Shown piece after piece: positions 1-64,000 of a DNA stretch of 64,000 nucleotides. The stretch comes from Candidatus Cloacimonadales bacterium (lineage in GTDB: Bacteria; Cloacimonadota; Cloacimonadia; Cloacimonadales; JAFGVF01). Under the pieces are notes generated by a model, which had not been told where the DNA came from, did no database searches, and saw only the letters and a program-made list of their open reading frames with translations. Made by a program: the position numbers and the translations under genes. The stretch lies in NCBI GenBank assembly GCA_963663475.2, contig CAXXJV010000002.1, positions 1 through 64,000 of the forward strand. Direction: 5' to 3'. How positions within the stretch are numbered: the stretch's first letter is position 1; the number at the start of each line of letters is the position of its first letter.

Positions 1-4
1 ATAT

Positions 5-1060
5 ATGAATAGTAATGAATTAAACTACGAACCATTTGTAATTATCAGTAAATCTGATGATACTCAAGCATCTAAAAGTAAGGCTTTAGATTTAAAAGAC
101 GACGAGTTCAACTATCCTTTTGAAATGGATGAACTCACTGATGCTTATACAATCAATCCTTATCATGCTGAGTGTATTGAAAAGAAAGCAATCAATATCC
201 TGGGCAAGGGCTTTGATAAGAGAATTATGGACATCCTGGAAGAAGTAACGCCAACAGATTCAGCAATTACTTTATTATTAAAAACAATTAAGGATTATGA
301 AATGTATGGAAATGCTTACTGGGAGTTACCTAAAGTAGGAAGCAAAAGACAAATCTTTCACTTGCCTGCTCAAACTATGAGAAAAATTAAAACAGGTTAC
401 AGGCAAACAGTTAACGGAGAAAGTGTTGATTTTAAAGAAGATGAAGTATTTCATTTTAAACAAGCTACACCTTTATCTACAATTTATGGTGCACCTTCTT
501 ATCTTCCTATACTCCCTGATATTAGGATTATTAAAAGGATTAAGACTTATAATGAGAGATTTTTTGATAATAACGCTATCCCAGACTATGTTTATGAGAT
601 AATGGGAGGAGCTATTTCACCCAATGCTCAATATAATGTTCAATCTTTCTTCAGACAAAAGTTCCAGGGAGAAGAAAGAGCTCATAAACTTTTAGTTATA
701 CCTTACAAAGAAGGAATGTCAGGAAAATGGACTGCTTTACAGCAAAGAGAAGATGCTTCTTTCTTACAGTTGGAGCAACAATGTATTACTAACATCATTG
801 CTTGTCATGCAGTACCACCCCGCTTACTCTCTATGGTTAATACTACTGCTATGGGAGGTTCAGGAGAAACTGAAGGGCAAATGGAGATCTTCTTCCAGAC
901 TACCATCCATCCAAAACAATTAGTCTTATCTGGGCAATTCGGAGGACTGGCAAAGAAATATCCTGGTATTTTTGGAAATAATCCAGACTTCACTATTAAC
1001 CCTCTAGTCTATAATATCAAAGAAAATACAAGTGTGGACAGCTTGCTTAGGAGGTCTTAA
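5..1060 (+). CDS. Phage portal protein (PBSX/HK97-type Phage_portal family)
   Basis: Motifs YGNAYWE, VFHFK...IYGAPSY, FFDNNAIP, IIACHAVPPRLL. Confidence 0.88.
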   Translation: MNSNELNYEPFVIISKSDDTQASKSKALDLKDDEFNYPFEMDELTDAYTINPYHAECIEKKAINILGKGFDKRIMDILEEVTPTDSAITLLLKTIKDYEMYGNAYWELPKVGSKRQIFHLPAQTMRKIKTGYRQTVNGESVDFKEDEVFHFKQATPLSTIYGAPSYLPILPDIRIIKRIKTYNERFFDNNAIPDYVYEIMGGAISPNAQYNVQSFFRQKFQGEERAHKLLVIPYKEGMSGKWTALQQREDASFLQLEQQCITNIIACHAVPPRLLSMVNTTAMGGSGETEGQMEIFFQTTIHPKQLVLSGQFGGLAKKYPGIFGNNPDFTINPLVYNIKENTSVDSLLRRS

Positions 1061-1440
1061 TGATTTACCCCTTATGGAATGTGATAGAAGAGCTAATTGC
1101 AGGCACAGGCCTTTCTTTAGTAGATATTAATACTGATATTGCCTCTTACCATAGAAAGGCTCTGTATTCCTTGGAAAAGGTCTTTAAAAAGAAAAATGAA
1201 TCTCTAAACCTCAACCGATACCAGGTGGACGTAAGTCTTACCATAGTAACTAAAACAGATGAAACTAGTGTAAATCATACTCAAATTGTCTTAGAATTGC
1301 TCAGTAAAATTGAGCAGTTTGATGCTGACTTATTTGTCTCTCTTGAAACATCACCACCCCTTGTTATAAACGGAAGTGAGTACAAGGCCACCCTCTTTAA
1401 TTTAACTACAGAAACCTTACACTTTGAGGAGCTTTTATGA
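1060..1440 (+). CDS. Phage hypothetical protein, possible neck/tail-completion protein
   Basis: TAATG coupling to portal; size and position in morphogenesis module. Confidence 0.5.
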   Translation: MIYPLWNVIEELIAGTGLSLVDINTDIASYHRKALYSLEKVFKKKNESLNLNRYQVDVSLTIVTKTDETSVNHTQIVLELLSKIEQFDADLFVSLETSPPLVINGSEYKATLFNLTTETLHFEELL

Positions 1441-1799
1441 TTACTGCAGACCAGATTAAAACATTTATGAACATTACAGATGTAAATAACGATGTGATTG
1501 AGAATGCTATAAATGATGCTTATGAATACATCGGCCGCAAGGGTGTAGAAGATACAGGAGATAATGCTATAACCAAGGCTCTTAAGTATTTAACTGCATA
1601 TTACCTGATACCTCGTATATCTTATATAGCAGGCAATAAAGGAGTCTTTAAACAAGTGGGGACAGGTGAATCTGCTCAACATTTAATTTCTGATGCTGAT
1701 GTGATGAGAAGACAAGACTTTTATCTCAAAGAAGCTAATCTGATTATCTATGACATCATAAATGAACGAGAAGGATTTTTGCCTTTTATTGATATATAG
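1437..1799 (+). CDS. Probable head-tail connector/adaptor protein
   Basis: N-terminal ITADQIK...IENAINDAYEYI and ALKYLTAYYL pattern typical of gp6/gp15-like adaptors; ATGA overlap. Confidence 0.6.
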   Translation: MITADQIKTFMNITDVNNDVIENAINDAYEYIGRKGVEDTGDNAITKALKYLTAYYLIPRISYIAGNKGVFKQVGTGESAQHLISDADVMRRQDFYLKEANLIIYDIINEREGFLPFIDI

Positions 1800-1868
1800 T
1801 GAGTGAGAAGACCGGAGTCCCTCAGGCCTAGGCAAGGGACTTCGGGCGATAAATTAAAGGAGAAACAC

Positions 1869-2363
1869 ATGGAAAGCGTAAAAAGGCATTTAAAAGAAGA
1901 ATTAGGTTTAATTGCTGACAAGATAAGGACAAGGGCAATAAACATCGTAGAAAGTGAGAAAATGGTCGTTACAGGGCATTTAAAGAACTCTATCCAGACT
2001 AAAACTGTGGTGTCTGATACTGAAACCTATATTCTGGTATATGTTGCTGAAGGTGGGAAACTCTCAGGTTCTACCAAATATCCTAAGTACCTACATGAAG
2101 GAATCAAGCCCCATATGCCCCCAGTTGATAAGATTAAAGAATGGGTTCGCAAGAAGGGAATAGTAAAAAATGAGATAAAAAGTGCCTGGTCTAAAGCTCA
2201 AAGCATGAAAAGAAGTAAAAGACCCAAGAAACAAGACTTGATAGATAAAAAAATAACCCAAACTGCTTGGGCTATTGCTATCAATATGAAAAAACACGGA
2301 AGAAAACCTAGCCCTTTCTTAGAATTGGCAGTGAAAATGACACTTCAGGAATTGAGAATTTAG
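1869..2363 (+). CDS. Phage neck/virion morphogenesis protein (HK97 gp10-like)
   Basis: VTGHLKNSI...YPKYLHEG...G.KPSPFL motifs; AAGGAG RBS before ATG 1869 (the ORF extension to 1803 is an inserted repeat). Confidence 0.7.
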   Translation: MESVKRHLKEELGLIADKIRTRAINIVESEKMVVTGHLKNSIQTKTVVSDTETYILVYVAEGGKLSGSTKYPKYLHEGIKPHMPPVDKIKEWVRKKGIVKNEIKSAWSKAQSMKRSKRPKKQDLIDKKITQTAWAIAINMKKHGRKPSPFLELAVKMTLQELRI

Positions 2364-2403
2364 AATTGAGAATTGAGAATGTAGGGGCGTATTGAATACG
2401 CCT

Positions 2404-2439
2404 TTAGTTCTAAGATTGAGAAATTAAATTGCAGTTTAG
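2404..2439 (-). repeat. Inverted internal copy of prophage end sequence 14028-14063
   Basis: Reverse complement CTAAACTGCAATTTAATTTCTCAATCTTAGAACTAA matches 14028-14063 at 34/36. Confidence 0.9.
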
Positions 2440-2451
2440 ATAATTTTAAGC

Positions 2452-2486
2452 AAAAAAAAGAGCAGGTTTTGATGCCTGCTCTTTGA
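2452..2486. terminator. Bidirectional intrinsic terminator between convergent phage modules
   Basis: AAAGAGCAGG/CCTGCTCTTT stem with A/T tracts. Confidence 0.7.
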
Positions 2487-2619
2487 TTATTTAGGATTGA
2501 AACAAATCTTTAGTTACCTCATCAGATAGTTCACGAAGAACTATAGCTATCATTCCTGCGTTAATATCATCTTCACTGCCATGAGGGGTGCAGTGTTTTA
2601 CACGCTGTCAAGATATTTT

Positions 2620-3165
2620 TTAATAGTACCTAAATCCAACCCCCAGATTAGCTCCTGCCTGAGCAGAAATACCTAATGAAATAAGTAATTGCTTATACAC
2701 AAACAGAAAATCTACTCCAGCTTCACCAAGAGTATTAATAGATTTTGAAGAATAAAATACCTCTCCAATGGATGAATCCCACTGAATAAAATTTTCTTTA
2801 AAGCCAAAACCTAAGTAAGGAACAAATTTATATCTGCATTTTCTGTCTATAGTATAAACATTCCCAATAGAAATAATATGTTTTTCATATAGTTCTCTAC
2901 CTGTATCAACCCACCAACTAAAAGGTTCATCTTCTATAAGTACACCTTTAGGTTCGCCTTTGTAGTCGATTAGAACTTTTATAAATGGAGAAAATTTAGA
3001 ACTGTACTTACTTCGGCTAAACAGATATGCTGAAGCAGTATAGCCTCTTTGGTTTATTGAATGCCCCAAGGTACAGCCAAACTCAGTATGACTTATAACA
3101 TCATTTTTGGCATTTAATTGGATTAACGACAATACCAAACACACTATAAATACTAACTTTCTCAT
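2620..3165 (-). CDS. Prophage-encoded exported protein, probable outer-membrane beta-barrel
   Basis: Signal peptide, alternating beta-strand pattern, C-terminal LGVGFRYY; AAGGAG RBS. Confidence 0.6.
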   Translation of the reverse strand: MRKLVFIVCLVLSLIQLNAKNDVISHTEFGCTLGHSINQRGYTASAYLFSRSKYSSKFSPFIKVLIDYKGEPKGVLIEDEPFSWWVDTGRELYEKHIISIGNVYTIDRKCRYKFVPYLGFGFKENFIQWDSSIGEVFYSSKSINTLGEAGVDFLFVYKQLLISLGISAQAGANLGVGFRYY

Positions 3166-3175
3166 AATAACTCCT

Positions 3176-4660
3176 TTATTTTTTTGTGTTTTCTTCGTGG
3201 CTTAGTGTCTTCGTGTGAGACTCTTCTTTCTTCTCTGCTTCTCTCGCTTCCTGCAACCAAATCAAAAACTCTGCCAGTTCATCTGGGCTTATAACTTTAA
3301 TCTTCTTAAAGTAATAATCAATGTTATCTAAGAGTTTTTTATCAGTTCTCTCTATTAAGTTTCTTTCTTCCTGGGTGAAGTTATAGTCATTCATCAGCAG
3401 GATATGAATATCATAACGGGCAGGAATAGATCTATCTAATTCCCAATGCCAGTCTTCATCATCTTCTAACTCACTGGGTACATATTGGTACCAGGTAACA
3501 AGGCAGTTGAGAGGATAATTACCCCACTTCTTGTTATCCTCAACCTCTGCTATAATGCTGTCATAAGAGTTATGCCTGTTCCAATAATCTTCTTTTTTCA
3601 TGATAGCTTCCTTTATTATTCTTTGCTTACCATTATTAATACTAACAACTTTTATTGCCTTATCTTTAACCTTTGGCAAAACTTCATTCTCTGGCTTAAG
3701 ATGACTGGTAACAACCTTGCCTTCTTTAACCAGGAAGATAGTAAATAGGTATTTTTTAACACCTTTATCACTTAGATGATGATATTTAACCGTTGTTAAA
3801 GTAAGGTTTTTGTTACCTTTATTAACTGCCAAGTACATATTATCATTGTCTTGTAAACTGTCAATAATTTGTTGCTTGTATTTCTCTCTGCTTAAGCCTT
3901 GGTCAATCCCATGCTTCTGATAGTGCTGGCTCTCTTTTGATTTATTAAGCCATTCAGCCCCCTTGAGAGGCTCCATAATCGTTTTAACATCTTTGCTTGT
4001 TAAACTTTCTACATCATATATTTTCTGTTTGATTTTATCGAAATCATTAGTCGCCTCTTCATAAGTAACAAAAGTAGTCCTGCAATTAAAATGATAAGGA
4101 GGTAGCATTACCTTCATATCTTTAGTTGGCATACTTCCATAACCCATAGACTCAATCTTCTCATAAGTAACAAAATCAGGGTCAATGCTATAAGAAGATA
4201 TATCAAAGACTCTTCCGTGCATGGCCTGGCATATCTCGGTTGTTCTGTCATCCATATAAGCCAAGATTTGAACCTTAGTAACTCCTCTTCCTTGCAGATT
4301 AGACACATAGTCATTAGTTAAAGAACGAAACCAAGCTGTTTGACTAAAGGATTGGTATTGACTGAATATTAGCTGCTTTTGCCCTGCTGAATAAGGCTCT
4401 ATCCATTTCTCTACTAATTTTGTATAAGACTTTGTTACTTGGGGATTATCTCCCATTATCTCTTCTGCCACTTTGGTAAAATTAGAAAGATTGCTCTTTT
4501 TAATTCCCCTCTGTGGAGGGGTGCCCCTGGGCGGGGTGGTAATATCTTTTACCAGGGCATTAAACAACTTCTCCTGGTCTTTTTTGGAAAGGCCATTATT
4601 ACCTGTTTTTTTAGCTATTCTACTAATTGCTAATATCTTGGCGAACCTACTCATCTTCAA
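3176..4660 (-). CDS. MuF (Phage_Mu_F) minor head protein with long C-terminal extension
   Basis: AYMDDRTTEICQAMHGRVF...LPPYHFNCRT MuF motif followed by about 300 extra residues. Confidence 0.8.
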   Translation of the reverse strand: MKMSRFAKILAISRIAKKTGNNGLSKKDQEKLFNALVKDITTPPRGTPPQRGIKKSNLSNFTKVAEEIMGDNPQVTKSYTKLVEKWIEPYSAGQKQLIFSQYQSFSQTAWFRSLTNDYVSNLQGRGVTKVQILAYMDDRTTEICQAMHGRVFDISSYSIDPDFVTYEKIESMGYGSMPTKDMKVMLPPYHFNCRTTFVTYEEATNDFDKIKQKIYDVESLTSKDVKTIMEPLKGAEWLNKSKESQHYQKHGIDQGLSREKYKQQIIDSLQDNDNMYLAVNKGNKNLTLTTVKYHHLSDKGVKKYLFTIFLVKEGKVVTSHLKPENEVLPKVKDKAIKVVSINNGKQRIIKEAIMKKEDYWNRHNSYDSIIAEVEDNKKWGNYPLNCLVTWYQYVPSELEDDEDWHWELDRSIPARYDIHILLMNDYNFTQEERNLIERTDKKLLDNIDYYFKKIKVISPDELAEFLIWLQEAREAEKKEESHTKTLSHEENTKK

Positions 4661-4840
4661 CTCCTTTTAATCTATCCAGGTGGCGTCGCTAAAGCTATGC
4701 CAACCCAGGCTAATTACACTAATTACTCTAATGACAGGTCTTGCTCACGAAGTAGCGACTTCCGACAACTGGTCTTCTTCTTCGTGTCTTCGTGCCTTCG
4801 TGTGAGCCTCTTAAACTCCTAACTCCTAACTCCTAACTCT

Positions 4841-5515
4841 TCAGTCTTTATTCATTTTTAACCACTGAATATAATACAACTTCACAAGATTATCCTTCAA
4901 TCCCCTTTTATAGGCCATGTCTTTAAAAGGTGGCTTTAATTGCTTATAAAAGGTCTTATAATCCTCTTCACTAGCTTTAGCTAAGAGCTCTTTACTTTGC
5001 TTTCTCCACTCTTCTTGTTTTTTCAACTCTTCCGGAGTAATAGTTTCATCAGGAAGTCCTCTCTCAATCCTCCTAGCTTTCTCGAGCTCTTTCCTTTGAT
5101 ATTCTTCTTTCTTCTTAAAGACTATCCATTCTTGCAGATAACCCTCAAATTTAGTACCAAAAAGAGTCTTCGGCCTTAAGAATTTAAAATACTCATTTGT
5201 CAGCCATTGCTTACACTTAATATCTATAACCTGTTTAAATTCTTTTACTGTAAAACCTTCGTTTAATCTGGCTCTGATTAAAGCTTTAGTCTCTGGAGTA
5301 TTCCAACGAAATTGTTTACCTGACAGGTTATTTAAATAAGTGATTATTTCCTGGTATATCTCATTCTTCATTCCCATCTTATCAAAGTCCCCTTTAGGGG
5401 ATTTAGGGGCTTGGTTCTTCTTAATTATCCTCTGTAAGAACTGCCTCTGCTTGACTTCCATTACTTCCTTACCTACTAACTCTACAGCTTTGATATATAA
5501 CTCTCTGTTGGTCAT
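4841..5515 (-). CDS. Phage protein with conserved phage C-terminal (Phg_2220_C-like) replication-initiator domain
   Basis: EIITYLN...LIRARLNEGFTVKEFKQVIDIK...W...LRPKTLFGTKFEGYL. Confidence 0.75.
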   Translation of the reverse strand: MTNRELYIKAVELVGKEVMEVKQRQFLQRIIKKNQAPKSPKGDFDKMGMKNEIYQEIITYLNNLSGKQFRWNTPETKALIRARLNEGFTVKEFKQVIDIKCKQWLTNEYFKFLRPKTLFGTKFEGYLQEWIVFKKKEEYQRKELEKARRIERGLPDETITPEELKKQEEWRKQSKELLAKASEEDYKTFYKQLKPPFKDMAYKRGLKDNLVKLYYIQWLKMNKD

Positions 5516-5724
5516 TTTCTTTTCTCCGGGATAAATCTTATTTCATATTTTGGACAATATGCTTTTATATAGAGAATTATTATCTTCAGGCAGTGGATTA
5601 CCACTAATATAGGAAACATAAGCATTATTAAAAAATGATAACATATTACACTTTTTGATAATCTTCCATATCCTAAAACAATAAATAAGCCCAGTAGATA
5701 ATATTTCCAAAGCATTATAGACAT
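5512..5724 (-). CDS. Small phage membrane protein
   Basis: AGGAG RBS, two hydrophobic segments, ATGA overlap with next gene. Confidence 0.45.
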   Translation of the reverse strand: MSIMLWKYYLLGLFIVLGYGRLSKSVICYHFLIMLMFPILVVIHCLKIIILYIKAYCPKYEIRFIPEKRK

Positions 5725-5771
5725 CTTCTCTCCTTGAAAAACTTGACATTATTAGCTTATCCTTCGATTAT

Positions 5772-5800
5772 TGGTATAATTAATTCCAAAGGAGGCTATT
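5772..5800 (+). promoter_or_regulatory. Extended -10 promoter and RBS for antisense-oriented gene
   Basis: TGgTATAAT at 5772-5780, AAGGAGG before ATG 5801. Confidence 0.6.
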
Positions 5801-6172
5801 ATGCACGAAACCTTTCATTATAAAGGTAACTTTGACTTCTACTACTACGAAACTAATCAGAAAAAACTCGCTAAGGCTTTTCTAAAGTATATATTTCCTG
5901 AAGAAGTCATAAAAAAAGCGAGAGGCAAAAAGTATGAATCTATTGAACAATCGGTTATATCTGAACAAACTGAAATCTTATCAAGTATTTTTAAAGTTTT
6001 TTCTCCAGAAGCCTGTTCATACAAGATTCGTAAAATTGCCTCTCAGGATATTGATTTAGCTGTTATTCTCTACCTTATAGCTAAGGATAGGCTTGCCAAC
6101 GCCTTTCTTTACAAAGGGTATTTCAACGTGAAAGATGAGCTTGGACGCCTCGTGATGAAGTCCATCATCTAA
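5801..6172 (+). CDS. Moron-like hypothetical protein, opposite to the early operon
   Basis: Own promoter and strong RBS; 123-aa ORF. Confidence 0.65.
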   Translation: MHETFHYKGNFDFYYYETNQKKLAKAFLKYIFPEEVIKKARGKKYESIEQSVISEQTEILSSIFKVFSPEACSYKIRKIASQDIDLAVILYLIAKDRLANAFLYKGYFNVKDELGRLVMKSII

Positions 6173-6370
6173 CAAAGCATGAAGGGTTTTAAGAATTCTA
6201 TCTGTTGCTACATCAACAGTTTTGCGGATTCTCCTGTTCTTTATCTCAAGAGAACTTAACTCTTCATCAGAAACCAAGTGCAAGTCCTCCTTATTAACCG
6301 GGCTTGCACTTTTTGCATTTTCTATCATTTCATCTATTTCATCATCAATAGTTTTTATTTTATCATTCAT
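6056..6370 (-). CDS. Phage hypothetical protein
   Basis: AGGAG RBS; lies in early operon; 3' end overlaps the + strand gene. Confidence 0.5.
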   Translation of the reverse strand: MNDKIKTIDDEIDEMIENAKSASPVNKEDLHLVSDEELSSLEIKNRRIRKTVDVATDRILKTLHALLDDGLHHEASKLIFHVEIPFVKKGVGKPILSYKVENNS

Positions 6371-6432
6371 TATCTTCTCCTAATTCGTGTTAATTGGTTT
6401 AAATTCGTTTAAATTCGTGTAAAAGTCTTCTC

Positions 6433-7044
6433 TTACAGTGCTGAAAAGTTCAAGCTGATAGTATTCCATTCCCCAGTATCATCCTTAACCTTAAAGGTAA
6501 GATATTTCTTGGTAGATTCTACCTGGGTTGCTTCATCTATCAAGGCCATAGCTTCTTGCCATTCCGGATGTTCGATTTTTAGTTGTCTCAATCCTAAAAT
6601 CTGCTGAACATCTACATTGCCTCTTTTATCGACATTAAAGGCCTTATTAATAAGCATAACTATCTCTTTACCTGATTGTTTCACAAGTCCTTTGATATAG
6701 TTATCTATCTTAGTTTTGGCTAATTGGAGGCGTTCATCAAAAGCTAATCTCTTATTGATCTTAACCTCGATGGCTTTCTCCTTAGAAAAATCATAAATCC
6801 AGGCATTGCCTCGCCAGTCTTCACCATGTTGATGGGCAACCTTGTTTAAATGATTATCCACTACTCTGAAGACATCTACTCTAAACTCTGCTATCTGCTT
6901 CTGAAGTGCAATAACATCACTTATAACTTTACACACTAACTCATCACGGGCCTGATCATCTTTACTGATATACTTTACAGGAACCTTATATCCTTCTCCA
7001 TCGACCCAATATACACTCTTTCCTTCTTTAATCTCTTTTGCCAT
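6433..7044 (-). CDS. DUF3164 family Mu-like prophage protein
   Basis: YWVDGEGYKVP, FDERLQLAKTKID, AFNVDKRG, WQEAMALI, ISLNFSAL motifs. Confidence 0.8.
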   Translation of the reverse strand: MAKEIKEGKSVYWVDGEGYKVPVKYISKDDQARDELVCKVISDVIALQKQIAEFRVDVFRVVDNHLNKVAHQHGEDWRGNAWIYDFSKEKAIEVKINKRLAFDERLQLAKTKIDNYIKGLVKQSGKEIVMLINKAFNVDKRGNVDVQQILGLRQLKIEHPEWQEAMALIDEATQVESTKKYLTFKVKDDTGEWNTISLNFSAL

Positions 7045-7154
7045 TATTTACCTCTCTTTATTATCTTTTTCGCTTCTCTTCTTCTTTCGGCTCTTGAACC
7101 TCTTAGTTCTTTAGCTATTTTGCTTATTTCATTGTGTTTGATTCCTTTTTTCAT
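7044..7154 (-). CDS. Small basic phage protein (36 aa, not in ORF track)
   Basis: GAGGAG RBS; MKKGIKHNEISKIAKELRGSRAERRREAKKIIKRGK; TAATG coupling to DUF3164 gene. Confidence 0.5.
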   Translation of the reverse strand: MKKGIKHNEISKIAKELRGSRAERRREAKKIIKRGK

Positions 7155-7256
7155 ATTCTCCTCTCTTAAAACTCTGTGAAACTCCTCTTAACCTCTGTGA
7201 AACTCTGTGTTAAGGGTATTTCTTAATTCGTGTTAATTTGCTTAAATTCGTGTTAA

Positions 7257-7871
7257 TTAGTGTGAAGACTTTTCTACCTCTTCCTCAAACTTCCTCTGTT
7301 GCTTCCTGATCACTTCATTAACTTCCTGCAAGTCCATATCCTGGAAATAGAGAGCTAACTTATAACTTAATTCTCTCTTAGAGCAGTTAAAGTAACCCAG
7401 CATGTTCTCAAAATATTGTTCTACTAAGACATCTTTTAAGGTCTTTGCTTCTTCCCGGGCTTTTACCTTTATCTCTTTTACTTTCTCATTTAACTCAGGA
7501 TATGTAAGGTCTTCAGCTGTTTTTACCCACTCCTCCTGAACTTCATAACTTGTATCTTTTACTATTGGGTGGATTAACTCCAACTTATCAAAACCAACCT
7601 TATTGATAGTATCTTCATCCAGGTTCATCTCTCTAATAAAGAAGTCATACATCTTAGTTAAAGAATTGGCCACTCTACCGGGTAGGTTATACTCAGCTTC
7701 AGTAAACTCTCTAAAGCTCTTATAACCCTTTATTTTGTATGTTCGCATTCTCTTAATCTCAGAGAGCAGATTACCTGTCTCTACCATACTAAGTTCCATC
7801 TTTCCTAAGAGCTTCCTGATTGCTTCAAATCTTTCTTCAGGACTTAACTCCATAAATTGTTCGTTATTCAT
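7257..7871 (-). CDS. Phage helical protein (GYxSF-type, DUF3102-like)
   Basis: ETGNLLSEIK...YKIKGYKSFREF motif; AAGGAG RBS before ATG 7871. Confidence 0.55.
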   Translation of the reverse strand: MNNEQFMELSPEERFEAIRKLLGKMELSMVETGNLLSEIKRMRTYKIKGYKSFREFTEAEYNLPGRVANSLTKMYDFFIREMNLDEDTINKVGFDKLELIHPIVKDTSYEVQEEWVKTAEDLTYPELNEKVKEIKVKAREEAKTLKDVLVEQYFENMLGYFNCSKRELSYKLALYFQDMDLQEVNEVIRKQQRKFEEEVEKSSH

Positions 7872-7917
7872 ACTTGTCTCCTTTGACAACTCTTTGATGC
7901 CTGTATAGGCGGGGTGG

Positions 7918-8133
7918 TTAATTGTTATCTAATTGTAGTATATCAGAGTCTTCATCAACAAGCTCCAATATTTCTTTATCTAAGGAAATGGTTATTACAT
8001 TGTTTACCCATATTCTCCGGTACAACCACTTTGCTAATGCTTCAAAACCTGATGCAATAACACTTACTTCTATATAGTCTCCATTACCACCTTTATACTT
8101 GATTTTCCATACATATTTCCTTTGTTCTTTCAC
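7918..8133 (-). CDS. Phage hypothetical protein
   Basis: ORF coupled to neighbours, GGAGG RBS. Confidence 0.5.
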   Translation of the reverse strand: MKEQRKYVWKIKYKGGNGDYIEVSVIASGFEALAKWLYRRIWVNNVITISLDKEILELVDEDSDILQLDNN

Positions 8134-8423
8134 TCTTCCTCCAGGTGATCTACTTCCACCAAAGCATCATACTCTTCTTTGCTTATTTCAATTTGATCAT
8201 CAGCATTTTTAACTGGTAGAGTATCTGATTTTACTAATACCCGTCTGGAAGGAAAGCAGGCTGTAATTAATAAAGTACCTTTATCTTTTGGAACCAGGCT
8301 GACTGATATATTCTTGACTATTTCAAGCATCTCTTCGGTAAAATTTAACTTGTTACAAGACCCTAATATGCCTTGTATAGTCATTTCTTTTACTTTAGGG
8401 TCTATTATTTCATAGTATTTCAT
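8130..8423 (-). CDS. Phage hypothetical protein
   Basis: ATGA overlap with upstream gene. Confidence 0.55.
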   Translation of the reverse strand: MKYYEIIDPKVKEMTIQGILGSCNKLNFTEEMLEIVKNISVSLVPKDKGTLLITACFPSRRVLVKSDTLPVKNADDQIEISKEEYDALVEVDHLEEE

Positions 8424-8692
8424 AGTTTAAACCTCGTATCAGCTCTTAGCTCATCAGCAATATAACTTAGTATATTGGCTACTTTAGAGGGTGGGAGCCC
8501 CTCGAACATGCTCTCAATCTTCTTGTGAGCCATTTCAAGGGTTAATTCTTTCTGTATCGTCACATCAACTTTACTTGTTGGATTATAAGCTGTCCCTGTT
8601 ATTTCGATTCCTAAATCTTCCAAGGCTTTAACTACTTTAGGTTCTCTTAATACACTATCACACTCTAAATGGATTATCACTCTAGGTTTCAT
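8420..8692 (-). CDS. Small protein paralogous to the transposase catalytic-core segment
   Basis: 22/38 gapless identity with transposase segment 12106-12219; AAGGAG RBS. Confidence 0.8.
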   Translation of the reverse strand: MKPRVIIHLECDSVLREPKVVKALEDLGIEITGTAYNPTSKVDVTIQKELTLEMAHKKIESMFEGLPPSKVANILSYIADELRADTRFKL

Positions 8693-8765
8693 CTTTTTCT
8701 CCTTTTTCCTTGACTTATTTGTTAATACTTGTATTTATTTGTAAATTTACCTTTAGGAGGAACCC

Positions 8766-9332
8766 ATGAAACAACATGAACTCAACCTAATGCGGGTTGC
8801 TGAAGCTATTACTAAACTATCTTCACTTCTATCTGAGAAGCAGGTGGAACATCTTTATCAATTATGTTTAGTGTCGGGCGAAACAGCTCTATTAGATTCT
8901 CTTGCCAAATATAAGCATACTGTCCGGTTTGTATTAAAGCTTTCATCGCTTCATCCAGATCACGTCGCAGAAATTCAAGCAAAGACTTCCTCTTCTCGCT
9001 TTGCTCAGCTGGTTCTTTACACAATCTGGTGCTTTCATTACACTTTCTCTGACCCTCTGACCCGGGTAAGAGACTTTGATCAAAGCTTTCAGAAAAATGC
9101 TCAAGAACTTCTAGAATATCAGAAGCACGAAATACATCTTTCATGGCTTCTGCTGTGGCCTTTTCATTCATTTTACAGCCCCTTTTTACTCCGTGTGTGG
9201 TCAAATATATTTCCGTACAATTACTGTAAGCAAGATATACCGAAAGAGTATCTCGAGAAATATGTAGATCCGAACCACTCAAAAAACTTTCCAGTTTTTC
9301 TACCTGTTTTTGGAAATCCTTATGATCATTAA
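8766..9332 (+). CDS. Moron-like hypothetical protein antisense to the early operon
   Basis: AGGAGG RBS, upstream TTGACT motif, 188-aa ORF. Confidence 0.6.
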   Translation: MKQHELNLMRVAEAITKLSSLLSEKQVEHLYQLCLVSGETALLDSLAKYKHTVRFVLKLSSLHPDHVAEIQAKTSSSRFAQLVLYTIWCFHYTFSDPLTRVRDFDQSFQKNAQELLEYQKHEIHLSWLLLWPFHSFYSPFLLRVWSNIFPYNYCKQDIPKEYLEKYVDPNHSKNFPVFLPVFGNPYDH

Positions 9333-9453
9333 CGATAAGTAAACTACCATGTATTAATAACATTATTTCATTTCTAAAATCTTCATATAAACATCTGGGA
9401 ACGCTTAAGATAGTCTTGTTTCCCTCTTTTCGTGCTTCTAAAAACTTAAACAT
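8812..9453 (-). CDS. Phage hypothetical protein overlapping 8766-9332 on the opposite strand
   Basis: AAAGGAGAAAAAGATG start context identical to that of the 8692 gene; 213-aa ORF. Confidence 0.45.
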   Translation of the reverse strand: MFKFLEARKEGNKTILSVPRCLYEDFRNEIMLLIHGSLLIVNDHKDFQKQVEKLESFLSGSDLHISRDTLSVYLAYSNCTEIYLTTHGVKRGCKMNEKATAEAMKDVFRASDILEVLEHFSESFDQSLLPGSEGQRKCNESTRLCKEPAEQSEKRKSLLEFLRRDLDEAMKALIQTGQYAYIWQENLIELFRPTLNIIDKDVPPASQIEVKIV

Positions 9454-9686
9454 CTTTTTCTCCTTTAATTAACTGGGAACGTGGGCATCCCTGCCCGCAT
9501 TCTCTTTAATTCTTAATTTCTTCTTGACTTATTTGTTAATATCTAAAATTGTATAAATGCGTATTCCAGTACGCTTTTCATATCCTTTCCACTCTCAAAC
9601 CTCTGTGAAACTCCTCTTAACCTCTGTGAAACTCTGTGTTAAGGGGTTTTTCTTCTTCGTGCCTTCGTGCCTTCGTGTGAAGCACT

Positions 9687-9917
9687 TCATTTCCTAACTC
9701 CTCTCTTCAAAGGCTTAACACTCACCGTTACCACGGCTTGGGCTTGGCCATCCCATCTCTCACCTTCTAAATCATAAATATTAGCTCTTTCTCCTAATCC
9801 TGTTTTCTCCACCAGGCACTCTTGGCCCATTTTCACTAAGATATCCTTATGATAATACCAGGTGCCATTACAGTATATACCGTCATTCTGTACTAATGCC
9901 TTATGCAAAGCAGCCAT
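9687..9917 (-). CDS. Stand-alone Mu-transposase C-terminal-like beta-barrel protein
   Basis: VQNDGIYCNGTWYY...MGQECLV...IYDLEGERW...A fits the Mu-transpos_C pattern. Confidence 0.6.
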   Translation of the reverse strand: MAALHKALVQNDGIYCNGTWYYHKDILVKMGQECLVEKTGLGERANIYDLEGERWDGQAQAVVTVSVKPLKRGVRK

Positions 9918-10142
9918 TTAGCACCCCCTATACTTCTGAATATTTCTCAATTTCTTAGCTTGAACTTTTATAAGCTTTAGCTTGTCTTGTGATTGGTTAA
10001 ACTTCTGCTTTAATTGATAGTTCTCACTCTTTAAAAGAAAGTTCTTCTCTTCTAATTCTGATATTCGGCCTGTTGAACCGAAAAATGATAAAGTAAGCAT
10101 TATTGCTAATACCATCGTGGTGAATAATAAAAATATAGTCAT
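9918..10142 (-). CDS. Membrane-anchored coiled-coil phage protein
   Basis: AAGGAG RBS before ATG 10142; one TM segment then heptad pattern. Confidence 0.55.
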   Translation of the reverse strand: MTIFLLFTTMVLAIMLTLSFFGSTGRISELEEKNFLLKSENYQLKQKFNQSQDKLKLIKVQAKKLRNIQKYRGC

Positions 10143-10216
10143 AATTTTACTCCTTTTTTTTCTTCGTGTCTTCGTGTCTTCGTGTGAGGAAATTCTCAAC
10201 TCTCAACTCTCAATTC

Positions 10217-10618
10217 TCAATTCTTCTCTGTGTTCTCTGTGGTGAGCCTCTTCAACTCCTCACTCCTAACTCCAGTCTCATCTCCCTTTAAAAACGATAT
10301 AGCAAACGCTAATTGCTTGTTATTCATTTGATATACACTTTGCTTTTTCCAACGCTTAAGAATACCTTTCAAGGTCTCCTTTTTATCATTATCTTTACAC
10401 AGATACTTCAAATATCTTACGGATTTACTGTCTGCCACAAATGCTTGAACCTGAAAAAGCTGGTTCAGGATTAGAGATAACTCCCGTCCTGAACAACAGC
10501 TTATCCTATCAAATCGAACCATGTTTAAACTACCTATCTGCTGATGAAGCTCTTCAGGTGTCCATCCCATGTCTTTACTTTTGTGCCAAATCAGCCTTAT
10601 TGCTGCTTTTCTTTCCAT
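10217..10618 (-). CDS. GemA/Mu gp16-like (DUF1018) protein
   Basis: RKAAIRLIWHKSKDMGW...SCCSGRELSLILNQL pattern and Mu-like context. Confidence 0.55.
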   Translation of the reverse strand: MERKAAIRLIWHKSKDMGWTPEELHQQIGSLNMVRFDRISCCSGRELSLILNQLFQVQAFVADSKSVRYLKYLCKDNDKKETLKGILKRWKKQSVYQMNNKQLAFAISFLKGDETGVRSEELKRLTTENTEKN

Positions 10619-10760
10619 TGGCTCTTTTCTCCTGACTGTTTTTCTCAAAGGTAGTGATTACCATTCCGCAATCATTACAGCGTCTTATTCGCATTACTCC
10701 ACTATCATTACACTCGGTCTTAATTACCTTTAACTTCCCATTACAGTACCTGCATAGCAT
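10575..10760 (-). CDS. Zinc-ribbon protein (Ogr/NrdR N-terminal-like regulator)
   Basis: CRYC...KVIKT...RIRRCNDCG...TTFE. Confidence 0.65.
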   Translation of the reverse strand: MLCRYCNGKLKVIKTECNDSGVMRIRRCNDCGMVITTFEKNSQEKRANGKKSSNKADLAQK

Positions 10761-10764
10761 TGCC

Positions 10765-11037
10765 TTAATTTTCTCCTATGGTTAATCGCCTCTTTGCCTT
10801 TACCTTGCCTTTAAGCCTTTGTTCAGCTTTCTTTAACCCGGATATCTCAAAGCGTCTTTGCTCAATTAAGCCTTTTATCTTTTTGATTCTCCTGGTTAAC
10901 TCCAATCTTTGTTGACCTAACTCACTCTCTTTCATTTTGAGATTGATCTTCTTCTTCTCTTCCTCATCCTGCTGAAGTAGCTTGTATAAATCACTTACTT
11001 CATCTTCCCATTCTTTTAATATTACTTCTAATTCCAT
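10765..11037 (-). CDS. Phage coiled-coil hypothetical protein
   Basis: AAGGAG RBS; charged heptad sequence; no Walker A motif. Confidence 0.6.
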   Translation of the reverse strand: MELEVILKEWEDEVSDLYKLLQQDEEEKKKINLKMKESELGQQRLELTRRIKKIKGLIEQRRFEISGLKKAEQRLKGKVKAKRRLTIGEN

Positions 11038-11050
11038 TCTCTTACTCCTT

Positions 11051-11249
11051 TAATTCCCCTCTGTGGAGGGGTGTCTTGGTATTTCCAAGGCGGGGTGGTT
11101 TCATCTTCTGTCGGACGGTGGACAGCTTGTCCGCCATTCTTCTCTTAATCGGGCGAAAGATGTTTCGCCCCTACATTTCTCACTCTTAATCACTCTATTC
11201 ACTGTTCAAATATCTCCTTACAAAGTCCCCTTTAGGGGTTTTAGGGGCT
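11051..11249. repeat. Mosaic of different short REP-like palindromes
   Basis: CCCCTCTGTGGAGGGG, GGACAGCTTGTCC, GGGCGAAAGATGTTTCGCCC and CCCCTTTAGGGG units; two recur at 4501-4540 and 5383-5411. Confidence 0.75.
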
Positions 11250-11250
11250 C

Positions 11251-13287
11251 TTACTCTCCACTTCCTCCCAATAAGGCACTAATTTCATCATCCAAATCAT
11301 TCACCTTACTATCCATCTTCCTAGTTAAACCACTCTTAACCTTAAGAACTGATACTTCTTCTTGTCGCATCTTCTCAGATACTTCTAAAGCTGAACCTGT
11401 CTTTTCATTGATGAATCGAATGATCTTATTGGGGATTAACATAGTTGCGTCTTTGATTTGTGATTTACTAAGCTCTTCAATTCTATTAAGATAAGATTTG
11501 ATAAATGGATAATCTTCATCATTAACCTTCAATAACTTGGTTCTCATGAGATTAAATCCTTGTACCATTCTTACTGCTTCCGGTTGTGAGAACTCTAAGA
11601 ATCCATAACCTATTTTCTCTTGTAAGAATATCTTGCCTAAATTCTCATTACCTATATATACATAACCCTCTCGAGGATCATTAAACTTTCTTCTTATATC
11701 TACAGGGGTTCCATTAGGTAACTGCATCAAACACTCTCCTAAATAGTAGAACTGCTCACCATCTATAGTAAATCTTACTCTACCACCCTGAACTACCCTG
11801 ACTTCTTTCTTGCCAAACCAGTAAGGAATATGGTCAATTACACTCATTGGTAACATTTCAGGCTTCCACCCTCTCTTTATCCAGGCATTCCACATATCTA
11901 CAGGAGTCATTTTTATCTTACCTCGAAAAATGCTAGGTCTCTGGGTATTCCAATGCTCTACATAATCTGCATAATCCTGTAAATACTCATCAAAATTTAG
12001 AAATACACGCCTGTCTGCATCATCTGGACGCTCAACTGTGTTGTGGTTAATATAAGAATCATACTTGCTATCAAGCTCCATCCTGTCATTGCCAAAACTT
12101 CGCTCTACATTAACCTTAGCTGTCGGATTGTAAGGAGTTCCTATTACTTCTATTCCTAACTTCTCTAAACCTTCAATCAATCCGCTTTCACGCATTCTTT
12201 TATCACATTCTAAATATATCTGCTTAGGAATACATCTATGCTTGATTATTCCATCTATTATAGCTGTCTTTATCTCAATAGAACCATATGTTTTGTCTGT
12301 CATGCACCAGCCCATTATCATATTAGTCTCTGGATCCAAGGAACGAATTACCTTTGGCCTGATTTGCCTGTCTTTTCCATCGTCATCTTTTCCCCATACT
12401 AATACATCCTGGTCATGATCATCTATCATCCATACAGTGTTAGGTGGGTTTATTCCTCGAGCATGACTCATACTGGTGTATAAATTACGCTTACGCTTTG
12501 GATACCACCTGAAATACCATCTATCACGAACAATCGATGTCTTTATCCATTCACGGACCAAATACTCACTTACATCTTCATATACTTCACCAGTCTCTGG
12601 ATCCATTAACTCTCCATTGACCGCCAATAGCTTCATGTCCTCGTATGCCTTCTGAACATTCCATTGAGGATGAGAAATAAGAATTGCCTGCAATAACTCC
12701 TGCATAAAAGTAGGAAGCTCTTTACGGCTTTTACCCCTATCTGCTCTTACCTTTCTCTTTAAATGACCCCTATTCCTATATCGGCTTACCCAACTATACC
12801 AGGTTCGCTCACTCATGAACTGCCTGACATATCCCAAAACTTGACTCTTCTCATCTCGACTTAAATTTAAATATGTCTCGATTAACTTGTCCCGCATTGA
12901 ACCAGATGTCCGCTTAATGAAAAAATCAGGACCATAATCTGATAATATCGGTGGAAGGGTTAAAGGTTGAATTTGGGATGCTTTATTTTTGTCACTCTGG
13001 TCTAAATTATTTTGGCACTCTGCTTGGCACTCTGATTTTTTTGAAGTGTCACTCTGTTGGCACTCTGATTTTTTTGAAGTGTCACTCTGTTGGCACTCTG
13101 ATTTTTTTGAAGTGTCACTCTGTTGGCACTCTGATTTTTCAATCCAAACATAAAGGACTTTCGTACCTACTCCATTAATATAAATTGTGTCATATTTTGT
13201 TGAATATATCCCCTTAGAAATTCTCCTTCTAAGAGTTCTTAAAGATATACCTAGTTCTTTAGCAGCTTCTTTAGTGGTGAGCCACAT
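11251..13287 (-). CDS. Mu A/TnsB-like DDE transposase with N-terminal HTH
   Basis: WLTTKEAAKELGISLRTLRR HTH; RADRGKSR; PNTVWMIDD; PKQIYLECD; PYNPTAKVNVERSF; C-terminal barrel. Confidence 0.92.
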   Translation of the reverse strand: MWLTTKEAAKELGISLRTLRRRISKGIYSTKYDTIYINGVGTKVLYVWIEKSECQQSDTSKKSECQQSDTSKKSECQQSDTSKKSECQAECQNNLDQSDKNKASQIQPLTLPPILSDYGPDFFIKRTSGSMRDKLIETYLNLSRDEKSQVLGYVRQFMSERTWYSWVSRYRNRGHLKRKVRADRGKSRKELPTFMQELLQAILISHPQWNVQKAYEDMKLLAVNGELMDPETGEVYEDVSEYLVREWIKTSIVRDRWYFRWYPKRKRNLYTSMSHARGINPPNTVWMIDDHDQDVLVWGKDDDGKDRQIRPKVIRSLDPETNMIMGWCMTDKTYGSIEIKTAIIDGIIKHRCIPKQIYLECDKRMRESGLIEGLEKLGIEVIGTPYNPTAKVNVERSFGNDRMELDSKYDSYINHNTVERPDDADRRVFLNFDEYLQDYADYVEHWNTQRPSIFRGKIKMTPVDMWNAWIKRGWKPEMLPMSVIDHIPYWFGKKEVRVVQGGRVRFTIDGEQFYYLGECLMQLPNGTPVDIRRKFNDPREGYVYIGNENLGKIFLQEKIGYGFLEFSQPEAVRMVQGFNLMRTKLLKVNDEDYPFIKSYLNRIEELSKSQIKDATMLIPNKIIRFINEKTGSALEVSEKMRQEEVSVLKVKSGLTRKMDSKVNDLDDEISALLGGSGE
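13024..13139. repeat. 33-bp tandem repeat (about 3.5 copies) in transposase linker
   Basis: TTGGCACTCTGATTTTTTTGAAGTGTCACTCTG x3 plus partial; encodes KKSECQQSDTS. Confidence 0.95.
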
Positions 13288-13465
13288 AATCCTCTACCTT
13301 ATTAATAGTGTCTAATGATACTCTTTCAAATTCTTCATTCTCTATTAAAGAAACTGTCCTCTGGGTTAATCCACATAGCAATGCAAACTGGCTTTGATTA
13401 AGTCTTTTTGCCGCTCTATAAATTCTTAACTGTTCTGCTACTTTTCTCTTTTCTGTTTTTTTCAT
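13271..13465 (-). CDS. Cro/Ner-equivalent XRE HTH regulator
   Basis: LNQSQFALLCGLTQRTVSLIEN; divergent from repressor. Confidence 0.8.
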   Translation of the reverse strand: MKKTEKRKVAEQLRIYRAAKRLNQSQFALLCGLTQRTVSLIENEEFERVSLDTINKVEDYVAHH

Positions 13466-13569
13466 TGACAGATCCTTTCTTTATTCTAATATAGAACTAA
13501 TATTAAAGTCATTGGCTATATTGTCAAGATTTATTTTGGATTTAAACTATATTTTTAAAGTAGGTGGCT

Positions 13570-14022
13570 ATGAATTTAAATGTAAGAGTAAGGGAGATAA
13601 GGAAATATCTACGTCTTACTCAGGTAGAATTTTCTTCAAAATTAGGGCTTAAACAAGGCTCAATTGCAGATTGGGAGAGGGGTAAATCGACACCTTCTAT
13701 AGAAACTTTAACAAATATAGCTGATAACTTTAATATTAATCTTCACTGGTTATTAACTGGTAAGGGAGAGATGTTTTTATCGGATAATAAAGAGTCCCAG
13801 GAGAAGAGGATAGATAATAGTGAGTTAATTAACTTAAGAAAACGTTATGATCAGCTGGAAAAGGTTTGTAATGACTTAAAAAAAAGCATTGATCAGTCTG
13901 AAAAAGAATGCTCTATCCTTTCAAACAAAAATCAAGAACTTAATCAAGAATTATTTACCAGGTTAAGAGAACTTTTAGAGTGTAAAGATTTGATTATTAA
14001 ACTACAAAAAAATAACTTTTGA
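13570..14022 (+). CDS. Prophage repressor, XRE HTH with coiled-coil C-terminus
   Basis: LTQVEFSSKLGLKQGSIADWERGKSTPS...INLHWLLTGKGEMF. Confidence 0.85.
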   Translation: MNLNVRVREIRKYLRLTQVEFSSKLGLKQGSIADWERGKSTPSIETLTNIADNFNINLHWLLTGKGEMFLSDNKESQEKRIDNSELINLRKRYDQLEKVCNDLKKSIDQSEKECSILSNKNQELNQELFTRLRELLECKDLIIKLQKNNF

Positions 14023-14026
14023 ATAA

Positions 14027-14151
14027 ACTAAACTGCAATTTAATTTCTAAATCCTAGAACTAAACTGCAATTTAATTTCTCAACAGTGTACTTTTGACTA
14101 AACTGCAAAATAATTTCTCATTCACTGCAATTTAATTTCAAAGTGCATACA
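14027..14151. repeat. Prophage end with four direct transposase-binding-like repeats
   Basis: ACTGCAA(TT/AA)TAATTTC core in units at about 14027, 14059, 14097, 14121; minus strand begins TGTATGCACTTTGAAATT at 14151. Confidence 0.8.
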
Positions 14152-14291
14152 TTAACTGTGATTATTCTATCTATGATAAACTGAAAAAAATGAATAATTA
14201 ATTAATTAAATTTTGTAATTATTCTAAAATACATTAACTTCTATATATAAGTATCGTTATACATATAAAATTAACTATATAAGGAGCTTTG

Positions 14292-16172
14292 ATGAAAAGA
14301 CTTGCAGAAATCCTTCTATCACAAGATAAGACACATGAAATTATGATGGGTAACTGGGGCTTAGTCCGGGCTATGATCGAGGCTAATGTAAGAGTAGTAA
14401 CTTCTTACCCAGGTTCTCCTACCCCCGAAATAGCAACTGCTATTGCTCAAATACCTAAAGAAGAAAGACCTTTTTATTTCGAATTTTCAGTTAATGAAAA
14501 AGTAGCAACTGAAGTAGCTTTTGGAGCTTCTATTAATGGACACCTCTCCTGTGTCTTTTTTAAGAGTGTAGGACTTAATGTCGCTGCTGATTCTCTGGTA
14601 CAACTTGGCTTAATGGAGCTAATTGGCGGAATGGTTATTATCCTAGGTGATGATCCAGGAGCTAACTCTTCTCAAAACGAACAAGATAATAGACACTTCG
14701 CTAAAATGTCTTATATCCCAATTTATGAACCTTCAACACCAACAGAAGCTTATCAAATGTTTAAAGAAGCAGCTAAAGTCTCTCAAGAAAGACAAATGCC
14801 AGTATTCTTACGCTTGACAACCCATGTCTGCCACTATAAAGAACTAATTGAATTTGATGCTTGGCACAAAGAAGAATTTGACCCAAGTCCTAAATTTAAC
14901 CCAGATAATGGACCTTACATCCCAATTACAACAACTGTATTCCCCCTTAAACGAAAAGCTCTGAAAAAACTGCAAGACTTCGGAAAATACGCAGATGAGT
15001 CTCCTTTAAACTTCATAAATAATAACAATAATGACAATATCGGTATTATCACTATGGGACTTCCTTATTATTCTCTTCTCGATGTAATGGAAGAAATGAG
15101 AGTTAAACCTGATATACTCAAACTTGGTATTGTCTATCCCCTTGCCAAAAACAAGATTATTGAATTTTTAAAGACTCATAAAGAAGTTAAAATTCTGGAA
15201 GAACTTGATGATGTGGTGGAAAGAGATATTAAAATGATTGCTTTTGATAATAATATTAATGTCAAAATTAGCGGGAAAGGCGATTTGTTAGACTGGGAAA
15301 ATGAGTACACTCCTGATAAGGTAAAAGATGTTCTTAGGAAACAATGGCCTAGTTATTTCCATCCACTTGAAAGTGATGATACAGATAAACCTCTCCTAAA
15401 TCCACGTCCAGCTCAAATGTGCCCTGGTTGTGGTCATAGATCAGCCTTCCATGCCATTAAAAAGGCACTAGGGGAGGACGATATCACTGTTGCTGATATT
15501 GGTTGCCACTCTCTTGGTTTCCTACCACCTTACCGAATGGGGCAAGCCCTCCTTTGTATGGGACATTCAAACGGTACTGCTGCTGGTTTATCACTTTTCA
15601 ATAAAACTAGGAAAGTTGTCTCATTTATAGGAGACTCAACCTTCTTCCATGCAGGCTTACCTGGTATAGTTAATGCTATTTTTAATAATCATAATCATAC
15701 TTTAATTATCATGGAGAATGGTACAACTGCTATGACAGGTCATCAAGACCATCCAGCAGTAGGTAAGAACTTCAATGAAGTTTCTGAGAAAATACCTGTA
15801 ATGGATATGCTCAAGGGAATGGGGGTTACTAATGTGAGAAGTGTTGATACTTATCAACAAGCAAAACTAACTCAAGCTGTTAAAGATGCTCTTGCTGAAG
15901 ATGGTTTTAATGTGGTTATTGCTAAACACCCATGTATGCTTAAGTTCACTAGAGAGTTAGCTAAAAAGAAACTGGGCAATCCTCCTAAAGTTAAAGTAAC
16001 TGCAAAATGTAATAGAACTTATGAATGTATTTCTGAGTTTGCTTGTCCTTCTTATCAAATAAATCCTGATGGCTCTGTTTGGGTGCAAGAAGACCTTTGT
16101 ATTGGAGATGGCTCATGTAAACAAACCTGCCCTAGTCAAGCAATTGAATCTAAATCTAAGGAGGAAAAGTAA
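14292..16172 (+). CDS. iorA: Indolepyruvate ferredoxin oxidoreductase alpha subunit
   Basis: SYPGSPTPEI, NEKVATE, SSQNEQDNR, RPAQMCPGCGHR, GDSTFFH, C-terminal ferredoxin cysteines. Confidence 0.92.
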   Translation: MKRLAEILLSQDKTHEIMMGNWGLVRAMIEANVRVVTSYPGSPTPEIATAIAQIPKEERPFYFEFSVNEKVATEVAFGASINGHLSCVFFKSVGLNVAADSLVQLGLMELIGGMVIILGDDPGANSSQNEQDNRHFAKMSYIPIYEPSTPTEAYQMFKEAAKVSQERQMPVFLRLTTHVCHYKELIEFDAWHKEEFDPSPKFNPDNGPYIPITTTVFPLKRKALKKLQDFGKYADESPLNFINNNNNDNIGIITMGLPYYSLLDVMEEMRVKPDILKLGIVYPLAKNKIIEFLKTHKEVKILEELDDVVERDIKMIAFDNNINVKISGKGDLLDWENEYTPDKVKDVLRKQWPSYFHPLESDDTDKPLLNPRPAQMCPGCGHRSAFHAIKKALGEDDITVADIGCHSLGFLPPYRMGQALLCMGHSNGTAAGLSLFNKTRKVVSFIGDSTFFHAGLPGIVNAIFNNHNHTLIIMENGTTAMTGHQDHPAVGKNFNEVSEKIPVMDMLKGMGVTNVRSVDTYQQAKLTQAVKDALAEDGFNVVIAKHPCMLKFTRELAKKKLGNPPKVKVTAKCNRTYECISEFACPSYQINPDGSVWVQEDLCIGDGSCKQTCPSQAIESKSKEEK

Positions 16173-16741
16173 TGTCTAATAATTTTAATATCCTAATAAT
16201 TGGTGTGGGTGGCCAAGGTATTGGTCTGCTTTCTGAAGCTATAATTCGTGCTGCCTATTATGCTAATCTGAATGCTAAAGGAGTAGATACTCATGGACTA
16301 GCCCAACGTGGTGGAACTGTTACTTCGCAAATTAGATTGGGAGATAAAGCATTTTCTCCGCTTATTCAACAAGGAAAAGCTGATATTGTTATTGCTTTAG
16401 AAAGACATGAAGCTCTTAGAGGTATGAATTCATATCTTAAAAATGAAGGAGATTTAGTCTTCTATGATGCAGTCTGGCAACCCTTAGATGTAAGAATGCG
16501 TCAAGCCCAAGAAACAAGCCTTGAAACAGTAGAAACTGAATGTAAGAGAAGACAAATCCAATATCATAGAGTATTTAAAGAAGATTTAACTAATTCAAAA
16601 ATGCAAAATGTAGTAGTTTTAGGATATATCTCTAAACATAATCTAATTCCTGGAATAAGTAAAGACAATTATCTAAAAGCTATAAAAGATTTGCTTAAAG
16701 GACATCTTCTAGAAGAAAATCTTAAAGTTTTTCAACAATAA
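16172..16741 (+). CDS. iorB: Indolepyruvate ferredoxin oxidoreductase beta subunit
   Basis: GVGGQG, HGLAQRGGTV; coupled to iorA. Confidence 0.9.
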   Translation: MSNNFNILIIGVGGQGIGLLSEAIIRAAYYANLNAKGVDTHGLAQRGGTVTSQIRLGDKAFSPLIQQGKADIVIALERHEALRGMNSYLKNEGDLVFYDAVWQPLDVRMRQAQETSLETVETECKRRQIQYHRVFKEDLTNSKMQNVVVLGYISKHNLIPGISKDNYLKAIKDLLKGHLLEENLKVFQQ

Positions 16742-16797
16742 TTGCTTAAATATTTAAACTTAACAGAGAAATGCTGGTCATTTCTCTGTTTTCTTTT

Positions 16798-16926
16798 AAA
16801 CCCAATAATGCAGTAAACCTTTGCGAATGGGACTATCTTATTTTGCTAAAAGAATCTAGCCCTCTTCACCTTTGATACCTAGCCTTAGCGAAGTATTATC
16901 AAAGTTCTAATGCACTATTCGGGATT
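16798..16926. mobile_element. MITE family A copy (ATCCC/ACCC...TGCAGTAGA inverted ends)
   Basis: Ends shared with 41968-42134, 47540-47624, 58818-58901. Confidence 0.6.
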
Positions 16927-17094
16927 AATCTGCAACTGATTCTAGTAGAAGAATCTACAAACTTGCTAAAAAGCACTGCTCTACTGGAGATAAGAAGATA
17001 GTTTCAAATTAGATTGACAAAGTTTAAGCCTGAAATATCTCGACGCTAAACTCAATATTATGAGTTATTCTGTATTAAGAAGGAGCGTCTAATC

Positions 17095-18753
17095 TTGTTC
17101 ATTCCCAAACTTTTTGAAATCTTACCAAAGTTAACAAAAAAACAGTTAACTAGTGATATAATAGCTGGTATTTTAGTTGGAATTGTAGCTTTACCATTAG
17201 GAATAGCATTTGGTATAGCATCTGGTGTTACTCCTGAAAAAGGCTTGATAACAGCTGTAATAGGAGGATTTATTGTATCCTTTCTAGGTGGCTCAAGTGT
17301 TCAGATAGGAGGACCTACAGGTGCCTTTATAATCATAATCTATGGTATTATAGAAGAGTTTGGTGTTGATGGATTAATGGTCGCTACTATGATGGCAGGT
17401 GTCTTCCTAATCATTATGGGCTTAGCTAAATTTGGTTCTTTAATTAAATTTATACCTTATCCAGTAGTGGTTGGCTTTACTTCTGGTATTGCTCTGGTAA
17501 TCTTTTCTACCCAAATAAAAGACTTCTTTGGCCTTTCAATTGATAAAGTCCCAGGAGATTTTATAGGTAAATGGCAAACATATATTAGTAATTTTTCATC
17601 TATTAACTGGCAGGCTTTCTTGATTGGTTCAGCTTCACTCTTAATTATTATATACTGGCCTCGCATTAATAGAAAAATACCTGGTTCTATCATTGCAATA
17701 TTAGTCTCAACTTCCTTAGTTAGCTTACTTAACCTCAACGTTCCTACAATTGAGACACATTTTGGTTCTATCCCATCTTCACTGCCTAAACCCCAATTCC
17801 CTCATATCTCCTTCCACTTAATCAAAGATATGTTCTCTCCTGCTTTTACCATTGCTATACTTGCTGCAATTGAAGCCCTCCTGTCTGCAGTGGTCGCTGA
17901 TGGGATGATCGGGGGAAAACATAAATCAAATACCGAACTCATAGGACAAGGCTTTGCCAATATTGCTTCCCCTCTATTTGGTGGTATTCCCGTTACAGGA
18001 GCTATTGCCAGAACTGCTACTAATATTAAGAATGGGGGAAGAAGTCCTATTGCTGGTATTGTACATGCATTGACCCTTCTCTTAATAATGGTCTTGTTAG
18101 GTCCTTGGGCAAAACTTATACCTATGTCCACTCTTGCAGCCATTCTCATTATGGTAGCCTATAATATGAGTGAACACCATATCTTTAGACAATTATTAAA
18201 AGCTCCCAAAAGTGATATTATTGTTCTCTTAGCGACTTTTTTTCTAACAGTTTTCTTTGATTTAACAATCGCTATTGAGGTTGGATTAGTACTGGCTATG
18301 TTCTTATTTATGAAAAGAATGGCAACTGTAAGTAATATTGATTTCATAACAAACTCTTTTGAAGATAAAGCTGATGAAGATGATCCGAATAGTATTAAAA
18401 TGAAAGACCTACCTCAGCAGGTTGAAGTCTATGAAGTTGCTGGCCCTTTCTTCTTTGGAGCTGCTTCCAAATTTAAAGATTCAATAAGAATGCTAGAATC
18501 TCCTCCTAAGATAAGAATTATTAGAATGCGTAATGTACCTATTATTGATGCAACAGGACTTAACTCCTTGAGAAATCTTTATCTTGATTCTAAACATGAT
18601 AAGATTATCTTGTTACTTTCAGGAGTTAATCCTCAACCAATGAAAGCCTTAAAGAACTATGGACTCTATGAATTAATTGGTGATAAAAATATCCATCAAG
18701 ATATTGATTCCTCTCTTGAAAGAGCTAAAGATCTGCTAAAGGTAACTGCATAA
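17095..18753 (+). CDS. SulP family anion transporter with STAS domain
   Basis: [41 protein letters not shown]. Confidence 0.92.
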
Positions 18754-18884
18754 TAGGCTTGTAATTTTACATTTTATATATTGATAATTTATAATCATCT
18801 TTTTTGATAATAATCATTGACATATATTTTAGACTTCTATGTTTTTGTTTTAACTAACAATAATATTCGTAAAGGAGTTAAGAA

Positions 18885-20504
18885 ATGGGAATTATACCTA
18901 TGCCAAAAAATGAACCTATTCTTTCATACGCACCTGGTACACCTGAAAGAAAGGCCTTACAAGCAGAATTAGAGAGAATGTCTAACGAAACAATTGAAAT
19001 ACCTTTAATTATCGGCGGAAAAGAAGTTAAAACTGGTAAAATGGCTAAAGCTGTTGAACCTCATAATCATAAAAATGTCTTAGCTAACTTCCATCAAGCT
19101 ACAGAAAAAGAAGTTAATATGGCTATTGAAGCTGCTCTTGCTGCTCGTAAAAAATGGGCTGCTACACCATACCAAGCTAGAGCTGCTGTTTTCTTAAAAG
19201 CTGCTGAACTTATTTCTGGAAAATACAGAGCTAAAGTTAATGCTGCTACTATGCTTAACCAATCTAAAAATGCCTTCCAATCTGAAATTGACTCAGTTTG
19301 TGAATTAGTTGATTTCTTTAGATTTAATGCTAAATTTATGGAAGAAATTTATGAAGGTCAAAAACTTACTTCTCCAGTTGGTACTTGGAATCAACTTGAA
19401 TACCGTGGCTTAGAAGGTTTTGTTTTTGCTATCTCTCCATTTAACTTCACTGCTATCGGTGGCAACTTACCTACTTCACCTGCTATGATGGGTTGTGTAT
19501 CTGTTTGGAAACCTGCTTCAACTTCAGTTTTCTCAAACTATATAATTATGAAAATTTTACAAGAAGCTGGTTTACCTGATGGCGTTATCAACTTCATTCC
19601 TGGACGTGGAGCTGATGTGGGTGACTCTGTGATTAAACACCCAGAATTAAGTGGTGTTCACTTCACTGGTTCAACTGGTGTCTTCCAAAATATCTGGAAA
19701 ACTATTGGTAACAATATTCATACCTACAAAACTTACCCAAGAATCGTTGGTGAAACTGGTGGAAAAGACTTCATCGTTGCTCATAAATCAGCAGATGTTG
19801 ATGCTTTAGCGACTGCTTCTATTAGAGGTGCTTTTGAATATCAAGGTCAAAAATGTTCAGCTCTTTCAAGAATCTATATTCCTGAATCATTATATGATGG
19901 CTGGATTGAAAGATGTAAAAGAGATCTTGGCACTATCAAAATGGGCTCTGTGAAAGATTTCACAAACTTCATTAATGCTGTTATTGATGAAAGAGCTTTT
20001 GATAAAATTACACAAGAATACATAGAATTTGCTAAAAATGCTAATGATGCTGAAGTCGTTGCTGGTGGTGAATATGATAAGTCAGAAGGATACTTCATTC
20101 AACCAACTATCATCAAAACTACTAATCCTCACTTCAAATCAATGGAAGAGGAAATCTTTGGACCAGTTTTAACAGTTTATGTTTATGAAGATGATAAATA
20201 TGAAGAAATTCTAGACATCTGCGATAAAACATCAGTTTATGCACTTACAGGTGCTCTTTGGGCTCAAGATAGATATGCTATCGAAGTTGGTTCAAAAGCC
20301 TTAGTTCATGCTGCTGGTAACTTCTATATCAATGATAAACCAACTGGTGCTGTTGTTGGCCAACAACCATTTGGTGGTTCAAGAGCTTCAGGTACTAACG
20401 ATAAAGCAGGTTCTTTATGGAATCTTATCCGTTGGACTGCTGTTAGAACTATTAAAGAGACTTTCAACCCACCAACAGATTATAGATATCCTTTCTTAGG
20501 ATAA
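18885..20504 (+). CDS. pruA: L-glutamate gamma-semialdehyde (P5C) dehydrogenase
   Basis: SPFNFTAIGGNL, GETGGKDF, FEYQGQKCSA, EEIFGP, QQPFGGSRASGTNDK. Confidence 0.93.
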   Translation: MGIIPMPKNEPILSYAPGTPERKALQAELERMSNETIEIPLIIGGKEVKTGKMAKAVEPHNHKNVLANFHQATEKEVNMAIEAALAARKKWAATPYQARAAVFLKAAELISGKYRAKVNAATMLNQSKNAFQSEIDSVCELVDFFRFNAKFMEEIYEGQKLTSPVGTWNQLEYRGLEGFVFAISPFNFTAIGGNLPTSPAMMGCVSVWKPASTSVFSNYIIMKILQEAGLPDGVINFIPGRGADVGDSVIKHPELSGVHFTGSTGVFQNIWKTIGNNIHTYKTYPRIVGETGGKDFIVAHKSADVDALATASIRGAFEYQGQKCSALSRIYIPESLYDGWIERCKRDLGTIKMGSVKDFTNFINAVIDERAFDKITQEYIEFAKNANDAEVVAGGEYDKSEGYFIQPTIIKTTNPHFKSMEEEIFGPVLTVYVYEDDKYEEILDICDKTSVYALTGALWAQDRYAIEVGSKALVHAAGNFYINDKPTGAVVGQQPFGGSRASGTNDKAGSLWNLIRWTAVRTIKETFNPPTDYRYPFLG

Positions 20505-20527
20505 TTTATTTATAGATATTGAGGCTG

Positions 20528-20557
20528 AGAAAGACTAGGATTAATCCTAGTCTTTCT
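20528..20557. terminator. Palindromic terminator between convergent genes
   Basis: AGAAAGACTAGGATTAATCCTAGTCTTTCT. Confidence 0.7.
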
Positions 20558-20579
20558 TATGTTACTTAGCTATATGATA

Positions 20580-23500
20580 CTACTTTAATAAGAGACACTT
20601 TTTCACTAACGTTTTATTGTTAGTTTTAAGCCTATAGAAATAGACACCAGATGCAACTTTTTTTAACTCATTATTATCTCCATTCCATACAATACTATGT
20701 GTTCCTTCTCCAAGCTCATCTTTTATGAGTTTTTTTACAAGTTGACCTTTCAAATTGTAAATCTTTAGCTCAACTTTACCTTCTTTTGGATTATAGAAAC
20801 TAATAGTTGTTGATGGATTAAATGGATTTGGATAATTTTGATTTAATTTTGGTAGTATTGATACATTATTACTATCATTTAATGGTTCATTATCCCTTAT
20901 TGAGGTTATCAGCTTATCAACCAACTTATAATGAGATTCATAGCTAGTTGGATTTAGATGCAAATATTTGCTTCTAGCTCTATTGTTAGACTCTAAAACT
21001 GTAAAGCCTATATCAATAGCAGCATAGCATGAATCAATGTATGATGCAGGTTCATCAATTATACTTTCATAATAATTTAATGCTGAAGTAAAATCAGATA
21101 AACTTCGATTTACTAAGGCAAGAGTATTTTTCATACTTTTAACAAGGTTAAAGTCTTCCATAACAAGAATATTTTCTATCAACCATTGCTTATATAGAGA
21201 TAATGAGTTTAATTGATTATAGCAATCATACAAACCTGATAACACAAAATACTTCTCGTTTACATTTGTAGTATCAGCAAAAGCTTGTTCATAATAACTT
21301 ATTGCTAAATTCCAGTTTTCAGCTATGCGTTGACATTCTGCAAGGATGAAATACGAATCCGAATTATTAGATGATCTCATTGGGTCTGTCAACAACCATG
21401 GATCATAAAAGAATTCATCAGGATTATTGAAAAGACTTCTAATCTCTCTTTCATTAGACGATCCCCAGTAATTCTCTTGCACAGAGTACTGACTTATGGT
21501 GTTTTCAGTTATTACATTCCAAGGTCTATTAATAATTGAGTTATTGCCTCCCTTCATATATAAGAAAGAACTATATGATTTGATGCCTACACTATTATCT
21601 TTTATCTGGTTCATTGAAACATAAGGATACCCCATTATAAGATCAGCCACATTATGTAGTTCAATACCACACTCTGAGTTAACAATTGCAGAAGTATTCA
21701 TTACTAATGATGAGTTATACATAGAAATAGCATTAGTATTATTCATAAAAGAACAATCTTCTATCTCTCTTCTTCCACTGTCAAATAAACTCAGTGCATT
21801 TGAAGCATTTGAGACATCACTTGAGTTCATGGTCAATCTTGTATTATTTGACACTATTATACCTTTCCAATAATCTTTAGTGTCCATATTGCATAAACCT
21901 GAGATATTGATAGGATTGTTTTCTTCACCAAGTAATAATAAACCTCCTTTCACAGTCAATCTAGATAAGTAATGAGTGTGTATGTCAGTTCTAGGTGCAA
22001 TTTCTAAATATGCATCAGTTTTGGACCATCCATTTAACTCAACATCGTTCCAGATATAATAGTCAGAGTCAATCATTTTTGGAAAGGGTTGGAAGTATTC
22101 ACAAGTTTTCCTTGAATTACCTTGCCTTTGTTTCCATTGGTAAGTATAATTAGCCCCTTGATTTGATACAAGGATTGAACTAATAAAAGAGTTCAAACCA
22201 TCAGACATAAGGATAACCAGATTTCTTGATGAAGAGGAGCTAAGGTTTGCTGCAACAAGTGAAACAACTTCCATATCTCCAGGAATGTTATTAGTATACT
22301 GTTCCACTTCTTTTTTACTATTATCATAACAGATAATTTTATTATCACTGTAGCTAAACAGTTCTGCTGTGTTACCTCCGATTGCACTAGAAATTACAGA
22401 AGGAGATAGATCGCTAACATCATGATAAAATCCTAAATCATCTTCTATATCAGTTATATATTGAATAAACTGACCTGTCTCTGAATCTATTATTTCTTCA
22501 CTACCACTAATAACTATCTCTATTCCTGGATTATATGCTAAGAAGTCTCCAGCAATAATACTACCCCCATTACGCAAAACTTCTACGTAGTTATCGTCAT
22601 TAGATGCCATATCATAGTCCCATACCAGGTTAGGGTTGCTATCTACAAACTCAAAGCAGTATAACTTAAAGAAACTATTTCCAGCCAAATGTATTGGTCT
22701 AGGTATTCGAGAAAAACCGACTCCAAAATAGATATAAGGATAGTTTGTAGTAATTTCGTTGGGATGAGGATTACTTATAATCAAATCTGTAGCTGAAAAA
22801 TCATCAATAGAAGCATTATATTCATCACCAATTGGATCACTTATGTCCCAATCCCAACCGCAACTTCCTCTATCATTCTGATTAAATGTAATCTTCCCTA
22901 ATACCATATCCCAACTTCCTATATGGTTAGTATTTACATATTTCCCAACTAAAAAAACAACTTCATTTTCTTTAGATTCATCAATATTAGATGATGCTAT
23001 TGGAGACAATAGTTTAGAAAGAGTGTCTCCAATAGTTGTTTGAATATTGAACCTTTCAGACCGACTCACTAAAATGCCATTATCATATTCAAAGAAGTCA
23101 ATATAATTATAATCATTCCATTCTGAAGCAATTACAATATCTGGAGCACCATCAGCATTTAAATCATTTACTAGTATTGAATGAAAACGTTCATTAAAAC
23201 GAGAAGATACTTCTACTTGCAAGTCAATAAATAAATCCCCAGTATTAGTACTATATTCCAGAGCCATTATATTAGGTCTATTGCTATTATAGTTCCCCAC
23301 AATAATTTCATAAACACCATCTCCATCTATATCAGCGATTAAGGGATTAACATCTGCAAGATTCGATATTGTTAAATCCTTTAGTTGTTCATCAATTATT
23401 AAATTTACTCTCCCATATCCAAGAGAATCTATAGTTGTAAAAACTAACTCATCAATACCATCACCATTCATATCGAAAACTGTAATTTCACTATTAGGAA

Positions 23501-25246
23501 GCATGTTTTGAATCTCATCATCAGGAGTTATTGAGGTATATGAAGAATGATTTCGTAAAGAGAAGTACAATGTTTGAACATATCCATCTGAGTCGATAGT
23601 TAATTCAAACTCAACATCTCCAAATGTCCTACTATTATTATTGATTATAAAAGCAACTTCATTTTGTGCATACTCTCTTTTCCCTATAGGATTCCAGTAA
23701 GTTGAATCATTAACAATCTCAATATCAGGATTATTACAAGAAAGTGTTCCTGAGACTATATTTTGGCAATCAATCCACCAGTTTTTTAGAAAAATAGTAA
23801 TAGGTATGTTTTCTTCACCCATTGTGATATATTCCTTTTCAAACGCAGCAAAAGCTCTATAAAGTCTAGGAGTTGGGTGTTCGCTTTCATTTAACGCTCT
23901 ATAAATGTTTAATCTTCCAGCTCCATAGTTTCCTATTCTATCAAAACTTGATTTTGTAAAGATATATCATCTGTTGTACCACAAAGCCTATCTCTTATTT
24001 CAAAGTTGGTCAAGTTTGGATACGCTTGTTTTACTAAACCATATGCTCCTGTAACCATTGGTGCTGCCATAGAAGTTCCTTTCATGTAATCATATCCCTG
24101 CTGATATCCAGAATCATCATATAGAGTAAATTCTGTATTATTAGGTAATGTTGAAAAAACTCCACTTGGATGCTTGGAAGCATATCCTCCAGGTGCTGCA
24201 ATATCTACTAAAAAGTTGTAGGTTGAATAATCTGTAATTGTATCCTCACTGTCGGTTGCACTTACACTTATAGTCTCTTCATAACTTGCAGGTATATTAT
24301 AATATTTAAGGTAATCATTACCTGCTGAGCAAATAAACATTACTTGATTTACATTTGTTTGGAAATTGATTAAATGCTCAAGTTCATCATCGGAAGTTGG
24401 ATTATAAGGAAGATCAAAACCAAAACTACAATTAAAGATTTTAACTCCAGCAATAACTCCATGGTAGATTCCAGTAAGAACATTAGCAAACGATGGTTCA
24501 TTATTTGCACCACTAGTTTTGATAGGGTATAATTAACATCCTTGAATATTATTATTATAGTCTCCACCCATAATACCATATATTCCTAAAGAATTGTTAT
24601 TGGTAGCACCTATAATACCTGCAACATGTGTTCCATGACCAAATTCATCATGGGGTTTATTGAGGGGGTATAATGTGTCATCACCATTTGCAGCCGATGC
24701 ATTATAGCCATGCCCAGACAAACCATCAGAATGTAAATTAAATTCTAAATCAACATGTACCGAATCATCATCAACTCCTAAATCAAGCCCAGTATCAATT
24801 ACCCCTATTAACAAATTACTTGAAGCAATCCCAGAAGTACTTAATACTTGATTAAGTTTTATATTATCATAATACCATTGGTTTTCAGATAATGGCTCTG
24901 TATGCCAAGTTCCATAGAAGTTAGGTAGTGCGTTAAGTACGCTTGTTTTGCTTAAGAATATATCGACTAAATCATTAACAATTATAGAGTTATCATACCT
25001 TAAAAGATAACAATATCTTTTTTGTTCTATAGTATCAATCTCATAAATGTTATAGAATTCATTGATCATATATACCTTTGATAGATCATTTAACCAACTT
25101 GCATCAGTAACTATTGAATCAGTATAAGTTTGAAGCAACAATATTGGATCTGATGTTGAGAATATTAGTGCTCCTTCTTCATGTGTTGCGAAAACAGAAA
25201 TTACAGATAGCAAAATAACCATTATTAAGAAAATTTTTCTATTCAT
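20580..25246 (-). pseudogene. Disrupted secreted S8 (subtilisin) protease with FG-GAP repeats, beta-helix, TPR-like region and C-terminal sorting domain (about 1555 aa if intact)
   Basis: IDTG, GHGTHVAG, SAGND, GTSMAAP motifs split by an in-frame TAA at 24533-24535 and a 1-nt frameshift near 23945. Confidence 0.85.
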
Positions 25247-25252
25247 TTCTCC

Positions 25253-26221
25253 TCACTTTACAAATATTTTCTTTGTTATTGTTTGTAGATTTCCATCTAT
25301 CTTGCATTTAACAAAATAGATACCGCTTGCTAAATTTTCTGGTAAATTAAGGCTAATCTCTCCTTTGGAGAAATTTTGGGTTTCTTTTGTAAAAACTTTT
25401 TGCCCTTTGATGTTATAAATCGATATTTGGTTAATATTGATAGAGCTATCTGATTTAATACTTAATAAATCAGATACCGGATTAGGATAACATTGAAGAT
25501 TTGTTTGTGCAATTTCACAGTCTCCTTCATAAGTAGGAGTGGTATCATGGTAACGAAATTCTAGATATGGTTGGTTAGATGTGGAAGCATGATGAATCCC
25601 AAGATTATCACCATTACTATCATAATCTGTAATATAATCAAAATAGAGCATTAATGGGAAGTCTGTAAATTCAATTGAATTTTTAGCCAATAAATATGCT
25701 TGTGTTACATCAAGTTGTTTCCAACCATCACTAGCATTATCACTGATTACCCCTATTTCCATAAAGTTTGTTGCATTAAAGCTAGAGGATAAATTCTCAA
25801 TATTAAAATCATACAAAGCAACTTTTAGCCCATGATTTGAGTTCCCATAAAAAGATGGAAAACCTTCTTCCCAAGGACCACATGAGGAATAATATTGGTA
25901 AACTTTCAATGTTATTTTTTCAATTACCCAAGTTTCTGGATGGTTTTGAAAAGGGAATTTATAGTATTTCCTAACAGATCCCTTCTCTTGATTTAAAGGG
26001 TTCACATAATCACCAACAAAGGAAAAATAATTGATAGAATAGACATTATACAAATCGTTATGCCAACCTTCTAAATCAAACAATACTTTAACGATATTGT
26101 AATCACTATCTTCCTCTAAATACACAATTTCTTCAATATAATCATCCTCTTTTATCTGGGCTGATAATAAAGAAATTATGAATAGAATAGTTATAATGAA
26201 CATTATTCTCTTTAGACTCAT
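25253..26221 (-). CDS. Secreted protein with C-terminal sorting-type domain, paralog 1
   Basis: Signal peptide; GWKQLDVT...PYL core (DNRLRE-like); CYPNP...IYNIKGQKV...ASGIYF. Confidence 0.8.
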   Translation of the reverse strand: MSLKRIMFIITILFIISLLSAQIKEDDYIEEIVYLEEDSDYNIVKVLFDLEGWHNDLYNVYSINYFSFVGDYVNPLNQEKGSVRKYYKFPFQNHPETWVIEKITLKVYQYYSSCGPWEEGFPSFYGNSNHGLKVALYDFNIENLSSSFNATNFMEIGVISDNASDGWKQLDVTQAYLLAKNSIEFTDFPLMLYFDYITDYDSNGDNLGIHHASTSNQPYLEFRYHDTTPTYEGDCEIAQTNLQCYPNPVSDLLSIKSDSSININQISIYNIKGQKVFTKETQNFSKGEISLNLPENLASGIYFVKCKIDGNLQTITKKIFVK

Positions 26222-26230
26222 ACTTCCTCC

Positions 26231-27199
26231 TTACTTTACAAATATTTTTTTTGTTATTGTTTGTAGATTTCCATCTATCTTGCATTTAACAAAATAGATA
26301 CCGCTTGCTAAATTTTCTGGTAAATTAAGGCTAATCTCTCCTTTGGAAAAATATTTGGTTTCTTTTGATAAAACTTTTTGCCCTTTGATGTTATAAATCG
26401 ATATTTGGTTAATATTGATAGAGCTATCTGATTTAATACTTAATAAATCAGATACCGGATTAGGATAACATTGAAGATTTGTTTGTGCAATCTCACACTC
26501 TCCTTCATAAGTAGGAGTGGTATCATGGTAACGAAATTTTAGATATGGTTGGTTAGATGTGGAGGCATGGTTAATCCCAACATTATCTCCATTACCATCA
26601 TAATCTGTAATATAATCAAAATAGAGCATTAATGGGAAATCTGTAAATTCAATTGAATTTTTAGCCAATAAATATGCTTGTGTTACATCAAGTTGTTTCC
26701 ATCCATCACTAGCATTATCACTGATTATTCCTATTTCCATAAAGTTTGTTGCGTTGAAACTAGAAGACAAATTCTCAATATTAAAATCGAATAGAGCAAC
26801 TTTTAATCCATGATTTGGGTTTCCATAGAATGATGGAAAACCATCTACCCAAGGACCACATGACGAATAAAATTGGTGAACTTTCAAAGTTACTGATACG
26901 ATTTCCCAAGTTTCTGGAGGGTTTTGAAAAGGAAATCTATAGTATTTTCTTACGGCGCTCTGCTCTTGAGTGAAATAATTTACATCATCACCAACAATGG
27001 AAAAACTATGGGTTAAATAGACATTATACAAATCGTCATGCCAACCTTCTAAATCAAACAATACTTTAACGATATTGTAATCACTATCTTCCTCTAAATA
27101 CACAATTTCTTCAAAATAATCATCCTCTTTTATCTGGGCTGATAATAAAAAAATTAAGAATAAAGTAATTAGAATGAATATTAATTTCTTTAGATTCAT
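26231..27199 (-). CDS. Secreted protein with C-terminal sorting-type domain, paralog 2
   Basis: Same length and highly similar to paralog 1. Confidence 0.8.
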   Translation of the reverse strand: MNLKKLIFILITLFLIFLLSAQIKEDDYFEEIVYLEEDSDYNIVKVLFDLEGWHDDLYNVYLTHSFSIVGDDVNYFTQEQSAVRKYYRFPFQNPPETWEIVSVTLKVHQFYSSCGPWVDGFPSFYGNPNHGLKVALFDFNIENLSSSFNATNFMEIGIISDNASDGWKQLDVTQAYLLAKNSIEFTDFPLMLYFDYITDYDGNGDNVGINHASTSNQPYLKFRYHDTTPTYEGECEIAQTNLQCYPNPVSDLLSIKSDSSININQISIYNIKGQKVLSKETKYFSKGEISLNLPENLASGIYFVKCKIDGNLQTITKKIFVK

Positions 27200-27208
27200 A
27201 CTTACTCC

Positions 27209-28186
27209 TTATTTAACAATTATTTTTTTTGTTATTGTTTGTAGATTTCCATCTATTTTGCATTTAACAAAATAGATACCGCTTGCGATGTTTGTTGGTA
27301 ATGCTAGATTAACTTCACCATTGTTTGTATATATATTATGATTAGAATATACTTTCTGACCTTTAATATTGTAGATATTGATTGCTGAAATAGGCTTTTC
27401 GCTGATATTTTTAATAGTTAATACCTCAGATGTAGGATTAGGATAACAATTTATAAGTGGGGTTATAGATTCATTTTCACTTTCATTATTGGAAGTAGCT
27501 CTTACATATTGAAAAAGTAATTTAGGCTTATTGGAACTACTAGCTGTAGCAATAGATAAATAATCATCTTCCCCATCTGAATCAGAAACTAAATCAAAAT
27601 ATAACATTAAACAAAATGCTGAGTAACTCAGCTCATCTCTAGCGGTTAGATATGCTTGGGTAACATCTAACTCTTTCCACTCGTGGATTGGATTATTACT
27701 TATAACACCAATTTCTTCAAAAACAGAGGGAGCAAAGGTTAAAGCAAGATTATCCATATCAATTTCTAAGAGTGCTACTTTTAAGAAAAAAAAGTCTGCG
27801 TTAATAAAAGTAGGGAATTGATTAATCTCTCCATTACCACAAGAAGAACTTTGATAAATTTTTAGTGTTACAGATAATATCTCCCAACCTTCAGGTGGAT
27901 CCATGAAAGGAAACTCATAAAAACGACGATAGCCTCCTTTATTGTTTCCAAAAGGAAAACTAACATAAACATAGTCTCCGACATTAGCATCTTGCTGATT
28001 GTTGTGAGTATATTCATACCAATCATTGTAATATTCATTGTTATAAATCAGAATTTTCTCAATGTTAATATCTTTTGCGATTTCTAGATATTGTGTTTCT
28101 TCAATTACTTCTTCTCTTGTTAATGATAGTAATCCAATTGTAGAAAGGACCAGCAATAACAATAAAAAAATGTTTTTCCCTCTCAT
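27209..28186 (-). CDS. Secreted protein with C-terminal sorting-type domain, paralog 3
   Basis: More diverged member with the same architecture. Confidence 0.8.
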   Translation of the reverse strand: MRGKNIFLLLLLVLSTIGLLSLTREEVIEETQYLEIAKDINIEKILIYNNEYYNDWYEYTHNNQQDANVGDYVYVSFPFGNNKGGYRRFYEFPFMDPPEGWEILSVTLKIYQSSSCGNGEINQFPTFINADFFFLKVALLEIDMDNLALTFAPSVFEEIGVISNNPIHEWKELDVTQAYLTARDELSYSAFCLMLYFDLVSDSDGEDDYLSIATASSSNKPKLLFQYVRATSNNESENESITPLINCYPNPTSEVLTIKNISEKPISAINIYNIKGQKVYSNHNIYTNNGEVNLALPTNIASGIYFVKCKIDGNLQTITKKIIVK

Positions 28187-28447
28187 TCAATCCTCCTTCA
28201 GGATAATTTGTGTCATGTTCTATTCTTGTTTCGTTACTCTAATATAGTTTCGATTAACAAACATAGTAATTTATCTATAATTACACTCAGGTTTATATGA
28301 AAAAATAATTTATCTGAATATATATTACAATTTATCTATAATAAAAAAATACGTCAAGAAAATTCTCATTATTTTATTCTACAAAATTAGTTATAAATAA
28401 TTAAAAATAGGACCTATATAAACACTCTGAGGATGAGAAATCAGTCA

Positions 28448-28665
28448 CAGACCTTTGCCAAAAGCCCATATTTCTAAGAAAGTCATTATTTTTTTTGAAA
28501 AGTATTGGACAAAAGACAATTCATGAAGTCGCTATAGCTTTATCCAAAATCTTATCTGCTATGTATTTAAATACTATCTTGCTTGAATTTGAATAATTCT
28601 GTTTGCGATCTTTTTTTGCAAAAAGTGACCTATAACTCAGAGAAGTTGATTTTGTCAAAACTCTA
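28448..28665. mobile_element. About 218-bp MITE with IS1182-like ends
   Basis: Collinear with 62123-62339; ends CAGACCTTTG(C/A)CAAA ... TTTGTCAA(A/C)ACTCT. Confidence 0.75.
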
Positions 28666-28811
28666 GACTGAGAAATCAGTCTTTTTTTACTCCTTGTTTT
28701 TTGAAAGACAAGTATTTTTAGTTTTTTATTGACACAATACACCCTTCCCACAAAATAACACAAAATACTAAATTTTAGATAATATATTATTTAATAAATA
28801 AGGAGATAGTA

Positions 28812-28946
28812 ATGAAAAGAACATTTCAACCTCATAATAGGAAGAGAAGAAACAAACATGGTTTCCGTCTTAGAATGAGTACTGCTAATGGTAGAAGGGT
28901 GCTTAGTGCAAGAAGAGCTAAGGGCAGAAAAAGACTTACAGTTTAA
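28812..28946 (+). CDS. rpmH: 50S ribosomal protein L34 (not in ORF track)
   Basis: [52 protein letters not shown]. Confidence 0.97.
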
Positions 28947-29274
28947 TTTTATTAAAAATCGGAAACAATACTTAGAATTTTATAGAATTCAGAAGAAGAT
29001 TCATTCTAATTTTTTTTTAGTTCTGTGTCGTAAAGACACAGAATCTTCTTTATTTTCTATAGGTATTACAGTAACTAAAAAGATTGGAAATGCAGTTACC
29101 CGTAATAGAATTAAACGTAGAGTTAAGGCATATTTAAGACAAGTAATGATGACTAATATCAGTGGGATGAAAATTAATATTGTAGCTATTAAAGATTCAT
29201 CAGATATTCCTTGGAGTGAATTCGTAAGTGAACTTGATAATATTATTAAGAAAATTGAAAAAATTAATATTTAA
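28888..29274 (+). CDS. rnpA: Ribonuclease P protein component (start uncertain)
   Basis: [20 protein letters not shown] motif; synteny. Confidence 0.9.
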
Positions 29275-29497
29275 AGTTACTAATCTAGTAAATTTACTAT
29301 TTATTTTTATTATACGATTGTATAAATACTACATATCACCACTATTCCCAGCTACCTGTAGGTTTACTCCTACTTGTAGTACTTATGCAACACAAGCATT
29401 CAGGAAATACTCTTTTTTCCATGCTCTCTACTTGTCTATTGCTAGATTACTCAAGTGCCACCCTTATCATCCTGGTGGTTATGATCCATTAAAATAA
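29228..29497 (+). CDS. yidD: Membrane protein insertion efficiency factor (start uncertain)
   Basis: ISP...CRFTPTCSTY...RLLKCHPYHPGGYDP. Confidence 0.92.
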   Translation: MNLIILLRKLKKLIFKVTNLVNLLFIFIIRLYKYYISPLFPATCRFTPTCSTYATQAFRKYSFFHALYLSIARLLKCHPYHPGGYDPLK

Positions 29498-29510
29498 TTT
29501 AGGAGGAAAT

Positions 29511-31328
29511 TTGAATAGGAAGACCCTATTAGCAATTGTACTAATGTTTTTAACTTATTGGCTGTTTAATACTTACTTTTTCCCAAAACAGCAAGCTCAA
29601 ACAAATCAAACTAGTACAAAAGAAGAAGTTAAACAAGCAAAAGAGGTATTATCAAAACCGATAATTACCCTTACTAATGAAGGTATTTTAATTTTTAGTG
29701 ATTATGAAGATGGTCAAATAAGATTTAACTTTGACGGCAATGAACCAACAGTAAACGATAACTTATATCAAGAAATTATTCCAGTAACTGACCCTGACCA
29801 AGTTACTAAACTTAGAGCAAAAGTTTTTTATAATAATCAAGAATCTACTACTGCCTTCTATGCTAAAAATTTGCAGAAAACTGATATCATTCAGGCAAGT
29901 GATATTGAACCTCTTGTGATTGAGAATGATAAGCTTAGATTAGTCCTTTCACCTAAAGATGGTGTTATTACAAAAGTATTCGTAAAAGACTTTAATATGG
30001 GCAATGATCAGTTAGTCCAATTAATACCTGAACAAACTAGTCTAGGTCTTGTTGATATTGATGGACACGATTTAGAAAATCTCATATACTTCAAAGAAGT
30101 AACAAAAAATAGTGTTAAATTCTACCTTACAGATGAAAATAATCAAACAATTTTTGCTAAAGAATATTCTTTAGGTCAGGATTACCAGGTTAATTTTAAC
30201 TTATACTTTAATTCACCTAATTTTAAACAAGATTACGAAATTAATGTACCAGGTATTGCTGATACAGAGAATTTAGCTTATAAGGAAAGTCATCCTGATA
30301 AGTACTTTAAAATGAAATCCCAAGATTATAAGTTAATTGCCTTAGATACTAATGAAATATTTAAAGAACCATTAGCAAAATTAAAATCTAATAATTTTGA
30401 ATCTGCTACTGATAATGTAAAATGGGTAGCAGCAAGATCTAAGTATTTCTTAATTTCTCTTTTTGCTGATAAGGTTGTTGCAGATAAGACTTTTAAAGGT
30501 ATGATGCAGAATGATAGCCCTGCTTTTAATATGATAATCGAAGATTCAGATTTTGAAAATGAGTTTGAAGAATATTATTTCTATCTAGGACCTGTGGAAA
30601 AGGATTATATTGAAACATACGATTCAACTCTCATCTTTGATAGAGTTATTGAAAGATCATGGACTTGGTTACATTGGTTATCAAAGACTTTTGAAATTGT
30701 CATGAAAAGCCTTGCTAAGGTTATCCCTAATTATGGTATAGTGATTATTATCTTTGCTATCTTAATCAAATTACTCCTTTATCCATTAACTCATAAGTCT
30801 TTTGAAAACAGTATGAAGATGCAGAAGGTTCAACCTTACCTTAGCGAAATACAAAAGAAATATAAAAGTGACCCTATGAAAATGCAGCAGGAGATGAGTA
30901 AGGTAAAAAAAGAACATGGTGTTTCAACTCTGGGTGGTTGCTTACCAATGCTTATTCAAATGCCAATCTTCTTCGCTCTTTATCCTACTCTTAGATACTC
31001 TATAGCTCTTAGAGGAGCATCCTTCTTTGGTTGGTTACAAGACTTATCTAATCCCGACCCTTACTATATCTTACCTATTATCATGGGTATTTTTATGTTC
31101 TTACAACAAAGAATGATGACAAGCGTGCAATCTCAAAACACAGGAAATATGGATGAAAAACAAGAAGCTATGATGCAAAGTCAGAAAATGATGGCTTATA
31201 TTCTACCTGTAATGATGTTCTTCTTCTTCCGTAATCTTCCTTCTGGTCTAGTTTTATACTGGACAGTATTTAACATTCTATCAATCATTCAACAGCACTT
31301 CATTAACAAAAAATTTAGAGGACAATAA
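29511..31328 (+). CDS. yidC: Membrane protein insertase
   Basis: NYGIVIII, GGCLPMLIQMPIFFALY, DPYYILP, PSGLVLYW. Confidence 0.95.
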   Translation: MNRKTLLAIVLMFLTYWLFNTYFFPKQQAQTNQTSTKEEVKQAKEVLSKPIITLTNEGILIFSDYEDGQIRFNFDGNEPTVNDNLYQEIIPVTDPDQVTKLRAKVFYNNQESTTAFYAKNLQKTDIIQASDIEPLVIENDKLRLVLSPKDGVITKVFVKDFNMGNDQLVQLIPEQTSLGLVDIDGHDLENLIYFKEVTKNSVKFYLTDENNQTIFAKEYSLGQDYQVNFNLYFNSPNFKQDYEINVPGIADTENLAYKESHPDKYFKMKSQDYKLIALDTNEIFKEPLAKLKSNNFESATDNVKWVAARSKYFLISLFADKVVADKTFKGMMQNDSPAFNMIIEDSDFENEFEEYYFYLGPVEKDYIETYDSTLIFDRVIERSWTWLHWLSKTFEIVMKSLAKVIPNYGIVIIIFAILIKLLLYPLTHKSFENSMKMQKVQPYLSEIQKKYKSDPMKMQQEMSKVKKEHGVSTLGGCLPMLIQMPIFFALYPTLRYSIALRGASFFGWLQDLSNPDPYYILPIIMGIFMFLQQRMMTSVQSQNTGNMDEKQEAMMQSQKMMAYILPVMMFFFFRNLPSGLVLYWTVFNILSIIQQHFINKKFRGQ

Positions 31329-31329
31329 T

Positions 31330-32142
31330 ATGGACGCAAAGATTTTGACTGGTAGCTCAGTCGATAAAATACTAGAAGACTTTTGTAAAAAAAATAAAAT
31401 TAATAAAGATGATATACAATATGAAGTTATTGACCAAGGTAAAAATGGTTTCTTAGGTCTTTTTGGATCAAAAAAAGCTCAGATTAAAATTACTTCTTTT
31501 GGAGTGAAACAAGAAATAATGGATTTTATTGAGCAGTTTCTCGATAAAATGGGAATAGAGTTTGTTGATATTGAAGAGAGTGAAACTAAAGATTCCTATA
31601 ATTATCACATTGTAGGCTCTTCTGAACCAGGTTTCTTAATTGGTAAAGAAGCTCGTTTCTTGAATACTATGCAATATCTTGTTAATAGAGTTTTCGAAAA
31701 TAGAACAGAAAGTAAAAGAATATATCTAGATGTTGATAACTATAAAGAAAGACAAGCTGAACAGGTTATTAGAAAGTATGAACCTGTCTTAGATAGAGTA
31801 GTAGATAATCAAAAACCTTATACTCTTGAACCTATGGATGGAAATATCCGTAGAGTTATTCATAAGTATATTGAAGATAGACCAGAAATATCCACTCTTA
31901 CTATTGGCGATGGTAAATACAAACGTATTGTTGTCTTTCCTAAAGGCTATGATCAAACTAAAATTCGTAAAAGATCATATAATCCACCTTCAAGAAGACC
32001 GCACACTAACAACAAAGCTAAAAATACAAAGCCAAGTGAAAAGACTTCTCATAGCCAAGATAATCCAAACAAGAAAACTTTTAAACCACGTAAAAGGCCT
32101 TACCGCAAACCTAAGAAACAATCGGATAATAATGCCGAATAG
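31330..32142 (+). CDS. jag: Jag/KhpB RNA-binding protein (Jag_N, KH, R3H)
   Basis: GFLGLFG, GFLIGKE, LEPM...RRVIH; synteny after yidC. Confidence 0.88.
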   Translation: MDAKILTGSSVDKILEDFCKKNKINKDDIQYEVIDQGKNGFLGLFGSKKAQIKITSFGVKQEIMDFIEQFLDKMGIEFVDIEESETKDSYNYHIVGSSEPGFLIGKEARFLNTMQYLVNRVFENRTESKRIYLDVDNYKERQAEQVIRKYEPVLDRVVDNQKPYTLEPMDGNIRRVIHKYIEDRPEISTLTIGDGKYKRIVVFPKGYDQTKIRKRSYNPPSRRPHTNNKAKNTKPSEKTSHSQDNPNKKTFKPRKRPYRKPKKQSDNNAE

Positions 32143-32149
32143 ATAAATT

Positions 32150-32938
32150 ATGTTAAAATTAAAGATTATAAAAGCCGGTTATTTTTACTCTGATGCCGGC
32201 GCATCTTTAGGGAATCTTCCTCGGTCTATCTGGGGAAGATTTCTTTCAGTAGATGCTAAACATAGAATGAGATTAGATTTAAACTTGTTACTTATAGAAC
32301 TTGATGATAGGTTAATTTTAGTTGATACAGGTTTAGGTAATAAGCTAACTCCTAAAGAAGATGAAATTTTCTCTCCTCAAGTAAAGTCTTTTCCTGAGCT
32401 TCTTGCCCAACATGGTTATAAAACTTCCTCAATAACTGATGTTATAATGACTCATTTACATCATGATCATGCTGGTGGAATTGTCAGTATTGATAGTGAT
32501 AATCAAGAGTATTTAACTTTTCCTAAGGCAAGCTATCATATTCAGGCTAAGGAATGGGAAATAGCTAAAAATCCTGATGTGTTAAATAGGGCAGCCTATG
32601 ATTATGCCAGGAATCTCAAACTTTTAGAACAAAAAGGTAAGATAAATCTCATTAATGGTAATGTAGAAATATTCCCAGGTATTAACTTGCAACTAGTGGG
32701 GGGACATACTGAAGGAATGCAAATTCTGCTAATCAATCGAGATAGACAAAAATATATCTATGCTGGTGATATTATACCTTCTCAAACCTATCTTAAGTTA
32801 GCAATAACCTCAGCTTATGATGTTTGCCGAAGAGATACTGTGTCTGCTAAAGAGCAAATTCTCCAAAAAGTCCAACAAGAAGGCTATGTCCTAATCTATG
32901 ATCATTCAACTCAGGAGACTTTTTATGAAATCAATTAA
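32150..32938 (+). CDS. MBL-fold metallo-hydrolase
   Basis: THLHHDHAGG, GHTEG, AGD motifs. Confidence 0.88.
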   Translation: MLKLKIIKAGYFYSDAGASLGNLPRSIWGRFLSVDAKHRMRLDLNLLLIELDDRLILVDTGLGNKLTPKEDEIFSPQVKSFPELLAQHGYKTSSITDVIMTHLHHDHAGGIVSIDSDNQEYLTFPKASYHIQAKEWEIAKNPDVLNRAAYDYARNLKLLEQKGKINLINGNVEIFPGINLQLVGGHTEGMQILLINRDRQKYIYAGDIIPSQTYLKLAITSAYDVCRRDTVSAKEQILQKVQQEGYVLIYDHSTQETFYEIN

Positions 32939-33770
32939 AAACTTTCTATTCTTAGCCACCTTCATTGCTTTAACATTGCTAATGCTTACCGCTTGTAACA
33001 ATTCTCAAACTAAGCAAGCAAAAGGAATTATTGTTACTTCTCCTGAAGTTGCTGAGATAATTGCAGAATTAGGTGGACTTGATCAAATAATAGCCAGAAC
33101 AAAATACTGTGATTATCCTGAAGAAATGCTAGAGAAAGAATCAATAGGAGATTTTAGTAATATTGATATTGAGAGAGTTATCCAGCTTAAACCTAAGATT
33201 ATCTTTACAGCAGCTTTTGAACAGCAAGAATTTTATGATAAAATGAAGCCTTTTGGCATTGAACTTATCAAGATTCATTCTAACTCTCTTGAGGCTTATT
33301 ATAAAAATGTTAGATTAATAGCTGAGAAAATAGGTAAGTCGAATAGAGCAGATTCTTTGATAAATTCTTTTCAACAAAGTCTTGATTCTCTTGAATTACC
33401 TACTAACAAACCAAAAGTTTACTTTGAGATATCTTCTAATTTAGGTACAGTTACAGACCAATCCTTTATCGGAGAATTAATCAAGCTTGCTGGAGGGAGC
33501 AATATTTTTGGAGATATTAATCAAGACTTCTTTATAGCCAAAAATGAAGATATTGTTCATGCTAACCCAGATGTAATTATTGCCTTATCATATGTTAGCA
33601 AGGAAGAGATACTTGCCAGAAAGGGCTGGCAGAATATGTCTGCTCTAAAAAATAATAGAATATATACGGTTGATGATATTGATATTGATACAGTGATGAG
33701 AACTATTCCTAGGTCTAGTCAAGCTCTAAAGTTATTTAATAGCTGGTTCTTAGATTATGACAAAAAGTAA
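32925..33770 (+). CDS. Cobalamin/iron-siderophore ABC substrate-binding lipoprotein (BtuF-like)
   Basis: Lipobox LTAC; YCDYP; EDIVHANPDVII. Confidence 0.8.
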   Translation: MKSIKNFLFLATFIALTLLMLTACNNSQTKQAKGIIVTSPEVAEIIAELGGLDQIIARTKYCDYPEEMLEKESIGDFSNIDIERVIQLKPKIIFTAAFEQQEFYDKMKPFGIELIKIHSNSLEAYYKNVRLIAEKIGKSNRADSLINSFQQSLDSLELPTNKPKVYFEISSNLGTVTDQSFIGELIKLAGGSNIFGDINQDFFIAKNEDIVHANPDVIIALSYVSKEEILARKGWQNMSALKNNRIYTVDDIDIDTVMRTIPRSSQALKLFNSWFLDYDKK

Positions 33771-34689
33771 CAGACTCAGTCTCTCTTTAGGCTTAGGCCT
33801 CTTCTTTATTGGAATTTCTATTCTCTACTTATTTTATAAAGTGCCATCTTTAGAGATTTTACAAGCAATTAGACTACCTCGTTTTATCCTAACCCTAATC
33901 ACAGGTATAGTTTTAGCAAGTGTAGGAAATATATATCAAATGCTCTTAAACAATCCTCTTGCTGAGCCCTATATCTTAGGTACAAGTTCAGGTTCAGCCT
34001 TGTTTTCTATAACAGCTTATATTCTGGGTTTTACCTATCTGATGCCCTTGTTTGGCTTCATAGGTGCAGTCTTAGCCATGTCTTTAGTTTGGACCATAGC
34101 CAGAAGAGGTTCAGGAGTTAATACAGTCAAACTAATTCTCTCAGGTATCATTGTATCCATGATTTGTTCAGCTGTAATATCCCTTTATATTTATCTTTTC
34201 CCTAACCAGATAACAATTATAATGGGAACTTTAATGGGTAGCCTCAATCATGTTTTTACTAATTTAGAATGGTACATTTTTTTAATATTAGTATTTATTT
34301 CATTGCTTTTATTAATTTATTTATATTTTCTCTCAAACAGTCTTAATATAATTGCAACTGGTGAACTTACAGCTCATTCTCTAGGGGTAGATACTAGCAA
34401 AATTAGGAAGCAGATTTTCATTATTACTTCTATTTTGATAGCAATAGTAACTTCTTATTCAGGAATTATAGGTTTTGTGGGGTTAATCATCCCTCATATA
34501 GTAAGAATGATATGTGGCGATAACTTAAGGAACAACTATTTTATTACTATGTTGATTGGAGCTACATTCTTGCTCCTTTGTGACTTCCTAGCTTATCATA
34601 TTAGTCCTTTTGGAGAGCTTCCAGTAGGTATAATAACAACATTAATAGGATCAGTATTTTTTATATCAATCCTAAGGAGAAGCAATTAA
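33757..34689 (+). CDS. FecCD/BtuC family ABC permease
   Basis: IRLPR, NPLAEPYILG, GIIGFVGLIIPH, ELPVG. Confidence 0.88.
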   Translation: MTKSNRLSLSLGLGLFFIGISILYLFYKVPSLEILQAIRLPRFILTLITGIVLASVGNIYQMLLNNPLAEPYILGTSSGSALFSITAYILGFTYLMPLFGFIGAVLAMSLVWTIARRGSGVNTVKLILSGIIVSMICSAVISLYIYLFPNQITIIMGTLMGSLNHVFTNLEWYIFLILVFISLLLLIYLYFLSNSLNIIATGELTAHSLGVDTSKIRKQIFIITSILIAIVTSYSGIIGFVGLIIPHIVRMICGDNLRNNYFITMLIGATFLLLCDFLAYHISPFGELPVGIITTLIGSVFFISILRRSN

Positions 34690-35561
34690 TGGAGTTTTTT
34701 AGACAATTGACTCTTGAAGATAAAGATCAAGTAATTAGAATTTGCAAAACCATCTGGGATGGTGATGATTATATACCCAACATTTTTGAAGAATGGGTAG
34801 AGGAAGACAATAGCTATTTTATAGGTCTTTTCAATGATGATAATCTTATAGGCTTTGGACGTCTTGCTTCTCACGGAGATGGTCATTATTGGCTAGAGGG
34901 ACTTCGCAAGAATCATGATTTAAAGGTTAAGGGGATTGGTAAAAAGATAGCTAATTATTTAATCAAGATTGCTATGGATAATGAGTGTCAATCTCTTAAA
35001 TTTTCTACTTATTATGATAATGTAGAATCTATATCCTTAAATGAAAAAATCGGTTTTGCCAAAATTAAAGAGTGGTCTTACTTGGAACTTGAAATAGCTG
35101 AACTAGCTAAAGATAGCTATAAGCAAGCAGGAGAAGATCTAAGCCAGCCTACTTTAGAAGAATTCAGAAATTTTATTTTAGAATCTAGCTTCTATAAAGA
35201 AATGGATGGTTATCTTTGTCAAGGCTGGAAAGTTTTTAATGTTTCTAGACAGTATCTAAGTCAACTTTACCACAAATCTACTGCCTATACAATCACAAAG
35301 GATAGTCAGATAGAGGCCATGGTAACAAGTCTCTTAGATAATGATAAGAATATTTTTATTTCTTTTCTTGAATATAAGACCAAAGCTCAATGTCATTCTC
35401 TACTAAGTAGGCTTATTGGACAAGCTAAAGCTGGAGGTAATAAGGCTATAAGCATAATTGTTCCAAGTCACTATAGAGTTGAATGCCTCTATGATTTTGG
35501 TTTTAAATCATGGGAGAGAAAAGATGATTTTCAACTCTATGAGTACCAAGGAAAACTATGA
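34689..35561 (+). CDS. GNAT family N-acetyltransferase
   Basis: IWDGDDYIP, WLEGLR, GIGKK, N..SI.L..KIGF. Confidence 0.75.
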   Translation: MEFFRQLTLEDKDQVIRICKTIWDGDDYIPNIFEEWVEEDNSYFIGLFNDDNLIGFGRLASHGDGHYWLEGLRKNHDLKVKGIGKKIANYLIKIAMDNECQSLKFSTYYDNVESISLNEKIGFAKIKEWSYLELEIAELAKDSYKQAGEDLSQPTLEEFRNFILESSFYKEMDGYLCQGWKVFNVSRQYLSQLYHKSTAYTITKDSQIEAMVTSLLDNDKNIFISFLEYKTKAQCHSLLSRLIGQAKAGGNKAISIIVPSHYRVECLYDFGFKSWERKDDFQLYEYQGKL

Positions 35562-37048
35562 ATATAAAACGAAGCTCTGGGCTTCTACTCCATCCAACTG
35601 CTATTCCTAATAAATTGGGAATTGGTGACTTAGGATATGATACTTATAAATTTATTGACTTACTTGCCCAGCTTAAACAATCTTATTGGCAAATTCTCCC
35701 CCTAACAATACCTGAAAAGGGAAATTCACCATATTCACCCCTTAGCTCTTTTGCGGGTAACCCCCTCTTAATCTCCCCCCAAATCTTAGTGGAAGATAAT
35801 TTACTTGCTCCTGCTGATTTAACAAGTCTGATAGGATATTCAGATAGTATTGATTATGCAAGTTTAATCTTAGAGAGAGAAAACTTACTTAGAAAAGCTA
35901 TGGCAAACTTCTCTTTGCAAAATCAAGATTTTCTAGATTTCAGTAAAAACCCCTGGTTAGATGATTATTCTCTCTTTATTTCCCTTTATGAAAAAAATAA
36001 TCAACAGGTCTGGAGTCAATGGCCAGAAGAAGAGAGAAATCCTTCTAACTCATTAAAAAAACAACTTAAAATAAAATTAGCTTCTCAGATAGCTTATCAT
36101 AAATTTGTTCAGTATCTCTTCTATAAACAGTGGAAAAGCTTAAAAGCATATGCTAATAGCAAGGGTATTCAGATAATAGGAGATATACCTATTTATGTTT
36201 CATATAACTCTGCTGATGTTTGGGCTAATAAAGAGCTATTTCAACTTGGGAGTGATTATCAAGCCCAGTTTATTTCTGGCTGTCCTCCTGATAGCTTTAA
36301 TGAGGATGGTCAAATTTGGGAAAATCCCCTTTATGATTGGTCCAAAAACAAAGAAAGTGGCTATACTTGGTGGATTGACCGGATTAGCTATAATCTAGAA
36401 ATCTGTGATGTCTTAAGATTAGACCATTTTATTGGTTTTACACGCTACTGGAGTATCCCTGCTAAATTGTATGATGCCAAAGCAGGGGAATGGAAACAAG
36501 GACCTGGAGCAGACTTCTTACATGCCTTGCAAAAGGCAATACCTCAGCTTAAACTCATAGCAGAAGACCTAGGCTCGTTAAGTCCTCAAGTTACTCAATT
36601 AAAAGAGCAATTCAATTTACCAGGTATGATAGTACTCCACTATGCCTTGGATGATTGGGAATTCGCTAATGCCAACTTACCCCATAAAAGCTTTATCTAT
36701 ACTGGTACTCATGATAATAATACTAGCAAGGGATGGTGGAAAGATTATGCTTATAACCATGATATAATTAAAAGTAATTTTTATAAGTCCCTCGCTCAAG
36801 CTAGAGAAAATTCTGACTTTATTATTAATGAAGACAGTGTTGCTTATGACCTTATAGAGCTAGCTTATGCTTCCAATTGCCTGGTTGCTATTATTCCTCT
36901 GCAAGATATGTTAAATCTAGATGAAAATTATAGAATGAATAGACCAGGTACTGCTCAAGGTAATTGGGCTATTAGAATTCCCCAAGCTTATGCTTCTACC
37001 ATTAATCAAGAAAAAATCCTTGGTTTGATTAGTAGATACCACAGATAA
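35558..37048 (+). CDS. malQ: 4-alpha-glucanotransferase (GH77)
   Basis: GLLLHPT, WQILPL, GDIPIYV, RLDHF, IAEDLG, YTGTHDN, MNRPG. Confidence 0.93.
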   Translation: MNIKRSSGLLLHPTAIPNKLGIGDLGYDTYKFIDLLAQLKQSYWQILPLTIPEKGNSPYSPLSSFAGNPLLISPQILVEDNLLAPADLTSLIGYSDSIDYASLILERENLLRKAMANFSLQNQDFLDFSKNPWLDDYSLFISLYEKNNQQVWSQWPEEERNPSNSLKKQLKIKLASQIAYHKFVQYLFYKQWKSLKAYANSKGIQIIGDIPIYVSYNSADVWANKELFQLGSDYQAQFISGCPPDSFNEDGQIWENPLYDWSKNKESGYTWWIDRISYNLEICDVLRLDHFIGFTRYWSIPAKLYDAKAGEWKQGPGADFLHALQKAIPQLKLIAEDLGSLSPQVTQLKEQFNLPGMIVLHYALDDWEFANANLPHKSFIYTGTHDNNTSKGWWKDYAYNHDIIKSNFYKSLAQARENSDFIINEDSVAYDLIELAYASNCLVAIIPLQDMLNLDENYRMNRPGTAQGNWAIRIPQAYASTINQEKILGLISRYHR

Positions 37049-37363
37049 ATCCAATGTGCATTAGGCTTTTTTGAATAGAAGAATCTAGGGCTCTCTCTCA
37101 AGTAGACTGGACTTCCTCAACCCTAGGTAAGGGACTTCAAACGGAAATTCTGTTAACATCAACAGCCTGTATTCCTAGGAAAATGAGAATATTTTATTAC
37201 TATATTGATTCATCAAAAATCCCTGACTTGTGGTGCGTAGCTTTAGCGAAGATTCAAAGTATCGCAACCCTGGGTAATGATGGCTAACCAAAAGATATTA
37301 CCCTGTAAGGGTTTAATAAAAGAATTTGCACTCTTATCTAAAGCTTTATTGCACCATTTGGAT
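37049..37363. mobile_element. MITE family A shell with nested REP modules
   Basis: Family A-like ends; contains a reverse copy of the CCCTTGCCTAGGG unit and the reverse complement of about 58920-58982. Confidence 0.55.
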
Positions 37364-37464
37364 TGAACAAGAGCAGGATAAAATTGGACTTTAATTTCAT
37401 ATAAAATGTGCATTATTGGGTTACAGGATGGTATAGTCAAGAAACTAGCAAAAAAAATAGAAAA

Positions 37465-39369
37465 TTACAAGTTTAATTTAATAATTATTATTTCTGCTAG
37501 GAAAAGAAAGAGAATTGCATAAAGAAGATATTTAAGTAATTCGAAGCTACCGCTTTCTGAGAAGAGATGACTAGTTAAGTCTCCTGAAACATCAAGATAG
37601 TTATCAGGGAATGAAACTTTGTTTTGCAAGCTTTCATTAATCTGATCTTGTCCTTGATTAACAGCATAATAGGAAATTTTAGAGCCTGAGACTAGCTTGT
37701 AAATACCAAGATCCTGAAAGACAAATGTTGGACTAAAGACTTGCTTATCATTTACTAGTGAGCCCTTAGGTAAATCAATACTATTACCTTGGTAGTAAGA
37801 TTCAATTTCAATATTACTCTTGCTAAGTTTTTCAAAAAGTTTATTCATAAAAACTGGATAGGCAGCATTAGTAACGAAGTCATTATTAGCATCAAAGAAG
37901 AGTAAATATGTCTGATTATTACTGGCAATCAGGGCTTGATTATTAGCCGCAAGCAGGGTTTTGCTTTTACTATTAATTTGATTATTAACAAGGTCATTGA
38001 ATCTCAACTCAGGGAAAATCTTACTATCTAAGTCTTTTAATATCTCATTATAGGGATTAGACCAGTCGGGATACTGATTTCTTACTATTCCTTTGTTTAA
38101 ACTGATATCATAAGTACTTTCAACATAGTTTACTAGAGATTGATCTGATTCAGTAGCTAAGACAATTACAGCTCCTTTTCCTTCATTATCTAATTGTTGG
38201 AGCAAGGCTTTGGTGTTGTTAGCCAAAGATTTTAATTTATAAAGTATAAAGATATCTGTAGTCGAAATGAGTTGCTTATTAACTCTGTTTTGAGGAAGAT
38301 ATTTAACATTATCAGAAGAATTAGCAAAAATGTTTACCATAGTTTGGAAAGGCAAAGCTATATTACTCTCTTCTGTGATAATTGTTATTTGTGGTTGCAA
38401 ATTAAAGTAAAAACTAAAATAAGCCCTATTGTCAGGCAGGTAATATTCATCTTGAACTTCAATAAAACCTTTCTGCCAACCGCTTTTCTCGATAGGAATA
38501 GTAAAATTTCCCTGCCAGCTTTTGCTAGCTTCTATATTGATGAAACGATCAAAAGACCTGTCATTAAAGTTAAGTCTAATAAGCCTGTCTTCAACATTTT
38601 TAGAAGCATAGTTGTGGATAGTATAATCAATGCTTACTTGCTTGATATTATTACTAGTAACAACTTGGGAAGAATTAATAGTAGCAGTTAGATTATTCCA
38701 TTCTTTTTCTTGGTCAATTATTGAGTATTTAATTTCTCTTAAAGAATCCTTGTAGCTAATTGTTTCATTTCCATCAGTTAAGACATACAGTTCATGATTG
38801 GCAGTACTTGCTTCCTGGATATCTTTAATAGCTTGAGAAATTAAAGAATCAAGTGGGAGAGCTTTATAAGTAATAGAGATATTCTGAATAAGAGAATCTG
38901 CTAGGGGTCCTTGCATAAACTTCTGAGATGTAATAAAGTTATCCTTGGTGTAAATTCTGATAAAATCATCATTACTGAGTTTGGAATTTATGGCTGTTAG
39001 TTTTTCTTTTAATAATTCAAGTCTTTGTGTTGATTGGGAATAGTAATCCATACTTAGAGAATTATCTGCAATTACCGAGATACTAGTCGGGGCATGGTAA
39101 TTACTGTCTATACCCAGAAAAGTCTTGAGAATTGGTCTAGCAAAGAGTAGGATAAGGAGTAATATTATGAGAACTCTGATAATTAATAAGAGAATATTTT
39201 TTAAGTTAATTTTACTTTTTCTTTCTTCCTTACTACTTTTGATAAACTTAAGTGAGCTAAAGATAAGTCTGTCTGGTTTTCTCTTAGCAAAAAAGTAGAT
39301 CAATATTGGAATTAGGGCAGTTAAGCTGGCAATAAGTAGACTAGAATTAAGAAAAGATAAAGAAAACAT
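37465..39369 (-). CDS. BatA-domain/vWA membrane protein
   Basis: LSFLNSSLL...IPILI...FSSLKFI...LLLIIR...LFARP; DNSLSM. Confidence 0.8.
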   Translation of the reverse strand: MFSLSFLNSSLLIASLTALIPILIYFFAKRKPDRLIFSSLKFIKSSKEERKSKINLKNILLLIIRVLIILLLILLFARPILKTFLGIDSNYHAPTSISVIADNSLSMDYYSQSTQRLELLKEKLTAINSKLSNDDFIRIYTKDNFITSQKFMQGPLADSLIQNISITYKALPLDSLISQAIKDIQEASTANHELYVLTDGNETISYKDSLREIKYSIIDQEKEWNNLTATINSSQVVTSNNIKQVSIDYTIHNYASKNVEDRLIRLNFNDRSFDRFINIEASKSWQGNFTIPIEKSGWQKGFIEVQDEYYLPDNRAYFSFYFNLQPQITIITEESNIALPFQTMVNIFANSSDNVKYLPQNRVNKQLISTTDIFILYKLKSLANNTKALLQQLDNEGKGAVIVLATESDQSLVNYVESTYDISLNKGIVRNQYPDWSNPYNEILKDLDSKIFPELRFNDLVNNQINSKSKTLLAANNQALIASNNQTYLLFFDANNDFVTNAAYPVFMNKLFEKLSKSNIEIESYYQGNSIDLPKGSLVNDKQVFSPTFVFQDLGIYKLVSGSKISYYAVNQGQDQINESLQNKVSFPDNYLDVSGDLTSHLFSESGSFELLKYLLYAILFLFLAEIIIIKLNL

Positions 39370-39370
39370 T

Positions 39371-40387
39371 TTATTTGCCTAAAGTTATAGAAAAAAGATA
39401 GTCTGTATTATCCATGGTGAAGCCAGCAGAAACAAGAGAAACATCAATTCTAAACATAGAAAGAGTGTAACCTAAGCCAAATGTGTAGTTTATAGAATCC
39501 ATCTCTTCGAATTTATCACTATACATTCCTGCTTTAAATCCTAAAGACTGATTTAGAGAGGAACCATAGTTAAGTGAGTAACCATAACCTATATGGTAAG
39601 TCTGCTCTTCAGCTTTATTAAACCTTCCCTGAGTGGCTAATTGGAAAGTAGAATTTTCGTTATAAAAACCCATTCCCAGAGAGTATCTTTTCCTTAAATG
39701 ATCATTAGATCTGTCATTCCAATAGAGCTGAGAAACAATATCTTTCAAAGTAAGACCAACTAAAATACTGTTTTGACGATAAGTCATGCCAATATCAGAA
39801 GAGTATCCCACTACAGAACCATCTACAAACTCTTGAAGAACAAGTTCTCCAACTTGCTTGCGGTGACGTTGAAATATCTGACGTCCTTCGATAAACTTTA
39901 AATTGAAACCAAGAGTGAGTTTAGTATAATCATCATCTTGAGCAGCTAAAGAAAGAGTAAAAGCATTCATATATAAATCATGGTAATCAGAAATAAAGCT
40001 ATTTTCAAAGGTCTCAGTTTTATTATAAATCGGTTGATAGGAGATAGCAAATTTTGGTAAAGAGAAGGTATAGTAAGTAAATTGTTTTTCACTTAGAAGA
40101 TAAGAAGGATTTAAAATGCCACTAATTGCTTCATTATTCATCCTATTACTTCGGAAAGTTGCCGAAAAATAAGTTCCTCTTCTCAAAGCTAATAGAGCAG
40201 GATTCTCATAGGCTACTCCAAAATCTTCAGCAAAAACTTGATTAATTCCTCCTAAAGCAATGCCAATCGGAGAAACATTTCTTGCTGGTTGCTGCCAGTC
40301 ATAATCTATTGCTGGATAGGCAAAAAGATTAAGTGATACTGCTAAGATAAACGTGAGAAAAATAAGACTTACTATTGGGCGCTTCAT
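39371..40387 (-). CDS. Outer-membrane beta-barrel (FadL/PorV/UPF0164-like)
   Basis: Signal peptide, IALGG...AYENPALL, C-terminal amphipathic strands. Confidence 0.6.
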   Translation of the reverse strand: MKRPIVSLIFLTFILAVSLNLFAYPAIDYDWQQPARNVSPIGIALGGINQVFAEDFGVAYENPALLALRRGTYFSATFRSNRMNNEAISGILNPSYLLSEKQFTYYTFSLPKFAISYQPIYNKTETFENSFISDYHDLYMNAFTLSLAAQDDDYTKLTLGFNLKFIEGRQIFQRHRKQVGELVLQEFVDGSVVGYSSDIGMTYRQNSILVGLTLKDIVSQLYWNDRSNDHLRKRYSLGMGFYNENSTFQLATQGRFNKAEEQTYHIGYGYSLNYGSSLNQSLGFKAGMYSDKFEEMDSINYTFGLGYTLSMFRIDVSLVSAGFTMDNTDYLFSITLGK

Positions 40388-41010
40388 TAAATTTCTTTCC
40401 TTTTTCGAGAAACTATAAAATTAACAGCAATCATTAAAATTGCAGCAATAAAAATTTTCATTGTTAAGCCTGGAGTAACTTGGGTTATTGTAGAAATAAT
40501 TAGTGATGCAACTACAGGTCCACCTACCATAAAATACTTTGCTGCCCGATATTGACCAAAGGCAAGTGCTATAATTGCAGAGATTATGCCAACAATTAAA
40601 GTAGAGGCTGGAGCAAAAAAGCCTAGATAACCAGCATAAGTAAAGATACCCCTTCCTCCCTTAAACTTATTATAGAATGGGAAACAATGCCCTAAGATTA
40701 AGAAGAATCCATATATGAAAAGGAGATTGTCACTAGCTAAATCAGGCTTGTTAAAAACACTTATAATGATATACTTAATAAAGTATAAGAAGAGATACAT
40801 TTTAGCAATATCTATTATACCAACTATTACACCCATTGTTTTGCTAACATTTGAGTAGATATTCTTAGTGTCAGCATGCCCAGTGCCTACTTTGGTTATT
40901 TTTAAATATTTGAATGTTTTAGCAAAAACTCTTGCAGTTGAAAAAAGACCACAAATATAAGCTAAAAGTGCTATGGAAATAGGGATTAATAAAGATTCAA
41001 TAATATGCAT
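40387..41010 (-). CDS. plsY: Glycerol-3-phosphate acyltransferase PlsY-like
   Basis: GTGHADTKN, DIAK, LGHCFPFYNKFKGGRG. Confidence 0.75.
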   Translation of the reverse strand: MHIIESLLIPISIALLAYICGLFSTARVFAKTFKYLKITKVGTGHADTKNIYSNVSKTMGVIVGIIDIAKMYLFLYFIKYIIISVFNKPDLASDNLLFIYGFFLILGHCFPFYNKFKGGRGIFTYAGYLGFFAPASTLIVGIISAIIALAFGQYRAAKYFMVGGPVVASLIISTITQVTPGLTMKIFIAAILMIAVNFIVSRKRKEI

Positions 41011-41720
41011 TAATTCTCCTTTTTACTATAATCTCTTGCCCCAAAAATGGCAGAACCGATTCTTACAATATTGGCTCCCTCTTCTATGGCAATTTCAAAA
41101 TCATGAGTCATTCCCATTGATAAATATTCCATGTCAACATTATCTATGTTTAATGATTTTATATAATCGAAAATTCTCTTTAAATTCCTGAAGTAAGGTC
41201 TGGTAACCTCTGGATCATCGGCAAAAAGACCTATTGTCATTAAGCCTTTTATTTTTAAATTTGGTAAAATGCTTACTTGCTTAATAAGATCAAAAACTTG
41301 ATTCTCACCTGTTCCAGACTTACTATCTTCTTCGGTTGTATTGACCTGGATAAGTATTTCTTGGGTTAAGTTATTTTTGACACAGTATTTAGAAAGTTTT
41401 TCAGCTGTAGATAGTTTATCAATTGAATGAATTAGGCTAGGTTTTAACTCCATTAAATGCTTGATTTTGTTACTCTGAAGATGACCAATAAAATGAAATT
41501 CCTCATACTTGCCAGCTAAAGCTGGAAGCTTATCCTGTGATTCTTGAATTTTATTCTCACCAATATACCTTGCGCCTGCTTCTAATGCTTCACTAATAAG
41601 TGATATAGGATGGGTCTTGGTAACAACTACTAATTTTATAGTCTGAGCTTTGATTCCCTTAGCCTCACATACGTCTTCTATCTTTTTTACAACAAAATTA
41701 TAATTATCTTTTATACTCAT
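41010..41720 (-). CDS. yggS: PLP homeostasis protein
   Basis: VVTKT, GENKIQE, HFIGHLQSNK, LSMGMTHDF, VRIGSAIFG. Confidence 0.93.
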   Translation of the reverse strand: MSIKDNYNFVVKKIEDVCEAKGIKAQTIKLVVVTKTHPISLISEALEAGARYIGENKIQESQDKLPALAGKYEEFHFIGHLQSNKIKHLMELKPSLIHSIDKLSTAEKLSKYCVKNNLTQEILIQVNTTEEDSKSGTGENQVFDLIKQVSILPNLKIKGLMTIGLFADDPEVTRPYFRNLKRIFDYIKSLNIDNVDMEYLSMGMTHDFEIAIEEGANIVRIGSAIFGARDYSKKEN

Positions 41721-41967
41721 TTCTAGTTTACTCCTACAAACTTATATTAGGTAAAGCTTAATTACCCCTTAGTTATGTCAATAAAATTATTTACTAAGTT
41801 AGTAAAATAGGAATGATATTATTCAAAAAATGATTGGCTCATCAAAAGCCTGAATCCCAGAGGAATAAAAATATTATAGGCAGTCGTCGCAAGACACTGT
41901 TACGAAGACCAAGGAAATGAGCCCTACAGGGGCGACATTATTCATTTAGCATTTTTATTTATTATTA

Positions 41968-42134
41968 AACCCCAATAATGCAGTAGACCTCTGTGAAAAG
42001 CAGAATATTCTTCTGCAAAAGTAAGATCCATAATTTCTCCGAATATATATAAAATATATGCGTCAAAATTCTGTAAGCTATTTTGCTAGAATAATCTGCA
42101 CTCTTCACTAAAGCTCTACTACACTATCTGGGAT
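41968..42134. mobile_element. MITE family A copy
   Basis: CCCAATAATGCAGTAGA ... TCTACTACACTATCTGGGAT. Confidence 0.6.
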
Positions 42135-42208
42135 AAAAAATTTCTTGCTAACTTATCTTTTAATGTTATAATGTGAAAATTGTTTAATAAAAATATGGAG
42201 GATTTAAA

Positions 42209-43177
42209 ATGAAATTTAAATCAAAACTTATCACTTTATTACTTGTTGCAATGAGCTTTAATCTCTTTGCAGCTCCAGCTGTCTTGAGTTATATGGAAAT
42301 TAATGGTCTTATTGGTGGTTCTTATCAATATATTTCAAATGATGATACAACAGACGGGAATCTCTACCTTAATAACTTTGATTTATCCCTAACCCTAGAA
42401 GCTTCAGATTTTCTCTCAGCCAATGTTTCAACTATTTATGACGATTCTATGGATTATATGGTAGTAGATGAAGCTTATGCTAAATTAAGAATTATGGAAG
42501 AGTATCCTTTAAATATTACTCTTGGTAAGCTTTATCTTCCTACAAATGTTAGTTTAGAAAATAGTAATTTTATAACAGACCCTATGACATATACCTTTAG
42601 TGAAATGCAAGATATTGCCTTAATGGCTGATTTTACTTGGTATCACACTATGCTTTCTGCTTCTTTTTATAAAGAAGATGAAGATAGCCAAACAGAAGAT
42701 ACCAATATTGATGCTTTTGTCTTGAATCTTGCTTTTGCTCATGATTATTCTGATAGCAGTTTTATGCTAAGTACTTCCTATATTTCAAATCTATATAATG
42801 CTAGTCTTTTTGAAGGTATTCAAGATGACCAAGAACTTAGTGCTATGTCTATTGCTACTTCTTTTAACTGGCAACAATTTTCTCTCTTTGGTGAGTATAT
42901 CATGACTTTAGATGAATATGAAGATGAGAAACCTAGTGCATTACATGTTGAAGCTGCTTTTCAGCTTGTAGATCAATTGAAAATTGCTGGACAGTATGGA
43001 ATGAGTCAAAAGGCTGAAGGCTTATTAAATGAAACTACTTTTGGTGGTATAGTAAATTATAAATTCATGGAAAATAGTTTCTCCTCAGCAAACCTTGCCC
43101 TAGAACAAATAATATCTAGTGATTATCAAGAAGAAACAACTAACACTACAAGCTTAAAACTAACTTATGAATTCTAA
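42209..43177 (+). CDS. Outer-membrane porin (LbtU-like)
   Basis: Signal peptide, VDEAY, GKLYLP, C-terminal LKLTYEF. Confidence 0.65.
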   Translation: MKFKSKLITLLLVAMSFNLFAAPAVLSYMEINGLIGGSYQYISNDDTTDGNLYLNNFDLSLTLEASDFLSANVSTIYDDSMDYMVVDEAYAKLRIMEEYPLNITLGKLYLPTNVSLENSNFITDPMTYTFSEMQDIALMADFTWYHTMLSASFYKEDEDSQTEDTNIDAFVLNLAFAHDYSDSSFMLSTSYISNLYNASLFEGIQDDQELSAMSIATSFNWQQFSLFGEYIMTLDEYEDEKPSALHVEAAFQLVDQLKIAGQYGMSQKAEGLLNETTFGGIVNYKFMENSFSSANLALEQIISSDYQEETTNTTSLKLTYEF

Positions 43178-43199
43178 AAAATAATAAGCAAATTAAGAT

Positions 43200-43223
43200 A
43201 AAGGGAGTTTAAACTCCCTTTTT
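43200..43223 (+). terminator. Intrinsic terminator
   Basis: AAGGGAGTTTAAACTCCCTT followed by T run. Confidence 0.7.
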
Positions 43224-43403
43224 GTTTATGCCTTCAGTAGCCAGGATTGCATTTTTGTTAGCAAGCAAAAGCTACTCCTAGCAGTAAAATTATACTTAAA
43301 AATTCTATCATTCAATTAATATGCCATACTAAAATTCTCCTCTACTACTTGGGGTGAACTTCAACCAATTTTTTCACCCAATAATAATATTATTGCTTAT
43401 TTC

Positions 43404-43480
43404 ATCCTTAATCCTTCCTTTACAGTCTTTCGATGAAAAGCCGACTTTCATCGAAAGACTGTAAAGGAAGGATTAAGGAT
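43404..43480. repeat. 77-bp palindrome (35-bp perfect arms, 7-nt loop), copy 1
   Basis: ATCCTTAATCCTTCCTTTACAGTCTTTCGATGAAA and its exact reverse complement. Confidence 0.95.
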
Positions 43481-43566
43481 CTTATAGCAGTGACTGACAA
43501 AAAAAAGGCTCTTGCTCAAGTCTGCTGGTAAATAAGAAACTTTCATTATAGCATATTGCTTGAATA

Positions 43567-43909
43567 ATCCCAGATAGTGTAGTAGAGCTTTAGTGAAGAG
43601 TGACGGAAGTTGCTCACGGAGTAGCGACTTCCGACACTCTTCACCCGAAGTCCCTTGCCTACGGCTGAGGAATTCCAGTCTCCAGCAAAAAGCAGGCTCA
43701 AGTTCAAGTCAGGGATAAGTCTTGAATCCCTAAAGGGGATAAATAGTTTAGCCCGGGGTAAATTCCTGAAGGGAATGCAAGCCTGGGTACTGGTGATGAA
43801 AACAAAGCCTAACCCTGAAAGGGTTAAATAACATCATATATACCATAGACTTATTATAATCCCAAATGGTGCAATAGAGCTTTAAAGATCTACTCCACTA
43901 TTCGGGATT
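43567..43909. mobile_element. MITE family A shell with nested REP doublet and ~168-bp module
   Basis: 43712-43878 nearly identical to 58669-58837; 43610-43682 matches 59928-60172 units. Confidence 0.7.
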
Positions 43910-44123
43910 ATAACTAGTTTATTTTTTGCATTTTATATCCTTTTTTATGTAGTTAGTATCCTTTTATAACCACTTCAATAATTTTTCTTACACCAACTTT
44001 AATTACTTACTTATTCTATATATGAGGAATATTGAGTTTTATCCTTGACACAAGATAGCTAATTTTTTTGTATAGAAAAAAAGACTTTTTGAAAGTGATT
44101 ATAATTTATATAGAGGAGAAAAT

Positions 44124-47100
44124 ATGAAGAAAGTGATTATTTTAATTACGATTCTTACCGCTTTTTTAACTTTATCTGCAGACAAATTTATAGAGGATGT
44201 CTTTGAAGATAATAATATCATGGTAAGTTTCAAGATGGAATCAATTGGAAACATGGATGGCACAATCGAAGTAACTTATGAAGATGGAATAGTTCAAACT
44301 CACATGGCTTCTTTTAATGATTTTGCTAAAGATTATGAAGTAACCCAAATTAAACAAGATAACCCTGATATCAAACATAAAGAATTTAACGATAATGGAA
44401 CTTATATCCAATGTCTTTATAAAATTACTATCAAAGATAACAAGAGAATCGAACAAGCACTTGATACTATCAGAAAAAATGAACATGTATTATGGGCTGA
44501 TTATGTAACTATAAACTATCTTAAATATGTTCCTAACGATACTATGTTTAACCAACTATGGTACATTATGAAGACCGAAACTGATGAAGTTTGGGACTTT
44601 GTAAGAGATTCATCTGAAATATTAATAGCTATTACTGACTCTGGTATAAAATGGAATCATCCTGATTTAAAAGAAAATATCTGGATTAATCCTGAAGAAA
44701 GTGCTGGTGCTAATATCAACTGGGATGCTGGTACATTCACAGGTGATGGTTCAGATAATGACTATAATGGAAAAACAGATGACCTTATGGGCTGGGATTT
44801 CTTTTCAAATGATAATAATCCAATGCAAGACTGGAATCACAATTATCATGGAACTCATGTGGCTGGTTGTGCTTCTGCAGAAGGTGATAATGGTATTGGT
44901 ACTGTAGGACCAGCCTTCAATGCTAAACTTCTCAACTGTAAAGGTGCATCAAATACTGCTAACTCAGAAGGTATATCTGCTGGTTACCAACAAATTACTT
45001 ATGCTGCTGATTTAGGTGCTGATATTATCAATGCCTCATGGGGTGGTCAAGCTTATAATTTAAACTATGCTAACACATATATCAACTATGCAACAAACTA
45101 TGGTTCTTTTGTAGTTGCTGCTGCTGGTAATGCTAATCAGCTTCATGGAGCTGGTTATATAGATGCTCCAGCAGACTGTCCTAATGCTTTTAATGTTGCT
45201 GCTACAAGTCAAAATGACTCTAAAGCTGATTTCTCAGATTATGGTGAACCAATCGATATTTCAGCTCCTGGTGTTGGTATCTTCTCTAGTGTGATTGAAA
45301 ATAATGGCTGGGCAAGTGCTCAAGGTACTTCAATGGCTTCACCAGTTGTTGCTGGTATTGCTGCTTTAGTGAAAGCAATTCACCCTGAACTAACTCCTGC
45401 AACTCTTAGACAAAGACTTGAAAGTACTGCTGATTATATTGATGATCTAAATCCTGGCTATGAAGGACTTCTTGGTAGTGGAAGAATCAATGCTTACACA
45501 GCTGCTTTATATGATATAGTTCCTAAAATTACTGTTGTTGACCAAGAATTATCTGAATTCAATGGTGATAATGATGGTATAGCTAATCCTGGTGAAACTG
45601 TTAATTTAAAAGTTAGACTTACTAACTTCCAAAACCTTTCAACTGGTATCTCATGGGCTACATCTCAAAATACTACAATTACTCTTAGATGTGACCATCC
45701 TGGTGTTGTAATTGAAGATTCAACAGCAACTATTGGTAATATCGTAGCAGGTAACTTTATTTGGAATGATGAAAATCCTTTCAAATTCTCAACTACTTCA
45801 GATATTACTACTGCTCCAATCGACTTTACTCTCTTTGTGCAAGCTAACCAAGATCAAGAAATTCCTTATAATAAAGAAATTCCTTTCCAGGTTTCTCTTT
45901 CACTAGATTACCCTAACTGGCCTTTCTCTTTATCAGGTCAAGCCCAATCAACTCCTATGATTTTAGATATCAATGGTGATGGTAGTGGTGAAGTTATCTT
46001 TGGTGACTTAGAAGGTAATGTTAATGTCCTTGATAATAATATGCAACAAATTGCTGGTTTCCCTGGTCAAACTGGTGCTACTATAGCTCTTCCAATAGCT
46101 GTAGGTGATTTAAATAATGATGGAAACCTTAACCTCTTTGTTGTAAATAACGATAAAGAAGCTTATGCTTTCAATAATGATGGTTCTATACTTTTTGGAC
46201 CAATCTCACTTGATAATCAAATTACTCGTGCTGCACCTATGATTGCTGATGTTAATGGTGATGGTATTGAAGATGCAGTTGTTTGTACTATGAATGGTAA
46301 ACTTCATATCTTCAATGCTGATGGTAGTGAACATGCTGGCTATCCAGTAGAATTCCCTGGTAACTTTGTCTTTAACGCTGCTCTTGCTGACCTTAATCAA
46401 AATGGTAGAAAAGAAATTATCTTACAAACTATTGCTGGAAATTTCTTAGCTATTGATTATGAAAGTCAAGAAAACATTACAGGCTTCCCTTATTCAATTG
46501 GAACTAATACCGAAGCTGCTCCTGTAATCGCTGATGTTGATAACGATGGTCACCCTGAAATTATCGCTACAGTCTCTTCTCAAGGTATCATCAAAGCTAT
46601 CAATCATGATGGCTCAGTTGAGTTTTCACATACTTTCAACAAAATAGTTAAACAAGATGTTTTAGCTTATGACTTCACTGGCGATGGTAATACTGAAATT
46701 CTTTTCACTACCTTTGATGGTTTATTCTATGTAATAGACACTGATGGTGATCCTCTTCCAAACTTCCCAGTTTATCTAGAAGCTTCTATAGAAGGTAACA
46801 TGCTTCTTTCTGATCTAGATGGAGATGGAATGGCTGCAATTATTGGTGATGTTAATGGTTTACTTCATGCTATTAAAGCTGATGGTAGTGAAGCTGGTAA
46901 TTTCCCAATGGACTTTAATGATAATTTAAAGTTTGCTCCTGCTCTTGGTGATGTTGATGGTAATGGAAACATTAATCTAGCTGTATCAAACATCGTTTCT
47001 ATGAATCTTATTGATTTAAAGAGACCTGCTTACTCTGCATGGATTATGCACAGAGGTAACCCAGGTAGAACTGGTGATATGTTCAATGCTATGACTGATA

Positions 47101-47402
47101 ATGAAGAACAAGATGTTGCAGTGGTTAATAATTCACTTTTAGGAAACTATCCTAACCCATTTAACCCTGAAACAACTATCTCATTTACCCTTAAAAATCC
47201 TGGTCATGTTACTCTTGATATCTTTAACTTAAAAGGTCAAAAAGTTAAGACTTTAGTTAATGAATATAAAGCATCAGGAAGACATGATATTGTTTGGAAT
47301 GGTACTGACCAAAATAATAGCAATGTCGCTTCAGGTATTTATTTCTACAAAATGAGAAATGGTAAATATTCTTCTACTAAGAAGATGATTTTAATGAAAT
47401 AG
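44124..47402 (+). CDS. Secreted S8 serine protease with FG-GAP repeats and C-terminal FlgD/T9SS-type domain
   Basis: TDSG, HGTHVAG, AAAGN, GTSMASP; DxxGDG repeats; NYPNPFNP...ASGIYFY. Confidence 0.92.
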   Translation: MKKVIILITILTAFLTLSADKFIEDVFEDNNIMVSFKMESIGNMDGTIEVTYEDGIVQTHMASFNDFAKDYEVTQIKQDNPDIKHKEFNDNGTYIQCLYKITIKDNKRIEQALDTIRKNEHVLWADYVTINYLKYVPNDTMFNQLWYIMKTETDEVWDFVRDSSEILIAITDSGIKWNHPDLKENIWINPEESAGANINWDAGTFTGDGSDNDYNGKTDDLMGWDFFSNDNNPMQDWNHNYHGTHVAGCASAEGDNGIGTVGPAFNAKLLNCKGASNTANSEGISAGYQQITYAADLGADIINASWGGQAYNLNYANTYINYATNYGSFVVAAAGNANQLHGAGYIDAPADCPNAFNVAATSQNDSKADFSDYGEPIDISAPGVGIFSSVIENNGWASAQGTSMASPVVAGIAALVKAIHPELTPATLRQRLESTADYIDDLNPGYEGLLGSGRINAYTAALYDIVPKITVVDQELSEFNGDNDGIANPGETVNLKVRLTNFQNLSTGISWATSQNTTITLRCDHPGVVIEDSTATIGNIVAGNFIWNDENPFKFSTTSDITTAPIDFTLFVQANQDQEIPYNKEIPFQVSLSLDYPNWPFSLSGQAQSTPMILDINGDGSGEVIFGDLEGNVNVLDNNMQQIAGFPGQTGATIALPIAVGDLNNDGNLNLFVVNNDKEAYAFNNDGSILFGPISLDNQITRAAPMIADVNGDGIEDAVVCTMNGKLHIFNADGSEHAGYPVEFPGNFVFNAALADLNQNGRKEIILQTIAGNFLAIDYESQENITGFPYSIGTNTEAAPVIADVDNDGHPEIIATVSSQGIIKAINHDGSVEFSHTFNKIVKQDVLAYDFTGDGNTEILFTTFDGLFYVIDTDGDPLPNFPVYLEASIEGNMLLSDLDGDGMAAIIGDVNGLLHAIKADGSEAGNFPMDFNDNLKFAPALGDVDGNGNINLAVSNIVSMNLIDLKRPAYSAWIMHRGNPGRTGDMFNAMTDNEEQDVAVVNNSLLGNYPNPFNPETTISFTLKNPGHVTLDIFNLKGQKVKTLVNEYKASGRHDIVWNGTDQNNSNVASGIYFYKMRNGKYSSTKKMILMK

Positions 47403-47539
47403 TGTCATATGAACTAAACATTAAATAGTTAAGCAGCTAAGCTTAAATATATAAAGCCTCGTGAAAACGGGGCTTTTCTTATACTCTCCTTTCCTAGCTG
47501 GATAGTGGAGATCCTCTCTGCCACAAACCAAGCTTGTTA

Positions 47540-47624
47540 AACCCGAATGGTGCAGTAGAGCTTTTTATAAAGAGTGCAGAAGAATATAGTGCTATTCACA
47601 AAGGTCTATTGCACCATTTGGGTT
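47540..47624. mobile_element. Minimal MITE family A copy (about 85 bp)
   Basis: AACCCGAATGGTGCAGTAGA ... TCTATTGCACCATTTGGGTT; collinear with 58818-58901. Confidence 0.7.
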
Positions 47625-47771
47625 AAAAATTATTCATAAAAATAATTAATGAATTTTCCACTTGACATTTTACTCTTATCTAAAGACTAGTTCTAGAAGG
47701 GAAGAGGTCTGTATTGGAAGAATAGACCTATTTCCACAAGTGATTTATTTATATATTAAGAGGACCTACTA

Positions 47772-49781
47772 ATGATGAAATTATCTAAAAATGTATTAGT
47801 AATGTTATTAATACTTATCTGCTCACAAGCCTATTCTGACAAACTTATGATTGATGATTTTGTTTGGACAGATCAAGCTAAGTTAGACTTTTACCTTAGT
47901 CAAAGAATTACTCCTACTGACCCACCAATAAGCCCTGTAAGAGCTGTAGCTGAATTTGAACCAGCATCAGCAGTTTTAATCCGCTATCCCTTAGGGATTC
48001 CTACAAGTTTTGTGGCTCTTTTATCACAAGAAATTGAAGTTATCTGCATAGTTGAAGATAACTGGGATCAAAATCAAGCTCAATCTGCCTTCGATGCTGC
48101 AGGTGTTAATAATGATAACCTTAGCTTTATGACAGCTGATACTGATTCTTACTGGACACGTGACTATACATCTTGGTTCATTGTTGATGGGAATTATGAT
48201 ATGAGTGTTCTAAACTTTGAATATAACCGTCCTAGACCTTATGATAATCAGTTTCCTCAAGCCTTTGCCCAAACCTATAACTATCCATACTATGCTATGA
48301 ATATTGAACAAACTGGTGGTAATTTCATGACTGATGGTTATGGTATTGCTGCTTCCGCTCATATTGCCTATACAGAAAATGGTAATAATCAAACCTTAGT
48401 TAATACTACCATGGAACAGTATATGGGTATTACCAATTACATGGTAATCCAAGATCCAAACAATACTTATATAGATCATATTGATTGTTGGGGAAAATTC
48501 CTTGATGTTGATAAAGTTCTTATCAGAGAAGTTGCAACAAGTCATCCTCAATATGATGAAATTGAAGAAGTTGCTGATTATTTTGCTGCTACAAACTGCT
48601 CCTGGGGTTACCCTTATCAAGTTTTCAGAGTATATACTCCAAACGATCAACCTTATACTAACTCGCTAATCCTTAATGATAGAGTTTTTGTACCTCAAAC
48701 AGGTTCTACTTGGGACCAACAAGCTTTAGAAACTTATGAGTCTGCTATGCCAGGATATAGAATCTTTGGAGTAACAAATAATACTTATAACCCATGGGAA
48801 TCAACTGATGCCCTTCATTGCCGTACTCATGAAATTCCTGATAGAGATATGCTCTCTATTCAACATTATCCTCAATATGGAGAGGTTGAAGATGAACTAG
48901 TTACTATTGAAGCTACTGTTATTGCTCTCAGTGAAGAAGAAATCTATTCTGATTCTACTCTTGTTTATTATAAAGAAGAGGGAGCAACAAGCTGGGATTA
49001 TGCTATCCTAGAATACCAAGGTAATAATCTGTGGTCAACTGAAATTGGTCCTTTCCAAACTAATCAAGTTATTCATTACTATCTCCATTCAGCAGATGAA
49101 TCTGGTAGATCAGAAGACTATCCTTTTATAGGGGCACAAGATCCTTTCGAGTTTGTTTATACTGCTAATACTCAAGAAAATTTACCACCTGAAATTAACT
49201 TTGATCCAGTAGTCTCAATTCAAAATGACCAACTTCCTCTTGAACTAATCTGCAACGTAACTGATCCAGATGATAACTTAATGTCAGTTTCTCTCTACTA
49301 TGATATCAATGGCCAAACATCTACAATTAGCTTTTTCCCTCTTGAAGATGATACTTATAGAGTTGAATGGGATATAGACTATAATCCTGATGGTAACAAT
49401 GCTATTTCTTATAGAATTGAAGCTCAGGATAACCAAGGTCTGATGAGTGCTACTCCTGACTATCCTCTTAATCTAGTAGTGGCCAATGATGCTAATGAAG
49501 TAAATCAGGCTTTTGGCTTTAAATCTATTTATCCAAATCCTTTCAATGATAGCTCAAGTATCAAATTTACTAGTAAAGAAAATCAACAAACTATTAAAAT
49601 TTATAATATTAAAGGGCAACTGGTTAAGGAAATTAGGACAAACTCAAAGGCTGGTAGAACTTTTGATGTCAAATGGAATGGAAAAGATAGCCAAGGCAAT
49701 AAGGTTAGCACTGGTGTCTATTATTTGGTGCTAGAATCAGATAATCAAAGAGATGTAAAAAAGGTTCTAATGCTTAAGTAA
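47772..49781 (+). CDS. Secreted agmatine/peptidylarginine deiminase family protein with C-terminal sorting domain
   Basis: AEFEP, WTRDY, GGN, HID, YTN, LHCRT; YPNPFN...STGVYY. Confidence 0.85.
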   Translation: MMKLSKNVLVMLLILICSQAYSDKLMIDDFVWTDQAKLDFYLSQRITPTDPPISPVRAVAEFEPASAVLIRYPLGIPTSFVALLSQEIEVICIVEDNWDQNQAQSAFDAAGVNNDNLSFMTADTDSYWTRDYTSWFIVDGNYDMSVLNFEYNRPRPYDNQFPQAFAQTYNYPYYAMNIEQTGGNFMTDGYGIAASAHIAYTENGNNQTLVNTTMEQYMGITNYMVIQDPNNTYIDHIDCWGKFLDVDKVLIREVATSHPQYDEIEEVADYFAATNCSWGYPYQVFRVYTPNDQPYTNSLILNDRVFVPQTGSTWDQQALETYESAMPGYRIFGVTNNTYNPWESTDALHCRTHEIPDRDMLSIQHYPQYGEVEDELVTIEATVIALSEEEIYSDSTLVYYKEEGATSWDYAILEYQGNNLWSTEIGPFQTNQVIHYYLHSADESGRSEDYPFIGAQDPFEFVYTANTQENLPPEINFDPVVSIQNDQLPLELICNVTDPDDNLMSVSLYYDINGQTSTISFFPLEDDTYRVEWDIDYNPDGNNAISYRIEAQDNQGLMSATPDYPLNLVVANDANEVNQAFGFKSIYPNPFNDSSSIKFTSKENQQTIKIYNIKGQLVKEIRTNSKAGRTFDVKWNGKDSQGNKVSTGVYYLVLESDNQRDVKKVLMLK

Positions 49782-49912
49782 AATAAACTTTTGATTTACG
49801 TCACTGGAAACCAAAATATATTGGTGAAAGTGACGTTTTTTTTTTTGGCTCAAGTTCAAGTCTGGTGGGAATAATCCCAAATAATGCAGTAGATCTTTGT
49901 GAATAGCACTAT

Positions 49913-50053
49913 ATTCTTATGTAAAAGCAAAAAAACTATGGACTGAGACCATCCTTGGTCTCAGATTCTTATGTAGAAGCAAAAAAACTATGGACTGAGA
50001 CCATCCTTGGTCTCAGAATAATGTGTGTGCAAGCAAGGATACTTCCACTCCAT
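49913..50053. repeat. 52-bp tandem duplication containing REP-like hairpin
   Basis: 49913-49964 and 49965-50016 differ at one base; CTGAGACCATCCTTGGTCTCAG hairpin. Confidence 0.85.
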
Positions 50054-50122
50054 ATAAAATCAGCAAATACTTATAAAATACTTGCTATGACTTACCAGGA
50101 AACGTGTAGCAGTTAAATAGTT

Positions 50123-50827
50123 TTAGTTAAGATTTTCTAGATAATGTTGAATGTGTTGTAAATCATGCCAAGCAGGTAACTTATAACTGGCATTTCTTAA
50201 TAATGCTGAAGGGTGGTAGCTGACAAATGTTCTGATATTTTGATAGTAATGCTCTTTATTTCTAAAAGAACTTAAACTTGCATTTTCTTGATGGGGAAGA
50301 AGACTAGTCGCTGCTACTTTACCAAGCAAAAGAATTACTTTTGGCTTAACAATCTCTATCTGTTCAATTAGATAGGGAAGACAGGCTTCTCTTTCTGCAG
50401 GAAAGGGGTCTCTGTTATGAGGAGGATGGCATTTAACTATATTAGTTATATAAACTTGGTCTCTTTCAATATTTATGGCTTTTAACATTTTTGTAAGTAG
50501 CTGGCCAGCAGGTCCCACAAAGACTTGGCCACTTTGATCTTCTTGTTGCCCAGGCCCTTCACCTATAATCATTAAGTCTGCATTAGGATTACCTTGACCA
50601 TATACGAACTTCTTCCTATTCTCATGTAAAGGACATTTCTGACAATTACTATATTTAACTTTAAGCATATCTAGAGATGGCTTATTTGCTTGGACAATAG
50701 GGGAAGACTCTTGCTCAAATGCTTGAGAAGAAGTTTCTGCTAAATCTACTTTTTTTGATTTAATATCTCTTTTGAAAAGAAAATCTAAGCCAGATATTTT
50801 TAATAACTCCAAGTTGTAGGATTTCAT
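50123..50827 (-). CDS. Uracil-DNA glycosylase family 4
   Basis: CQKCPL, GEGPG..ED..G..FVG, NIVKC.PP.NR, YHPSALLR. Confidence 0.92.
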   Translation of the reverse strand: MKSYNLELLKISGLDFLFKRDIKSKKVDLAETSSQAFEQESSPIVQANKPSLDMLKVKYSNCQKCPLHENRKKFVYGQGNPNADLMIIGEGPGQQEDQSGQVFVGPAGQLLTKMLKAINIERDQVYITNIVKCHPPHNRDPFPAEREACLPYLIEQIEIVKPKVILLLGKVAATSLLPHQENASLSSFRNKEHYYQNIRTFVSYHPSALLRNASYKLPAWHDLQHIQHYLENLN

Positions 50828-50870
50828 GATGTTAAAAAAAGCTACTCTTGATTCAGAGTAGCTAAATTAT

Positions 50871-51182
50871 TTATTCTTCTGTATTACCCATTAGGGTATT
50901 TAGCTTAATATATTCATCATCTTCATCATCATCTTCATCCATGTTTATGTTAAGCATCTCATCTCTCTTTTCAATCATAGCTTCATTACTTTCAAACATG
51001 TAATCAGGAATATGGTTTTTAGCAACATGCTCAAGTGCTTCTTCAGTAATAGTTTTCTTAAAAGCATCTTTAATTGATTGGGGTAACTTATTAATTCTCT
51101 CAATCTCTTTGTTTGCTAACAAGCAAAACATATAAGACATATCACTCTCTTCAAGAAATTTTTCTATTTCTGGGTTTATCAT
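50871..51182 (-). CDS. Probable divergent RNA polymerase omega subunit
   Basis: Directly downstream of gmk; YMFCLLANKEIERI...ITEEALEHVAKNHI resembles the omega helices. Confidence 0.5.
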   Translation of the reverse strand: MINPEIEKFLEESDMSYMFCLLANKEIERINKLPQSIKDAFKKTITEEALEHVAKNHIPDYMFESNEAMIEKRDEMLNINMDEDDDEDDEYIKLNTLMGNTEE

Positions 51183-51233
51183 AGTCTTTTCCTATCCTTT
51201 TTTATTTTCATAAACAATAATAAAATCAAGCAA

Positions 51234-51866
51234 CTATTTGTCAATATTATTATAAAATGAATGATAGATATCTCTATATCTCGATATCTTGTGCATCTCT
51301 GCCCAAATAATGTTTTTCACAGCATAGACAGCTTTTTCCAAATCATCATTTACTACTAAATAGTCATAATGATCTATCAACTCAAGTTCCTTCTTTGCAG
51401 TATTCAACCTCTTTTCTATTACCTGGTCACTATCAGTAGCCCTCTTTCTCAAGCGAGACTCTAACTCTTGACCATCAGGAGGTAAAAGAAATATCTTGAC
51501 TAATGGGCAGTCTGTCTGCTCTAATTTTAAACAACCTTGTACATCTATATCCATTATTACATACTGGCCTTCATCAAAACAGGATTGAATAAACTTACGA
51601 GATGTTCCATAGTAATTTCCAAAGACATTGGCATACTCAAGGAATTCATTATCTGCTATCTTTGCTTCAAACTCTTGATTATTTAAAAAGAAATAATCTA
51701 CTCCATCTTTTTCTTGTCCTCGAGGCATACGAGTTGTTGATGAGATAGAATAACGAATATTATCAAAGTCATTTAATACACGCTCAAGAATAGTGGATTT
51801 ACCACCACCTGAAGGTGCAGAAAGAACTATCAAGAAAGGATTTTCGGATATTTGGGTTAAACTCAT
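51234..51866 (-). CDS. gmk: Guanylate kinase
   Basis: SAPSGGGKST, TTRMPR, DGVDYFF, YYGT, DIDVQG. Confidence 0.96.
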   Translation of the reverse strand: MSLTQISENPFLIVLSAPSGGGKSTILERVLNDFDNIRYSISSTTRMPRGQEKDGVDYFFLNNQEFEAKIADNEFLEYANVFGNYYGTSRKFIQSCFDEGQYVIMDIDVQGCLKLEQTDCPLVKIFLLPPDGQELESRLRKRATDSDQVIEKRLNTAKKELELIDHYDYLVVNDDLEKAVYAVKNIIWAEMHKISRYRDIYHSFYNNIDK

Positions 51867-51950
51867 TTTCTCTACTTTTGTTTAAAAAAATAGAGACTGT
51901 AATATAATTCTACTAAAAGCTATTTACTACAGTCTCTATCAGATAATTTA

Positions 51951-52331
51951 TTAGTTATCGATTAATTTAGCGTATTCTTGAGCACTAAGAAGATTTTTAA
52001 CTGATTCTTCGTCTTCTAAAATTACTTTGTAAATCCAACCATCTTCATAAGGGGATTTGTTGATTAAGTCTGGTGATTCTTCAAGCTCTTCATTAACTTC
52101 TATAACTTCACCTGTTACAGGAGAGTTGATGTCTTCAACTGCTTTCACAGCTTCGATTGAACCTATTGATTCACCGGCTTCAACTTCATCTCCCACTTGT
52201 GGAAGTTCAACATATACTATGTCACCTAACTCATGAGCTGCAAATTCAGTAATACCAATAAAGGCTTCTTTACCGACGACTTTAACCCATTCGTGGGATT
52301 CAGTATAATATAGTTCTTTTGAAAATTCCAT
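51951..52331 (-). CDS. gcvH: Glycine cleavage system H protein
   Basis: YTESHEW, LGDIVYVELP, IEAVKAV lipoyl site; AGGAG RBS before ATG 52331. Confidence 0.95.
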   Translation of the reverse strand: MEFSKELYYTESHEWVKVVGKEAFIGITEFAAHELGDIVYVELPQVGDEVEAGESIGSIEAVKAVEDINSPVTGEVIEVNEELEESPDLINKSPYEDGWIYKVILEDEESVKNLLSAQEYAKLIDN

Positions 52332-52473
52332 TTTAAATCTCCTGCTATTATTTTGATGCAAATTTCAAACTCCTATTTAATGTGTCAAGAATAAAATTTT
52401 ATCTGCCTTTTTTATTGACATATCTAAGAAAATCATTTTATTAGTACTAAATTTATTATGAGGTAAAATTCAC

Positions 52474-53385
52474 ATGAAAGATAAAGCAATTAGAGGTATA
52501 GCTGCAGATAAACAGATAAGATTTTTTGCAGTTAATTCGACCCAAACTGTCCAAAGGGCTCTTAAATCTCACTTCCTTTCTGTTACTGCAACCATCTTCT
52601 TAGGAAGAATGCTTTCTGCTGGTATCATGCTAGGAATGGACCTTAAAGATGAAAAATCTTCAATTACTCTAAAAATAGATTCTGATGGCCCTCTAGCTGG
52701 TGCAACTGTTGTTAGTAAGAATATGGGTAAGACTAAGGGCTATGTTAAGAATCCTCAAGCTGAACTTGAAGCTCAATCAACTATCTATGGCTTAAGTATA
52801 GCCAAAGCAGTTGGTAATGGTACTTTAACTATCATTAAAGATCTTAATGTTAGGCAACCTTTTTCTGGTCAAGTAGAACTAATTTCTGGTGAAGTTGCAG
52901 AAGATTTAGCCTATTACTTTGTCCAATCTGAACAAGTACCATCAGCTGTAGGACTGGGCTTGCTAGTAAATCCTGATGCTTCAGTTAAAAGCTCAGGTGG
53001 TTTTATTGTTCAATTAATGCCTTTTGCTAAAGATCAAGTAATCAGTAAGCTTGAAGAGAATGTAAATAAAATGCCTAATATTTCAGACCTACTTGATATG
53101 GGAAAAGATATAGAGACTATTGTGAGAGATTTTGTTTTAAAGGGTTTTGATTTCTCAATTACTGATGAATTAGAACCTTCATTCTCCTGTGATTGTAGTA
53201 AAGAAAAGTTCTGGGATGGCATTAAACTTCTTGGTTTGAGAGATATTCAAGAAGCTCTTCTGCATGAAGGGAAATTAGAAGCTAACTGCCATTTCTGCAA
53301 CCAGACCTATACTTATGCTGAAAATGATCTTTATAAAATGATAGATGAATTACAAGATGAGGGTAAAGAAAAGATATCTGAATAA
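52474..53385 (+). CDS. hslO: Hsp33 redox chaperone
   Basis: GEVAEDL.YYF.QSEQVPS, CDCS...CHFC. Confidence 0.93.
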   Translation: MKDKAIRGIAADKQIRFFAVNSTQTVQRALKSHFLSVTATIFLGRMLSAGIMLGMDLKDEKSSITLKIDSDGPLAGATVVSKNMGKTKGYVKNPQAELEAQSTIYGLSIAKAVGNGTLTIIKDLNVRQPFSGQVELISGEVAEDLAYYFVQSEQVPSAVGLGLLVNPDASVKSSGGFIVQLMPFAKDQVISKLEENVNKMPNISDLLDMGKDIETIVRDFVLKGFDFSITDELEPSFSCDCSKEKFWDGIKLLGLRDIQEALLHEGKLEANCHFCNQTYTYAENDLYKMIDELQDEGKEKISE

Positions 53386-53421
53386 AAACTAACAAGAAAA
53401 TAAACTAACAAGAGGTGACTT

Positions 53422-54621
53422 ATGAGAAAAACAGTCGTTGTCGCTGCTAAAAGATCTGCAGTAGGAAGCTTTGGAGGTCAATTCAAAGATGTTTCAGCTG
53501 TAGAATTAGGTGTTCAAGTATTAAAATCTATAATTTCAGACTTAAATTTAGATCCAGCTAAAATTGATGAAGTTATTCTTGGTAATGTAGTAGGTGCTGG
53601 TTTAGGACAGAATGTTGCCCGTCAAGTTTCTATTAATGCTGGTATTCCTGACACAGTACCAGCCTACACAATAAATAAAGTATGTGGTTCAGGAATGAAG
53701 TCTGTTACTTTAGCCTCAGCGATGATAGCTTTAGGTGAAGCTGATATTGTAGTTGCTGGTGGAACAGAGAATATGAGTCAGATTCCTTATATTATGAAAG
53801 ATGCTCGTTGGGGAGCTAGGATGGGAGATAAGCAATTAGTTGATATCATGGTTCATGATGGTTTATTTGATATCTTCAACGGCTACCACATGGGAATAAC
53901 AGCTGAAAATCTTGCTCAACAATGGAATATTACAAGAGAAGAACAAGATGCTTTTGCAGCACAGTCTCAAAATAGGGCAGAGAGAGCAATGAATGAAGGT
54001 AGATTTGATGATGAAATTGTACCGATTATGGTACCACAAAGACGTAAAGATCCAATAGCAGTAGCAAGAGATGAATTTCCTAGACCTGGAGTTACTAAGG
54101 AAGGATTAGCTAAATTAAGACCAGCTTTTAAAAAAGATGGAAGTGTTACAGCAGCTAATTCATCTGGTATCAATGATGGTTCTGCTATCCTGGTACTTAT
54201 GAGTGAAGATAAGGCTAAAGAACTTGGTTATCAACCACTTGCAACATTAGTTAATTATGCTTCTGGAGGAGTAGATCCTGCAATTATGGGTTTTGGTCCT
54301 GTTCCAGCAATTAAAAAAGCATTAAAGAAAGCTCAATGGGATATGAATGATATTGATTTATTAGAACTTAATGAAGCTTTTGCAGCCCAATCACTCTCAG
54401 TTTTTAAAGGTTTAGCTGAAGATGGTATTATAGTTGATCCAGAGAAAACTAATGTTAATGGCGGTGCTATAGCTATTGGACATCCAATTGGTTGTTCAGG
54501 AGCAAGAATTATTGTTACTTTACTTCATGAGATGAAGAAGCGTGGAAATAAAAAAGGTTTAGCATCTCTTTGTATTGGTGGGGGAATGGGAATTACTACT
54601 CTTTGGGAAATGGAGGAGTAA
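53422..54621 (+). CDS. Acetyl-CoA C-acetyltransferase (thiolase)
   Basis: NKVCGSG, NEAFA, GHPIG, CIGGG. Confidence 0.95.
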
Positions 54622-54668
54622 GTTCTTTTTACACTAATTACCACGAATTATAACTAATTTCACGAATT

Positions 54669-54692
54669 AAGCCCTGCAGATGCAGGGCTTTT
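54669..54692. terminator. Intrinsic terminator
   Basis: AAGCCCTGCAGATGCAGGGCTTTT. Confidence 0.7.
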
Positions 54693-54737
54693 ACTAAAGT
54701 TATTTTTTCTTATAAAAGAGATTTTGACAAAGAACTT

Positions 54738-55286
54738 TTAGTAGTGGAGGATTAACTCGTTTGGTTTGGGAAGAGATTTTGGTAAAAGGTCTAATCTAAA
54801 AGGTATGTCATATTTAGTTATATCAGAAATCTTTTCTTCCATTAAATCATTATAACTACAGTACTCTATAACTAATTTTAAATATCTCCTGAGAACTAAA
54901 ATAGGTAATATATAATCTTGTTTATTCATCCATTCTAATAAGTCTAAATCTTTTTTAGAACTGTTACATTTTTGGCAAATAATTAATAGGTTATCACTCT
55001 TATCTAATACTAATTTTGATTTTGGTATTACATGGTCATATGAAAGTTGTTTAGTACTTCCACAGTAATTACATTTTTTTTCTACGTTAAGTTTTATTTT
55101 TTCATCGTCAAAAAAAGTTCCTAAATTAATTCTATTTTCCATTAGGCCCTTATATAATTTTGCTCTTATCATATAATTAACAGTATTGTAATGTGTCTGA
55201 TTTTTATCGATAGCACTATGGGCCATTGCTAGATTTGCATAAGCCCAAAAAAGTCTTTCTTTAACTAAAAGTTTTTCATTTTTCAT
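54738..55286 (-). CDS. HNH endonuclease
   Basis: CNYCG...DHVIPKSK...NLLIICQKCNSSK. Confidence 0.85.
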   Translation of the reverse strand: MKNEKLLVKERLFWAYANLAMAHSAIDKNQTHYNTVNYMIRAKLYKGLMENRINLGTFFDDEKIKLNVEKKCNYCGSTKQLSYDHVIPKSKLVLDKSDNLLIICQKCNSSKKDLDLLEWMNKQDYILPILVLRRYLKLVIEYCSYNDLMEEKISDITKYDIPFRLDLLPKSLPKPNELILHY

Positions 55287-55499
55287 TCTAACCTCTTAAA
55301 ATAATAATCTTAAAATAGAAAATTTTGTCAAGGACATCGTAATAGAATTTTGTTTCGACTAAAAATGTTCTTTTATATTCGTGATTTATTTTAATACTTC
55401 TTGTTTTAAAACTCTTTAATTTATTTAAATCCTTTGACAGAAAATCTTAAATCATAAAATCTGGTCATAGTTATAAAAATATGTAATCAGGAGATTTAT

Positions 55500-56744
55500 A
55501 TGTCAGAGAAATTAAATTTGACCAAATCAATGAAGCTTTATGAAGAAGCTTTAGAGTTAGTTCCAGGTGCAGTTGCTGGTATAAGAAGACCTTACAACTT
55601 TGTTCCTGGAGAATATCCAATCTTCTTTGACCGTGCTAAGGGTGGCAAGGTTTGGGATGTAGATGGAAATGAATATTTAGATTTTCTATGTGCTTATGGT
55701 CCAATTATTGTGGGTCATTGTGAAGAAGAAATTGACAATCCTGTAATTGAGCAGATTTCAACAAAAGGTTTTTGTTTTTCATTGACACAAGAGATTCAGA
55801 ACCAGTTAGTTAGAAAGTTGCAAGAACATATTCCTTCTTGTGAAATGGCAGCATTGTTAAAAACAGGATCAGATACTACTACAGCAGCTATTAGAGCAGC
55901 ACGTGCTTATACAGACAGAAAGAAAATAATCAGATGTGGTTATCATGGTTGGCATGATTGGTGTGTAGAAGTTAAGGGTGGGGTATTAGAAAAGAACTTT
56001 GAAGATACTTTAGAATTCACTTATAATCACTTAGATGAGTTAGAAGATTTAATGAAGAAACATGGAGATGATGTAGCTGGTATTATTGTAACTCCAGTTG
56101 GTCATCCACTAGGACATGAAGTTGAAATGCCTAAACCTGGTTTCTTAGAGGGTGTAAGAGAATTAGCAACTAAGTATGGTTCAGTTCTTATTTTTGATGA
56201 AATAAGATCTGGTTTCCGTTACTCTATGGGTGGCGCTCAAAAAGTATTTGGTGTAACTCCTGACTTATCAACATTTGGTAAAGCAATGGCCAATGGTTAT
56301 GCTATTGCAGCCCTAGTAGGTAAAAAAGAGTTTATGTCTGTTTTTGCAGATAAAGCTTTCTTATCTTCTACTTATTTCCCAAACAGTGATGCTCAAATTG
56401 CTTCTTTATCAACAATAGCTTTCTTAGAAAAATATAATGTTTTAGATGAAATTAAGACTAAGGGTAATAAATTTGCTGCTAATGTAAGTAAAATTGTTGC
56501 AGATTCAGGCTTACCTGTAAACTTCTCAGGTGGTGCTTTGATGCCTTACCTAACCTTTGTTCCTGATGCTGATAAAGTGTATAAAAAAGCTCGTGTTCAA
56601 TTCTATACAGAACTTATCAGGAGAGGTGTATTCTTACAACCTTATCATCATGGATACATTGCTTATCGTCATACTGAAGAAGAACTTAATCATGCAGCTA
56701 AGATGATAAAAGAATCTTTGGATGCAATAAAATCATTCTATTAA
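55500..56744 (+). CDS. kat: Class III aminotransferase, probable 3-aminobutyryl-CoA aminotransferase
   Basis: DVDGNEYLD, GYHGWHDW, FDEIRSGFR, TFGKAMANG; adjacent to kce. Confidence 0.75.
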   Translation: MSEKLNLTKSMKLYEEALELVPGAVAGIRRPYNFVPGEYPIFFDRAKGGKVWDVDGNEYLDFLCAYGPIIVGHCEEEIDNPVIEQISTKGFCFSLTQEIQNQLVRKLQEHIPSCEMAALLKTGSDTTTAAIRAARAYTDRKKIIRCGYHGWHDWCVEVKGGVLEKNFEDTLEFTYNHLDELEDLMKKHGDDVAGIIVTPVGHPLGHEVEMPKPGFLEGVRELATKYGSVLIFDEIRSGFRYSMGGAQKVFGVTPDLSTFGKAMANGYAIAALVGKKEFMSVFADKAFLSSTYFPNSDAQIASLSTIAFLEKYNVLDEIKTKGNKFAANVSKIVADSGLPVNFSGGALMPYLTFVPDADKVYKKARVQFYTELIRRGVFLQPYHHGYIAYRHTEEELNHAAKMIKESLDAIKSFY

Positions 56745-56769
56745 TAAATATACAAAAAATAAAAAATAG

Positions 56770-57615
<846 letters not shown>

Positions 57616-57710
57616 TTTCATTTATCCCATAAAGTAGACTAGGCTTTGATTTGAGAAGAATAACCAGTCTTCCCTAAAATTCTACTGCGCTACTTGGGCT
57701 AATAAAAAAT

Positions 57711-57736
57711 AAAGGCGGAAATTATTTTCCGCCTTT
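57711..57736. terminator. Bidirectional terminator
   Basis: AAAGGCGGAA/TTCCGCCTTT stem. Confidence 0.7.
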
Positions 57737-57775
57737 GCTTTTTATACTTCTTGTCTATTTGCTTTATCTAGTGGC

Positions 57776-58429
57776 TTAATCTAACTTCTTATGACAGAAC
57801 CACCAGTCATAGCATTCATATTTCTTTTCTGATAATCTTTTTTCAGCTGTTTCAACATCAGTTGCTGGAGGAATTATTACATGATCCTTAATAATTGAAT
57901 TATTTGGCCAATCTGCAGGCATTGCAACTTTCTCTTTATCTGATATTTGAAGTGCCTTAACAGCTCTTACAACTTCTTGGATATTTCTACCAATTTCTTG
58001 TGGATAATATAATACTAATCTTGTTTTGCCTTCAGGATCTACTATAAATACGGCTCTCACTGTATTTGTTCCCTTACCAGGATGCAACATTCCTAATTTA
58101 AGAGCTATTTGGTCATTGGCTGCAATTATAGGGAACTCAATTTTTACTTTAATATTCTCTTTAATCCATTCTTCCCATTTAATGTGGGAAAAAACTTGAT
58201 CAACAGACATTCCAATAAGCTCAACATCTAGTTTTTTCAACTCATCATAAGCTTGTTGGAAAGCTACAAATTCGGTTGTACATACAGGTGTGAAATCTGC
58301 TGGATGGGAAAATAAAATAAACCATTTACCCTTATAATCACCAGGTAGCTCTTTAACTCCACGTGTTGTCATAACCTTCATCTCTGGAAACTTATCTCCT
58401 AATAATGGCATATTCATTTGTTCGTACAT
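57776..58429 (-). CDS. Peroxiredoxin (Prx6 type)
   Basis: [15 protein letters not shown]-terminal CYDWWFC. Confidence 0.93.
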
Positions 58430-58668
58430 TTCAATACTCCTTTTTCTTAATTAATTTTAAAATATTATAATGATTATAAAGTTTTATGCAAATAAAAATT
58501 TGTGTTTTTATAAAATTATTCTTAAAGAGTCTATTTTAGTAATTGTTATAAGGTAAGTTAGCTAAAACTATTTTTTGCTGAAGTAGATAGAAAATTTAGT
58601 AGAAAATTTTAGATAATTGAAGCCTGTCAAGTACCAATATAGTGGACACCTTTTTTATGTATCCTGAG

Positions 58669-59025
58669 GGGATAAGTCTTGAATCCCCAAAAGGGGATAA
58701 ATAGTTTAGCCCAGGGTAAATTCCTGAAGGGAATGCAACCCTGGGTACAGGTGATGAAAAACAAAGCCTAACCCTGAAAGGGTTAAATAACATCATATAT
58801 ACCATAGACTTATTATAATCCCAAATGGTGCAATAGAACTTTAGAGAAGAGTGCAAAAGAATATTCTGCTATTCTCAAAGATCTATTACATTATTTGGGA
58901 TAATACATTATTTATAATTTATTAAACCCTTACAGGGTAATATCTTTGCGCTAGCCATCATTACCCAGGGTTGCGATACTTTCAGCATCTTACCCTGGGC
59001 TAAATTATTTTATCCCTTTCAGGGG
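58669..59025. repeat. REP/REPIN-like composite with nested MITE family A copy
   Basis: Matches 43712-43878 directly and 37255-37320 inverted; CCCTGAAAGGG and AGCCCAGGGTAA/TTACCCTGGGCT inverted units. Confidence 0.75.
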
Positions 59026-59320
59026 TTTTTGATGAACCAATATAGTAATGAGATATTCTCATTTTCCTATATTATTCCCACCAGACTTGAACTTGAGCCT
59101 AATAAACACAAATTGACACCAATAATCAAATCTTAAAATCCTTAACATAGAGTTTTTAAGAGAAGGAAAAGAAGAAGGAAGAAAATTGCCACCGAAAACA
59201 CTGAAAACACCGATATTAATGTCTCCCCGTCTTTGAGTAAAAGCTCTTTCATTTTTCACTTTTAGCGAAAAACTTCTTTCAAGTTAGTTTTTTATTCTTG
59301 ACCCTATTCATCCTCTACTC

Positions 59321-59397
59321 ATCCCTTACCCTTCCTTTACACTCTTTCGATGAAAGTCCGGGTTTCATCGAAAGAGTGTAAAGGAAGGGTAAGGGAT
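59321..59397. repeat. 77-bp palindrome (35-bp perfect arms, 7-nt loop), copy 2
   Basis: ATCCCTTACCCTTCCTTTACACTCTTTCGATGAAA and its exact reverse complement. Confidence 0.95.
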
Positions 59398-59529
59398 CAA
59401 TAAGGAAAATTTGAGACATTTCTTAGATTTTTTTGCTAAATAGGACCATTTTGAAAAAAATGGACCCTTAAAGATTATGAGGGCTTGTTAAAAAACTTCA
59501 AGAAAATCTAAGAAAAGGAGGATAAAGCA

Positions 59530-60225
59530 ATGGTTGTTATTGAATTTAAAATACCACACGGATTAAAAGCCAAAGCTAGAAGAGAGGGATATTCTCTAGT
59601 AAAATATTCAAATCAGCCCTTTTATCACCTCCGAAAAAAAAATTCTCCTAAAATAGGGAAAAATCATCATAAGTTCCGCAATACCATGCAAGAACTAAAA
59701 ATATCTTATAGAAAGCTTAATGATGCTGAAAAGCTAGCACTGAAAGAAAGGAGAAAAAAGGAAGGAAGTACTAAGTCAGACTGGATTCAATTTGTCAGAG
59801 AATATTATAGAGGGATTAGTCGTCAAGCTCTTAAAGAAAAAAGACAAGTAAAAGCTCAAAACAAGAAAGATCAAGTTAACAAGCCACAAAAAGGAATTGA
59901 AAGTAAGAATTTAAGAGAAATGAAGAGTGACGGGACTTGCTCACGTAGTAGCGACTTCCGACAAATCAACTTATATTCGTCCGAAGTCCCTTGCCTAGGG
60001 CTGAGGAAGTCTGGTCTCCAACCCTTATTGACGAGACTTGCTCACGAAGTAGCGACTTCCGACAAGTTAACTTTCTTTCACCCGAATGACGAGACTTGCT
60101 CACGGAGTAGCGACTTCCGACAGCTTATATTCGTCCGAAGTCCCTTGCCTAGGGCTGAGGAACTCCGGTCTCAAACAACTCAGCGACTTCCGACAACTCA
60201 ACTTTCTTCGTCTGAAGTCCTTTGA
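59530..60225 (+). CDS. Small basic hypothetical protein whose frame reads through a REP array
   Basis: AGGAGG RBS; Lys/Arg-rich first ~130 aa; tail contains repeated TCSRSSDFRQ. Confidence 0.65.
   Translation: MVVIEFKIPHGLKAKARREGYSLVKYSNQPFYHLRKKNSPKIGKNHHKFRNTMQELKISYRKLNDAEKLALKERRKKEGSTKSDWIQFVREYYRGISRQALKEKRQVKAQNKKDQVNKPQKGIESKNLREMKSDGTCSRSSDFRQINLYSSEVPCLGLRKSGLQPLLTRLAHEVATSDKLTFFHPNDETCSRSSDFRQLIFVRSPLPRAEELRSQTTQRLPTTQLSSSEVL
59928..60222. repeat. Array of REP-like units
   Basis: GACTTGCTCACGxAGTAGCGACTTCCGACA x3 and GTCCGAAGTCCCTTGCCTAGGGCTGAGGAA x2 plus partial units. Confidence 0.85.
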
Positions 60226-60471
60226 TATACATATTGACTTACATGCCTAAATCTCAGATATTTGAATAAGACTTCTTATAACCCTTTGTGATATAAGAGA
60301 TTTGTTAAGAAAACCTAAAGAGTGAAATTTTATCGACTTCTTTAAAGATAAGCTATTGGGAAGAATGGCTTGCTGGTTGAACAGTTTTTCACTTTATATA
60401 AAAGATAATATTTAAGAAAAAAATTGACAAGATATTGAATGTGATTAATATTATGTTTAAGAGGTGAAATA

Positions 60472-60930
60472 ATGGGAAAAAAAGAAAATGAAGAAATAAA
60501 CAAGTTGCATAATTATATGGCAACTAAGCTTTTTAATGACACATGGGAACTGCTTGATAAGGAGAATAGGACAGCTGAAGAGGATATTTTAATGATTCAC
60601 ACAGCCCATGCTTCTCTTTATCATTGGTATCAATTTGGTCAAGCTAAGAACTTGTCTATTGGCGAATGGCAAGTTTCCAGAGTCTATGCAGAACTAAAAA
60701 TGGGACAATCTGCATTAAAGCACGGACTAGCCAATATTGATTTATGTCTTAAGCATGATATCTCTGGTTTCGAATTAGCCTATGCTTATGAATCAGTAGC
60801 TAGAGCTTATAAGGTTCTTGGAGATAGTAGTAAGATGAGTGAAATTTTAGAGAAGGGATATGCTGAAGCAGAAAATATCACTAATGCTGAAGAAAAAGAT
60901 TATTTAATTAGCGATTTAAAAACAATATAA
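60472..60930 (+). CDS. Conserved hypothetical alpha-helical protein
   Basis: FNDTWELLDK, MIHTAHASLYHW, GEWQVSRVY, AYAYES; TTGACA promoter and GAGGTG RBS. Confidence 0.7.
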   Translation: MGKKENEEINKLHNYMATKLFNDTWELLDKENRTAEEDILMIHTAHASLYHWYQFGQAKNLSIGEWQVSRVYAELKMGQSALKHGLANIDLCLKHDISGFELAYAYESVARAYKVLGDSSKMSEILEKGYAEAENITNAEEKDYLISDLKTI

Positions 60931-60942
60931 AAGGAGATTAAA

Positions 60943-62079
60943 ATGAAGAAAATACTTATTTTAATGCTTGTGTTTAGTTTAGGATTGATGTTTGTTGGAT
61001 GTAGCGATGATGATGATGACACTAGTGCTGCTGTGACAAGAGTTACTTTTAGAAATCAAACAAATGCTGATATTACTGTCATGATTGATGATATTGATGG
61101 TACTTTAACTGCCGGAGAATCTTGGTCTTATACTTTTGATTCTGCTATCTTTGATGAAGATGTAGATATGTTAACAGTTGATTATACAGTAACTGGTCTT
61201 TATGTTGCAACTGAGACAGGAACAGCTACAATTAACAAAAATCAAACTACTACAATAAGTGTTCTTCCTGAAGGCGGAATTATAGTATTAAAAAACAATC
61301 ACTATATCAATATTAACTCAGCTTTAATCTATCAAGCTGATCAAAGCCCTAGCGGAAACAATGAATTAACTAGTCCACTTGAACCAGGTGACTCTCTTCT
61401 AGTTTTAAAAGAAGCTAACAATTACCGTGTTACTTATAATTTAGAAAACAATACTTTTGTTACTTTAGATGCTTTCAACCTTGAAGACAACCAGATGTCT
61501 TATGCAAGTATTTCAGCTCAAAAGATATTAAATATTGATAATCAAACAAGTGGCTCAGTGACTTTCAGATTAGATGGTGGTTCATTAAACAGTTTAACTG
61601 CTAACACTTCTGAAGAATATATTCTTGGTGAAGAGTATGGTTTAAATGTTGAAGTATCTTATAATGGCCTTTATATCTTTGCAGGTTCAGAGACTTATGA
61701 CTTCTTCGCAGATACAAATTATGATGTAGAAGTTACTGCTGATGGTGGTGCTATATTTATCGTTAATGGAACTCAAGATAATATTACTGAAGTTTATATT
61801 GCACCTTCTTCTGATACTGAATGGGGTCCTGATTATATGTCTGGTTCTATTGGTCCTGACCAAGATTATGCATGGACAGTTGAACCCGGTCTTTGGGATG
61901 TCAAAATAGTTGATGATGCTGGTTATTCTTCAGAAGTTTATGAAATTTCTGTTTCTCTTAACCAATCAGAATATGTTGATTATACTGACAAGGCTAAGAC
62001 TCGTGGAACTAGCTCTAGTATGAAAAATAAAGCTCATTACAACTTCCCTACAAGTGGAACAAGAGTTGAAGCTAACTAA
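60943..62079 (+). CDS. Lipoprotein with repeated beta-sandwich domains
   Basis: Lipobox FVGC followed by Asp run; internally repeated domains. Confidence 0.75.
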   Translation: MKKILILMLVFSLGLMFVGCSDDDDDTSAAVTRVTFRNQTNADITVMIDDIDGTLTAGESWSYTFDSAIFDEDVDMLTVDYTVTGLYVATETGTATINKNQTTTISVLPEGGIIVLKNNHYININSALIYQADQSPSGNNELTSPLEPGDSLLVLKEANNYRVTYNLENNTFVTLDAFNLEDNQMSYASISAQKILNIDNQTSGSVTFRLDGGSLNSLTANTSEEYILGEEYGLNVEVSYNGLYIFAGSETYDFFADTNYDVEVTADGGAIFIVNGTQDNITEVYIAPSSDTEWGPDYMSGSIGPDQDYAWTVEPGLWDVKIVDDAGYSSEVYEISVSLNQSEYVDYTDKAKTRGTSSSMKNKAHYNFPTSGTRVEAN

Positions 62080-62122
62080 ATTTTAATTAAAAATAGAAAA
62101 GGGTTGCGAAAGCAACCCTTTT

Positions 62123-62339
62123 CAGACCTTTGACAAAAGCTCATATTTCTTAGAAAGTCATTTATTCTTTGAAAAATATAGGACAAAAGCCAATTCATAA
62201 AGTCGCTATATCTTTATCCAAACTCTTCTCTGCGATGTATTTAAATACTATCTTGCTTGAGTTTGAATAAATCTATTAGCGATCTCTTTTTGCAAAAAGA
62301 GACCAAAAACTCAGTGAAGTTGACTTTGTCAACACTCTG
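62123..62339. mobile_element. 217-bp MITE with IS1182-like ends, between two copies of a terminator hairpin
   Basis: TIRs CAGACCTTTGACAAA / CAGAGTGTTGACAAA (12/15); AAAAGGGTTGC...GCAACCCTTTT on both sides. Confidence 0.8.
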
Positions 62340-62699
62340 AAAAGGGTTGCTAATTCGCAACCCTTTTTTTGTGTGAAAACTAACAACTTAAACAATAATT
62401 CTTCAAATTTATTAATAAAATTTGACAACTAAAACAATATACAATTAATTGTACTAGTGAAGAGATGAAATTAAGAGGAATTGTGAATAATGATGCTTCG
62501 TTAAATCTGTTGTTATTGTTAACTATAAGGAATATAATATGATATAGATAAATGTGGTCATTTAGATTTCTGAAAAGTAGTTTTTTATATATAAGATTAA
62601 CAGGTAATGAAACAAGTGTAAATAGGTTTCAACAAGGAAATATATCAAACAAGCTATTTACATTAAGTAAAAATAACATAAAAAGAAAAGGAGTAAAAC

Positions 62700-63344
62700 A
62701 TGACAAGGAAAGTAGTTTTTTTAATAGTAATTTTAGGTATAGTATCACTTTTAAGTGCAACAGACAATATTAATTTTGGAGCTAAAGCTGGCTTGAATAT
62801 ATCTGATATTCACTATTCTAAAGATGCATTTATTGAACCTGATAAAAAATTTGATTTTGTATTGGGGGCATTCGTGGAATTTCAAGTTACCACCCAAGTC
62901 TATATTCAACCTGAATTATTGTACACTAAAAAAGGAGCAAGCTATGAGTCATCAGATTCTGGTGAAAATTATTCATCTAAGTGGGAAACAACTTGGGATA
63001 TTAGTTACCTGCAAATGCCAGTCCTCGCAAAGTTTAAACCTAATCAACTACTTGGCATTTATTTAGGTCCATCATTAGGGATTTTGTTGTCATCTGAAGA
63101 TGAATACGATACAAAACAAACAATGAATGGGGAAACTATTTCATCCACAGGAACTGAAGATATGAAAGATATTACAAGTTCAACAGATTTATCGTTAATT
63201 ATTGGTAGTGAATTTTATTATCAAAATTTTGTTTTTGATCTTCGTTATGATTTTGGATTAAGCAATATCTCTGATGTAGAAACCCTTAATGATGCTGAGC
63301 TTACTAATAGGACTTTATCATTATTAGTTGGATATACTTTCTAA
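62700..63344 (+). CDS. Porin/PorT-like outer-membrane beta-barrel
   Basis: FGAKAGLNIS, IQPELLYTKKG, YLQMPVL, DLRYDFGL, terminal VGYTF. Confidence 0.8.
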   Translation: MTRKVVFLIVILGIVSLLSATDNINFGAKAGLNISDIHYSKDAFIEPDKKFDFVLGAFVEFQVTTQVYIQPELLYTKKGASYESSDSGENYSSKWETTWDISYLQMPVLAKFKPNQLLGIYLGPSLGILLSSEDEYDTKQTMNGETISSTGTEDMKDITSSTDLSLIIGSEFYYQNFVFDLRYDFGLSNISDVETLNDAELTNRTLSLLVGYTF

Positions 63345-63467
63345 AAGCAAAAATCCTACTCAATGCTATAAAATACTTCTCTATAAAGTGCTCTACTTAA
63401 GAAGTTCTTTTAGAGAAAATATTTTAGAACACTCATATATTACAAAAAAGTTTATATGAGTGTTTTC

Positions 63468-64000
63468 TTATCTTACTAGTTCTAATAGACCAAAGAAATG
63501 GCAAATAGTTCCACCTAGAACAAAGATATGCCAGATGGGATGGTGATAGGGTAACTTTTTCCAAGCATAGAAAACTACTCCTAAAGAATAAGATGCTCCC
63601 CCAATAGCTAACCATAAAAAGAGGGAAGTAGGAAGAACTTTCATCATCCAATAGAGAAAACCTAAAAAAAGCCAGCCCATTGCTAAATAGATAGAGTTAG
63701 TTAAATGACTGGATTTCCCTTTAGTCAGACACTGTATTATAATACCAATTATAGTAAGACCCCAAATGATTCCAAATATAGTCCAGCCTAAGGCATTTCT
63801 CATAGCTAGGGTAATAGGTGTATAAGTTCCAGCTATAAAAAGATAGATTGCTGATTGATCAAATATGGAAAAAATGGTCTTTACTTTTTTATGAGTAATA
63901 CTATGAAATAGGGTAGAAGAAAGGTAGAGAGAAATTGAACCAAAGCCATATAAAGCATAGCCTACCACCATAAGAGGCTGATTAACTAATACTGCTTTAG
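63468..64000 (-). CDS. Hemolysin III/PAQR family membrane protein (5' end outside window)
   Basis: SSTLFH, DQSAIYLFIAGTYTP, YLAMGW, HPIWHIFVLGG..CHF. Confidence 0.9.
   Translation of the reverse strand, partial: KAVLVNQPLMVVGYALYGFGSISLYLSSTLFHSITHKKVKTIFSIFDQSAIYLFIAGTYTPITLAMRNALGWTIFGIIWGLTIIGIIIQCLTKGKSSHLTNSIYLAMGWLFLGFLYWMMKVLPTSLFLWLAIGGASYSLGVVFYAWKKLPYHHPIWHIFVLGGTICHFFGLLELVR

Follow-up and report, generated by a model that had tools for sequence, protein, structure and literature searches.

The window analyzed here is a DNA stretch of 64,000 nucleotides from a Candidatus Cloacimonadales bacterium, and its first 14.15 kb belong to a Mu-like transposable prophage of roughly 27 kb. 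Read from right to left, this prophage carries a repressor-like gene, a Ner-like gene, a transposase gene, small early genes, a DUF3164 gene, and Mu F-like and portal genes. The left end of the element lies near position 14,150. The repressor-like helix-turn-helix (HTH) gene (13564-14022, plus strand) comes first in this order, the Ner-like HTH gene (13271-13465, minus strand) is followed by the gene for a 678-aa transposase (11251-13287, minus strand), and the DUF3164 gene (E = 7.5e-49) occupies 6433-7044 on the minus strand. Downstream of the transposase gene and in the same orientation, the early operon includes a gene for a protein of 90 aa (8420-8692, minus strand, coordinates including the stop codon), here called the mini-protein; this gene is not grouped with the repressor. 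The mini-protein combines an N-terminal module (residues 7-44; 8561-8674, minus strand), which copies part of the transposase catalytic core, with a C-terminal helical tail module (residues 49-90; 8423-8548, minus strand).

The mini gene is preceded by a 35-nt leader (8693-8727, minus strand) that contains an AAGGAG ribosome-binding site (8699-8704), 6 nt ahead of the ATG. Its stop codon overlaps the ATG of a 97-aa ORF (o97; 8130-8423, minus strand) by 4 nt (ATGA), and a 71-aa ORF (o71; 7918-8133, minus strand), third in this coupled string, overlaps o97 by 4 nt (GTGA). The ribosome-binding site of its own and the coupling to the next gene that the first-pass annotation had claimed are therefore both present. 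The 35 nt 5' of the mini gene, including the ribosome-binding site, are nearly identical in the window and in two metagenome contigs that encode homologs of the mini-protein (L009 and L010), and the sequence farther upstream differs. The same 4-nt overlap occurs in L009, where the downstream gene has diverged. A scan of the minus strand between the mini gene and the upstream ORF gave no sigma-70-like promoter, only a weak terminator-like hairpin at 8799-8783. RNA families were absent in an Rfam search over 6000-14200. One run, possibly of RNA, covered small parts of the stretch (pieces at 7219-7250, 7426-7580, and 8846-9049) and no part of the mini gene. Just upstream of the mini gene, two ORFs, 8766-9332 (plus strand, 188 aa) and 8812-9453 (minus strand, 213 aa), overlap almost fully; neither matched a family, and the minus-strand ORF is the one that shares the operon orientation.

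Four copies of the prophage are present in the 3.3-Mb genome, at C1:1-23265, C1:1362917-1391213, C2:1-14149 (the copy in the window), and C2:304099-331003. Identity between copies is mostly 98-100% in the late and early regions, and both contigs begin inside a copy. For most of its length, the early region that follows the transposase shows 99.5-99.9% identity among the four copies, and the mini-proteins are identical in all four. The transposase genes of the four copies differ, with 84-94% nucleotide identity; divergent transposases amid near-identical copies suggest that several related phages entered the genome or that copies have recombined with each other. In a copy on C1, about 1.45 kb of inserted DNA (1364720-1366174) interrupts the transposase gene at residue 314, with residues 1-314 encoded at C1:1363779-1364720 and residues 314-678 at C1:1366174-1367268. 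This insertion is probably an inserted element.

The 678-aa neighbor matched PHROG 310 (phrog_310, "transposase") with E = 4.8e-39, and its AlphaFold2 model (mean pLDDT 69.7, core blocks 84-94) retrieved TnsB (7svw_B, 6.1e-18), the Mu transpososome (4fcy_A, 4.8e-15), and the MuA core (1bco, 1.2e-11) in Foldseek, with IstA and retroviral integrases among the lower matches. The model runs in the order beta285-292, beta297-330, alpha336-350, beta356-358, alpha363-376, beta380-382, and alpha388-406, followed by a beta-barrel. In a family alignment of 10 core homologs, the window's own included and all found among 5.8 billion proteins, every member has the acidic residues D289/D290 (motif DDHDQD), D362 (LECD), and E395 (VERSF). 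Curated sequence models gave a mixed picture: besides the PHROG match, the Pfam rve models stayed below cut-off (rve_2, E = 0.04), the IS481 model of NCBIfam scored 27.5 bits (cut-off 224), and neither a PDB sequence search nor the GenBank phage collection gave a match. We conclude that the neighbor is a DDE, RNase H-fold transposase of the MuA/TnsB type. Its N-terminal HTH lies at residues 2-26. The N-terminal linker (12990-13150, minus strand) holds three tandem 33-nt repeats that encode an 11-aa Ser/Glu/Cys/Gln-rich unit; this repeat region varies in length and unit among homologs and is modeled as disordered (pLDDT about 25).

Residues 7-44 of the mini-protein align with residues 357-394 of this transposase (12106-12219, minus strand) without gaps, with 22/38 identities and 30/38 positives (BLASTP, pairwise E = 1e-13), as the first-pass annotation had noticed; the counterpart segment was also placed by DNA alignment. 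Comparison of the mini-protein alignment with the transposase alignment in hhalign gave a probability of 98.0% (E = 2.3e-13), in a gapless alignment that runs to residue 67 with few identities past residue 44. When the transposase was searched by tblastn against the 3.3-Mb genome, the 38-residue match (E = 6.8e-08) appeared at each of the four copies of the mini gene, and a search of the whole genome at word size 2 and E <= 10 found no further transposase-like piece beside them. Mini-protein D12 corresponds to D362, the second Asp of the catalytic triad, and T45 occupies the position of E395, at which the variant P0003 has Gly. The similarity was thus rightly said to end where the transposase continues with ERSF. 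In the same annotation, the copied segment was said to lie between the triad's second acidic residue and its Glu; the Glu is indeed excluded, but the second Asp is included.

In structural terms, the N-terminal part of the mini-protein comprises beta4, which ends in the second Asp, then a helix, beta5, and the Y-N-P-T-x-K loop before the Glu. Together, these elements amount to about one third of the RNase H-like catalytic core of the transposase. A complete DDE core is absent, since beta1-3, alpha1, the first Asp (D289/D290), the Glu, and the beta-barrel are all missing. The mini-protein, lacking beta1-3, the first Asp, and the Glu, is therefore not catalytic and cannot cut or join DNA; the claim of a catalytically dead protein stands, with two acidic positions of the triad missing. 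The alignments support the N-terminal module as a true paralogous copy of the transposase segment from the second Asp up to, and excluding, the catalytic Glu. An AlphaFold2 model of the mini-protein itself, built from a 3-row alignment, was of low confidence (mean pLDDT 54.7), and a predicted complex of the mini-protein with transposase residues 250-520 scored 0.13 against a mark of 0.32, a result that we did not weigh for or against binding.

The copy is not recent. Within the shared segment, the mini gene and the transposase gene are identical at 78 of 126 DNA columns (62%), and a Nei-Gojobori comparison gave a saturated dS of 1.42 and a dN of 0.32. Because of this low DNA identity and the saturated dS, we regard the N-terminal module as an old copy rather than a recent duplication. 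The mini-protein matches between 16 and 23 of the 38 positions in the 10 family members, with no clear nearest donor, and a closer donor transposase sought among 215 longer proteins that share words with the mini-protein was not found at E <= 10. The positions that have been kept are mainly those under constraint in the transposase: counted from the alignments, the mini-protein retains 19 of the 28 positions at which the transposase family shows no or almost no variation but only 3 of the 11 variable ones. Retained motifs are I-x-LECD, RE, L-x-x-LGI, and GT-x-YNPT-x-K-x-V, and the nine altered constrained positions are Y358H, K363S, R364V, M365L, G369K, G373A, A390S, N393D, and E395T. The Y-N-P-T-x-K loop is identical across three variants of the mini-protein, save for one K-to-R change, and agrees with the transposase consensus.

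Homologs of the mini-protein are few. A search of 5.8 billion proteins at E <= 0.01 returned five clusters, namely the protein itself, P0002 (the L009 protein), P0003, P0004, and P0005, and an exhaustive search of 1.84 billion representatives returned three matches, P0002, P0004, and P0006. The last of these (488 aa, E = 3.2e-4) was rejected as spurious, being a tandem-repeat protein that matches only a short motif around GIEITG. With the full-length mini-protein as query, 61 genomes yielded the window's own genome only, the other match being the transposase of genome G005, and with P0005 as a query for the tail, the window's genome was the only one found of 232 genomes of the phylum. Searches for related loci with the mini-protein found none among genome contigs or viral contigs, and those with o97 found none among viral contigs. 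The Pfam search with the mini-protein gave sub-threshold matches only (MgtE_N, 0.008; OmdA, 0.053) and no HTH at E <= 0.1; PHROGs, NCBIfam, PADLOC, the ESM Atlas, and GenBank phages (tblastn) gave no usable match, and the best match in a PDB sequence search had E = 1.3. Across the cassette in which the mini gene lies, no gene matched a family, defense, or anti-defense model.

The few homologs reveal a mosaic build. L009 encodes a 90-aa protein that is 87% identical to the mini-protein, and L010 holds the N-terminal part of the 94-aa variant P0003, in which the head is almost exact and the tail has diverged yet can be aligned (59% over 86 columns). P0004 and P0005, both of 112 aa, contain residues 49-90 of the mini-protein only, at 93% and 88% identity, respectively, behind an unrelated N-terminus of 70 aa that matched no family. 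BLAST extended the P0004 match into residues 25-48 of the mini-protein, and we did not count this extension as homology because it is weak (EDL, G, and P only). The NCBI source contigs given for P0005 and for P0009, a transposase 91% identical to that of the window, both measure 17,332 nt, and the two proteins are probably encoded on the same contig. Between the window and L009, the first 153 nt of the gene are identical, and all 29 differences fall in the remaining 117 nt of coding sequence, so that identity breaks sharply near codon 51. This break and the patterns in P0003, P0004, and P0005 together show that head and tail are two independently recombining modules. The mini-protein is a two-module chimera, whose tail of about 42 aa is swapped independently of the head by recombination. 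The tail had been described as unrelated and helical; it is a separately exchangeable module rather than a simple addition.

The gene is intact in all three distinct variants (P0001, P0002, and P0003), and the patterns of substitution in two comparison loci, L009 and L010, speak for translation of, and purifying selection on, both halves. For codons 46-90, the window and L009 differ with dS 0.62, dN 0.18, and omega 0.30. In the N-terminal part, the window and L010 differ at 13 of 135 nt, with 8 synonymous and 5 nonsynonymous changes and an omega of 0.15. We also placed the observed numbers of transitions and transversions at random and counted the trials with no more amino-acid changes than observed. 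For the N-terminal part, window against L010, 4 codons were changed compared to 8.45 expected (p = 0.005), and within codons 1-40 of this pair, 1 was changed compared to 4.64 expected (p = 0.004). For the tail, window against L009, 12 codons were changed compared to 19.05 expected (p = 0.0003). Stop codons appeared in 14% (N-terminal part) and 61% (tail) of the simulated sequences. Absent or broken relatives or ratios near 1 would have spoken against a retained gene; the relatives are intact, the ratios are low, and the claim that the gene is retained is borne out, through purifying selection, in the few relatives available.

The prophage core around the mini gene is conserved, and the place of the mini gene within it is variable. 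Four related elements span the corresponding region, from the transposase to the DUF3164 gene; over the best segment, the transposases of two of them are 84% (L011) and 78% (L012) identical to that of the window, and those of the other two (L013 and L014) are 45-49% identical. All four keep the order Ner, transposase, 90-aa coiled-coil protein, zinc-ribbon protein, 143-aa protein, (93-aa membrane protein), and DUF3164. The mini gene, o213, o97, o71, and o210 are absent in 4/4 of these loci, and the slot holds other genes or none; in L011, an unrelated 106-aa ORF occupies it alone. Another prophage, which lacks the mini gene and lies in a genome of the same genus (G003), encodes homologs of o97 and o71; there an unrelated 71-aa ORF directly precedes the o97 homolog, again with a 4-nt overlap, and the o71 homolog lies nearby. 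We conclude that the mini gene occupies a variable accessory slot as one of its exchangeable items and does not belong to the core transposition machinery.

Several further features of this region were recorded. Direct repeats of 85 nt (7148-7232 and 9575-9661; 88.6% identical) flank the cassette o213-mini-o97-o71-o210 and are a possible recombination boundary of the cassette. The sequence at 9552-9661, which includes one repeat copy, had an approximately nine-fold higher contig depth than its surroundings in sequencing runs, which marks it as a repeat dispersed across the genome. Downstream of the transposase, within 9453-11251, no gene for a MuB-like AAA+ ATPase was recognized; this interval instead holds genes for a 90-aa coiled-coil protein, a 61-aa zinc ribbon, a 143-aa protein, and a 93-aa membrane protein, a set conserved in the four related elements. 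L012 (JAVEPM010000094.1) is a 10-kb contig binned in an archaeal Methanolobus MAG, and it carries the same early region as L011 (JBAYZI010000113.1) from Cloacimonadales, with identical match statistics for six early proteins; this probably reflects a binning error and not an archaeal host. A small Cys-rich protein, with C-x-C near its N-terminus and C-P-F-C-G near its C-terminus, is encoded in L009 (335-559), L010 (368-805), and L020 (1272-1535). In L009 and L010, its gene immediately precedes the mini gene, and in G003 it neighbors the o97 homolog; it is absent from the cassette of the window and is another shuffled item of the accessory region.

Taken together, the mini gene is real, and its product is a selected, non-catalytic, two-module accessory early protein; this is a solid, unusual observation on a rare gene. 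Two readings that deny it a present function fare poorly. A pseudogene fragment of a second, decayed transposase gene from an older nested element would fit a segment that is clearly transposase-derived and old. However, only residues 357-394 were found, with nothing flanking them in any frame (tblastn, word size 2, E <= 10), the fragment starts 6 codons past a proper ATG with a ribosome-binding site, and the gene is under purifying selection, so this origin is very improbable and largely refuted. A nonfunctional chimera, that is, a recombination scar that is open by chance and hitch-hikes with the cassette, its conservation reflecting recent common ancestry, is improbable as well. In its favor, the gene is very rare, with four clusters besides its own among 5.8 billion proteins and three matches, one of them spurious, among 1.84 billion representatives; moreover, the four genomic copies are identical, and the N-terminal parts of the window and L009 are identical in DNA and so not independent. 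Set against this are the synonymous excess in both modules (p = 0.005 and 0.0003), the stop codons that arise in 14% and 61% of simulations, the strong ribosome-binding site, the conserved leader and translational coupling, and the intact frame in 3/3 variants.

The readings that grant the mini-protein a function divide on whether its resemblance to the transposase matters. That it acts through this resemblance, all such variants taken together, is the favored reading and a plausible one, with a likelihood somewhat below even. Mimicry is suggested by the conserved residues that have been kept, including the polar loop, by the co-orientation within the early operon, and by the precedent of the Tn5 inhibitor, and we also counted in its favor the four copies of the element in the host, the conserved leader, and the ATGA overlap. 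The narrower version, in which a microprotein imitates the active-site strand-helix-strand-loop of its own DDE transposase and so serves as a poison or timer of transpososome assembly or as a decoy, is unlikely in that specific form, though by no means negligible. In the decoy variant, which belongs to this narrower version, the target might be a host factor or a defense sensor that recognizes the transposase core. Against mimicry count the head, which is a sub-domain fragment only, the change at nine of the 28 constrained positions, the unrelated head that P0004 and P0005 carry in its stead, and the dispensability of the gene for this phage group, shown by its absence in 4/4 slot-spanning relatives. 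The alternative, a credible one to which we give an appreciable chance clearly below even, is that a piece of transposase was caught by illegitimate recombination and now serves as a folding or oligomerization scaffold in a job unrelated to transposition, such as host takeover, anti-defense, or regulation, with the tail and/or the coupled downstream genes as the determinant. The hypervariable slot, in which 0/4 relatives have the gene, speaks for such a scaffold, as do the sharp recombination junction near codon 51 and the o97 and o71 neighbors in a prophage of the genus that lacks the mini gene. The same tail stands behind an unrelated head in P0004 and P0005, and therefore the function of the slot may not need a transposase-like head. 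The kept positions, in addition, belong for the most part to the hydrophobic core or to turns, which a beta-alpha-beta unit of any kind would need. Preservation of the polar Y-N-P-T-x-K loop in three variants, however, is unexpected for a mere scaffold, and the cassette genes match no family, defense, or anti-defense model that would give another role positive support. A core regulatory or immunity role is a different matter: the variable slot (0/4 relatives), the replacement of the head in the 112-aa proteins, and the location apart from the repressor all count against it.

Were mimicry the function, the mini-protein would be co-produced with the transposase from the early operon, would display the conserved beta4/helix/beta5/loop surface, and would compete with the transposase for whatever contacts that surface. 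The contested partner could be a further transposase subunit as the transpososome assembles, the DNA end of the element, or a host or phage factor such as a remodeler or sensor. Transposition would then be tempered or protected, and the tail might supply oligomerization or a second contact. Such a mimicry microprotein would represent a kind of transposition control or counter-defense not described for Mu-like phages and would show that exaptation can turn sub-domain pieces of a catalytic core into regulators. If the mini-protein acts on transposition, it would also provide a new and very small handle on the assembly of transpososomes of the TnsB/MuA family, a family to which the CRISPR-associated transposases of genome engineering also belong. 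Should it have no role in transposition, the locus would still be a clean example, from nature, of how a gene is born when a fragment is captured and modules are shuffled in the accessory region of a phage.

Mobile elements classically restrain themselves through inhibitors derived from their transposase, and the known inhibitors usually arise from the transposase gene itself. A survey of families, structures, and papers, the latter mainly at the level of titles and including work on truncated or dominant-negative transposases and on Cloacimonas Mu-like prophages, found no separately encoded fragment of a DDE catalytic core. The family that donated the N-terminal module is that of MuA and TnsB (PDB 4fcy, 1bco, and 7svw), and the mini-protein itself is not a transposase. 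In Mu, the c repressor and MuA have in common an N-terminal DNA-binding domain, a complete winged helix, and compete for operator/enhancer DNA. The statement in the first-pass annotation that Mu has no equivalent holds for a fragment of the catalytic core, but Mu c and MuA offer a precedent for a regulator that has part of the transposase in copy. Like Mu c, the mini-protein is paralogous to part of the transposase of a transposable phage; unlike Mu c, its segment comes from the catalytic core and not from the transposase HTH (residues 2-26), and it has no HTH match.

Eukaryotic microProteins and the KP derivative of the P element are small derivatives of larger proteins that keep a complete domain and act as dominant negatives by engaging the partners of the parent. 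As a protein of 90 aa homologous to part of a 678-aa multi-domain protein of the same genome, the mini-protein agrees with the descriptive half of the microProtein definition, the other half being action by titration of the parent protein or its partners. MicroProteins and KP keep a complete interaction or DNA-binding domain, whereas the mini-protein keeps only a sub-domain piece. The inhibitors derived from transposases that are known to us likewise keep a whole DNA-binding or multimerization domain. The Tn5 inhibitor (Inh), for example, is the transposase reading frame begun about 55 codons later; it contains the whole catalytic core and the dimerization region and is 100% identical to the transposase. 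This inhibitor dimerizes with the transposase into an inactive complex, which limits transposition (PMC4265352). Like the Inh of Tn5/IS50, the mini-protein is non-catalytic and has sequence in common with the transposase of its own element. Unlike Inh, which arises from an internal start, it is encoded by a separate gene 2.6 kb away with 62% DNA identity, and its likeness to the transposase is limited to 58% identity over 38 aa, about one third of the core, followed by a foreign tail. What sets the mini-protein apart from these known inhibitors is thus that a gene of its own encodes a diverged copy, maintained by selection, of only that stretch of the catalytic core which runs from the second Asp to the loop.
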